Positions 1 to 37,066 of a DNA stretch of 37,066 nt are shown piece by piece (positions within the stretch are counted from its first letter, which is position 1; every line of letters begins with the position of its first letter). The position numbers were made by a program, and so were the translations under genes. This DNA comes from Thermoplasmataceae archaeon (GTDB lineage: Archaea; Thermoplasmatota; Thermoplasmata; Thermoplasmatales; Thermoplasmataceae). Where the stretch lies: assembly GCA_046704325.1 (NCBI GenBank), contig JBJKSG010000013.1, positions 1-37,066 of the forward strand, read 5' to 3'. Below the pieces are notes generated by a model. The model saw nothing but the letters and a program-made list of their open reading frames with translations. It was not told the DNA's origin and did no database searches.

Positions 1-164
1 CTTCCGTATGAAAGACGTAGTGACTAAATAAACACTACATTGTATAAACATGTTTCGGTAGGATAGGCCATAATTCCGTATCGAACAGCGTAGTGTTCAA
101 AAGTGGTTAAAAAGATAGGTAATTAGATCATTGTGGAGCATTATTAAGCCACATCCATATCCAT

Positions 165-857
165 GTGAGGATGCCAGTTGAGGGAAAAGAGCAAGGAAAG
201 CGATCTGCAGCGCTGAAAGCTATCCAATACGTGAAACCGGGCATGCTTCTCGGATTAGGTACCGGGACTACGACGGCCTATTTTGTTGATATCCTCGGTG
301 AGCAAGTTGCCCAGGGCCTTAAGGTGAGGGGTATTCCAACATCCAGGGACACTGAGGACAGGGCCAGGAAACTTCGGATAGAGATAGCTTCTCGAATTGA
401 TGGTAGGATAGATATCGACTTTGACGGGGCAGATGAGGTTGATTCCATGGGAAACCTTGTAAAAGGCGGCGGTGGTGCACTTACGAGGGAGAAAATAGTT
501 GCAGAGAACAGCAGGAACTTCTTTGTCCTGGTAGATGAATCAAAGCTGACTAAAGGGAATCTCAAAAGAAGTAAGATCCCGGTTGAAGTGCTCCCCTTTC
601 TACATGAATCGACAGCCCGTAAGATATCCGCCCTCGCGAGAGATGTAATCCTTAGAGAAGGTTTCGTGACAGACAATGGAAATTACATCGTCGACTGTTA
701 CTTCAATGAAATTGAGAATCCTGCTGATTTAGAGAAGGAAATAAAAATGCTTCCGGGCGTGGTGGAAGTTGGTCTCTTTATCGGTCTGGCTTCAAAGATT
801 ATAGTTGGCAGGGAAGACGGAACCTCATACGAGATAAATACTGGATCTAACGCTTGA
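165..857 (+). CDS. rpiA: ribose-5-phosphate isomerase A
   Basis: 230 aa ORF with RpiA motifs (LGLGTGTT, DGADEVD, KGGGGALTREK). Start is probably the ATG at 171 (MPVEG...) rather than the GTG at 165. The 3' end overlaps the convergent ORF 847..1203 by 11 nt. Confidence 0.85.
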   Translation: MRMPVEGKEQGKRSAALKAIQYVKPGMLLGLGTGTTTAYFVDILGEQVAQGLKVRGIPTSRDTEDRARKLRIEIASRIDGRIDIDFDGADEVDSMGNLVKGGGGALTREKIVAENSRNFFVLVDESKLTKGNLKRSKIPVEVLPFLHESTARKISALARDVILREGFVTDNGNYIVDCYFNEIENPADLEKEIKMLPGVVEVGLFIGLASKIIVGREDGTSYEINTGSNA

Positions 858-1203
858 AACCCTTCAGTTTCTCGATCTTGCCGTTTATTTCGTCTATCTC
901 GGTTGAGAGATCCTGAATTATCTCCTCAAGAATTTCATTGAACCCCTTGGAGAGCTTATAACCATGAATGGGTCTTCCCTTTCCTTCCTTCTTCATGTTT
1001 CGCTTATTGACCCAACCGCGCCTGCGGAGCCACTGCATCGCTATCGAGACTTCCGGTTGCCTCAGACCAGTCTCCCTCTCGATCTCCACGCTTGTGATTT
1101 CTCCCTTGTCCCTGATATAAACGAGCGTGTAAGCCACGCTTCTAGGAATATCAGACAAGATAAGTGACCTTGCTAGCTTTTCTCCTTCTTCAGATATGGG
1201 CAC
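847..1203 (-). CDS. small winged helix-turn-helix transcriptional regulator (ArsR/MarR-like) with C-terminal coiled coil
   Basis: 118 aa. HTH-like segment VAYTLVYIRDKGEITSVEIERETGLRQPEVSIAMQWLRRRGWV followed by a wing (GKGRPIHGYKLS). An AT-rich promoter-like region lies at 1204-1260. Family assignment is uncertain. Confidence 0.55.
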   Translation of the reverse strand: MPISEEGEKLARSLILSDIPRSVAYTLVYIRDKGEITSVEIERETGLRQPEVSIAMQWLRRRGWVNKRNMKKEGKGRPIHGYKLSKGFNEILEEIIQDLSTEIDEINGKIEKLKGFKR

Positions 1204-1401
1204 AACGATCGAACCCTCAATATTATAATTATATAAATATTTAGCTTAAGCTATGATTTAAAAACTGCATGGGGAGTCACGCAGGGGTGTCTCCGTAGAT
1301 GCAGGACAGCGTGATGATGACCCTATGAAGTCAAGACATTCTTTTAACTTTTCCGTGATAGCTGCCCTAAAATAAAGGATGAGCAAATTTTCCCCTGAGA
1401 T

Positions 1402-1668
1402 CTATGCTTTCGAGAGGGCCTCGAGCTTGCTTATCAGGGTATAGAGAAATGTCCTGGCGTGAGCGGGAACATTAGGGTCGTTTGTGAGATCGTCAAGCGA
1501 AGAGACAACAGTCGCACATCTCAGATCAAGGCTCTGCTTCTTGTTTGACATCCTCGCTTTAGCATCAGCTGCGTGCTTCCTTACATTTTTTGGTATGGTA
1601 TTATCCTGCGATAGCTCATCGAGCAGGTACATTATTTCTTCAAACAGTTTTTCATCCATATTGCTCAC
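1402..1668 (-). CDS. UPF0147-family small conserved archaeal protein
   Basis: 88 aa, helical. Resembles the UPF0147 family as I recall it (..IPKNVRKHAADAKARM...LDDLTNDPNVPAHARTFLYTLISKLE). The GTG start at 1668 overlaps the stop of the upstream RAM-domain ORF in a GTGA arrangement; an alternative ATG is at 1659. Confidence 0.5.
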   Translation of the reverse strand: MSNMDEKLFEEIMYLLDELSQDNTIPKNVRKHAADAKARMSNKKQSLDLRCATVVSSLDDLTNDPNVPAHARTFLYTLISKLEALSKA

Positions 1669-2036
1669 TCCGGAAGTATCTTGCCCAGGTCTTTCATTGC
1701 CTGCAACACCATCATTGTCTTGATGGATCTGACACCGGGTATCTTGCTTAGCTCATCAACAAGAAATTCCTGCAGGGTCCAGAACTCTGGAAATCTTACT
1801 TTTAACAGTATATCGAAGTCCCCGGTCACTATAAATGCATCTTCTACGTAGTTATGGCCAATTACGCTCTTCGCTACTGTCTCGACCCTGTTAACGTCGG
1901 TTTCGATACCAATTAAAGCGGTAACGATTTTGTCCTTGTAGAATTTGTTGTATGCACTTTCGACATCCTGTGATTCCAGAGTCTACCACCTTGAAATCCG
2001 ATATGTCCTCGCGATATAACTAAGTTTACCTGTCAT
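1665..2036 (-). pseudogene. stand-alone RAM-domain (Lrp/AsnC C-terminal ligand-binding domain) gene without a clean ORF: an ATG at 2036 is followed by an in-frame TAG at 1985..1983; alternatively an ATG at 1966 in the -1 frame
   Basis: My manual translation of the minus strand 1982..1665 gives TLESQDVESAYNKFYKDKIVTALIGIETDVNRVETVAKSVIGHNYVEDAFIVTGDFDILLKVRFPEFWTLQEFLVDELSKIPGVRSIKTMMVLQAMKDLGKILPE*. This is a typical RAM-domain fold signature (b-a-b-b-a-b), as in stand-alone Lrp-like proteins. There is no ATG/GTG/TTG between the TAG and the domain core. The ORF is absent from the supplied track because it lacks a start codon. Its stop overlaps the start of the UPF0147 gene. Confidence 0.45.
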
Positions 2037-2102
2037 GGGGTGTGATACACAATTCTAAGAGCTATAAAGGTACCACAGATCAAGGTTGCCCCAAACTTTC
2101 AT

Positions 2103-2771
2103 TTGATGCTGCAATACTGGAATGAGATGAGATGCACAGCCTGCAATAACGAGATTTCTGAAAAAATGGTAACATGCCCAGTGTGTGGATCAGCCCTAAA
2201 ACCTGAAGATCAGACTATTGAAAGATGTGGCTTCGACGCAAATCAGGACCCATTGATGAACGCAGACTATCTTAAGGTAGTCAGGACTCAGGTCAAAGGT
2301 TTCCACGTGGAAGTTGAACTGCAGGCACAGAATGGATCGAAGCTCGGATCCGCGATGATGACTGTGAATTTCGCAAGTTCTGTCAACGTCGAGGTCAGGG
2401 GCAGTAATGACGATATCCTCCTCACCGTGATACCATGGTCGAGCTCTGCACTCGCAGCTGCGCAGATCATGAAGAACGACGCAGGTGATACCATTGCAGA
2501 GCTCGGCTACCTGAAGAAGCATAACGATACCCGCAGATTCAACGTGTTCCTGGATGGGGTCGAGAAGTTTTCCATCGGGGAAGAAAGAATTGCGTCGCAT
2601 TTCACTCTAAGAGATCTACAACAGAACCTTATTATTGACGCAAGACGCACGAAAAAGTTTTTCAAATGGCCATGGACTGATATTAACCTGAAATATCCTG
2701 AGGGTGTAGATAGAAGGATTCTTCTCGGTTCGATCTTGACTTTCGATGCAAAGCTCAGCTTGCAGATCTAA
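2103..2771 (+). CDS. hypothetical protein with N-terminal zinc ribbon (CTACN...CPVCG)
   Basis: 222 aa. CxxC-x17-CxxC at the N-terminus, then a domain of about 180 aa that I do not recognise. Transcribed divergently from the RAM-domain gene. A TATA-like gctataaagg sequence lies about 30 nt upstream. Confidence 0.5.
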   Translation: MMLQYWNEMRCTACNNEISEKMVTCPVCGSALKPEDQTIERCGFDANQDPLMNADYLKVVRTQVKGFHVEVELQAQNGSKLGSAMMTVNFASSVNVEVRGSNDDILLTVIPWSSSALAAAQIMKNDAGDTIAELGYLKKHNDTRRFNVFLDGVEKFSIGEERIASHFTLRDLQQNLIIDARRTKKFFKWPWTDINLKYPEGVDRRILLGSILTFDAKLSLQI

Positions 2772-2938
2772 AGTTCGAATCTTATACTGTTGAAAATGCA
2801 TGTTGGAGGTGTTCAATTGGTATATCTATCGGGTCAAAGATCACCGCAGTTGGATATTATTCCCTGCAACTCTGTCTGATGAATACAATGATGCAAATTA
2901 TATGCCCGCTTAATGCTCAATTCACCCCATACTTAGGC

Positions 2939-5900
2939 CTACTCTTTTCCAAGGTGAACTTTATCCTCTATCTTCGATGGCCACCAGTTATATTTCTTGA
3001 GATAGAGCATTACCACGGGAACAAAGAATGGCCAGCTCACGAATGTATCTATAATGACTCCGAGGGCTAGTCCGAGTCCTATTTCATACATTATCGGTAT
3101 CCCAGTGAACGAAAGAGAAATAAACGTGACAAATAGAAGTAGCCCAAGAGTGATAATTACACCGCCGTTTTCCTCTATCGTCTTTGTAATTGCCGCTTCA
3201 GTAGTTTCACCCTTGATCATTTCTTCCCTGACCCGCGTGATCATGAATATGTCATAATCAAGACCCACTGCAAGAAGCGTTATGACTACGAAGATTGGCA
3301 GGAAAATTATCAGTGCAAAATGCATGAGTGAATTGATTATGAAATAAGTGAAGGCCAGGGAGATAACCACTGCAAGCAGAACCATTATTATCAGTCGTAC
3401 TGGTGTGAATATTGCATAGAGCTGGACAAAGAGAACGGCGAATATTGCCGCTATTAGAATTGGGAGCGAAACCAGGAATGTAGATGATGCATAGCTGAAT
3501 ACATCGCTTATTCCCTGGGAAGTACCGCCCATATAGTAAGTGAAAGCATAGCTCCCCTCAAGTGAAGACAGATTATTGTCAATGTTCTTTGTTACAGCAG
3601 AACTGATCGGAGCCCATGCAAGACTCTTCATGGTTATCTGGATCTGGGCATAATTGCTGCTGTTGCCGATGAAAGTAAGCATCTGGTTCAGATATATCTG
3701 CGTATACGCAGAAGAGACGTTTGAAAGATTGTACGGAACCTGATACCCGAAGGGGTATGTCGGGCCCTGAATAGCGGCAACGCCGGGTTGATTGATTATC
3801 GTGCCCTCGATCGCGTTCAGTGCGGTCATTTCATTAGCATTGAAAGTAATGTTTCCGGAAACATTTGTATAGATAGGCGACGAAAACTCAACAATTACAT
3901 AATTCCGGTCCAGGGTATCGCCGCCAAAAGTGTAATTGACTCCCTGAACAATGTTTGTAGCCTCATTGGAGGGCAGAAGTGCAAAGACATCCAGCCCGGT
4001 CGCCGTGGTCTCATAGAATAATATGCATACTATTGAAACAGCCGAAAGGATGAGGAGGAGTTTCTTCTTGTTGTTAACGGAGAAATGCGCAACTCTGCGC
4101 ATCGCTCCCTCGAGAGGGATCTTTCCCTGGAGAGAAATCTTGGTTGGCCAGAATATTTTCGTTCCAGATCTCGATAGCATTGCGATCAGGAGCGTATTTG
4201 CCAGGAATATTGTTATAGCAACTCCTATCGCGTTAGTTAAACCGGAATCGCTGAATATCGGGATATCAGAAAGCCACAGCACCAGATAGGCGAGAGCGAC
4301 CGTCAGTCCAGAAGTGAATACTGCATGTCCCGACCATTTTGCTGAGATTGCAGCTGCTTCAGGATTACCGCTCTTCAGTTCTCTCCTGTACCTGGCCATA
4401 ATGTAGACCATGTAGTCCGTTGTAAGTCCCAGGACAAGAATTAACAGCAACGTCGGCGTGATGAATGAGACCTGAGTGTGAAAAACATACTTGTAAAGTA
4501 TCCCATTTATTCCCATCGAAATTATAGCAGAAAACAGAAACATCATCAGGGGCAGAAAAGCCGCTATCGGTGATTTGAAAAATATTCCAATCAGAAGGAT
4601 GGATAGTGAAATTCCAATAGCCAGGGCAATTATCAGGCCATTTGTAAACTGATTGCTGACTTCATTTGACTGTGCATTGCTGGTAGTATAGAGGAGCTGA
4701 AGACCATTAATATCTCCAAGGAATGAGTTTGAATGGTTTGTAATACCGTTAACGGTTGCCTGGCTTACGTTACTGCTGAAACTCAGTATGATCAACATTG
4801 ACGAAAACCCATTTCCAACAAGTGAGGATCTCAGGTATTGCGTTGGAACAAGTGGCTGTTCAGCCAAGGTAAAATTGTTGAACCACTGGTTTGTCACCTG
4901 TGAAGTTGAATTACCCAGTAAAGCGCTAAGGAAAGGGACTATCGTTGCATTGTTAATTCTGTACGCAGGATTACTTGAGAATAGATTCACGCTAGAATTT
5001 GCGACCAGTTTAACGGCAAATCCGGAGAGACTCCCAGGTAACGGGTTGATACTCAAGTTGTATACGTTGCGGGTAAATGTGTAGGCACCAATGCCCAGCG
5101 CGTTCAACAGCTGGATGGATTCTGGAGCCTGTAATCCAGAAGAGACGGTCAGAAGCGATGTCTTCTCTAAGAAGGCGTTTACTTCTGCTGGATTCAAAAA
5201 ACCGAAGAGCGAGAAGTTAGCATTTACTGATAACATCTCGCCATAAAGAGAGAAAAGAGTGGTATTGTTTTTCGCTGAAACGTACTCCGCAAGCGGGTTC
5301 AATCCTGGCAGTGAGGAATGGACTGAAGAATTCATACTGTATATGCTGTTGTTCAGGTTGTTATCAACACTCAGAGTTGCATTCCAGTAAGGAATGAATG
5401 TATTCAGGTATGCAAGCTGGAAACCAGGTATTCCATTTGAATTATTCTGAAGAGAGAGCATCGATGAATAGTTGGAGTAGCAGTTAGAATTTGCAAGAGT
5501 TGAATTATTGCCATTGATGGAATAGGCTTGAGAATAAGCTTGAACGTACTGAAGTGGAAACCCGTATTCAATCCCCAGGGTTTCATTGAGTAATTCCCCA
5601 TAAGCTGCTAATCCGCTAGCTGTTGACTGGACAAGCTGGTAAGTACCGTTGAGTTCGGGTGCAATAGAAGTCGCGTAAGTAGAAATTGCGGTATTCATTT
5701 CCGACGTGATTGAATCTATTCCAGTGAAGGAACTGTTTGTAGATAGATAAGAGGAGAGCGAACTCTGAAGGTTCAGCATTGTATGATAGTTGCTGATATT
5801 TCCAATGTAAGTGTTATTCGCGAAAATAACCACCTGATCTGCTGCGCTACTATTGGTCCCAGAACTTCCAAATTCCTGGTTAAGTAAGTTTTGAGCCTGA

Positions 5901-6094
5901 TTAGACATAGAGTTTTTGGAGACAATATTGCTGGCTATGTTGAAGTTTACATTCTGGAAAAATACAATTGAAAAAGGGGCAAATACGACAAGAATAGCAA
6001 TCCAGATGATGATAACCTTGCCACTGTTCTTTGAGATCTTTCTCCCTAGCTTCTGAAAGACATTTTCGAACACAGTCCGCTTCCCAATCCGCAT
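2939..6094 (-). CDS. MMPL/RND-superfamily membrane transporter-like protein with large N/S-rich, sequon-dense extracellular domains
   Basis: 1051 aa. It has two TM bundles separated by soluble domains: one N-terminal TM plus a very large Asn/Ser/Thr-rich ectodomain, a central bundle (MMFLFSAIISMGINGILY...LTTDYMVYIMARYRREL), and a second ectodomain and bundle (VISLAFTYFIINSLMHF...LDYDIFMITRVREEM). This is typical of MMPL/SSD-type RND exporters. Dozens of N-x-S/T sequons occur. Confidence 0.7.
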   Translation of the reverse strand: MRIGKRTVFENVFQKLGRKISKNSGKVIIIWIAILVVFAPFSIVFFQNVNFNIASNIVSKNSMSNQAQNLLNQEFGSSGTNSSAADQVVIFANNTYIGNISNYHTMLNLQSSLSSYLSTNSSFTGIDSITSEMNTAISTYATSIAPELNGTYQLVQSTASGLAAYGELLNETLGIEYGFPLQYVQAYSQAYSINGNNSTLANSNCYSNYSSMLSLQNNSNGIPGFQLAYLNTFIPYWNATLSVDNNLNNSIYSMNSSVHSSLPGLNPLAEYVSAKNNTTLFSLYGEMLSVNANFSLFGFLNPAEVNAFLEKTSLLTVSSGLQAPESIQLLNALGIGAYTFTRNVYNLSINPLPGSLSGFAVKLVANSSVNLFSSNPAYRINNATIVPFLSALLGNSTSQVTNQWFNNFTLAEQPLVPTQYLRSSLVGNGFSSMLIILSFSSNVSQATVNGITNHSNSFLGDINGLQLLYTTSNAQSNEVSNQFTNGLIIALAIGISLSILLIGIFFKSPIAAFLPLMMFLFSAIISMGINGILYKYVFHTQVSFITPTLLLILVLGLTTDYMVYIMARYRRELKSGNPEAAAISAKWSGHAVFTSGLTVALAYLVLWLSDIPIFSDSGLTNAIGVAITIFLANTLLIAMLSRSGTKIFWPTKISLQGKIPLEGAMRRVAHFSVNNKKKLLLILSAVSIVCILFYETTATGLDVFALLPSNEATNIVQGVNYTFGGDTLDRNYVIVEFSSPIYTNVSGNITFNANEMTALNAIEGTIINQPGVAAIQGPTYPFGYQVPYNLSNVSSAYTQIYLNQMLTFIGNSSNYAQIQITMKSLAWAPISSAVTKNIDNNLSSLEGSYAFTYYMGGTSQGISDVFSYASSTFLVSLPILIAAIFAVLFVQLYAIFTPVRLIIMVLLAVVISLAFTYFIINSLMHFALIIFLPIFVVITLLAVGLDYDIFMITRVREEMIKGETTEAAITKTIEENGGVIITLGLLLFVTFISLSFTGIPIMYEIGLGLALGVIIDTFVSWPFFVPVVMLYLKKYNWWPSKIEDKVHLGKE

Positions 6095-6175
6095 TATACT
6101 ATGTTATTTAATTTCAATGGATTACTTTGCAGGTTGCAGGCAGACCGCTTCAGAAACGAAAAAGTACTTTGAAGA

Positions 6176-6183
6176 TTTATAAA
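6176..6183 (+). promoter_or_regulatory. TATA-box-like element upstream of tRNA-Tyr
   Basis: tttataaa is centred about 28 nt upstream of tRNA position 1 (6208), the usual archaeal TATA-to-TSS spacing. Confidence 0.4.
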
Positions 6184-6207
6184 GGAAGGATAGATTCCCT
6201 TCGCAAA

Positions 6208-6309
6208 CCCGGCTTAGCTCAGTTGGTAGAGCGGCGGACTGTAGAGGATTTCCATTGAAGGATTGCCGCCGTAATCCGCAGGTCTCTGGTTCGAATCCGG
6301 AAGCCGGGA
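6208..6309 (+). tRNA. tRNA-Tyr (anticodon GUA) with a 29-nt intron at the canonical 37/38 position; CCA not encoded
   Basis: Folded by hand. 7-bp acceptor stem CCCGGCT/AGCCGGG with C1:G72, the archaeal/eukaryal tRNA-Tyr identity pair. D-arm GCTC-AGTTGGTA-GAGC. Anticodon stem GCGGA/TCCGC with loop CUGUAGA (anticodon GUA). Intron about 6245-6273 (aggatttccattgaaggattgccgccgta), whose 3' part ccgccg can pair with cggcgg of the anticodon stem (BHB-like). Variable loop AGGTC. T-arm TCTGG-TTCGAAT-CCGGA. Discriminator A. Mature length 73 nt. Confidence 0.85.
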
Positions 6310-6808
6310 TTTCTAACATGATTCGGTACCTACCATAGTGTAGGAACCAGAATCATATTCGGCTCAAATGGTTGAAATATATTTTTCCTACGTTAAACGG
6401 GCGGGTTTTGTTTTTTCTTAATGCAAGAGTTTACCCCTTATCAGTCCGCTCATTTTCTCAAGTTGAATTTCCATGAAAATAGGTAGAGACTTTCCATTAT
6501 AGCAATCCGTCATGGACATTGCGGTTAAACCTTCCGTCCTTTGCCGCCATAGGGCCCATTCTATGGCGATCATCTGCCGTTATTTCGTTTACGAATAAAG
6601 TGATAGAGAGTGTTAAAATTTCTGCTTCTACAATCTAAAAGTAAGATGGTGTAATAATCATTACATCATAGAGATACTTGATCCCGAAACGCCGAAAATT
6701 TCACTGACCAGGGCATATTTTGATGTAAGATATCTAACGGCTAACGACTGGCATAGAATTGTGCAAAATGTTTATATCTCCCCAAACATGCAAATTTAGG
6801 TCAAGAAA

Positions 6809-7936
6809 ATGCATAAGACGTCTGTCAGTCGATTGCAACCTTTTCTATCGATGTCCAAATATTTTGTTGCTTTTGCAACAATGATATTGATCCCTGGACT
6901 TTTCTTAGGTACGTTTAACCAACTCAATTCAGCGCCGAATAACAGCATGCAACTAGCAGTCACCAACGAATCAGCCCACCAGGGTGATTTGCAACTGCCA
7001 TCGACAATTAATAAACTTAATCTTCTACTTAAGCAAGACTTTACTTCATGGTCAAAAAGAAACAAGGTCCAAGTACCATATAACCAGAATGCAAGGATGG
7101 AAGTGTTCGACAGATTTCTGAATAGCAGCAACTATGACGCACAAGCGATGAATAAGTTGACCAGGCTTCAAGAGCAGTCGTTTGGCCTTCAAAATCCGAC
7201 AAAGGCTTCGCAAAATGCATACGTGATTAACCACAGCAAACCTACCGTTATTGGATCCGAAGCTTTCTCTTTGCATGGTCAAAATTACACTGTACTGAAG
7301 GTCAACTACACTCTGCAAGCAAATAACTCTGAAAATATAGTTTCTGCAGCTGTTGTAAGATCTCAAAATGGAAGCCAAATCATTGATCCTCTTGTAGCTG
7401 CTCGGATCGATTATTTATCTGCGTGGCTGATAGGCACATATGGGGAAGTAGATTATATTTACCAGAATTACTTCTATGACACAGTTTCTTTCACGGGAAC
7501 TAATTTAAACGAAGCCTATGCTTATTATGCCGTTTTGCAAGCAATCCAACTTGGTGAGCTTAGTGTAGCTTTCGTTTCAGGTATAGTAGCTTACATGGCA
7601 TCCATATTAGGATTGTCCCTTTGGGTTTTTACTGCGGGATGGGATGCGGCGGATACGACAATCATGCTTCAGACATATGAAAAAGCTTACAATGCCGATT
7701 TGGGGACTGGATACGTTCCAACGGCACTTCAAAATGATTATCTCTACACATGGTACTTTGGAGTTTTGACCGGTAATGGGTGGGGAATACATGTATATGT
7801 GGACGGAACAGGATGGGAAAACGGCCTGATCCCAATGGCATTTAGTGGAATAGATTCAGTTCATCTTTCTAACATTGCGCATTCCTTTGTTAATGAATAT
7901 GGAAATCAGTGCATCTGGCTGGGGGCATACCAGTAG
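6809..7936 (+). CDS. hypothetical secreted/membrane-anchored protein
   Basis: 375 aa. N-terminal hydrophobic signal/anchor (FVAFATMILIPGLFLGTF) and a hydrophobic segment near residue 250. No recognisable catalytic motifs. An alternative ATG is at 6851. The gene appears by eye to sit in lower-GC sequence downstream of the tRNA (not computed). Confidence 0.45.
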   Translation: MHKTSVSRLQPFLSMSKYFVAFATMILIPGLFLGTFNQLNSAPNNSMQLAVTNESAHQGDLQLPSTINKLNLLLKQDFTSWSKRNKVQVPYNQNARMEVFDRFLNSSNYDAQAMNKLTRLQEQSFGLQNPTKASQNAYVINHSKPTVIGSEAFSLHGQNYTVLKVNYTLQANNSENIVSAAVVRSQNGSQIIDPLVAARIDYLSAWLIGTYGEVDYIYQNYFYDTVSFTGTNLNEAYAYYAVLQAIQLGELSVAFVSGIVAYMASILGLSLWVFTAGWDAADTTIMLQTYEKAYNADLGTGYVPTALQNDYLYTWYFGVLTGNGWGIHVYVDGTGWENGLIPMAFSGIDSVHLSNIAHSFVNEYGNQCIWLGAYQ

Positions 7937-7939
7937 GGG

Positions 7940-8527
7940 TTGATCCGTATTTCGATTGTTTTAATTTTGATATTGCTCTGGATTTTGACTTTGGTACCAG
8001 GGATAATTTATGTTTCTCTAGAAATCAAGAGACTGCGTCGAACAAGACTTTCAATGGTTTCCTTCCCTGTATCTTCATTAGGGGGATATGTTGTAATAGC
8101 TGCATATGAAAGTATTACCAACATCAATAATGTCAACTACCACTTTACGTCCTTTTTTTTCTATCTTGCAACCGCAGGTTTTATTGTTATGACAGTTGCA
8201 TATATTGCGGTTGAATTATCTATTCGTCTTCATATAGAACTCCAAGGTAATATGGTTAAACCCAAAGTTTTCAGGAATAAGCATAAAAGCGTTAAAGCCC
8301 CGTTGGAAACAGATGATGAAATTATAAAGAATGAGAGGTACCTGCGTTTCGCATTCATGTTATCCCTTATAGCTTGGCTCTCATTATATGGATTCCGCTA
8401 TCTAAATCTTATTCCAGATGACTTCCTTTATAGCGGGGCTTTATTGCCGTCAGTTGCGTTGTTCACGATATTATTCTTCCTTTTCTGGGTTCTTTACTAT
8501 TTCTCATCAAGAAGAGTCAGGCATTGA
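7940..8527 (+). CDS. hypothetical integral membrane protein (about 4 TM)
   Basis: 195 aa. Starts 4 nt after the preceding stop, so probably co-transcribed. Four strongly hydrophobic helices (ISIVLILILLWILTLVPGIIYV, FFFYLATAGFIVMTVAYIAV, LSLIAWLSLYGF, PSVALFTILFFLFWVLYYF). Confidence 0.45.
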   Translation: MIRISIVLILILLWILTLVPGIIYVSLEIKRLRRTRLSMVSFPVSSLGGYVVIAAYESITNINNVNYHFTSFFFYLATAGFIVMTVAYIAVELSIRLHIELQGNMVKPKVFRNKHKSVKAPLETDDEIIKNERYLRFAFMLSLIAWLSLYGFRYLNLIPDDFLYSGALLPSVALFTILFFLFWVLYYFSSRRVRH

Positions 8528-8897
8528 TTGATAATATTTCTTAGGATATCCAGCCTCGTTTGCCTTCATTTATGGAAATAAACCTAATCCTAACTTCACC
8601 TCAGTTTTAAACTGTGATTACTGGGCGACAAAGTGTTTTACCGCATCTTGCATTACAAAAGTGTTCAGAAATGCAATGTTTTTATTATGAGGGCCATCAG
8701 AAGTACCTGCACATCGGCGATTACAGTAATGGGAGGGTGAAACGCAAAACAATAGTAAATAAATTCCCCCTCCTTAACGTCAATAAAATATATTTTTATG
8801 ATTGATTGTGCTTTTGAAGCTTCACTCAGGCCAAGCCGGAGCATGAACCCTATCATTGAAACAAGAACCCAAGGAATTCCGATCTCGCGACATGGAT

Positions 8898-9458
8898 TTA
8901 ACCTCGATTTGCAACGTCACCAATCTTTGAAGCATATTCTCTGAGTTTTGACCAGTTCACTTTCTTCTCCAAAGAGGACATGGTTTCAGGGTCCAGATTA
9001 ATGTTATAGTATTCGAAATCAAGTAGGGTCTTCTCCAAGTCTGATACTGGAACAAATAGGCCTCCGTAATTCAGATATTCAAAGCCAAATAATGCTTTTT
9101 CATCAATCCTGTGCAATATTATTTTGATTCCCATTATCTCACGTACCCCGGGGTTTGCCATGGTGTTCGTTATAATTACAGGAACGGACTGTTGTGTCCA
9201 GATCTTTCTAATTGTTAGTGCATACTGAAGTCCATAGTAAAATGGCCTGAACTTGAATCCAACTGCGACTTCATTTCGGTGAAATGTGTATGCCCCCTTG
9301 CCCAATCTGTACAATCTTCCAGATTTGACAAGGTTGTGAAGCATCAGTCTTATGTAGGGTTCACCTGCTCCTTGACTAACCAGAAACCTTCTTGCATCAT
9401 TTGTAGTGAACATGGTCTGCTTTGAAAAGAATTCAATGAAGTATGTCTCATATTTCAT
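8898..9458 (-). CDS. AbiEi-like (COG5340) winged-HTH protein, putative antitoxin/transcriptional regulator of a type IV TA or abortive-infection pair
   Basis: 186 aa. The N-terminal wHTH carries the characteristic G-L-R-x-RGvY motif (LVKSGRLYRLGKGAYTF). The C-terminal domain carries the conserved (E)(R/K)TLLD motif (VSDLEKTLLDF). It overlaps the upstream NTase gene by 11 nt, which suggests translational coupling. Confidence 0.65.
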   Translation of the reverse strand: MKYETYFIEFFSKQTMFTTNDARRFLVSQGAGEPYIRLMLHNLVKSGRLYRLGKGAYTFHRNEVAVGFKFRPFYYGLQYALTIRKIWTQQSVPVIITNTMANPGVREIMGIKIILHRIDEKALFGFEYLNYGGLFVPVSDLEKTLLDFEYYNINLDPETMSSLEKKVNWSKLREYASKIGDVANRG

Positions 9459-10089
9459 TTACCCACCTTTTTATATAATCTACCATGCGAACAAAATTCA
9501 GACCTTCAGCTCCAGCATAAAGGAGTGAACTCAATATGCCTTCGTTAACAGGCGCTTTTATTTCACGTAAGAAATTTGACAATTCCACTTTCACTGTGTA
9601 ATCCGTCTTGTCTAACCAGTTTGTCAGAACATAAAGATCATAAATGTCCCTTATAAATCTCCTGCCATGGTAGGCTTCTATCTTCCTGATCATCAATTCT
9701 GTCGGGCTTAGCACGCTTATTGTCTTAACGCTCCCATCGGTTCGCGAATAAGCCCTTATCTCATTTTCAGCGAATCCAGGTTTTGATTCAATGAGGATGT
9801 CAATTTCATTTCTGCCAATCCTAGCCCTTGTCGGAAGATCTGGGTCCTGCCAAATAAGCTTCATACCATTTTCTTCTAGAGATGAGATGAAGTCATCAAA
9901 TGCAGTTCTCTCAAGGTAGATGTCAAGACCATCTGAAAAACGCATTCCTCCAAAACATCTACAGATTGCAGTACCACCATAGAGGAGTGCATTACTCTGG
10001 AAACTATCATAAATTAGGTCTATCACATAATCCTGAAGTTCAGCAAGCCTCAGCCTTTGACCACTAAGGTATGATCCAATTGGTTTCAC
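9448..10089 (-). CDS. AbiEii/AbiGii-family (DUF1814) nucleotidyltransferase, putative toxin
   Basis: 213 aa. N-terminal NTase motif hGGTA(l) ... R(F)SxDLD(i) is present as LLYGGTAICRCFGGMRFSDGLDIYLE. C-terminal RDlYDL motif is present as RDIYDLYVL. Both are family signatures from established knowledge; identity was not measured. Confidence 0.7.
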   Translation of the reverse strand: MKPIGSYLSGQRLRLAELQDYVIDLIYDSFQSNALLYGGTAICRCFGGMRFSDGLDIYLERTAFDDFISSLEENGMKLIWQDPDLPTRARIGRNEIDILIESKPGFAENEIRAYSRTDGSVKTISVLSPTELMIRKIEAYHGRRFIRDIYDLYVLTNWLDKTDYTVKVELSNFLREIKAPVNEGILSSLLYAGAEGLNFVRMVDYIKRWVNEI

Positions 10090-10511
10090 TTAAATATGTA
10101 ATTGTTATATTATATTATAACTTTCACTGATTGTTTGTTGATGAATAATTCAGTTAATATATTTACTTAGGCAGTGTGTGCGAAATAAGTTGAACCGATT
10201 AGCTGCAAAGTATATTTTTTCATCAATTTGTCGAGATTTAAGAGAATTTGAGTTAGCAACTCTTCGTAAATCTATTCCTTCGTTCGGTATAGAATATTGA
10301 TCTCATAATATCTGGGTCCTATCATTATTTATCAGATAAACAGAGTTCTTTTAGCCATATTCTAATACAGTTCCGATCTGGGAATAACTGCTCATCCCAC
10401 CTATGCCGTTTCTTATAACGATTTTCTTCATGAGTGTTTAGAACAGTTCCTTCTGACATGATACCAAGTACCTGTAAAGCACATGCATATACAGTATGAG
10501 CAGTTTCAAAA

Positions 10512-10528
10512 TATATATATATATATCA
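10512..10528. repeat. (AT)8 dinucleotide repeat / TATA-like promoter element
   Basis: atatatatatatatatc lies immediately upstream of ORF 10536..11291. The spacing fits a leaderless start at the ATG at 10548 better than at 10536. Confidence 0.5.
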
Positions 10529-10535
10529 AAGAAGC

Positions 10536-11291
10536 ATGGTTTTGAATATGCTCGAGAAGAGGAGCAGGTGGATCGCATTCTTCTCTGTAATAGCTGCGAT
10601 TATTGTGATAGTATCTGTGTTATACTATGAGACGCCTCAACAAAGAAATGCTCCTTGCCCCCTACAACCTAATGTAACCATACATAACGGCACTCTGAAT
10701 CATACCTGGAACGGAGCCTTCGTATTCTCAATATCCGTATTAGGCAATTTATCAACGGTACTAACAATAAGTGAACCCGGCTACCCTGAATCCACTGTAA
10801 ACCTTTCGATTCGGGGGTTCGGTATTTCAAACTGTATTATTGATTTCTTTGTGAACGTCTCCGGTCATCTCGCAACGAATCTTCCGATCTCATCATTTGT
10901 TCTGAATCAGACCTTATCGGGCCCACCCCAGGCCATGAACCGCTTCATGCTTGGTGATATGGCAGGTAACCCGCAGAATTTTATACCTCAGTACAAGTGG
11001 TTCAATTCTACCCCAAATTGGGGGAAGACGATAAGGTTCTTCCCGGCGACTGTCGGTACAAATGAATTCTACTTTGGACTCTCCTTATACTCTAACCTTA
11101 CAAACGATACAATTCCGGAATCCAACAACAGCAGCCTGTATAACTTCTCAAGTTTTGAGTGCAGCATAATCTACGTAACTAATTGGGAGTCAAACACTTC
11201 TTGGCAGTACAATTATAACTTCCCCTTATCCATGATTGGACTGACAAAGCAGGTTAGTTCCCAGATCGATCTTAGGCTTGTGGATGGATAA
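10536..11291 (+). CDS. hypothetical secreted protein with N-terminal signal anchor and very high N-glycosylation sequon density
   Basis: 251 aa. Signal anchor WIAFFSVIAAIIVIVSVLYY. At least 15 N-x-S/T sequons (NGT, NHT, NLS, NVS, NQT, NST, NLT, NDT, NNSS, NFS, NTS...). Start may be the ATG at 10548. Confidence 0.45.
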   Translation: MVLNMLEKRSRWIAFFSVIAAIIVIVSVLYYETPQQRNAPCPLQPNVTIHNGTLNHTWNGAFVFSISVLGNLSTVLTISEPGYPESTVNLSIRGFGISNCIIDFFVNVSGHLATNLPISSFVLNQTLSGPPQAMNRFMLGDMAGNPQNFIPQYKWFNSTPNWGKTIRFFPATVGTNEFYFGLSLYSNLTNDTIPESNNSSLYNFSSFECSIIYVTNWESNTSWQYNYNFPLSMIGLTKQVSSQIDLRLVDG

Positions 11292-11329
11292 GCTATAAAT
11301 GATTTTATATCTTAGTAAGATGGTGGATT

Positions 11330-11800
11330 GTGCCAAAAGTTGCAGTCATAATGGGCAGCAAAAGCGATCTCCCGGTGATGCAAGAAGCTATTGATGTCTT
11401 AAAGAGCTTTGGCATCGAAGTTGTCTCGAAGGTAGTTTCTGCCCATAGGACTCCATCTCTAATGTATGAGTTTGCGCGTGAAGCTGAAAAGAATGGAATT
11501 GAAGTTATAATTGCTGCGGCCGGAGGAGCTGCACACTTACCAGGTATGACTGCATCTCTTACTTCTCTTCCCGTAATTGGGGTTCCGATACAGACAAAGG
11601 CGCTTGCGGGCGTTGACTCGCTCTATTCGATAGTGCAGATGCCTTATGGAATACCGGTTGCAACTGTAGCGATCGGCGGGGCAAAGAATGCTGCTCTACT
11701 TGCAATTCGCATCCTGTCCATAAAACATGAAGAGCTAAGGGAGAGACATAAAACCTTCATGAAGACTCAGACAGAGGACATCCTGAAGGACCCGCTATGA
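11330..11800 (+). CDS. purE: N5-carboxyaminoimidazole ribonucleotide mutase (class I PurE)
   Basis: 156 aa. [12 protein letters not shown] and SAHRTP (class I signature). GTG start. Stop overlaps the purK start (ATGA). Confidence 0.9.
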
Positions 11801-12870
11801 GGCGGGTTGGAATCGTCGGTTCCGGGCAGTTAGGTTGGATGCTTATCCAGGAAGGTATCAAACTGAACATCCATTTCAGCGTGATAGATTCAAACCCTGA
11901 TGCCCCCGCTTCTAGGATTGCAGATGAGTTTTTTCTCCCGTCGAAATACAAGGAGTTTGTTGATTCGGTTGAAGTGGTGACACCGGAATTCGAGCATGTA
12001 GATCCTGGCGTTCTGAAATACGCGGAGGAGCAGGGGAAGTTATACCCGGGCCTGAGGGCTCTTGATCTAAAACTTGAAAGACACAGGGAGAAGCTTTTCC
12101 TCAAGCAAATAGCAATTAGAACACCAAAATTCTACGTTGCTAATGGACCAGATGAAGCCATTTCTTTTTCAGAAAATTTTGACGAGTCTGTGATAAAACG
12201 GTCTTCCGGCGGATACGACGGGAAAGGTCAGTACCTTACATCAAACACTCAGAAACCGAAACTGCCTGATGATGATGCAACATACGTGGTCGAGGAGTAT
12301 ATCAGATATGATTTCGAAGCATCAATTATCGCAGTGAGAATGCGCAACGGAAGAATATTATTCAACGAACCGTCATACAACTTCAACAGCTCCGGCATCC
12401 TTGTGTATAACTATGCTCCCTGTCCTGATTTCGGTATGAGGGAAAAAGCAAGGGCTATCATGGAAGCACTGGATTACGTTGGTGTCATGGGCATCGAGTT
12501 TTTCATCGTTTCTGGTGAATCAATTGTTAATGAATTCGCGCCCAGAGTGCATAATTCCGGACACCACACCCTTAGTGGTTCCTCTATCTCACAATTCGAG
12601 CAGCATCTTCGTGCGGTACTAGACATTCCGTTACCAGAGCCACAGCTGTTAGTGCCAAGTGGCATGGTTAACATAATTGGGAGGGAGATCGACAATAATC
12701 TGATCGATTCACTGCTTTCAATAGGACAGACTAAGGTCTATTCTTACGGGAAGGAGCCACGCCCCAAACGTAAACTTGGTCATGTAAACGTGGTCGCAGA
12801 ATCTACTGACGATCTTCTGGAAAACATCTCGAGAATTAAGGACGTGATATACCATGGGGAGCTTCCATGA
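11797..12870 (+). CDS. purK: N5-carboxyaminoimidazole ribonucleotide synthetase (ATP-grasp)
   Basis: 357 aa. N-terminal [16 protein letters not shown]-grasp core, and the [11 protein letters not shown] motif. Coupled to purE. Confidence 0.9.
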
Positions 12871-12890
12871 TTCTCCACTGCGCCGTTAAA

Positions 12891-13742
12891 TCATAAAGAA
12901 TTCTGAAACTTGAAAGCCTTTAGAAGGTTGCTGAAAATCAGGCTCGCGGTTATCGGACCGACCCCTCCTGGTACAGGAGTGATCCTTTTTACCCAGCCGG
13001 ATAACGATGCGAAGTCTCCATCGCCGACTACTTTTCCCTCCACATAGTTGATTCCAACATCTATAAACGTGCAGTCCGGGTTTATCATCTCATCGTTGAA
13101 GAAGTTCGGTTTGCCCACAGCTGCAATCACGACGTCTGAACGGCGGGTATATATGACCACATCCGGCGTTTTTGAATGGCACACAGTGACCGTGTAATCG
13201 CGATTCAGGAGCATTTGAGAAAGTGGCCGTCCAACGACCGGGGTTCTATTCACAATCGTAACAATAGATGAGCGCAACTCAGGGTACTGCTCCATGATAT
13301 GAACAACCGCATTTGCGGTGGCTGGTGTAAGGAACTCAGTTCTATTTACTATTCTGCCCTGGTTGGCAGAAGAAGTTCCGTCAACATCTTTCTCCATAGG
13401 AATGTGATCGGATATATCGGTGAAACTCAAATGGGCCGGAAGAGGGTTCTCGATCATTATACCGGTTACATCCGGATTTGAAGAAAGACTTTCTATTCTG
13501 CTCAGAAGGGATTCTCTGGTCACATCTCTTTCCAATCTTTCCAGTTCGACAGATACCCCCAGTTTAGTGCCTCTTTTTATCTTTGCCTCAGCATAGATGC
13601 GTGCACCGGGGTCATCTCCAACCTTGAGTAACCTCAGGCTTGCAACCTTGCCGGATGCATCCTGTGCCTCCTTGAATTCCCTGGATAGGGAACCCATAAT
13701 GTTTTCTGCAATCTTGTTCCCGTCAATTATCTCAGCAGGCAA
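12891..13742 (-). CDS. folD: bifunctional methylenetetrahydrofolate dehydrogenase/methenyl-THF cyclohydrolase
   Basis: 283 aa. EKDVDG and TPVPGGVGPITASL motifs, and the lysine-containing N-terminal substrate motif. Starts 1 nt after the gdh stop. Confidence 0.85.
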   Translation of the reverse strand: MPAEIIDGNKIAENIMGSLSREFKEAQDASGKVASLRLLKVGDDPGARIYAEAKIKRGTKLGVSVELERLERDVTRESLLSRIESLSSNPDVTGIMIENPLPAHLSFTDISDHIPMEKDVDGTSSANQGRIVNRTEFLTPATANAVVHIMEQYPELRSSIVTIVNRTPVVGRPLSQMLLNRDYTVTVCHSKTPDVVIYTRRSDVVIAAVGKPNFFNDEMINPDCTFIDVGINYVEGKVVGDGDFASLSGWVKRITPVPGGVGPITASLIFSNLLKAFKFQNSL

Positions 13743-13743
13743 T

Positions 13744-14832
13744 CTATCCGGTCCAGTCTATGACGCTTTTCAACTCATCCTTCTGCCTTGCAGTGAAAAT
13801 ATCCGTATTCTCGGGTTTGAATTTAGCTGTTATTACTTCCTCAAGCTTCTTTCCATAGGTATAATGCCACTTTGTAAGATACTCGATTGCCTGGAAGTAG
13901 TGTTTCTTCGCTGCATCCACGCTTCCGGCTATTGTAATGTTTCTCTCAACAAGGTAATCGATGTCTGCACCCGAGAAGGATCCTGGAGGAGCTCTGCCGT
14001 TGGTGCCAAAAAGGAGGACTACGCCGTTGTAATTTACCTTTCTGGTGAAATTGAAGATGGTAGTGGGGTCACCACTTGTGTCGATGAGGAGATCTATGCC
14101 GGACGCAAACGGTTTCTCCGGGTCTGCTTTGAAATCCGCGAATGACAGGCCAAGGTCATTCAATGTACCAAGGGTTCGATCACTGAGCGGATGCCTGTTA
14201 ATCATCAGTGATTCGAATCCATACTCTTTCGCCATCATCGCATAGAGGAAGGCCTCACAGCCAGTCCCGATTACGACTGCATGCTTATCCAGTATCGTGG
14301 AATCTTCTCCGGAGAAGACAGCTCTTTTCGAGACCGTGTCGAAGACCTCGAACGCCTTGAGCACGTTCTTCAGCGGCTCCGTCAATACTCCCACTTCCCG
14401 AAGGCCAACGTCATCTACCTTCACCAGATACTCTGGATCGTCGGAGAATAGTTCCTGCATAAATCCGTGCATACCGGTAATGCCAGCTTCGTGTTTCTTA
14501 CCATCGCTGCAGTTGTCCTGTCTCCCTATTCTGCAATTGACACAGTCACCAGGTCTCCTCACGACAGGTACTACAAGATCACCTTTCCTGAAACCCTGAA
14601 CATTCGAATCCTGCACCTGACATAAGGATTCGTGGCCAATCACCAGGTAATCATATCCATCAGGATTGTATGCAAAGCCTAGAGAACCGGAGACTATTCC
14701 TCTGTCAGTACCGCAGACTCCGGTATATAACGGCGAGAGCAGAACGTCATACTTGTCTGTATTGGACTGTATTGTCTTGAGCGATACGCCACCCTTTGGC
14801 GCATCGGTAACAAGTGCCTTGATGTTTGACAT
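13744..14832 (-). CDS. gdh: glucose 1-dehydrogenase (zinc-dependent MDR family, Thermoplasma type)
   Basis: 362 aa. Long collinear resemblance to Thermoplasma acidophilum glucose dehydrogenase as I remember it (ALVTDAPKGGV..., CGTDRG, GHE, VVPVVRRPGDCVNCRIGRQDNCSDG, KHEAGITGMHGFM, LTEPLKNVLKAFEVFD, NITIAGSVDAAKKHY). Confidence 0.8.
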   Translation of the reverse strand: MSNIKALVTDAPKGGVSLKTIQSNTDKYDVLLSPLYTGVCGTDRGIVSGSLGFAYNPDGYDYLVIGHESLCQVQDSNVQGFRKGDLVVPVVRRPGDCVNCRIGRQDNCSDGKKHEAGITGMHGFMQELFSDDPEYLVKVDDVGLREVGVLTEPLKNVLKAFEVFDTVSKRAVFSGEDSTILDKHAVVIGTGCEAFLYAMMAKEYGFESLMINRHPLSDRTLGTLNDLGLSFADFKADPEKPFASGIDLLIDTSGDPTTIFNFTRKVNYNGVVLLFGTNGRAPPGSFSGADIDYLVERNITIAGSVDAAKKHYFQAIEYLTKWHYTYGKKLEEVITAKFKPENTDIFTARQKDELKSVIDWTG

Positions 14833-14887
14833 ATTTAAAGTGAAGAGATCAAAATATAATATTGTTGTCTCGGCTCTCTATCTAATA

Positions 14888-15466
14888 TTAAAGCTGATGG
14901 CCAAGCCTCTCTCTCTTTGTCTGAAGATAAAAACGGTCATCAGGCGTTGGATCCGAGAGAATAGGTATTCTTTCCTCTATTTCTATACCATTGTCCAGCA
15001 GAAACTGGAATTTCGTGGGATTGTTTGACATTAGCTTGACACTCTTTATCTTGAAATATTCTAAAGTATTGACCACAAAGGTATAGTCTCGTTTGTCAAC
15101 AGGGAGGCCAAGGGCCACATTCGCCTCAACAGTATCATAGCCCTGATCCTGAAGGCTGTAGGCCCTTATCTTATTAAGGAGGCCTATCCCTCTCCCCTCC
15201 TGTCTCAGGTAGATCAGAATTCCAGATTCGTGTGACCCAAGATACTCCAGTGATTTTATGAGCTGGTCCCTGCAGTCACATCTTTTCGATCCGAGGACCT
15301 CACCTGTTACGCATTCTGAATGTATACGCAGAGGCACACCTGTTTTTCCGGTTATCTCTCCTTTCACCAGAACCGCATGATCCTTGCCCTCTTCATTGGA
15401 AAATGCATAGATAGTAAATTCACCATATATTGTAGGTAGACGTGCCTTTGCAAACAGTTCAAACAT
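14888..15466 (-). CDS. ribA: GTP cyclohydrolase II (bacterial-type RibA, stand-alone)
   Basis: 192 aa. [10 protein letters not shown], the CDC zinc site and the [16 protein letters not shown] motif. Confidence 0.8.
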
Positions 15467-15621
15467 TTCGAATGATAGTCATATCACATCCATATAAAAA
15501 CTTAATTTTGTGGACGCAGCGAATTAGGCTTCCAGCGAAAGCTCATCTCTATGAAGAACCTGAAAAGTCACGAAATACCCCCACGATCGGTGCATACAGT
15601 CAGGTGAAGAAAGTGAAGTAT

Positions 15622-16815
15622 TCATGAACCTTCATTTCTCAGCTTCCTTGCAATGAATATCCTGTCTCCATTTCTGAACAGGTATACCCTTTCTCCAGAC
15701 CAGTCCTTATTCGTAATAGAAGCAACAAACCGGTAATATCTCACGGGATCCAGGTTGTATCTCGGAATAACCCGTGATGGACGCAATCTCGCAAGTTCAT
15801 CACTTAGGCTAGAAGCATCGGTTTCTTTCAGGATCTCGTAATATTCACCATTTTCCTGTAGAGAATCGATTTTATCAGAGGTGAGGACAATTCTCCTGTT
15901 GTCCCTGAAATAGCAGGTATACATGGATGGATCGAACACCTCGTTAAGGAGGTTGGAATACACGATAGAAGGATCCGGTAATATAAAGAAAGCACCCGGA
16001 TGTACCGAAGTTTCATATTCAGTGGAATCCGCAGTACCTTCAATCCTCCTGCCTGAAGGAAGCTGAACCGCAGATCTTTCCGCTTTCATTATATCTTTTG
16101 AGTAATACGTCAATCTGGAAAGTCGCCCATTTATTGAGATATACTCCCTCTCCCCCTCAAAAGGCAGATTTTGGAGGGGCATCAACGGAGGGAGGTCAAA
16201 AATAAAATCATTGCTCTTCGGAGCTGCTCTGAGTAATTCGTCTGGTCTCGGATCCAGAGTTTCCAGTGTTTTTTCGCTTCTACCAGCTAATCTGACAGGA
16301 TCGCTGAACAGAACCGAATCCTGAACCTTTGCGCAATAGTTAAGCGCGTCGTCTCTTATGACGGAAAGATTCGATTCATACGATATTGCGTTAAGCTTCC
16401 CCAGGGCAACTCGCTTCCTGTCTCTTTCAATGGCAGTAACCTCATCGCTGACAAGGGAGAACATAATGGACTGCATGCATGCACCGGCCCCGAGGTCCAG
16501 TATCTCCCTGTTTCCAACCCTTGAGGCCCTGTAATTCCCTATAATTTCGGGGGTTGAATATGAGGCTGAATAAGAATCAAGCCACATCTCTTTGGACCTG
16601 GAAAATTTCTTCTCAACAGATACCCTGGCCCTTGATAATTCAAACATCAGGTCTGAATAATTGCGATATTGCGATGCTATTCGAATGGACTTTGGAAGAT
16701 ACCCACTAGCCTGGAGATCTGCTATCCTGTTCACCTCATAGCTTGCAGATTCTCTTAGCTTCTGAGAATCGAGCAGCTTTTCCAGGAACCTTGCTTCTCC
16801 TGTATCATCGGGCAT
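15622..16815 (-). CDS. class I SAM-dependent methyltransferase, target unknown (possibly RNA amino-methyltransferase-like)
   Basis: 397 aa. Motif I ILDLGAGAC, acidic motif II (AIERD) and a motif IV-like LFSDPVR (DPxR rather than DPPY). Long N- and C-terminal extensions. Confidence 0.5.
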   Translation of the reverse strand: MPDDTGEARFLEKLLDSQKLRESASYEVNRIADLQASGYLPKSIRIASQYRNYSDLMFELSRARVSVEKKFSRSKEMWLDSYSASYSTPEIIGNYRASRVGNREILDLGAGACMQSIMFSLVSDEVTAIERDRKRVALGKLNAISYESNLSVIRDDALNYCAKVQDSVLFSDPVRLAGRSEKTLETLDPRPDELLRAAPKSNDFIFDLPPLMPLQNLPFEGEREYISINGRLSRLTYYSKDIMKAERSAVQLPSGRRIEGTADSTEYETSVHPGAFFILPDPSIVYSNLLNEVFDPSMYTCYFRDNRRIVLTSDKIDSLQENGEYYEILKETDASSLSDELARLRPSRVIPRYNLDPVRYYRFVASITNKDWSGERVYLFRNGDRIFIARKLRNEGS

Positions 16816-16846
16816 TGAGAGGCAAATGCAAAAACGTTAATTAAAT

Positions 16847-17752
16847 TTGAATCCTTTCTCCAACGTGCAGCTCATACGAACGGGAAAAGTGAAGGAGGTT
16901 TTCGACGACGGAAACAGGCTCGTGTTCAAATTCACCGACAAGATTTCAGTATTCGACAAGATTATACCAACTCTGATTGAGGGGAAGGGCCAGTCTCTCT
17001 GCAGGACTTCCGCATTCTGGTTCAAAACTGTTGCAGATCTTGGGTTCGAAACGCATTTCCTTTCAGCGGAAACTCCGACGCAAATGACAGTAAGGAAATT
17101 CCGCATCATTGAATCTGGAGCTTCAAAGTTTGAGATCGATTACCTGATTCCACTTGAATTCGTCACACGATATTATGCTGCGGGATCCCTGATGGACAGG
17201 ATCAAGAATGGTTCCCTTGATTATCATTCTCTTGGATTCTCAAACCTTCCGAAGTACGGGGAGGAGATACCGGATCCATTTTTCGAGGTCACTACAAAAT
17301 TCGAGAAATTCGACAGGCCGTTAAGCATAGAGGAGGCATGCGACATAGGCGGAGTCACCAGAGAGGAGCTCCTGACCATAAGGGACGAGATATTCAGTAT
17401 TGATAGAAAGATGCAGAGAGTCGTCGGAACGCGTGGCCTGATACATGCAGACGGAAAGAAGGAATTCGGACTGGGTTACCGCAGAAACCCTGTAATAGTT
17501 GACACGTTCGGAACAGCAGACGAGGACAGGTTCTGGGAAAAGAAGGATATGGACAGCGGGAAGATTGTGGAGCTGAGCAAGGAGTTTGTGAGACAGCACT
17601 ACAGGGAAACCGGTTATCACTCGCAACTATACGCAGCGAGAGAAAAAGGGGAAAAAGAGCCTGAAATACCGGCCCTTCCAGATGCACTTAAGAAGGAGAC
17701 TGAATCTCTCTACAGAAATATGTTTGAAAGGCTAACAGGAGAGAAATGGTAG
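16847..17752 (+). CDS. purC: phosphoribosylaminoimidazole-succinocarboxamide synthase (SAICAR synthetase)
   Basis: 301 aa from a TTG at 16847; the more likely start is the GTG at 16865 (MQLIRTGKVKEVFD...). PurC signature GKVKEV...DKISVFD. Diverges from the methyltransferase gene across a promoter region of about 30-50 bp. Confidence 0.88.
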   Translation: MNPFSNVQLIRTGKVKEVFDDGNRLVFKFTDKISVFDKIIPTLIEGKGQSLCRTSAFWFKTVADLGFETHFLSAETPTQMTVRKFRIIESGASKFEIDYLIPLEFVTRYYAAGSLMDRIKNGSLDYHSLGFSNLPKYGEEIPDPFFEVTTKFEKFDRPLSIEEACDIGGVTREELLTIRDEIFSIDRKMQRVVGTRGLIHADGKKEFGLGYRRNPVIVDTFGTADEDRFWEKKDMDSGKIVELSKEFVRQHYRETGYHSQLYAAREKGEKEPEIPALPDALKKETESLYRNMFERLTGEKW

Positions 17753-18148
17753 TTACTGTATCCCCAGGCCTATCTGGTTCTCCAGGAAATGCCACAGTTG
17801 ATGTTCAAGTTCGTATGCCCAGAGTGTTTCAGGCACCTCATCATAAACATGATTAGGGGAATGCAGAAAGTGGTCTACCGAGTCCGGGTCTAGGGTCTGC
17901 AGCCATTCTGACACTCCCATATACACGGTAAAATATACCGAATCACCCCTTATGAATATGGAAAACGCTCTGTTCATTGCAAGTATTGTCCTGAAGAAGC
18001 CGCCCTTCTTCGCCTGGATTAGTTCGCACTTGCCGTTCCTAGCATCCTGAACGGTGAAGCCTTCCTCCTGAAAAAACTGCTTTACAAGTGACGCAACCTT
18101 CTCCAGTTCAACGTTCTTCTCGTGGTATTCTCTGCTTGCGTACTTCAC
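17753..18148 (-). CDS. hypothetical protein
   Basis: 131 aa ORF immediately convergent with the purC end. No recognisable motif. Confidence 0.35.
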   Translation of the reverse strand: MKYASREYHEKNVELEKVASLVKQFFQEEGFTVQDARNGKCELIQAKKGGFFRTILAMNRAFSIFIRGDSVYFTVYMGVSEWLQTLDPDSVDHFLHSPNHVYDEVPETLWAYELEHQLWHFLENQIGLGIQ

Positions 18149-18245
18149 GTGGACGTATCATTATTCATTAGATATACGTTTTCAAGTTTGAGGACTAAAT
18201 GGATGGGTAAATGGCAGCATTACTATCGGAAGGATATGGATATAT

Positions 18246-18269
18246 AGATTTCTGGATTTCCAGAAATCT
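18246..18269. promoter_or_regulatory. perfect 10-bp inverted repeat (agatttctgg-attt-ccagaaatct), putative operator, with an adjacent TATA-like atatata sequence
   Basis: Read directly from the sequence. The palindrome lies about 27 nt upstream of the ATG at 18296 and just downstream of atatata (18239-18246), so it overlaps the expected TSS. Confidence 0.45.
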
Positions 18270-18295
18270 TATAATCTAGTATTCTATCTCCTCTC

Positions 18296-18772
18296 ATGGC
18301 AGAAGAAGATAAAGAAAACGCAGAACCAACGAGCGAAGAGAAAGAAGACGAAAAGAACGTTTCTGTAAAGGGCATACAGAAAGATCTTTACCACCGGATC
18401 CTGGACCTTGCAAGAAGTACCGGAAAGACTGTAGGCGAAATAACAAATGACGCATACAAGGGCTTCCTTATCACGGTAAACAGTGCCAAGGAGGTATCGA
18501 AAAACCTGGTTGAAGGTGCTAAGCAGTCGAAGTATCAATCAATTTCAAACCTCGGTCAGGTCGATATTACCGGAAGCGAACTCAAGGATTTCGATAAGCA
18601 GGTCTCTTTCAGTCACATAAAGAAGCTGAGAATCAGCGATATCACCGACAGCGACTTTACGAAGCACATCGCGGAGATACAGAACGTGGCCGAACTCACG
18701 GTTTCGAAGGAAGTAAAGAAGGTCTCAATCCTCAAGAAATGCAGCTTTGTTGACAAAATTAAGCAGGAGTAA
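18296..18772 (+). CDS. hypothetical protein with highly acidic N-terminus and a possible small DNA-binding (RHH/AbrB-like) segment
   Basis: 158 aa. MAEEDKENAEPTSEEKEDEK..., then SVKGIQKDLYHRILDLARSTGKTVGEI. The fold assignment is a guess. Confidence 0.4.
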   Translation: MAEEDKENAEPTSEEKEDEKNVSVKGIQKDLYHRILDLARSTGKTVGEITNDAYKGFLITVNSAKEVSKNLVEGAKQSKYQSISNLGQVDITGSELKDFDKQVSFSHIKKLRISDITDSDFTKHIAEIQNVAELTVSKEVKKVSILKKCSFVDKIKQE

Positions 18773-18801
18773 ATTCAATTAATCTCCAAGTATAGAGAAC
18801 A

Positions 18802-19452
18802 ATGGATTACCGCTCGGTTGTCAGGGAAGCTGTAAGGAATTCCGGTATAGAGGGTGTGATATCGATCGACATCGAGACCCTGATGCCCCCTGGTACTTTA
18901 TTTCTCTCCGGGGAGAGAATAATAGCTATATCGGTCAGCTGGGCCACCGGGCATGTCAACTCACAGGTGTATATGGCGGAGGATGATACCCCTGACTCGG
19001 AATACAATATTCTCGACCTACTGAACACAAAGCTGAGGGAAATGGATCCGCAGATTATCATTGGCTATAACCACACTGGTTATGACATACCTCTCATCCA
19101 GATGAAAGTCAAGCATCTCGAATATTCCAGAAGACTCAGGGATATAGAGAAGGCGTTTGGAACGGCTTATTGTCTCGACATGATGTACCCGATAGCAGAA
19201 GACCTGGGGAAATATGACGGAGATTTCTACATCAGGAAGCTCGAGGATGTCGTGTCGCATGAAGCATACAGCCACCTGAACCTATCAAGAAACAAAAGCC
19301 TGGTCAAGATACCGGATAAATCGAAGGGGGAAGCAATCATTCATCTCTGGAAAAATGACAGGGACAAATTCCTGAAATACTGTATCGGTGATACCAGGGA
19401 CCTGATGCTCATATTCATGGATATGTTTGGCCTAAACTCTTCCAAACTTTGA
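18802..19452 (+). CDS. stand-alone PolB-type DEDDy 3'-5' exonuclease (COG3298 / DNA_pol_B_exo2-like)
   Basis: 216 aa. Exo I SIDIET (D-x-E), Exo II YNHTGYDIPLI (Y/F-N-x3-F/Y-D) and Exo III KYCIGDTRDL (Y-x3-D) are arranged as in family B polymerase proofreading domains. Confidence 0.6.
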   Translation: MDYRSVVREAVRNSGIEGVISIDIETLMPPGTLFLSGERIIAISVSWATGHVNSQVYMAEDDTPDSEYNILDLLNTKLREMDPQIIIGYNHTGYDIPLIQMKVKHLEYSRRLRDIEKAFGTAYCLDMMYPIAEDLGKYDGDFYIRKLEDVVSHEAYSHLNLSRNKSLVKIPDKSKGEAIIHLWKNDRDKFLKYCIGDTRDLMLIFMDMFGLNSSKL

Positions 19453-19947
19453 CACAACTTCTGTGATATTATCCATGTAATCCTTGAAGATTCTCAGAAT
19501 ATCCTTAGAAGTTATCACACCCACGATTCGTCCATTGTCGACAACAGGCAGCCTTCTGATGTTCCTGCTGTTCATTATCTCTGCAACTTTTTCGGTTGGA
19601 GTCATCGGGTCGACATTTACCACGTTTACACTCATTATGCTTTCCAGTGTAACCTTGTCCGGGTCCCGGTTCTGGGCAACAACCTTGCTCATTATGTCCC
19701 ATTCAGTGATTATGCCCGTTTCTCCGCCATTGTAGCCGACGATAAGAAACCCCGTCTGGTCATTAGCCATCAGTTTCGCACCTTCCCGCGCGGTCAGGCT
19801 TCCCTGAACTGTGCTGTTGACCCTTCTCATAATGTCCTGGGCATAGATGACCATGCGACAACATTGCACATTTGTATATAAAATCGCATTCAGCAAAACT
19901 CCCGAAGCGTGTGAACCTGTCACCTGGATCAATGCAAATCCAAACAA
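19432..19947 (-). CDS. CBS-domain pair protein
   Basis: Two CBS motifs (IITEWDIMSKV..., GRIVGVITSKDILRIF). The true start is probably the internal ATG at 19854 (MVIYAQDIMRR, 141 aa), because a TATA-like ttttatatac (minus strand, 19874-19883) sits about 20 nt upstream of it, inside the longest-ORF prediction. Confidence 0.7.
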   Translation of the reverse strand: MFGFALIQVTGSHASGVLLNAILYTNVQCCRMVIYAQDIMRRVNSTVQGSLTAREGAKLMANDQTGFLIVGYNGGETGIITEWDIMSKVVAQNRDPDKVTLESIMSVNVVNVDPMTPTEKVAEIMNSRNIRRLPVVDNGRIVGVITSKDILRIFKDYMDNITEVVSKFGRV

Positions 19948-19968
19948 TGCAAATTGCTTCAGGTTGAT

Positions 19969-21645
19969 CTATGCGAAAGCATACAGCATTGTCACAGCGA
20001 AAACAAGAATAGTCATTATGGCCCCGTATACTGCGAAGTCCCTGGATGTGTATCCGCCAGGTGTCTGAACAAGGAGATTCGACTGATTTCCCCATGGCGT
20101 TACAAAAGTGCAGGTCGAGGCCATCGCGACAACAGTGAGTGCCTTGAGTGGATCTGGAAAGAGGAAGGCGATAGGCCCCATCACCACGGCAGCTCCGATG
20201 TTTCCCACCGAAGTTGCAAACAGGAGTGTCACTGCAAATAGAAGGACAATCGACCCAGCGGTCAGGTAGGCAATATCAGCTGAGAGGCCGGAGGAAACTA
20301 TGGCATTCCCTATGACAAGGAAAGTCCCGACAAATATCAGGATAGGCCACTCAACGCTCTTGTATATCTCCTTAAGACTCAGAGCCCTGGCCGCTATAAT
20401 AATGATTATTGCTACCAGATACGCATATGCGATGTTTACACCCGCAGTCGAGATGGCGACTGCAACACCCAGGGCCCCTACAGCGACCATGCCCCGTCGG
20501 ACGTTGTATATCTTGATCTCTCGCTGGTGCAGCGGAGCAAGCGCCTCCTGTGTCATGAATTCGACAATATCGTCTTCCCGGCCGGATATAAGGAGAACAT
20601 CACCTGCCTCAACTTTTATTGACCTGAGCCGACCAAGAATTTTCTTTGCATAAGCAGAAATGCCAAGGATCGCAACATTGTACCTGGCAGCAGACCTGAT
20701 ATCGTTGAGGGAAACTCCAATCATCCGGGAGTCGGGCATTATAAAGACTTCAGAGACAATAGACTCTTCATCCTGCATCTCGGAAGGTGCAATTTTCAGC
20801 CCCCTTATACCAGAGAGTATGGTGAAGATTTCAGGCTTGAGTCTTACGAGGATAACATCCCCTTTCCTCAGAACACGGTTCTGCTTACTGATCCTTCCCG
20901 GATAAATACCGACGACCCTGACATTATACGTATCCTCGAATTCCCCCACGGTCTTACCAAGAACTTCACTCCCTTCTTCGACACTTGCTTCCGTGAGGTA
21001 TTCTCCTGTCTTGAACTCATCTACCGATGTTACCGGCTTGACTCTTGCAGGCAAGACCAGATAAATTGCGATCAGCACAGGAACTGCCACGAGAACGATG
21101 ATCAGGCCCGGGATAGAGAAAGTGAAAAACGGCAGGTATGTTCCCTTGTTCTGGAGCCAGAGTCCGTACAAGACGAGATTTGAGGAATTGCTCGCAACTG
21201 TGTATCTTCCTCCTATGACTGCCATAAAGGAGAAGGGCATGAGAAACTTTGCAGGTGACTGCTTCAACTTCTCCTGCAGTATGTAGGCTACAGGTATCAT
21301 CATAAGCGTCAGAGCAACATCGCTCATGAAGCCGGAGAGAACACCAATCATCAGGAAAAGCCCTCCAAGGACCATGAACTGGTTCTTGAAGCTCCTGGTC
21401 AGGATGTCCCCGAATTTCTCCATGATACCTGAATTGGAGATTGTCTTGCTGATAATCATGACCATTCCCAATACAAAGACAGGCAGCGCTGCAAAATCAG
21501 TCATTGCCGCAGTTGGAGTCACGATACCCATCGCAACAAGAACCGCAACCGATCCTATTCCTATGATATCGTATCTTATCCTGTTGGTAGCGAGCAGAAC
21601 AGTCGAGACCAGGAAAACCGCAAGAACTTCGATCGTAGCCAGCAT
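19969..21645 (-). CDS. SLC13/DASS-type ion transporter-family permease with two central TrkA-C (RCK_C) domains
   Basis: 558 aa. N- and C-terminal hydrophobic permease halves flank a soluble region of about 170 aa with two TrkA-C-like repeats (EASVEEGSEVLGKTVGEF...VRVVGIY; VSEVFIMPDSRMIGVSLNDIR...NVAILGI). Confidence 0.7.
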   Translation of the reverse strand: MLATIEVLAVFLVSTVLLATNRIRYDIIGIGSVAVLVAMGIVTPTAAMTDFAALPVFVLGMVMIISKTISNSGIMEKFGDILTRSFKNQFMVLGGLFLMIGVLSGFMSDVALTLMMIPVAYILQEKLKQSPAKFLMPFSFMAVIGGRYTVASNSSNLVLYGLWLQNKGTYLPFFTFSIPGLIIVLVAVPVLIAIYLVLPARVKPVTSVDEFKTGEYLTEASVEEGSEVLGKTVGEFEDTYNVRVVGIYPGRISKQNRVLRKGDVILVRLKPEIFTILSGIRGLKIAPSEMQDEESIVSEVFIMPDSRMIGVSLNDIRSAARYNVAILGISAYAKKILGRLRSIKVEAGDVLLISGREDDIVEFMTQEALAPLHQREIKIYNVRRGMVAVGALGVAVAISTAGVNIAYAYLVAIIIIIAARALSLKEIYKSVEWPILIFVGTFLVIGNAIVSSGLSADIAYLTAGSIVLLFAVTLLFATSVGNIGAAVVMGPIAFLFPDPLKALTVVAMASTCTFVTPWGNQSNLLVQTPGGYTSRDFAVYGAIMTILVFAVTMLYAFA

Positions 21646-21763
21646 CTATTGCCCTCAGTCGGGGTTGTCTCTCGTTATAATACAGGTAGTAGATAAACTT
21701 GGCCCTCTCCCCGCTGTTGAGAATGGACGTCAGGGTCATTTAGCCAACATCTAAATATACAGT

Positions 21764-21772
21764 ATTTATAGC
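21764..21772 (+). promoter_or_regulatory. TATA-like box for the 21794-24515 operon
   Basis: tatttatag is centred about 26 nt upstream of the ATG at 21794, consistent with a leaderless transcript. Confidence 0.4.
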
Positions 21773-21793
21773 TACGCGGTTGGTGTCATTTCA

Positions 21794-22351
21794 ATGAGCG
21801 CATCGAATCCGGACATTAGGAATGAGGTAGATAACAGCAGAGGTCTCATCAAGAAGATACAGCTTGTTGTCCCGGGATTCAGGGGTTACAGGCAGCTCGA
21901 GGATCTGAGAGCGGCAGACGAGCTCCTGAGAAAGCAGGTTGCATCTTACCTGCAGATTGCTGAGTCAAAACTGCAGGATTTCAGGACTTCACTCTCCACT
22001 TCGGGAAACTTCCAGTATCTGACGCAGGTTGCATCTGCGCTTTCGAGGTTACAGCAGTTTGAAGGCGAACTCCTGCACTCGGAGCAGGGTTACACTGGAT
22101 TTTCTCCGATGATCAGGATCGACGCCCAGAAACTCAACGCCCTCTACGAATACGATTATACTTTCCTGCAATCTGCATCTGAAATGGTGAACCTATCTGA
22201 CTGGTCTGCTCTGTCCGGAGATTTCTCGGCCCAGGATCTGCAGCAGAAACTAACATCTCTTGTTTCAGCTATACAGAAGATGAAGAATTCCTGGGAACAG
22301 AGGATTATCACTGTTGAAGAAATAAAGCAGAACCCAGGGGGTCAGAGCTGA
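21794..22351 (+). CDS. hypothetical, predicted largely alpha-helical/coiled-coil protein, first gene of a three-gene operon
   Basis: 185 aa rich in heptad-like Leu/Gln/Glu segments. No recognisable catalytic motif. Its stop overlaps the next gene's ATG by 1 nt. Confidence 0.45.
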   Translation: MSASNPDIRNEVDNSRGLIKKIQLVVPGFRGYRQLEDLRAADELLRKQVASYLQIAESKLQDFRTSLSTSGNFQYLTQVASALSRLQQFEGELLHSEQGYTGFSPMIRIDAQKLNALYEYDYTFLQSASEMVNLSDWSALSGDFSAQDLQQKLTSLVSAIQKMKNSWEQRIITVEEIKQNPGGQS

Positions 22352-23496
22352 TGTTCGGGCGCAAGGGAGGACAGATACCCCCGAAAGGTGGCAGCGTCTT
22401 AGGTTCGATCACAATCGAATGGGATACCCAGTATAAGCAGGGAAACGTTATGTGGAAGGTTCCAAGACTTATACGCCTGAATGACAATATAGTCGTAAGG
22501 GAGGACGAAACTGCGGTATTCTTCAGGGATGGGAAAGTTCTCACTTATTTTGATCAGCCGAACAGGTACGCCCTCACAGACTTCAATGCCCCAATCGTCG
22601 GTACTCTGCTGAAGGACTTCGTCGGGGTACAGCAGTCAGCCGAGGTATACTACATCCAGCGCAGGTTCATCGACGGAAAGTTCGGTAGCCCTGAGCCATA
22701 CCAGTTCACGGATCCGACATTCGGCGTGGTTAACCTGAAAGTATTTGGCGAGTACAGATGGAAGATCTCTGATCCTTCAAACTTTATCACCCAGTTTGTG
22801 GGAACCTTCAACGTCGAAACCTCAGACGAGGTTGAGGACAGGTTGCGAGAACAGATAGTGATCCTTGTCTATAATGCGCTTGGACAACTTAAGGAGAAAG
22901 GTCTCAAGATTACAGACATACCCGCAAGCCTGACTACCATTGAGCAGGTCATCCTGTCGATGGCCCCAGATCATTTCCGCCAGTACGGCGTTGAATTGAA
23001 CAAGATCCAGGGGCTCAACATTTCTCTTCCTGACGAGGTGCAGAAGGCCATAGATACCAGATCTGATATGTCCGTCCTTGGAGTGAATTACCTTCAATAC
23101 CAGGCAGGACAGGCGATGGTTGATGCTGCAAAGAATCCAACCGGAGTGGCTGGAGCGGGCGCCGGCCTCGGAGTCGGACTCGGAGCCGGAATGGGTATGG
23201 GTTATGGCATGACCGGGCAGATGGCTGCAGGTATGCAGCAGCAGAACACCAGAACATGTGCAAAATGCGGGTCTCTGATTCCTGCAAATACGAATTTCTG
23301 CCCTAACTGCGGCGCTCCTGCTGGCAGTCAGACGGTTCCATGTCCAAAATGCGGCACTCAGGTCCCGTCTGGTTCGAAGTTCTGCCCCAACTGCGGGTTC
23401 AACATGACGCAGCAGACAATGAAGAAGTGCCCCAGCTGTGGAGCGGAAGTATCATCTTCAATGAAATTCTGCCCTAACTGCGGAAAGCAAATGTGA
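22351..23496 (+). CDS. SPFH/Band-7 (Band_7_1-like) domain protein with Gly/Met-rich linker and three C-terminal tandem zinc ribbons
   Basis: 381 aa. The region of about 290 aa resembles the bacterial YdjI / virion-core-like SPFH family (Band_7_1). Then a G/M-rich low-complexity stretch GVAGAGAGLGVGLGAGMGMGYGMTGQMAAGM. Then three repeats of C-x-K/S-CG-x9-10-FCPNCG. Confidence 0.7.
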   Translation: MFGRKGGQIPPKGGSVLGSITIEWDTQYKQGNVMWKVPRLIRLNDNIVVREDETAVFFRDGKVLTYFDQPNRYALTDFNAPIVGTLLKDFVGVQQSAEVYYIQRRFIDGKFGSPEPYQFTDPTFGVVNLKVFGEYRWKISDPSNFITQFVGTFNVETSDEVEDRLREQIVILVYNALGQLKEKGLKITDIPASLTTIEQVILSMAPDHFRQYGVELNKIQGLNISLPDEVQKAIDTRSDMSVLGVNYLQYQAGQAMVDAAKNPTGVAGAGAGLGVGLGAGMGMGYGMTGQMAAGMQQQNTRTCAKCGSLIPANTNFCPNCGAPAGSQTVPCPKCGTQVPSGSKFCPNCGFNMTQQTMKKCPSCGAEVSSSMKFCPNCGKQM

Positions 23497-23564
23497 TTTA
23501 CATGTATTGCATAAAATGCGGAGCACAGATACCTGATGATTCCATGTACTGCCAGAAATGCGGG
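23257..23564 (+). repeat. tandem in-frame zinc-ribbon coding repeats (period about 84-87 nt) spanning the boundary between genes 22351..23496 and 23493..24515
   Basis: The nucleotide motif ttctgccc(t/c)aactgcgg recurs at 23296, 23383 and 23467. At the protein level there are three C-x2-C...FCPNCG units in gene 2, plus CIKCG-x10-YCQKCG at the start of gene 3. Confidence 0.6.
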
Positions 23565-24515
23565 GCAAAGCAGGAGCAGCCACAGTCCACACCCTCTCAA
23601 CAGGCGAGTAAGCCGGCCGACTCAAAGATACTGGCTGCACCGACGGTCCAGGAGCTGAAATGTCCTGGCTGTGGTGCACCAATAAAACCGCAGCTTGGTG
23701 AAATGATCATAACCTGCGAGTATTGCGGTACAAGCATATCGCTCGCCAACGAGGGCTGGAAGAGCATCCAGTCGAATACCATGCTCCCGCTGAAGCTGCA
23801 GACCGAAGATTCTGTCGACAAGATAATCAAGGAACACATGGACCACGGGCTGCTCCACAGGCACCTGGAGGAGAAATCAAAGAGTGAGGGCGTAGTCCTC
23901 AGTTTCGTTCCTTACTGGATAGTGCCGGTATCCGCCCGATCTAGGTACACTGCAGTCGATGCCGGTGCAGAGGTGGGAAGAGTTGCAGGAACCGCTATTC
24001 TCGCCGGTTTGCTAGGCGGTGCCATGGGTGGCGGCCGAGGTGGCTTTGGAGGCGGCATGATGGATGGTGTACTTATGGGTGGAGTGATGATGGGCGGATT
24101 TGGTGGCGGAGGAGGTAGCCTGAGATCCTATACGTTGGATCAGAACTACAACTATCCGGTGGTCGCTGTGAAGGGATTGATGGAATACCAGCCCAGAAAC
24201 TATAATTTCAATCTGCCTGACAGGGTGATCTTTGACTCAGCCAAGGTACCGAAAGGGGTAAAACTGCTCAACGGTGATGTTGGAGAGGATTCTGCCAGAT
24301 ATGAGGCCAAAACGAATGTAGACCAGCTCCAGTCTGCCCGGGTACATCAACAGCACCACAGCGTGAGGAGCCTTTCCACGGATTCAGATGTTGCAGAACC
24401 TGAACTGCTGCACGTGCCGATATGGTTTGCAAAATTCGACAACTCAGGTAACAAGATTGCCCTGGTAATTGATGGTCATTCCGGCGGATTGATCAACAGC
24501 ATCGGTCTAGAGTGA
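23493..24515 (+). CDS. double zinc-ribbon protein with Gly/Met-rich low-complexity segment and beta-rich C-terminal domain
   Basis: 340 aa from the GTG at 23493, which overlaps the previous stop; the ATG at 23502 gives MYCIKCG.... Two N-terminal zinc ribbons, a GGAMGGGRGGFGGGMMDGVLMGGVMMGGFGGGGG tract, and a C-terminal region of about 120 aa. Reading frame differs from gene 2. Confidence 0.55.
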   Translation: MIYMYCIKCGAQIPDDSMYCQKCGAKQEQPQSTPSQQASKPADSKILAAPTVQELKCPGCGAPIKPQLGEMIITCEYCGTSISLANEGWKSIQSNTMLPLKLQTEDSVDKIIKEHMDHGLLHRHLEEKSKSEGVVLSFVPYWIVPVSARSRYTAVDAGAEVGRVAGTAILAGLLGGAMGGGRGGFGGGMMDGVLMGGVMMGGFGGGGGSLRSYTLDQNYNYPVVAVKGLMEYQPRNYNFNLPDRVIFDSAKVPKGVKLLNGDVGEDSARYEAKTNVDQLQSARVHQQHHSVRSLSTDSDVAEPELLHVPIWFAKFDNSGNKIALVIDGHSGGLINSIGLE

Positions 24516-24541
24516 AAAATCTATGCATACTGCACAATGAG

Positions 24542-24793
24542 TTAGGATTGTTCACTCCTTATGTCGGATATTATCAGGATCAATACTAGCCGTATGGCGA
24601 CATACAGGAAGAAGATGCCCACTATGAAATAGATGGCGCCAATCATCTCGAGAGTACTTCCGCCTGGAGAGAATGCAATCGCCTGTTCGAACGCATCATA
24701 CGAATACTTCCAGAGGGTGAGACCGCCTATCAGGGTAACAACAAGCACAGCGATCTTCACGATATCTCTGTAAAGATCCTTTGGTATCTGCAT
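24542..24793 (-). CDS. small hypothetical membrane protein (2 TM)
   Basis: 83 aa with two hydrophobic helices. Convergent with the zinc-ribbon operon. Confidence 0.35.
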   Translation of the reverse strand: MQIPKDLYRDIVKIAVLVVTLIGGLTLWKYSYDAFEQAIAFSPGGSTLEMIGAIYFIVGIFFLYVAIRLVLILIISDIRSEQS

Positions 24794-24851
24794 GCTAACC
24801 GATCTATGATTTCTATAAGTATTTTCGTTTATGATCTAAATGGTGGACAAT

Positions 24852-25178
24852 CTATAGGGATATGAAGAACCTTCCAACAGCTCGCGCGGCGTGGAATAAC
24901 TTGACCGAAGAGAAACTCATGGCACCCCAGATGTATACTCCGATAAGTAAAAAGAGGAACTTGAGCCTCGTCTGCGGCAACAGGAGCAATCCTATGGCGA
25001 GTGATGCCATGATCCCGATCAACATTAAGGAACCAGGCCGGGCGGTATTAATCCGGATCTTTCCCGAGACGCGCCCTTTTCCGAGGCAAGAAACGCATAA
25101 GAGATGCTCGGAATCATTGGAGTAACCTGTCCCTTCACAGCTCTTGCACAGACGTTTCAATTCAGGTCTTAAACGCAA
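24852..25178 (-). CDS. small membrane-anchored protein with DnaJ-type CxxCxGxG zinc-finger
   Basis: 108 aa. CKSCEGTG ... CVSCLGKG (two CxxCxGxG units), followed by two hydrophobic helices. Confidence 0.45.
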   Translation of the reverse strand: MRLRPELKRLCKSCEGTGYSNDSEHLLCVSCLGKGRVSGKIRINTARPGSLMLIGIMASLAIGLLLLPQTRLKFLFLLIGVYIWGAMSFSSVKLFHAARAVGRFFISL

Positions 25179-25208
25179 AGCTTTCTTAAAATGTTTCCCA
25201 TCATTTGA

Positions 25209-26159
25209 TTATAATTTTCGTTCCCGATATGTGAGGGTGAACTTTTCAAGCCAGTTTTTAGCAATTTTTCTGTTTTTCTCCTCGTATTCAGACGATATAT
25301 TCTTTATAGCAGCGAGATCGTATTTCTCTTTAATAAAGAACTTTCCATCCCTCTCCTCGGAAAAGCCTGCACTCAAAAGAGCATCTATCTTCCTCTCGTC
25401 AAATAACGGTCTTTTTAATTCTCTGGTCCCTCTTGTAAGAAGGTGCATCATTGCTCGGAACGATCTTCCCAGCAGGAATGAGGAATAAGCCTCATCTCTG
25501 GTAAATGACGCGAATTCTGCCTTTATTATTTGGATAAGTTCCTTGGTTTCGTAATGCTCAACGTTTTTGTAAGCTGTAACAAGGGGAATTAGCCTGCCAA
25601 CGGATAATATCTCATCACCCGATATTTTAACGAGTGGAAATATTGATCCTCCAGAAAAGCTGGGTTGCATTTCCATCGCGAAGCCATCGAAATCCACAAT
25701 CGGTCTCCCTTCAACCATCTCCATAAAAGCAGGAGGCATAAAATCATCAGGGATACCCGCTTCATTCTTTACATTGAATACGCACTCTTCTGGAGTCGGT
25801 ATACGTTCCTCTTCCAGATAGATTCGCCTAGCTTCCACGTAGCAACAAAGCTTGATCAGATCAGAGTTTGTCATTTTTTCAGGTATTGTATCCTCACCTA
25901 CCGACCCAGGAAAATCTTCACTCAAGGATAGAAATTTTACACCATCACGAATTTCGAAACTGCCAATGCCGGATAGTTGAGCATGCAAATCATTTTGCGT
26001 GGACATAAGAGATATCTGCTTCTGCGAGAATGGTGCGATGATATACTGCCGCTTCTGCCCATCCGTTAAGGAGAACGCCTCTCCTTTCTCTATGATTCCA
26101 CTGTGCTTTCTTACAGCGTTTAGGTAGCGCAACAGCAGCTGATTTTCATCAATAAGCAT
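25209..26159 (-). CDS. hypothetical protein, probably co-transcribed with ilvE
   Basis: 316 aa. Starts 5 nt after the ilvE stop. No recognisable motifs. Confidence 0.4.
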   Translation of the reverse strand: MLIDENQLLLRYLNAVRKHSGIIEKGEAFSLTDGQKRQYIIAPFSQKQISLMSTQNDLHAQLSGIGSFEIRDGVKFLSLSEDFPGSVGEDTIPEKMTNSDLIKLCCYVEARRIYLEEERIPTPEECVFNVKNEAGIPDDFMPPAFMEMVEGRPIVDFDGFAMEMQPSFSGGSIFPLVKISGDEILSVGRLIPLVTAYKNVEHYETKELIQIIKAEFASFTRDEAYSSFLLGRSFRAMMHLLTRGTRELKRPLFDERKIDALLSAGFSEERDGKFFIKEKYDLAAIKNISSEYEEKNRKIAKNWLEKFTLTYRERKL

Positions 26160-26164
26160 TGTGA

Positions 26165-27073
26165 TCAGACAACTGTAAGCCAGTGTTTATACTTCTGGTT
26201 TCTACCCTTGACTATATCGAAGTACAGATCTCTAATCTTCCGCGACATGCTTTCTTTTTCTGCAGAATGAAGTTTGTAGCCGCTTATTTCAGAAATTGGA
26301 GTAACCTCCGCCGCTGTTCCTGCAAAGAAAGCCTCGTCAGAGGTAAGTAGTTCGCTGAGTCCTACGCGCTTCTCAACAACCGGGTTCTCGCTTTCGAGCA
26401 TCCGGATAATTGAGTCCCTCGTGATCCCGGCAAGTATGGGGCTCTCAAGCGATGGAGTATACACCCTCCCATCCTTGACAGAGAATATGTTTTCGCCCGG
26501 ACCTTCCGCTACAAAGCCAGATTTATCAAGAAGGACAGCTTCGTTGTAACCATCCATCCTTGCATCATGTGATGATAGATATGAGCTGAGATACTGCCCG
26601 GTGCCCTTTGCCATGGAAGGAAGTGCGGTGGAATCGATCTTCCTCCAGGGGGAGATCTTTACCCTGACACCTGCATCGAGATCACCGAAGTAGAGGTTCA
26701 GGCTAGTTGTGATGATTGCAACGGAGATCTTGGGCTCGCTGGGGTGAAGTCCGAGTCTTTCGTTTGCGTAAAATGCAAGTGGCCTGATGTAACTATCCTT
26801 CACTCCATTTACCCGCACAGTTTCCTTGATGGCCTCGCTGATCTCCTTCTCAGAATACCCCAAATCCATTCTGTAAATGTTAGCTGACTGCTGAAATCTC
26901 TTCATGTGGTCTTCCAGCCTGAAAATTGAGATCCCGGTTTCAGTTTCGTAGGAGCGTATACCCTCGAATATACCGGTACCGTAGTGCAGGGCATGAGTCA
27001 TGATATTAACTGTAGCATTTTCAGACTCCACCATTTTACCGTTGAGCCAGACGTATTTTGGTTTGAATGACAT
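26165..27073 (-). CDS. ilvE: branched-chain amino acid aminotransferase (PLP fold type IV)
   Basis: 302 aa. Class IV aminotransferase motifs (YIRPLAF, EAFFAGTAAEVTPI, lysine region GTGQYLSS). Confidence 0.85.
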   Translation of the reverse strand: MSFKPKYVWLNGKMVESENATVNIMTHALHYGTGIFEGIRSYETETGISIFRLEDHMKRFQQSANIYRMDLGYSEKEISEAIKETVRVNGVKDSYIRPLAFYANERLGLHPSEPKISVAIITTSLNLYFGDLDAGVRVKISPWRKIDSTALPSMAKGTGQYLSSYLSSHDARMDGYNEAVLLDKSGFVAEGPGENIFSVKDGRVYTPSLESPILAGITRDSIIRMLESENPVVEKRVGLSELLTSDEAFFAGTAAEVTPISEISGYKLHSAEKESMSRKIRDLYFDIVKGRNQKYKHWLTVV

Positions 27074-27264
27074 GGCTGGAAATCGAAGGAGGAGTTAAAA
27101 GCCTAACGCATTACATGCTAATGTTGTCTGACCCTTTTGTCTGCTTTTTTCGCAGTTTATATATATTTTAGACATTGCCTAATCAAAAACATCGGGTTAG
27201 AGCCACTTTCTGTACGTAAGTTTAAATAGTCGTGTTATTTATATTATAGACTGAGTAGGTAAGC

Positions 27265-27879
27265 ATGGTCGGTGACAAATTCAATTATTATCTCAAAATA
27301 ATATTAAATGCAACCATCGACGAGTATTCTGCAATTTCTGAACAGCTTGAAAATGATCTAGAGCTGTCAGTCGATGAAACTGAGGAACTTGAGCACCTGA
27401 TCTCCAGATATCTTCAGGCTCATAACTATAAGCTTGCTGTCAGAATTATTAACACAGTCACCGGAAATGAGGAGCTCCCTCCAAAGACCAGCGTGGACAA
27501 CTTCGGCGACACTGCTGATTATATTGGAGATGAGGTTAAATATGGGATCTCATGGAAGGTATTTGCTCCAAAACGGGGGTTCCTGATGAGCCCCATGAAG
27601 AAATGGTACTACAACGAGAGGATAGCTTCCATGCTTTCTAAAGCCCTTATTGACGTTATTCCCGGCAGATTCGCCGCCTATTTTGACACTCCTCCGTGGG
27701 TGCTGGGCACGGTGATGGCTCCTGGCTCTCGCTATATCCCGCTTTCTGAGCTCGTTGAACTGGCAATAGCCAAGGGAATTCTTGCCAGATGGGATTCGCT
27801 GGTGGGCTTCGGCATACCCCTTGATTACATCAAAGCCATGAAATCAACGGATATGGGATTCCAGAGAGACTCATCTTAA
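27265..27879 (+). CDS. hypothetical protein
   Basis: 204 aa. No recognisable motif. Divergent from ilvE. Confidence 0.4.
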   Translation: MVGDKFNYYLKIILNATIDEYSAISEQLENDLELSVDETEELEHLISRYLQAHNYKLAVRIINTVTGNEELPPKTSVDNFGDTADYIGDEVKYGISWKVFAPKRGFLMSPMKKWYYNERIASMLSKALIDVIPGRFAAYFDTPPWVLGTVMAPGSRYIPLSELVELAIAKGILARWDSLVGFGIPLDYIKAMKSTDMGFQRDSS

Positions 27880-27930
27880 TTCGCCTCACAGATTTCACAA
27901 ATTATTTTACTGTTCTTTGGATTCAAGTGC

Positions 27931-28791
27931 ATGAAATATAGCGGGATAATTACCCCTATGCTGACACCTTTTAACGATTCCGGGAGCATCGATAAAGACT
28001 CTACTTCCCTTCTGATGGAATATCTCAAGGGAATAGGAGTTTCTGGCTTCTTTCCCCTCGGTTCTACTGGACTATTTCCCTATCTGTTCACTGAAGAGAG
28101 GGTCAGTTTTCTGCAGCATGTAAATGACTTGAAAGGGGATTTGAAGGTTTTCGCTGGAATTGGGTCTTCCAACACGGAAGAATGCATCAAACTGGCCAGA
28201 AACGCATGCGACATCGGTGTCGACGTCCTGGTGATGATGCCCACTTATTACATACGCCCATCTGCAGAGGAGATGCACAGGCATTTTTCCCTGGTTCTCG
28301 ACAAGGTTGACAGAGATTTCTTCATATACAACATACCTCAACTGGCCGGGGAATCCATACCCATCGACGTGATAGAGAAATTGAAGGAGGAGTATTCGCA
28401 GGTTGCAGGACTCAAGGAATCATCCGGTGATATGCGTTATCTCTCCAAGCTGATGCCTTTATCTGGAAACAACTTCTCAATCTTCCAGGGACAGGACGAT
28501 CTGCTTGTTCCATCTTTATCTATCGGTGCAGATGGAGGTGTTTGCGGCCTGACCAATTTCTCTGATATCATCGTGCGTGTTTACAAGGAATACAGAAACG
28601 GAAATGAAAGCGAAGCGATAAAGCTGCAGAGGGAGGCAAATTCACTGATGAGGATAATCACAGAGCCAAACTTCCCATCCGGATACTACTATGCATTTTA
28701 CCATAAGCAGGGAATCAAGGGCGGTTACAGGTCTCCCATGATAGAACCTTCCGAAAGCGGAAAGGCTGCAATTGATACTGTTTTGCAGTGA
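27931..28791 (+). CDS. DapA-family class I aldolase (dihydrodipicolinate synthase / 2-keto-3-deoxygluconate aldolase-like)
   Basis: 286 aa. TPF..DGSID N-terminal motif, GSTGL, and the Schiff-base lysine context AGLKESSGD. Confidence 0.8.
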   Translation: MKYSGIITPMLTPFNDSGSIDKDSTSLLMEYLKGIGVSGFFPLGSTGLFPYLFTEERVSFLQHVNDLKGDLKVFAGIGSSNTEECIKLARNACDIGVDVLVMMPTYYIRPSAEEMHRHFSLVLDKVDRDFFIYNIPQLAGESIPIDVIEKLKEEYSQVAGLKESSGDMRYLSKLMPLSGNNFSIFQGQDDLLVPSLSIGADGGVCGLTNFSDIIVRVYKEYRNGNESEAIKLQREANSLMRIITEPNFPSGYYYAFYHKQGIKGGYRSPMIEPSESGKAAIDTVLQ

Positions 28792-28891
28792 TACTTCGAA
28801 GGTATGGTTTCCATGTCAGGCTCAAAACTTATCGTGAAAATATAAATATGGTCTCACCCTAACCGTTTGCCTTAATGAAGGAGGATTAGTT

Positions 28892-29260
28892 ATGGACAAG
28901 AATACGTATGTGAAGTTTGAAACTCCCGAAAGCTTACAGAAATCCCTGTTAGATATTGTTGAAAATTCATACAGGAACGGTAAGATTAAGAAAGGAACAA
29001 ACGAAGTGATTAAGTCAATTGAGAGAGGAGAGAGCAAGCTGGTAGTCATATCTGAGGACGTGAACCCGCCAGAGGTAGTATATTACCTGCCGATGCTCTG
29101 TGAAGAGCGCAAGGTACCGTATGGCTACATAAAGAGCAGGGCTGAGCTTGGAAAGAGAGTTGGCATAGCTTCTGCTGCATCCATATCTGTGACAGATTAT
29201 GGAAAGAGCGATGATCTCTACAAGCGTATTGCAGAGGAACTCGCTTCCCTGAAGAAGTGA
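28892..29260 (+). CDS. rpl7ae: 50S ribosomal protein L7Ae (also box C/D and H/ACA sRNP component)
   Basis: 122 aa. [30 protein letters not shown]...[14 protein letters not shown] lies 8 nt upstream of the ATG. Confidence 0.9.
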
Positions 29261-29264
29261 TTTC

Positions 29265-29474
29265 ATGGCAGACGACGCAACTCCTGCTGAGATACTTGAA
29301 CTGATGGGCAGAACCGGCATGGCGGGGGAAGCAACAACCGTTAAGGTACGTGTTCTTTCCGGTAGAGATCAGGGAAGGATCATAACCAGGAACGTACTGG
29401 GCCCTGTCAGGATCGGGGACGTCGTAATGCTCAGAGAGACCGCAAGAGAAGCAAAGAAGCTATCCATCAGGTGA
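29265..29474 (+). CDS. rps28e: 30S ribosomal protein S28e
   Basis: 69 aa. [24 protein letters not shown]...[21 protein letters not shown]. 4-nt gap after rpl7ae. Confidence 0.9.
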
Positions 29475-29478
29475 TTAA

Positions 29479-29691
29479 ATGCAATTAAGAAACTGCACAT
29501 TTTGTGGTACCCAGATAGAGCCTGGCACCGGTATGATGTTCATCAGGAGAGATGGAGCATACCTGTTCTTCTGCAGCAGGAAATGCCGGGTAAACATGCA
29601 GAAGCTTCGCAGGATTCCGAGAAATACCAGATGGACAAATGATTTCAGGAATGTAAAGAACCTGAAGCACAGGGCAGCCAAGAACCAGTGA
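29479..29691 (+). CDS. rpl24e: 50S ribosomal protein L24e
   Basis: 70 aa. C4 zinc ribbon CTFCG...[16 protein letters not shown]. Confidence 0.9.
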
Positions 29692-29695
29692 TGAT

Positions 29696-30139
29696 ATGGA
29701 GCGAACCTTAGTATTGATCAAACCAGATGGTCTCAAGAGAAGGCTCTCTGGTGAAGTTATCTCGAGACTTGAGAGAAAGGGTCTCAAACTGGCTGCTCTC
29801 AAGCTCCTTCGACTATCTAAAAACAAGGCTGAGGAACATTATTCCGTACACAGAGATAAGCCATTTTTTGCGGAATTAGTTCAGTATATAACATCAGACT
29901 CGATAATAGCAATGGTGGTAGAGGGGAGATCAGCAATATCCGTAGTAAGATCCCTCGCAGGCGCGACAGACGGCTCGAAGGCAGCCCCTGGAACCATTCG
30001 GGGCGATTTTTCAAACAGCATACAGATGAACATAGTTCACGCTTCAGACTCACAGGAATCTTACGAAAAGGAAGTTGGCATATACTTCAGCAAAGACGAG
30101 ATTCATGAGATTACTTACGGGGATGAAGGCCTAATTTGA
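29696..30139 (+). CDS. ndk: nucleoside diphosphate kinase
   Basis: 147 aa. [28 protein letters not shown], and the NIVHASD active-site His. Confidence 0.9.
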
Positions 30140-30149
30140 TGGTGGAAAG

Positions 30150-31907
30150 ATGGATACTAAAAGCCTCAGGCAGCCCATCATATGCGTGCTTGGTCATGTG
30201 GACCATGGAAAAACAACACTTCTAGACGCAATCCGTGGTACGGCAGTTGCCAGAACCGAGGCGGGCGGAATCACCCAGAGAATTGGTGCAACAGACATCT
30301 CTACAGCGAGTCTCGCAAAGGCTGCTAAGAGTTTTCCGTCACTGAGCAAACTCAAGATCCCGGGACTCTTATTCGTGGATACCCCTGGACACGTCGCCTT
30401 CTCCAACATGAGAGCCAGGGGAGGCGCGCTTGCTGACATCGCTATCCTGGTCATTGATCTCAATGACGGGATAATGCCCCAGACCCTTGAATCTATCAAT
30501 ACACTTAAAAAATTCAAGACTCCGTTCATAGTGGTTGCAAATAAGATAGATCTCATCCCTTATACAATTGAAACACATGGATCGACTTTCATAGAATTCC
30601 TGAAACGCCAGCGACAGGAGTTCGTGGACGAATTCGAAAAGCGGTTATACAAAGTGGTCGGACAGCTCTACGAAAATGGCCTCACATCAGATAGATATGA
30701 CAGGATTAACGACTTTACAAAGACTATAGCAATTGTTCCGGTCAGCGCGAAATCGCAGATAGGGGTTGCAGACACTCTTTTCGTGCTTACGGGACTTGCA
30801 CAGCGTTATCTGGAGAACGAGATAACACTGAACCAGGAGAAGGCGGGCCGAGGCACCATAATAGAAGTCAAGAAAGAGGAATCTGCGGGCATTATGCTCG
30901 ATACTGTGCTATATCAGGGTACGATCAGCAGGACAGACAGGATCGCAATCAACACCAAGACCGGACCGACGGTTGCAAGGGTGAAGGCTCTGCTTGTGAA
31001 CAAAGGAGCAAGATCCAAGGATCTGATAGAGAAGGAAAGACTCACTGCGGCTGCCGCTATCAGAATCCTCATCTCTGAGAAGCTGGAGGTTTTACCTGGA
31101 TCACCTGTCATGGTCATAAGGGATGAGAGCGAGATACCTGATGCTTACAAGCAGATTGAAGCAGAATCACATCCAAATATAGAACTGTCGCAGGAAGGAA
31201 TAAATGTCAAAGCAGATTCTCTGGGTTCCCTGGAAGCGGTTTGCTACGAGATAATCAAAGCTGGCGTCAAGATCAGATCTGCCCAGATTGGCGATATCTC
31301 AAAGAAAGATCTGATCAACGCTTCCACTATAAATGAAACAATGGACAGGATAGTAGTTGGGTTCAATGTAGGCATGATGCCGGATGCTCGAGAAGAGGCA
31401 ATTAACTATGATGCCAATGTCCTGATCGGGAACATAATATATGCTCTCGTTGAAGATCTCCAGAAGTCGATAGAACAGAGAAAGAACGAACAGGAAGAAT
31501 CAACGAAGAAGAACATCCCGATTCCTTCCAAGCTGACAATAATGCCGGAATATATTTTCCGTGCAACAAAGCCTGTAATCGTTGGAATTAAGGTCTTTTC
31601 AGGAAGGATCAAGGTAGGTGATACCCTGATGAAGCAGGATGGCAGATACGGCGGTGTGGTGAAAAGCATCCGTGATGGAACTGTGAGCAAACAGTCTGCA
31701 GATGCACCATCTGAAGTTGCAGTAGCCATCGACGGGGTCACGCTGAACAGGCAGATTCATCCTGGTGAGGTCCTTTTTGTGGACATCCCTGAGAATACTG
31801 TCAGGGAGTTGAGGAAAAACAACCTTGATCCAATGATAATGGAAACTCTTGAGGAAATCATTCAGATCAAGAGAAAGGAAAACAAGTTCTGGGGAACCCG
31901 CACCTAG
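30150..31907 (+). CDS. infB: translation initiation factor aIF5B (IF-2 homologue)
   Basis: 585 aa. G1 GHVDHGKTTLLD, G3 DTPGH, G4 NKID. No intein. Completes the conserved archaeal L7Ae-S28e-L24e-ndk-infB operon. Confidence 0.9.
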   Translation: MDTKSLRQPIICVLGHVDHGKTTLLDAIRGTAVARTEAGGITQRIGATDISTASLAKAAKSFPSLSKLKIPGLLFVDTPGHVAFSNMRARGGALADIAILVIDLNDGIMPQTLESINTLKKFKTPFIVVANKIDLIPYTIETHGSTFIEFLKRQRQEFVDEFEKRLYKVVGQLYENGLTSDRYDRINDFTKTIAIVPVSAKSQIGVADTLFVLTGLAQRYLENEITLNQEKAGRGTIIEVKKEESAGIMLDTVLYQGTISRTDRIAINTKTGPTVARVKALLVNKGARSKDLIEKERLTAAAAIRILISEKLEVLPGSPVMVIRDESEIPDAYKQIEAESHPNIELSQEGINVKADSLGSLEAVCYEIIKAGVKIRSAQIGDISKKDLINASTINETMDRIVVGFNVGMMPDAREEAINYDANVLIGNIIYALVEDLQKSIEQRKNEQEESTKKNIPIPSKLTIMPEYIFRATKPVIVGIKVFSGRIKVGDTLMKQDGRYGGVVKSIRDGTVSKQSADAPSEVAVAIDGVTLNRQIHPGEVLFVDIPENTVRELRKNNLDPMIMETLEEIIQIKRKENKFWGTRT

Positions 31908-32896
31908 GCGTATAGGAAGAGAAGATACCCGCTGACGATTGAGCAGGCAGCGAGTATTATCGACATATATTTCCTCAAAGATTTGCGGACGACAATTATG
32001 AGTAATCCAGATAGGAAGACCAGGAAATACAGGCTCCACATTGAACCGGTTGTAACCAGGTTTCCAAACAGAGTCACTATACCTAAAACAAGTGTAAGTT
32101 TGTATACAGTGCTACCGATCAAGACTGCTATTGCAGACTTTGCAAGTGATTTCCTGAACGTTATGTAAATCACGAAAAGTTCCGGGATCGAACCAGAAAT
32201 TCCAGTTAGGATAAAACTTCCGAGGAAATATGATATTCCGAGCTCAACTGATATATATCTGGTATATTCAACAAGTGACAGAGAACTTACAAACAGGAGC
32301 GCGATCGAGAGTGCAAGACTGAGATATGAAGGTCTGGTTTCCTCAACCTTGGAAACTTCCTCGGATCCTCGCCTCGCAGTCTTGAGGAAATACAGTACAA
32401 AGAGACCTATAAGCAGAGGCGCGATGTATATAGGTACGATGGAAAAAACGAGAGAGATGGAGAGAAAAACACAGGTAATTCCTATCAGGATAATGAGATC
32501 GTTCTGGAATCCCTTCACCTTTGCACTTGCAATCACCAGAGGCATCATTATCAGGGCAACAGCCATCGTGACCACGTTCGAGCCCTGTACTGCTCCAAGG
32601 CTGATGTCGCCGAACCCAAGCGATGCCGCTATTATTGTCAGGAAGAGCTCGTCAGCAACACTCGCAATGGATAGGATAAGATAACCCTGTCTTTTCTGTG
32701 ATAGGCCAAACCTGCTACCTATAACGGTGGATTGATCTACGATAAGGTCGGAGCCCAGATAAATAGCGACTATCGATATTATTGCCGCTAACACCAGAAT
32801 TATGGGATAATAGAGAAATATGTAGAAAGTCAGTGCATTGAGTAAGAGGGCTATGCCCCCAAAGTTTCTCGAATTCCTAAAAATCCATCTGCTCAT
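31904..32896 (-). CDS. CaCA-family cation/Ca2+ exchanger membrane protein (YrbG-like)
   Basis: 330 aa. Two alpha-repeat regions (SIASVADELFLTI... and GISGSIPELFVIYITF). Its start overlaps the speH stop (ATGA). Its 3' end overlaps infB by 4 nt, convergent. Confidence 0.7.
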   Translation of the reverse strand: MSRWIFRNSRNFGGIALLLNALTFYIFLYYPIILVLAAIISIVAIYLGSDLIVDQSTVIGSRFGLSQKRQGYLILSIASVADELFLTIIAASLGFGDISLGAVQGSNVVTMAVALIMMPLVIASAKVKGFQNDLIILIGITCVFLSISLVFSIVPIYIAPLLIGLFVLYFLKTARRGSEEVSKVEETRPSYLSLALSIALLFVSSLSLVEYTRYISVELGISYFLGSFILTGISGSIPELFVIYITFRKSLAKSAIAVLIGSTVYKLTLVLGIVTLFGNLVTTGSMWSLYFLVFLSGLLIIVVRKSLRKYMSIILAACSIVSGYLLFLYA

Positions 32897-33285
32897 TGAA
32901 CAAGGGCGTTTTCAGGGACATTTATCCTTACTTCCTCAACTATCTTGCTCCCTCTGGTCAGTTTCTTGTAATCTATGGAAGTCGGATTCAGGTGCTTTAC
33001 AATGTAATTGAACGCCATATCCGCGTGCTGTGGTTCTCCGCAAGTGTATATGTCAAGAGTGACCAAGTGGTGCTCTGGCCACGTATGGAAGGAAAGATGC
33101 GACTCAGCCAAAAGGACAACACCGCTTACGCCCTGGGGCTGGAACTGAAAATAATTCGCAGACAGCTTGGTCAGCTTTCCGTACTTCACTGCTTCCTCAA
33201 TCAGAGGAATTACACTGTCAGATTTCGAAATCAGCCGGTCCTCTATTCCATAGAGATCTGCCACAATATGAATCCCCACGGTCAT
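32893..33285 (-). CDS. speH: S-adenosylmethionine decarboxylase proenzyme (pyruvoyl-dependent, class 1)
   Basis: 130 aa. Self-cleavage site LLAESHLSFHTWPE (Glu-Ser). Length is typical of archaeal/bacterial SpeH. Confidence 0.85.
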   Translation of the reverse strand: MTVGIHIVADLYGIEDRLISKSDSVIPLIEEAVKYGKLTKLSANYFQFQPQGVSGVVLLAESHLSFHTWPEHHLVTLDIYTCGEPQHADMAFNYIVKHLNPTSIDYKKLTRGSKIVEEVRINVPENALVQ

Positions 33286-33471
33286 CTTCAGATTCCTCCA
33301 TACAAGACCCCCAATACCATTAGAATAGGTGATAAATATCTTGTATTTAAATATTTAATATCATGAGCTGAGAAATTTTTATTCTGTCATGTCCATAGAT
33401 ATCGTAATTCCCGACGGCATATATGAATAATCCAAATCATATATCTCAACTTATATATTATTAGTGTGTGA

Positions 33472-34227
33472 TTAAATGCTGTTGACGCCTATATGAACCT
33501 GTGGATATTTTTTGGAAAGTTCAGATAATTCTGTTGATATATAAAGAAACCTTGACTCTGAAATAAATATTCTGGAGGAAATTCCTCGGATTGCAGCGTC
33601 GAATGCAGCGTTAAGAGCTGCGAACTCGAAGTCAATTTTCATTATCTTGGAAACGGCGGAAAATGCTTCCTCACCAATCACACCTATCTTCTTTCCACCT
33701 ATTTTCTCTTCCAGTTTTTCTTCAATTTCATGTGTTGAATATGCGTCTATCTTAGGAAGCAACAGCAAGTCAATTCTTCCAATGCTTAGGTCAATTATAC
33801 CATTTACATTACTGATGCCCACTACGTGGTCAACCTCCGCATCACGATCAGAAACACCTCTAGCCTTACCTCGGGAATCTCTTGAAGCTCTCAAATAACC
33901 GTTCTTCATGTATAGAAAGACAGATTCACCCTTTGATATCCTTGAAGCCGCCAATGCTTCCCAAACTATATCTCGATTAAGCAATGAGAGCTTTTCAGAA
34001 ATCATCGTTGTCAGATCCTTGAGACCCGTGAAAAGGAAAGCGTAACCTTCTGGAGTGATCTTGCCTGTCTGATCGATATATCCACTTTCCGTAAGAATTC
34101 GTAAATGGTAGAGAATACCCTGCAGGGTGAGACCCAGATCCTTCGCCATTTCTGTTGGGGAACCCGACTGTTCAAAAACCTTTGACAGGACGAGGAGTTG
34201 GTTGACTCCAGTTCGTTTCGCCTTCAC
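33472..34227 (-). CDS. winged-HTH transcriptional regulator with uncharacterised C-terminal domain
   Basis: 251 aa. N-terminal MarR/TrmB-like wHTH (PTEMAKDLGLTLQGILYHLRILTESGYID). The C-terminal part of about 150 aa is unrecognised. Lies upstream of speH-CaCA on the same strand. Confidence 0.5.
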   Translation of the reverse strand: MKAKRTGVNQLLVLSKVFEQSGSPTEMAKDLGLTLQGILYHLRILTESGYIDQTGKITPEGYAFLFTGLKDLTTMISEKLSLLNRDIVWEALAASRISKGESVFLYMKNGYLRASRDSRGKARGVSDRDAEVDHVVGISNVNGIIDLSIGRIDLLLLPKIDAYSTHEIEEKLEEKIGGKKIGVIGEEAFSAVSKIMKIDFEFAALNAAFDAAIRGISSRIFISESRFLYISTELSELSKKYPQVHIGVNSI

Positions 34228-34364
34228 AGTACAGAATTATTCTCTTAATATATTAATATACATAGATCCATACTTTCTTCGGGTTCCACCGTTTTCAAGA
34301 TAGAAGTGATTCTATCTGTCAAAAAAAAATGTAAATTCCTTATGCATCTGCGTGATTTACAAGT

Positions 34365-34982
34365 GTGCTCTATGATCTTGGAATAACAGATTACCAGGAT
34401 GCGTTGCGATTGCAGCATGAGGTAGTAAACCTGGTGAATTCCGGAGTGAAGAAAGATACTATCATATTTGTGGAGCATACCGATGTTTATACTGCAGGCA
34501 AACACACACTGCAGGAACACATGATAAATGGTGCGTTGAGAGTTGAACGCGGCGGTTCTATAACGTACCACGGCCCTGGTCAGATTGTGGTGTATTTCAT
34601 CATTAACCTGAAGACAAACAAGATGACTATTCTTGATCTAATAAATTCAATCCATGGCGGCCTATGTGAGCTACTCAGAAGCTATGGCATGCGACCAGAC
34701 AGCAAGCTCGGCGAAGAAACAGGTGTATGGATAGAAAACCGAAAAATTGCTTCCACGGGTCTTGCTGTCCGGGAATTCGCATCTTTTCATGGAACCGCTC
34801 TAAATGTCTCGACCAACCTTGACAAGTTTAATTCAATAAACCCATGTGGATTTTCTCCAGAAATAATGACCTCCATGGAGAAGGAAATCGGGAAAACTGT
34901 ATCTTTAGAAACAGTTAAGTCACAACTCAGAACAATCTTCAGCCGTATTTTTCCCGGTGTAATGGAAGAAGTTAAGGCTTAG
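34365..34982 (+). CDS. lipB: octanoyltransferase (lipoyl(octanoyl) transferase)
   Basis: 205 aa. GTG start. FVEHTDVYTAGKHT, GGSITYHGPGQIVVY, and the catalytic-lysine region NRKIASTGLAV. Confidence 0.8.
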   Translation: MLYDLGITDYQDALRLQHEVVNLVNSGVKKDTIIFVEHTDVYTAGKHTLQEHMINGALRVERGGSITYHGPGQIVVYFIINLKTNKMTILDLINSIHGGLCELLRSYGMRPDSKLGEETGVWIENRKIASTGLAVREFASFHGTALNVSTNLDKFNSINPCGFSPEIMTSMEKEIGKTVSLETVKSQLRTIFSRIFPGVMEEVKA

Positions 34983-35020
34983 GGAAATACTTAATAGAGA
35001 AATGGTGCTAATCTCACAGA

Positions 35021-35548
35021 ATGGCTGCTCCAGTAACCACTTCAGGTAACCCGGTTATCTTTAATTATGAATTCCTGATATTTCTTGCTTTGATTATTGT
35101 TTTTAGACTAAGAAGAGGGTTTCAAGGACAGCATTACAGCAATAGAATATTTGTCCTGCCTATATTGTACACGCTTATACTGGCGGATCTTATCTACTTC
35201 TTAGATTTGGAATATATAGGTATCTGTATTGGATTTGCTCTTGTAGCGATCCCACTTGGATTGCGACTGTCGGAAAACCCGGAATTCTTCTACCGCGGAA
35301 ACCAGTTATTCTTCAAGAGATCCAATATTCTGATGATGCTCTGGCTTGGGGGCTTGGTAGTTAGGGTAGCCATTGAGGTAGCATTGCCCTTTTCAACATT
35401 TATCGACTTCATACTTTCTGCGGTTCTCGCGTTCACTTTGGGTCTAATAGTGGGCGAAAGGGTGCGGGTCTACACGAAAGGGAAGGAGATACTTAGCAAA
35501 CCCGATTCAAACACCACAGGATTTCAGGAGATTCTATCAAAAGACTGA
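35021..35548 (+). CDS. hypothetical integral membrane protein (about 4 TM)
   Basis: 175 aa with four hydrophobic helices. No motif recognised. Confidence 0.4.
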   Translation: MAAPVTTSGNPVIFNYEFLIFLALIIVFRLRRGFQGQHYSNRIFVLPILYTLILADLIYFLDLEYIGICIGFALVAIPLGLRLSENPEFFYRGNQLFFKRSNILMMLWLGGLVVRVAIEVALPFSTFIDFILSAVLAFTLGLIVGERVRVYTKGKEILSKPDSNTTGFQEILSKD

Positions 35549-35639
35549 TTGGTGATACGCTCCATTTATCCAAGGATAAAAATATTAACAACAAAGTTTA
35601 ATAGTAAGATGTATTTCTGTTAATTCGAGGTAAAACTCA

Positions 35640-36131
35640 ATGAAGTTAGTCATTAGGAATGATGATAAAAAGGATAAAGCAGTTTCACCTATTATTGCAA
35701 CCATCTTGATTGTCGCAATAACTGTGGTTCTTGCTGCTACGCTCTATGCAGTTCTTGGTGGATTTACAAGTTTGATTGGTAAGCCTACTCCAAGTGGGTC
35801 GTTTACTATTTCGAGTTCTGGGAGTTCCACAACCGGGTTCACATACTCACTTTCAATGGACAGTTTATCGACAAATGTAAGTATGAGTAATGTTGAACTG
35901 AAAATAACTGCATCTAATGGAACAGCATACACCAGTAGTGCTCTTTCATCAGCCGGACCTCTGACCCTTGGGACGAGTGGGTACACCATATCTAGCATAG
36001 CTCCGAATACAACCACTCTTAGCATATCTACTATAATCACTCTTACGTCTGTGGGAGGAGCAGGCGGTATATCACAGATAGCACTAATTGACACTGCATC
36101 TGGTGGAACTATCTATAGTGGTGCGGCCTAA
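35640..36131 (+). CDS. archaeal type IV pilin-like protein (class III signal peptide, S/T-rich mature domain)
   Basis: 163 aa. Charged N-region MKLVIRNDDKKDK followed by AVSPIIATILIVAITVVLAATLYAV, which matches the archaeal pilin N-terminal (QVSPVIA-type) hydrophobic domain. The rest is Ser/Thr/Gly-rich. Confidence 0.6.
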   Translation: MKLVIRNDDKKDKAVSPIIATILIVAITVVLAATLYAVLGGFTSLIGKPTPSGSFTISSSGSSTTGFTYSLSMDSLSTNVSMSNVELKITASNGTAYTSSALSSAGPLTLGTSGYTISSIAPNTTTLSISTIITLTSVGGAGGISQIALIDTASGGTIYSGAA

Positions 36132-36305
36132 AATTTATTCTTTTAATTCATCAAGTAGCATTTTTTTCTTCAAACCATAATTATTTCTCTTTTATTTGGT
36201 TTGTTGAAAGAGTTAGAAACTGTGCATTACCTTAATGATGCTAATATCACGAGGAAAAACAAAAGCAACGAAAATGGCTTTTTTCCTGTTTGGTATATTC
36301 TATTT

Positions 36306-37066
36306 TTAAACATCTTGTATTATCAACTCCACTTGGGCGGTTACGGGTTCAGATAACCCGGTCAGCTCAGCTATGAAATATTCGTGGTAAGTAACGTTGT
36401 ATGTATTTGGATAAAACGTGAAATTCCCTGTAATCATAGGAGGTGCTTGATTCCAATTAGAAAATCCAGTCATTTCTGAATATGCAAAGTGGAATATACC
36501 AGATTTTCCCAAACCTGAATCGTTAACTATATTGAGTGCAAAGGAACTTGCTCCCGTTCCTATTAAACACGACTCTGTTGTTGGAAATGAAAGATTGACA
36601 TTAGCAGAACTGGATGGGTAAGCTACGCTCCAATCAAAGTTAGGAGATGTTATGTTAAGATAAGTACCCTTTTCCTCTGAATATGCGGCGATAATACGTG
36701 TAATAATTAAGCTCTTTGGATGAATGTTAGAAGTTAAATTGCCTGTGACATCTATCCAAGTATTGAAATGAGTACGGTTAAACGCCATAAACTCACATTC
36801 AGAATACGCGATAGATAGAGTCGAATTAGGAAATCCAGGGGAAAAGATAAGCGTAAGGGCTTGTGTCTGATTAGTCCCATGGAGAATAGGACAACATGAT
36901 TTATCAGTGAAGTTGGCTTTCCAAGTATAGGTGTTGGAGCCATTTTTAGCAGTTATAGGCACCGGCTTAAGAACCACGAGATAGTAGAATGTGGAAGAAA
37001 GTACTACGATAGAAGCTATCAGGACTGCCATGAAGATTATTCTTCTGCTTCTTCTGCCCAGTGTCA
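36306..37066 (-). CDS. hypothetical secreted/anchored, sequon-rich protein; 5' end probably lies beyond the window edge
   Basis: The track ORF starts at 37031 (MAVLIASIVVLSS...). The reading frame stays open upstream to the window end, with an Arg-rich n-region (..GRRSRRIIF-MAVL...) typical of a signal-peptide n-region. Multiple N-x-S/T sites. Confidence 0.4.
   Translation of the reverse strand, partial: TLGRRSRRIIFMAVLIASIVVLSSTFYYLVVLKPVPITAKNGSNTYTWKANFTDKSCCPILHGTNQTQALTLIFSPGFPNSTLSIAYSECEFMAFNRTHFNTWIDVTGNLTSNIHPKSLIITRIIAAYSEEKGTYLNITSPNFDWSVAYPSSSANVNLSFPTTESCLIGTGASSFALNIVNDSGLGKSGIFHFAYSEMTGFSNWNQAPPMITGNFTFYPNTYNVTYHEYFIAELTGLSEPVTAQVELIIQDV

Follow-up and report, generated by a model that had tools for sequence, protein, structure and literature searches.

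AbiE modules, as described in L. lactis and S. agalactiae, pair a nucleotidyltransferase toxin (AbiEii) with an antitoxin (AbiEi), and the MenAT systems of Mycobacterium tuberculosis are built from similar proteins. AbiEi autoregulates via inverted repeats, and auto-phosphorylation takes place at T65 of AbiEii and at S78 of MenT3, the Ser/Thr phospho-acceptor being conserved across the family. Besides defining motifs III and IV of AbiEii, mutational work showed that D67A, D67E, D69A and D69E abolish its toxicity and that D67A/D69A reduce GTP binding (PMC3985639); likewise, D80A abolishes both the toxicity and the nucleotidyltransferase activity of MenT3 (PMC7450476). The precedent for a toxin-first order rests on RlegTA, whose DUF1814 toxin gene was described as lying upstream of a COG5340-type antitoxin gene (bioRxiv 10.64898/2026.01.19.700257). 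AbiE is not new in archaea either, since the PygAT pair of Pyrococcus yayanosii (COG5340-COG2253, island PYG1) has been published as a functional toxin-antitoxin system of AbiE type.

Here we describe an AbiE locus in a 37,066-nucleotide stretch of archaeal DNA, referred to below as the window. The locus is an ordinary member of the known family, its two genes can confidently be annotated as an AbiEii/AbiEi-family module, and nothing in it overturns the current understanding of AbiE or MenAT systems. Taking all the evidence together, we consider it fairly probable that this is a toxin-first AbiE cassette whose genes are translationally coupled, which would regulate itself by analogy with its relatives and which has been disarmed in this copy.

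The toxin-antitoxin pair and its gene order

The pair consists of two adjacent, co-oriented genes with the following features:

9448..10089, minus strand: toxin gene, a DUF1814/AbiEii-family nucleotidyltransferase of 213 aa with a GTG start (ORF call, Pfam, PADLOC, AF2, Foldseek)
8898..9458, minus strand: antitoxin gene, AbiEi-like (COG5340), of 186 aa with an ATG start (ORF call, PF13338, PADLOC, AF2, Foldseek)
9448..9458, minus strand: overlap of toxin stop and antitoxin start, 11 nt, ATGAAATATGA (ORF coordinates)
9463..9468, minus strand: Shine-Dalgarno-like AGGTGG, 4 nt upstream of the antitoxin ATG (sequence, homologue comparison)

Single-sequence phmmer searches of both proteins against PDB sequences returned nothing useful, so that profile and fold searches were needed. 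The PF08843 AbiEii profile matched the toxin with 38.1 bits (E=2.1e-9, cut-off 22.5) over profile positions 10-175 of 238. Fifteen PADLOC AbiEii models matched it as well (best E=1.9e-11); in NCBIfam it had no match. Its AF2 model has a pLDDT of 95.2, and the top Foldseek matches of this fold were MenT3 (6y5u, E=1e-5), JHP933 (4o8s) and MenT1 (8an4). The antitoxin scored 28.0 bits against PF13338 AbiEi_4 (cut-off 25) and gave 17 PADLOC AbiEi matches, the best being PDLC02267 (E=2e-15, residues 9-181). Its model (pLDDT 92.6) was closest to 6y8q, the AbiEi of S. agalactiae (E=1.7e-6, 192 columns), followed by Rv2827c (1zel). Against the NCBIfam equivalog NF047376 (type IV TA AbiEi family antitoxin) it reached 13.3 bits, far under the cut-off of 150. 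It comprises an N-terminal winged HTH and an AbiEi-type C-terminal domain, and every family-invariant residue is present in the alignment. Thus the family assignment of both proteins made in the earlier note is borne out by Pfam, PADLOC and the predicted folds, with both Pfam thresholds exceeded, and the peptide strings that it quoted all occur in the translations.

Outside the first position of its catalytic aspartate pair, the toxin preserves the motifs of the family. Motif I is Y37-G38-G39, matching hG[G/S], and G38 is kept in 99% of the relatives. Motif III reads K136-I-E-A-Y-H-G-R143 (fitting KLxAaxxR) and motif IV R147-D148-I-Y-D151 (fitting +DxxD), with K136, R143 and D148 invariant in all 171 aligned sequences. 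Ser52, the putative phospho-acceptor located two residues before the first catalytic Asp position, is also invariant in the family and corresponds to T65 of AbiEii and S78 of MenT3.

Searches recovered about 90 clusters of toxin homologues and 71 of antitoxin homologues, with E-values down to 1e-114. The closest come from Thermoplasmatales and Ferroplasma MAGs or isolates, in agreement with the Thermoplasmatales-like host proposed earlier, and several homologues already carry AbiEii/AbiEi-type names at NCBI. The toxin-first subfamily is found in Thermoplasmatota, Micrarchaeota and other DPANN, plus a few matches in genomes of CPR, Asgard and Nitrososphaerales. The pairing is kept in 77 of 80 homologous loci, archaeal or CPR, with the antitoxin directly downstream of the toxin, mostly with an overlap of 11 nt (26 loci) or 4 nt (ATGA, 30 loci); the antitoxin-first order of canonical AbiE is absent from the window and from these 77 relatives. 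The toxin-first order and the 11-nt overlap had been recognized correctly from the two ORFs. The portrayal of this order as an unusual reversal did not hold: among the Thermoplasmatota, Micrarchaeota and other DPANN relatives the toxin regularly comes first, coupled over 4 or 11 nt, and the order has already been described for RlegTA.

We infer that translation of the antitoxin is coupled to that of the toxin and that AGGTGG serves as its ribosome-binding site. This hexamer sits inside conserved K/R-R-W codons of the toxin C-terminus, and AGGTGG or GAGGTG is found at the same position in most close homologues. A separate antitoxin promoter inside the toxin gene was also considered, but the relatives show no conservation of the TATA-like string that lies 10-22 nt ahead of the antitoxin ATG.

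Upstream block, cassette extent and surroundings

Three features delimit the cassette and its control region:

10099..10129, minus strand: conserved 31-bp block at -40..-10 from the toxin start, CAGTGAAAGTTATAATATAATATAACAATTA (conservation over 12 loci)
10116-10121 (GTTATA) and 10104-10109 (TATAAC): inverted repeat GTTATA-N6-TATAAC within the 31-bp block
8920..10134, minus strand: conserved bicistronic two-gene cassette of about 1.24 kb (blastn vs L081, L083, L002, L003, L005)

The 31-bp block is near-identical in 12 loci, in which third codon positions are 46% identical and the -90..-46 regions 29%, and it is unique within the window. We read it as a BRE/TATA-like promoter with a putative operator. 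In the clade of the window the 6-nt arms of the inverted repeat are not significant (p ~0.15-0.4 vs shuffles of the same AT-rich sequence). The operator reading is suggested by the conservation of the block together with the longer palindromes of distant relatives, whose arms of 9-13 nt lie at the same place and show symmetric compensatory changes. Each of the few classes of operator half-site is probably monophyletic. When metagenome contigs were scanned with two operator patterns, the first gave no matches and the second gave six, all AT-rich and unrelated to AbiE genes. A sigma-70 promoter and terminator scan gave no excess over shuffles; its bacterial model is not applicable to an archaeon.

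Based on blastn comparisons, DNA homology to the relatives begins about 45 nt before the start codon of the toxin and runs to the 3' end of the antitoxin gene, with unrelated flanks, and the closest homologues occupy different gene neighbourhoods. The promoter element of about 31 bp travels with the cassette and is a ready candidate operator for an archaeal AbiEi.

The earlier note had placed the pair in a low-GC patch next to a tRNA gene, a setting that it called typical of mobile defence islands. The tRNA gene is:

6208-6309, plus strand: intron-containing tRNA-Tyr(GUA) (Rfam)

ARAGORN found no tRNA, while Rfam detected this intron-containing gene. The low GC content is real but modest: the pair has 40.1% GC vs 44.4% for the window, which is the 14th percentile of equal-sized windows, and the 5-kb interval between the tRNA gene and purE, at 39.2%, falls in the lowest 1%. 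The tRNA gene is real too, but it lies 2.6 kb from the pair with two ORFs between them. The island itself, whether as an integrated element or as a defence island, was rejected because there is no integrase near the pair, no att-like direct repeat of the tRNA 3' end in 6100-11400 and no defence match in Pfam or PADLOC among the neighbours, which are housekeeping genes or orphans. Searches of IMG/VR and PLSDB yielded no viral or plasmid homologues.

If it resembles AbiE of S. agalactiae and MenAT of M. tuberculosis, such a cassette could work as follows. A single transcript, short-leader or leaderless, would carry both genes, and the antitoxin would be made by translational coupling to the toxin. 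The antitoxin would repress the promoter through the palindromic element and would also bind the toxin, inducing auto-phosphorylation of the invariant Ser52 and so neutralising it. In AbiE the D85-I87 loop of AbiEi reaches T65, and the invariant W87/Q89 loop of the present antitoxin is a candidate for a similar contact with Ser52. If active, the toxin would extend the 3' ends of tRNAs by nucleotides and thereby halt translation.

Loss of the first catalytic aspartate

In motif II the toxin deviates from its family at one codon:

9928..9930, minus strand: codon 54, GGT (Gly), at the first metal-binding Asp position of the DhD motif (sequence, alignments)

This motif reads R50-F-S52-D53-G54-L-D56, so R50, S52 and D56 are kept and the first catalytic Asp is replaced by Gly. 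The window has RFSDGLDIY where the family consensus is RFSEDIDIY, and position 54 is Asp in 85% of the non-redundant relatives. The R-x-[ST]-x-D-x-D spacing is identical to that of R63/T65/D67/D69 in AbiEii and also matches S78/D80 of MenT3; by alignment and spacing, Gly54 corresponds to D67 of AbiEii and D80 of MenT3. A profile search of PDB sequences aligned RFSEDLDF of JHP933 and RFSTDLDF of MenT4 to the same motif. Some activity might conceivably remain if metal were bound instead by the adjacent Asp53, a position that most relatives fill with Glu.

The toxin also carries W43C and D182N, at positions kept in at least 98% of the relatives, and starts with GTG, where the close relatives listed have ATG. 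Because of D54G, together with these two substitutions and the GTG start in place of ATG, this toxin copy has most likely lost its catalytic activity altogether or retains little of it. We read the pair as a probably disarmed module whose antitoxin/regulator is intact, and not as a working abortive-infection system. The earlier note had called the module active-looking and had named beforehand a substitution in the D-x-D residues as evidence against it; that substitution is present, at Gly54. The toxin is not a long-decaying pseudogene, since its ORF is intact and purifying selection on it is as strong as on the antitoxin (dN/dS vs the closest relative 0.10 for the toxin and 0.12 for the antitoxin). 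Pairwise dN with L083 as outgroup revealed no toxin-specific acceleration, the window branch being about 1.7 times that of L081 for the toxin and about 1.5 times for the antitoxin.

The same position has been lost repeatedly in the clade. Among 148 non-redundant relatives, counting independent changes as minimum numbers, we found at least 18 at D54, at least 9 at D56 and at least 11 at E101, and none at R50, S52, K136, R143 or D148. About one third of the members are hit at these metal-binding carboxylates, and the residues that replace the catalytic Asp are G, N, Y, V, E and S. Cultured Ferroplasma species carry SEGIYIY and SEGSDIY at motif II, and the double mutant SEGIYIY of Ferroplasma acidiphilum is unchanged on many contigs. 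As an anecdote in favour of disarmament, the only contig-internal locus with a truncated antitoxin gene (L027) has a D54E/D56E toxin.

Three other explanations of Gly54 were weighed against a disarmed cassette. A fully active toxin-antitoxin or abortive-infection module, with a nucleotidyltransferase that works despite Gly54 and with the pair giving protection from viruses or keeping a mobile island stable, would agree with the two intact ORFs, with the preservation of motifs I, III and IV and of Ser52, with dN/dS values near 0.1, with the undamaged promoter block and coupling signals, and with the change of E53 to Asp directly beside the lost residue, which might provide a metal ligand. However, even the conservative D67E kills the toxicity of AbiEii and D80A the activity of MenT3, and residue 53 precedes the beta-strand of positions 54 and 56 (54-58 by DSSP in the AF2 model), and along a strand neighbouring residues project to opposite faces. 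W43C, D182N and the GTG start add to the evidence of D54G, and the locus has neither neighbouring defence genes, integrase and att repeat nor detected viral or plasmid homologues; we regard an active module as unlikely. Less credible still is the idea that Gly54 stems from a mistake in sequencing or assembly, or from a minority allele, of this metagenome-assembled contig, whose real gene would have Asp54 and encode an ordinary active toxin. The protein is known from a single contig (a cluster of one) and GGT is one base from GAT, but the unusual W43C, D182N and GTG start of this gene make a base-call error at codon 54 improbable. Moreover, errors have no reason to gather at residues critical for function, and the same kind of replacement occurs in many independent assemblies and in cultured Ferroplasma.

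The toxin might instead be a dead pseudo-enzyme kept for a non-catalytic role, such as binding nucleotides, tRNA or the antitoxin, acting as a co-regulator or serving as a decoy that confers immunity to related incoming toxins. The concentration of replacements on the metal ligands, with R50, S52, K136, R143 and D148 spared, speaks for this, all the more as AbiEii toxicity is also lost on mutating the counterparts of R50, K136, R143 and motif IV (PMC3985639); so do the persistence of SEGIYIY in F. acidiphilum and the low dN/dS. Yet the replacing residues look like random single-base neighbours of Asp and not like a tuned substitution, and the slightly higher number of changes that the variants carry at other conserved sites (0.47 vs 0.22, p=0.011) suggests relaxed constraint. 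That the ORFs are intact may also reflect that ribosomes have to read through the toxin gene to reach the coupled antitoxin, and no non-catalytic function is known for the family. For this copy we find such a role improbable; that the dead AbiEii proteins of the clade, this copy included, are kept by selection as pseudo-enzymes is a rather doubtful proposition too. If it were true, dead AbiEii would act as a nucleotide-, tRNA- or antitoxin-binding partner, as a co-regulator or as an immunity decoy. The contrasting reading of these proteins is that they are transient wrecks.

Repeated loss of the catalytic aspartates with the rest of the active site frozen is relevant to the way in which chromosomal toxin-antitoxin modules become disarmed, and also to why a toxin gene has to keep its reading frame open once translational coupling ties the antitoxin to it. 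Profile tools such as PADLOC and Pfam score the pair as AbiE despite the missing catalytic residue; as they overlook this loss, the DhD motif should be checked before such a pair is counted as functional defence.

Comparison with known systems

The window locus shares with AbiE of L. lactis and S. agalactiae the same two protein families and folds and the bicistronic layout. Common to both are toxin motifs I, III and IV, the Ser/Thr phospho-acceptor two residues before DhD, the antitoxin N-terminal wHTH with its AbiEi-type C-terminal domain, and a repeat-containing promoter element. It differs in having the toxin first, in a shorter toxin (213 aa), in its archaeal host and in the first catalytic Asp missing from this copy. 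The antitoxin is only about 19% identical to 6y8q and does not reach the NF047376 cut-off. In AbiE two 23-bp repeats lie over the -35/-10 elements, whereas the window has one short palindrome over the TATA box.

Names in toxin-then-antitoxin order were reportedly given to RlegTA, SanaTA and SdenTA alike in the shotgun-cloning analysis of Sberro et al. in 2013. Compared by description and not by sequence, these three systems resemble the window in placing a DUF1814 toxin before a COG5340-like antitoxin; they differ in being bacterial and, in the case of SanaA, in a much shorter protein (136 aa). Defence against phage T7 has been shown for SanaTA and RlegTA, whereas nothing comparable is known for the archaeal clade.

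Of the MenAT1 and MenAT3 systems of Mycobacterium tuberculosis, the latter provides the best structural match of the toxin, MenT3, whose S78-x-D80 arrangement is that of S52-x-D54; MenA3 is a COG5340 antitoxin, as in the family of the window. By analogy, the mechanism would likely be the same, namely nucleotidylation of tRNA 3' ends neutralised by antitoxin-induced auto-phosphorylation. However, in MenAT the antitoxin comes first, identity is about 15%, MenT3 has 288 aa and the equivalent of its D80 is Gly in the window. PygAT, the archaeal pair, is also listed with the antitoxin first (PYCH_15320, then PYCH_15330) and has a toxin of 253 aa. It resides in an island that bears an integrase and is bounded by tRNA-Gln and att repeats; no such island feature accompanies the toxin-first cassette described here.

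The gene pair and its family

The earlier note had described two ORFs, and both were found in the window at its coordinates, on the minus strand, with all the peptide strings it quoted. They share 11 nt.

9448-10089 (-), toxin gene, 213 aa, GTG start (ATG in the close relatives listed)
8898-9458 (-), antitoxin gene, 186 aa, ATG start

The upstream protein passes the curated Pfam threshold for PF08843 AbiEii (38.1 bits vs 22.5) and the downstream one that for PF13338 AbiEi_4 (28.0 bits vs 25). Fifteen AbiEii and 17 AbiEi models of PADLOC matched as well, the best AbiEi match covering residues 9-181. AlphaFold models made from family alignments were confident (pLDDT 95.2 for the toxin and 92.6 for the antitoxin); their best solved-structure matches were MenT3/TglT, JHP933 and MenT1 for the toxin, and S. 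agalactiae AbiEi (6y8q, E=1.7e-6, 192 columns) and Rv2827c for the antitoxin. Based on these Pfam, PADLOC and structure matches, the proposed AbiEii/AbiEi assignment is secure. The antitoxin did not reach the narrow NCBIfam AbiEi equivalog (13 bits vs 150), so the pair are distant members of the superfamily. Every family-invariant residue was found in the window antitoxin, and several homologues already carry the NCBI names AbiEii/AbiGii toxin and AbiEi antitoxin.

Catalytic residues of the toxin and of its relatives

Motif II of the window toxin reads RFSDGLDIY vs the family consensus RFSEDIDIY, and a profile search aligned JHP933 (RFSEDLDF) and MenT4 (RFSTDLDF) to the same columns. A glycine occupies the catalytic position.

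9928-9930 (-), codon 54 of the toxin gene, GGT (Gly)

The R50-x-S52-x-D54-x-D56 spacing equals that of R63/T65/D67/D69 in S. agalactiae AbiEii, and S52/D54 are spaced as S78/D80 in MenT3. Toxicity of AbiEii is abolished by D67A, D69A and even D67E or D69E, and GTP binding is greatly reduced in the D67A/D69A double mutant (PMC3985639); MenT3 D80A loses both toxicity and nucleotidyl transfer (PMC7450476). The earlier note had called the module active-looking and had itself named a substituted D-x-D as evidence to the contrary; with Gly54 in place, that description is not supported.

The same site has changed repeatedly in the clade, as estimated by Fitch parsimony on a neighbour-joining tree of 148 non-redundant full-length toxins.

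Minimum number of independent changes at toxin positions (window numbering)
D54: 18, with six different replacing residues
E101: 11
D56: 9
G39: 7
R50, F51, S52, T40, C45, K136, R143, D148: 0

Alterations at G38, G39, D54, D56 or E101 were found in 51/148 toxins, and at D54 or D56 in about 27 of the 148. The altered toxins deviate slightly more at other highly conserved columns (0.47 vs 0.22, one-sided Mann-Whitney p=0.011). Both catalytic aspartates are replaced (SEGIYIY) in every copy listed for the Ferroplasma acidiphilum cluster, and the F. acidarmanus Fer1 toxin shows SEGSDIY; the proteins of the two species are entries P0009, P0162-P0169, P0064 and P0175. The Fer1 gene is called N-terminally truncated (165 aa) beside a 168-aa antitoxin, and NCBI labels the toxins of F. 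acidiphilum and F. acidarmanus Fer1 'hypothetical protein'. Homologous locus L027 (1764-2560), whose toxin carries D54E/D56E, is the sole contig-internal locus with a truncated antitoxin gene, cut after ~28 codons, and judging from its sequence appears to be a decayed module. The rest of that antitoxin is replaced by unrelated GC-rich, tRNA-like-looking sequence.

S. agalactiae AbiE and M. tuberculosis MenAT suggest, by analogy, how such a pair would work. Toxins of the family, when active, would add nucleotides to tRNA 3' ends and so halt translation. The antitoxin would bind the toxin and make it auto-phosphorylate the Ser/Thr that stands two positions ahead of the first Asp (Ser52 here); it would also repress the promoter.

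In our reading, point mutations that hit the metal ligands have repeatedly disarmed the toxins of this clade. For the window copy, we consider it likeliest that the toxin is disarmed while the antitoxin/regulator still works, a view held with somewhat more belief than doubt; as a killer the pair is probably not functional. Residual toxin activity is a rival: motifs I, III and IV are intact, as are Arg50 and Ser52, the presumed phospho-acceptor, but the AbiEii and MenT3 mutants speak against it. When the window pair is compared with its nearest relative, L081 (83% identical in amino acids), dN/dS comes to 0.10 in the toxin and 0.12 in the antitoxin, so the toxin has not long been under neutral drift. 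Its frame is plausibly kept open because antitoxin translation is coupled to it; a retained non-catalytic role is the rival account, and the other essential residues, never altered, leave room for such a pseudo-enzyme. Gly54 might also be a base-call error in this copy, which departs from the family at W43C and D182N too, where at least 98% of relatives keep the conserved residue.

Upstream block and genomic setting

A conserved element precedes the toxin gene and occurs once in the window.

10099-10129, 31-nt block, -40 to -10 from the toxin start, CAGTGAAAGTTATAATATAATATAACAATTA

It is nearly identical in 12 loci, in which codon third positions are 46% and the -90 to -46 regions 29% identical. 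The BRE/TATA-like GAAAGTTATAATA inside it is centred near -27, which would fit a leaderless or very short-leader transcript. The block also holds the inverted repeat GTTATA-N6-TATAAC, whose 6-nt arms in this clade are not significant vs shuffles of AT-rich sequence (p 0.15-0.4). Distant relatives, including Micrarchaeota, have palindromes with 9-13-nt arms at the same position, and these arms differ symmetrically, in a compensatory manner (AAGTTATA/TATAACTT, AAACTTATA/TATAAGTTT, AAGATATA/TATATCTT). AbiEi autoregulates via inverted repeats in its promoter (PMC3985639), and by analogy the block is likely an antitoxin operator overlapping the TATA box.

DNA similarity to relatives spans window 10134 to about 8920 and ends there, and the neighbourhoods of the closest homologues are unrelated (one adjoins a second, divergently oriented AbiE pair), so the cassette is self-contained and measures about 1.24 kb. 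The Thermoplasmatales contig DAHXNF010000040 bears two toxin-first pairs, divergent and back to back (L001, 4412-5685 (-) and 6001-7183 (+)), the second toxin carrying G39S; a second pair likewise lies at L083/L084, 6412-7643 (-). This suggests that cassettes accumulate side by side.

The window pair lies inside a 5-kb interval from tRNA-Tyr(GUA) to purE/purK; no other 5-kb stretch of the window is as poor in GC (39.2% vs 44.4% for the whole window).

6208-6309 (+), tRNA-Tyr, anticodon GUA, ~30-nt intron in the anticodon loop (Rfam RF00005, 57.8 bits; missed by ARAGORN)
6809-7936 (+), 375-aa ORF, no Pfam/PADLOC match
7940-8527 (+), 195-aa ORF, no Pfam/PADLOC match, looks multi-pass membrane
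10090-10535, intergenic, 446 nt, 30.9% GC, separating the toxin start from the divergent 251-aa ORF
10536-11291 (+), 251-aa ORF, no Pfam/PADLOC match, rich in N-x-S/T sites

Relatives share only the first ~45 nt of the intergenic region, which make up the promoter block; the remainder had no Rfam match. The tRNA-Tyr 3' end is not repeated in the next 5 kb, where an att-like repeat is absent, no integrase or other defence gene was found in the surroundings of the pair, and the viral contigs and plasmids searched held no homologue; the idea of a mobile defence island beside a tRNA was therefore not borne out. Elsewhere in the window, PADLOC weakly matched a 118-aa ORF at 847-1203 (-) to Csa3 (E=6.5e-5) and to a CARF-type model. 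Only two findings add to a routine annotation: the catalytic aspartates are lost recurrently and in a site-specific way, and the promoter element is portable.

Gene order and known systems

In 80 fetched genomic loci with toxin relatives, where both genes were placed by profile HMMs, the antitoxin ORF lay downstream of the toxin on the same strand in 77; two of the exceptions sit at the end of a contig or close to it, and the third is L027. Overlaps of 4 nt, seen in 30 loci, and of 11 nt, seen in 26, were the most frequent, and an AGGTGG- or GAGGTG-like string stands a few bases ahead of the antitoxin start. In the window, the K/R-R-W conserved at the toxin C-terminus is encoded, as at homologous positions, by bases that double as an SD-like sequence for the antitoxin.

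9463-9471 (-), AAA AGG TGG

This dual constraint, coding and ribosome binding, may lie behind the near-invariance of W209.

The relatives come from Thermoplasmatota and from DPANN archaea, Micrarchaeota among them, with a few in Asgard and Nitrososphaerales genomes and in CPR bacteria. Thus, the reversed order and 11-nt overlap pointed out in the earlier note are present, but toxin-first is a clade-wide trait and not peculiar to the window. A Micrarchaeota contig (L076, 952-2299 (-)) carries a toxin-first pair plus a second, very distant antitoxin-first (canonical) AbiE pair, so both layouts coexist in one genome.

The earlier interpretation is upheld in part, and the arrangement it singled out is already known. 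PygAT of Pyrococcus yayanosii is a published functional AbiE-type pair from an archaeon. RlegTA, SanaTA and SdenTA have been treated as COG2253-COG5340 pairs, and the gene for RlegA follows that for the DUF1814 toxin RlegT (bioRxiv 10.64898/2026.01.19.700257). The toxin-first arrangement is not new for the superfamily: in RlegTA, as in the window pair, the DUF1814 toxin gene comes first.

Follow-up and report, generated by a model that had tools for sequence, protein, structure and literature searches.

To our knowledge, YdjI-type SPFH proteins are understood through a single Bacillus operon, in which their role is defined by PspA. The locus described here lies in a window of 37,066 nucleotides, the whole analyzed stretch of contig JBJKSG010000013.1 from a Thermoplasmataceae archaeon, and raises the question of what such a protein may do in an archaeal setting with different partners. 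Three open reading frames follow one another head to tail on the + strand, where the preliminary description of this DNA had placed them, with g1 at 21794-22351, g2 at 22351-23496, and g3 at 23493/23502-24515.

The junction between g1 and g2 reads TGATG, with the stop codon at 22349-22351 and the ATG at 22351-22353 sharing 1 nt as previously noted, which indicates translational coupling of the two genes. A 4-nt overlap had also been claimed for g2 and g3, which holds only if g3 starts at the GTG at 23493. However, all of the aligned homologues (20/20) had starts that coincide with the ATG at 23502 (MYC/MFC.KCG), and the database gene call for g3 was 337 aa. Consequently, g2 and g3 are probably separated by a 5-nt gap instead of overlapping. 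Upstream of g1, promoter-like AT-rich elements were read directly from the + strand at 21752..21771, comprising TAAATATA at 21752-21759 and a TATA-like box, TATTTATA, at 21764-21771, the latter centered approximately 26 nt before the ATG of g1, in agreement with the earlier observation. AT-rich boxes with equal spacing precede g1 in its close relatives (L002-L007), and these elements may act as a promoter. A scan for sigma-70 promoters and intrinsic terminators, models that are not applicable to archaea, gave nothing above shuffled expectation. From this layout, we infer that g1, g2, and g3 constitute one operon and predict their co-transcription.

The second gene (22351..23496, + strand) encodes a soluble SPFH protein of 381 aa belonging to the Band_7_1/YdjI (SamI) type. 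A profile search of its central region returned Pfam PF13421 (Band_7_1) at aa 41-241 (nt 22471-23073) with 127 bits against a cutoff of 24 and an E-value of 1e-36, spanning profile positions 11-210 of 211, and thereby confirmed the SPFH fold that had been proposed from sequence alone. The core is followed by the expected low-complexity linker, rich in Gly, Ala, and Met (approximately aa 263-298, nt 23137-23244), and by three zinc ribbons (aa 303-377, nt 23257-23481) of the form C-x2-C...C-P-x-C, whose Cys pairs 303/317, 331/345, and 360/374 account for six CxxC motifs. The ribbons matched the profile Zn_Ribbon_1 three times (E 2e-22) and DZR with an E-value of 1.5e-17. No canonical transmembrane segment was found in g2, the maximum Kyte-Doolittle value over 19 residues being 1.23 and reached in the linker only. 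In phmmer searches, g2 matched a PspA-linked SPFH protein of Chloroflexota (E 2e-34) and a YdjI-like SPFH protein of Enterococcus (E 1.7e-10), while its SPFH core had no sequence relative among the solved structures. A tblastn search against plasmids returned 158 records for g2 and led to the Enterococcus operon discussed below; a match on a Nocardia plasmid was discarded as a related locus because its context, SPFH + GNAT, was unrelated. The corresponding tblastn search with g3 returned zero matches.

The third gene (23502..24515, + strand) encodes a YdjG (SamG)-like protein of 337 aa, or 340 aa if translation starts at the GTG at 23493. In ATG numbering, the protein opens with two zinc ribbons, one at nt 23508-23561 (Cys 3/17, motifs CIKC/CQKC) and the other at nt 23661-23726 (Cys 54/72, motifs CPGC/CEYC), which matched Zn_Ribbon_1 (E 9e-9) and DZR (E 3e-7). 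The globular region after the ribbons is YpeB-related and NTF2/PepSY-like, with YpmB, YpeB, and PepSY as the folds closest to the structure model. This alpha/beta region is split by a hydrophobic tract rich in Gly and Met (aa 158-205, nt 23973-24116), which is conserved; both the paired ribbons and the tract had been recognized before. The tract has a Kyte-Doolittle value of 1.36, with classical transmembrane values being higher, and no C-terminal transmembrane helix was detected in g3. The homology test was carried out with an Enterococcus protein, not with B. subtilis YdjG itself, and this proxy is called YdjG-like on the basis of synteny and of N- and C-terminal residues deduced from primers. 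Residues 2-150 of g3 aligned with this family, which is encoded between SPFH and TPM genes, with an hhalign probability of 98.1% (E 1e-13), and the two ribbons, YpeB-related domain, and hydrophobic segment complete the YdjG-like architecture suggested earlier. The C-terminal halves taken alone gave a nonsignificant hhalign probability of 2.6%. These halves are collinear and have the motifs LLPVWLVTY/LHVPVWFARF and MNGQTGKV/IDGNSGGVI in common.

The first gene (21794..22351, + strand) encodes a protein of 185 aa from a family without a Pfam model that is related to NCBIfam LIMLP_15305. It had been described as a helical coiled-coil protein without a PspA signature. The AlphaFold2 model (pLDDT 74) supported the helical nature and showed four helices at residues 35-69, 73-95, 111-134, and 146-179, so that "four-helix" describes the protein more precisely than "coiled-coil". 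Conserved motifs were found at the N-terminus (..IPGFRGYR..EDLRAAD.LLR..) and in an inter-helix loop (EQGY[ST]G[IF]SP), along with an LYEYD motif. The predicted fold offered no functional clue, and sequence and profile searches against solved structures gave only chance-level matches. A Pfam profile search of g1 yielded no PspA or Snf7 match, and 39 members of the family had zero Pfam matches at E<=1. By contrast, g1 matched LIMLP_15305 (NF047596) nearly end to end with 30.6 bits (E 3e-7), and all 39 diverse relatives matched it as well, with a best E-value of 6e-20. Since the score of g1 is below the equivalog cutoff of 210 bits and the alignment is nearly complete, g1 is a homologue that lies outside the equivalog family itself. 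In the literature, LIMLP_15305 was encountered only as a small-RNA neighbor in a Leptospira peroxide transcriptome table. The g1 family comprises 1341 clusters at 50% identity, and in a sister clade its members carry one additional zinc ribbon. A 189-aa gene upstream of g1 in that clade was considered as a paralogue of g1 and rejected (hhalign probability 0.1%).

Conservation of the trio in related genomes was extensive. Among genome loci of sufficient length, from Thermoplasmata, Nitrososphaerales, and Bathyarchaeia, 64 of 67 retained the order g1>g2>g3, and such recurrence in the same order and on the same strand in 64 independent loci shows that the arrangement is not due to chance. In metagenomes, a g1-family gene was directly upstream of a Band_7_1 gene or PspA in all 69 informative loci. 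PspA followed directly in seven of them; four of these seven loci extend further, and each of the four has a Band_7_1 gene after PspA. Such a pairing was found again in L084-L090. Neither the g1 nor the g2 family is restricted to archaea. Most bacterial and non-Thermoplasmata contexts, as well as 3 archaeal loci, lack the third gene or have another in its place, and g3 is therefore not essential to the g1+g2 core. Literature on Band_7_1, PF13421, and COG4260 contained nothing on a g1-g2-g3 operon, and the g1+SPFH core is apparently undescribed.

The flanking genes were as previously reported, with a permease of the CitMHS+TrkA_C type, a CBS protein, and a small protein that weakly matched DnaJ-CxxCxGxG (E 0.002). 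They are not conserved with the trio, which therefore appears as an autonomous module. No PspA was found in the window or, within approximately 5 kb, in any of the 81 archaeal loci (80 genome loci plus L001), and over the same range a TPM query for YdjH remained unmatched. Therefore, the archaeal trio is not a full PspA-YdjGHI system, and of the PspA-YdjGHI-like module proposed in the preliminary description, the YdjI-type g2 and the YdjG-like g3 stand while PspA and TPM/YdjH are missing. The known output of the Bacillus system comes from these two missing proteins.

The data show that g2 and g3 are homologous to Ydj components, that the operon is conserved, and that g1 is invariably paired with an SPFH protein. 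We lean modestly toward the reading that the trio is a PspA-less, YdjH-less archaeal variant of the PspA-YdjGHI system that forms a sub-membrane SPFH scaffold complex. Since a canonical transmembrane helix is lacking in g1, g2, and g3 alike, their membrane attachment is something that we infer, and by analogy with experiments in B. subtilis, physical interactions among them and a role in stress would be expected. The g3 protein, as the YdjG/SamG homologue, would be located at the cytoplasmic face of the membrane, where its Gly/Met tract would probably serve as a re-entrant or interfacial anchor replacing the C-terminal transmembrane helix of Firmicute YdjG. It would recruit the soluble g2, which may oligomerize into a membrane-apposed assembly like other SPFH proteins. 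The proportion of g1 to g2 would be fixed via their overlapping stop and start codons, with g1 binding the SPFH protein as an obligate adaptor or effector whose likely contact or sensing surface comprises the conserved peptide at its N-terminus and the motifs of its polar loop. The output would be the stabilization or repair of stressed membrane, which would matter particularly for wall-less acidophiles, and a protein of the ESCRT-III superfamily from another locus of the genome might be recruited. A broader proposal, which is tentative and in our judgment unlikely, holds that the g1 family is an ancient and hitherto unrecognized class of membrane-acting effectors that cooperate with YdjI-type SPFH proteins, and that g1+Band_7_1, not PspA, is the conserved core of this branch of the envelope-stress machinery in archaea and bacteria. 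PspA, YdjG, YdjH/TPM, and DUF2207 would then be lineage-specific additions, and g1, or g1 bridging to ESCRT-III, would repair the membrane in PspA-less archaea.

It is rather unlikely that the module is mainly a signaling or regulatory device, in which membrane-tethered zinc-ribbon proteins report the state of the envelope to gene expression and the SPFH protein modulates them. The operon encodes five to six zinc ribbons, which would suit such a role, as would the extra ribbon of the sister-clade g1 and the association of TFIIB-type ribbons with DNA binding (Popp, 2022). In B. subtilis, loss of SamI is reported to lead to constitutive SamG-SamH stress signaling and global transcriptional change independently of PspA, and a device of this kind is proposed there for SamG-SamH (Baur et al., 2026 preprint). 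However, no HTH, kinase, receiver, or sigma/anti-sigma domain was found in g1, g2, or g3, the trio has no conserved regulator gene as a neighbor, and SamH/TPM, the proposed signaling partner of SamG, is absent. In addition, short ribbons of the DZR type commonly mediate protein-protein contacts.

Two further explanations are improbable. In the first, g1 would be a highly diverged PspA/ESCRT-III-like remodeler, making the trio the full functional equivalent of PspA+YdjI+YdjG. The alignment of g1 with PspA had an hhalign probability of only 1%, and bacterial g1-family genes adjoin a real PspA gene; on these grounds, g1 was rejected as a stand-in for PspA. In the second, the module would serve protein quality control, with the SPFH protein gating or scaffolding a transporter or membrane protease and g1 and g3 acting as adaptors. 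Such a role is well established for other SPFH families, namely HflK/C with FtsH and stomatin with NfeD, and a permease gene lies divergently upstream of the trio in the window; a Peptidase_M48 gene was found near one distant locus (L088). However, neither the trio nor the pair has a conserved protease or NfeD gene next to it, the permease neighbor is present in only 6 closely related loci, and g2 lacks a transmembrane anchor of the HflK/C or stomatin type. An anti-virus (abortive infection) system built on an SPFH scaffold, which had been suggested from the first sequence reading and in favor of which a phage-type integrase adjoins one distant g1-like locus (L091), is very improbable, because PADLOC-DB gave no significant match for any of the three proteins (best E 0.0095 to 0.27, all to unrelated models), and because the housekeeping genes in the window (purK, purC, aIF5B, DHDPS, and an aminotransferase), the 55-60% identity of g3 between phyla, and the order kept across classes suggest vertical inheritance rather than a mobile defense island.

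The favored reading, a PspA-less scaffold module, has consequences beyond this contig. The same SPFH subfamily pairs with an unnamed four-helix protein across archaea and many bacteria, usually without PspA, and this pairing opens the way to tests of the function that SPFH proteins of the YdjI/SamI type have by themselves and of the identity of the conserved partner. The module is a candidate envelope-maintenance system for wall-less acidophilic Thermoplasmata and ammonia-oxidizing Nitrososphaerota, for which we know of few envelope-stress systems. It also contributes one more data point on the ancient link that has been proposed between SPFH scaffolds and ESCRT-III-superfamily machinery, and the g1 family, given its size and its lack of a Pfam model, could become a new domain family.

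Among known systems, HflK/C-FtsH and stomatin-NfeD share the SPFH fold with g2, and oligomeric membrane-apposed assemblies would be expected of all of them. In those systems, the SPFH protein carries a membrane anchor and has a protease as its partner, whereas g2 is soluble and has no linked protease. PspAA and PspAB are small uncharacterized partners like g1, and adjoin PspA in archaea, Chloroflexi, and Actinobacteria. PspAA comprises three helices plus one sheet of four strands, while PspAB, a Tfu_1009-type domain, is accompanied by a membrane metallopeptidase (Ravi et al., 2024, PMC11237479). The predicted all-helical, four-helix structure of g1 led us to reject its identification as PspAA, and no metallopeptidase is conserved beside g1, which may yet be identical with PspAB. 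The archaeal "Meth_adaptin" ESCRT loci encode SPFH+coiled-coil+zinc-ribbon proteins (Makarova et al., 2024, PMC11188069), and the gene context there links a ribbon-bearing archaeal SPFH protein to machinery of the ESCRT-III superfamily. The likeness to g2 is one of description, and unlike the present locus, these loci encode Vps4, ESCRT-III, and adaptin-like proteins.

Among the closest known systems is the PspA-YdjGHI envelope-stress operon of B. subtilis, whose Ydj components have been renamed SamGHI. YdjI is a soluble SPFH protein with a region of low complexity and a C-terminal zinc finger, which is recruited to the membrane by YdjG and YdjH and is needed for PspA foci (PMC8581546). It resembles g2 in its soluble Band_7_1 SPFH core, low-complexity region, and C-terminal zinc finger, although g2 has three ribbons. 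YdjG, with two zinc ribbons, a YpeB-related NTF2-like domain, and a hydrophobic segment (Ravi et al., 2024, PMC11237479), resembles g3 in its two N-terminal ribbons and YpeB/NTF2-like domain; the probable hydrophobic anchor of g3 is an internal Gly/Met-rich tract, and that of Firmicute YdjG is a C-terminal transmembrane helix. The genes are co-operonic in both cases, but the archaeal operon lacks PspA and the TPM-domain YdjH, has a different gene order, and begins with the extra four-helix g1, for which the cited descriptions of pspA-ydjGHI list no counterpart.

On the Enterococcus gallinarum plasmid pK205-4a-A (L082), an SPFH(+ZnR) gene is immediately followed by the gene of a protein with two ribbons, which mirrors the order g2>g3, and the family of the latter aligned with g3 at an hhalign probability of 98%. 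This Firmicute operon (SPFH > YdjG-like > TPM) differs in having TPM, lacking the g1 family, and using a C-terminal transmembrane helix as the anchor. The g1-family > PspA_IM30 > Band_7_1 operons (L084-L087) complement it. The g1-fusion protein of L084 is named Chloroflexia/Chloroflexota in NCBI, and the arrangement also occurs in soil metagenomes, often with DUF2207 upstream. No YdjG-like gene was detected downstream in operons of this type, their g1 has either a Gly/Gln/Pro/Ser tail that is long and disordered or a DUF4178 domain, and PspA is inserted between the g1 family and Band_7_1, unlike in the archaeal trio. Nevertheless, they resemble the trio in that the g1 family and this SPFH subfamily share a strand, on which the g1 gene leads.

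The three plus-strand genes of the preliminary description were recovered as it had placed them, namely g1 (21794-22351, a 185-aa ORF for a four-helix protein), g2 (22351-23496, 381 aa, a Band_7_1 SPFH protein), and g3 (23493-24515, a two-ribbon YdjG-like protein of 340 aa counted from GTG and 337 aa in the database gene call). The 1-nt overlap was confirmed by the TGATG at the g1/g2 junction. The 4-nt overlap described for g2 and g3 holds only with the GTG start at 23493; since 20 of 20 aligned g3 homologues start at the position of ATG 23502 and the database call gives 337 aa, a 5-nt spacer is more likely. The TATA-like element reported 26 nt before the first ATG was found as TATTTATA at 21764-21771, ~26 nt upstream of the g1 ATG, and close relatives had AT-rich boxes at the same offsets from g1, which fits a candidate archaeal promoter with a leaderless or short-leader transcript.

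A genome scan with the g1 alignment yielded 80 loci from Thermoplasmata, Nitrososphaerales/Thaumarchaeota (L060, L069), and Bathyarchaeia (L022), and the trio order was kept, with the genes consecutive on one strand, in 64 of them. Thirteen contigs stopped before g3 could show and one more directly after g1, while g3 was absent or replaced in three loci (L050, L072, L076); it was not detected in L050, and in the other two, from high-GC Thermoplasmata, an unrelated same-strand ORF of ~416-420 aa took its place (L072:6799-8058, L076:6824-8071). Flanking genes were not conserved with the trio in these loci, the divergent permease neighbour recurring only in six close relatives, and queries for PspA, TPM, and DUF2207 gave zero matches in the window and 81 archaeal loci (locus L001 plus the 80 from the genome scan). 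In a sister clade (L047:119-9731 and about 44-53 other Thermoplasmata loci), the trio lies inside a longer same-strand array, in the order giant TPR-repeat protein (at least 1343 aa), 189-aa protein, g1, g2, g3, and 651-aa protein. The 189-aa and 651-aa proteins had no Pfam match, g1 is 233 aa long with an extra N-terminal zinc ribbon, and zinc ribbons are present in g1, g2, and g3 alike.

Three distant loci encoded a g1 domain with a long disordered tail, then PspA_IM30 (E 6e-42), then Band_7_1 with ZnR or SHOCT (E 3e-64), one of these g1 proteins being named Chloroflexia/Chloroflexota in NCBI. Another had g1 domain + DUF4178, PspA, and Band_7_1+ZnR, and three had g1 followed by Band_7_1+ZnR. 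A metagenome scan with the bacterial-type g1 alignment added 80 further loci, in which g1 was followed by SPFH (62), by PspA and SPFH (4), or by PspA and the contig end (3). After leaving out 11 loci ending <200 nt from g1, an SPFH or PspA gene was directly downstream of the g1 family in 69/69 informative loci, and SPFH followed PspA in all four g1-PspA loci long enough to show it. Therefore, from these together with the genome and distant loci, the pair of g1 family and Band_7_1 SPFH protein is the invariant core. In the Thermoplasmata/Nitrososphaerota/Bathyarchaeia branch the YdjG-like g3 has been added to this pair, and in one branch of bacteria PspA has been inserted. DUF2207 was upstream of g1 in 8 of the 80 metagenome loci, and at L084:3929-5863 and L086:1178-5341 the g1-family gene is directly preceded by genes for DUF2207 membrane proteins, in some cases duplicated, a hint that DUF2207 is a further linked component in bacterial loci. 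At L091:5001-6688, a g1-like gene precedes a 374-aa zinc-ribbon protein without recorded Band_7_1 match, and a phage-type integrase lies ~1 kb upstream of the g1-like gene; the copy at this locus may have diverged or be mobile.

No Pfam family was found for g1. The 185-aa protein had been said to lack an obvious PspA signature, and indeed PspA_IM30, Snf7, and LemA had no match at E<=1 in any of 39 diverse relatives, while hhalign of the g1 family against a PspA alignment gave prob 1%; by these profile comparisons, g1 is without detectable relation to PspA/ESCRT-III. All 39 relatives gave full-length matches to NCBIfam NF047596 ('LIMLP_15305 family protein') that stayed below the equivalog cutoff. 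The family comprised 1341 clusters, mostly ~175 aa (profile search, 1.8 billion representatives), and its closest members in genome records, from Thermoplasmata and Thermoplasmataceae MAGs, were 64-70% identical. AlphaFold2 predicted four helices (pLDDT 74, pTM 0.67), preceded by a highly conserved N-terminal segment of low model confidence (..IPG..GY...E.RR.AD.LLR). Identity with PspAA was rejected by description, PspAA containing a beta-sheet (Ravi et al. 2024, PMC11237479). At the core of the module, g1 is probably a new domain family. The bacterial family members P0305, P0327, P0329, and P0284 (L084, L086, L090) have disordered tails of 200-260 residues, in which Gly, Gln, Pro, Ser, and Thr are abundant, with a short conserved G[ILV]E[ST]ASSP motif near the C-terminus, and P0321 is a fusion of the g1 domain to DUF4178.

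The domain composition proposed for g2 was borne out, as aa 41-241 match Band_7_1 (PF13421, E 1e-36) and are followed by a Gly/Ala/Met-rich linker and three DZR-type zinc ribbons. No canonical transmembrane segment was found in g2, nor a solved structure for sequence relatives of its SPFH core. Both the two opening ribbons and the Gly/Met-rich tract noted earlier are present in g3. Pfam recognised only the ribbons, and conservation was strong over the full length, with 78 invariant columns that include glycines inside the tract (Kyte-Doolittle 1.36). Homologues number >1670, with identities of 55-60% for those in Nitrososphaerota and Methanomassiliicoccales. Its AlphaFold2 prediction (pLDDT 70) has both ribbons, and the tract breaks up an alpha/beta region.

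An Enterococcus gallinarum operon (L082, pK205-4a-A) has the order SPFH(+ZnR), 374-aa 'TFIIB-type zinc ribbon' protein, and TPM protein. Its 374-aa protein starts with MDVITHKCPNC and has a C-terminal transmembrane helix ending ...MIGGYFL, and B. subtilis ydjG primers encode the termini MIISYKCPNC and ...MGGGF. Profile-profile comparison of the g3 and Enterococcus families gave prob 98.1% and E 1e-13 over g3 aa 2-150, and the C-terminal halves were collinear with common motifs, yet not significant alone. From this match to the Enterococcus family and from the resemblance of the Enterococcus termini to B. subtilis YdjG, which was compared through its primer-encoded ends, g3 is by sequence a YdjG-type protein. 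Where Firmicute YdjG-type proteins have a C-terminal transmembrane helix, g3 has its internal Gly/Met-rich tract. Gly-rich low-complexity/hydrophobic tracts occur at g2 aa 263-298, g3 aa 158-205, and aa 223-265 of the Enterococcus TPM protein (L082:8144-8950), there as a C-terminal GRP-like tail, and the B. subtilis YdjG C-terminus is also Gly-rich; these recurring tracts could be a common interaction or membrane-insertion feature.

The rest of the window is housekeeping (purK, purC, aIF5B, DHDPS, aminotransferase, MMPL and Na/Ca transporters), with no tRNA genes. A 216-aa ORF at 18802-19452 (+), whose copy in L001 has a precomputed DNA_pol_B_exo1 match, would be a stand-alone family-B polymerase exonuclease-like protein. 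The two tiny flanking proteins are present as ORFs of 83 aa (24542-24793, -) and 108 aa (24852-25178, -) converging on the g3 end, and the DnaJ-type finger assigned to one corresponds to a weak CxxCxGxG match (DnaJ central domain, E 0.002) in the 108-aa ORF, which also had a weak Anti-TRAP match (E 0.0025) and a hydrophobic C-terminal half; neither ORF was found among conserved trio neighbours. Four ORFs had no Pfam match at the thresholds used: 6809-7936 (+, 375 aa), 15622-16815 (-, 397 aa), 25209-26159 (-, 316 aa), and 27265-27879 (+, 204 aa). GC was 0.38-0.40 in 8001-11000 and 0.43-0.54 over most of the window, and this segment could be foreign or differently constrained.

In B. subtilis, YdjG and YdjH bring soluble YdjI to the membrane, and PspA foci need YdjI (PMC8581546); the SamGHI (YdjGHI) preprint also describes PspA-independent roles (Baur et al. 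2026). By homology we lean, somewhat cautiously, towards a scheme in which g3 would be a membrane-proximal tether via its conserved Gly/Met-rich tract, g2 an SPFH scaffold recruited by g3, and g1, coupled to g2 in translation and in every case encoded next to that SPFH subfamily, an obligate adaptor or effector of g2. The output would be a stabilised membrane under stress. The domain identities, the homology, and the conservation of operon and pair are observed; we infer these interactions, the membrane association, the role in stress, and a possible connection to ESCRT-III proteins from other loci. The SamGH data would also suit a signalling device, an unlikely reading for a module without a regulator domain or TPM partner. 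That g1 is a cryptic PspA is improbable given the profile comparison and the co-occurrence of the g1 family with real PspA. A scaffold for a protease or transporter would be expected to no greater degree, as a conserved partner gene is absent. The defence role raised in the preliminary description is very improbable for genes conserved across phyla, in a housekeeping neighbourhood, and without a PADLOC match.

Both g2 and g3 belong to families with earlier links to the Psp envelope-stress network. The suggested likeness to PspA-YdjGHI stands for these two (Band_7_1 match; YdjG-family homology) and fails for a PspA equivalent. The full system has PspA and TPM/YdjH, whereas the archaeal operon has neither and is therefore not a full PspA-YdjGHI; conversely, it has g1, and the cited descriptions of pspA-ydjGHI list no such component. 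Neither the trio nor the g1+Band_7_1 pair was found described in the searchable literature. Certain archaeal ESCRT loci carry SPFH+ZnR proteins, and YdjI-PspA has been cited as a possible ancient link (Makarova et al. 2024, PMC11188069). The trio gives comparative genomics a solid lead that can be tested, and not a system that is new in category.
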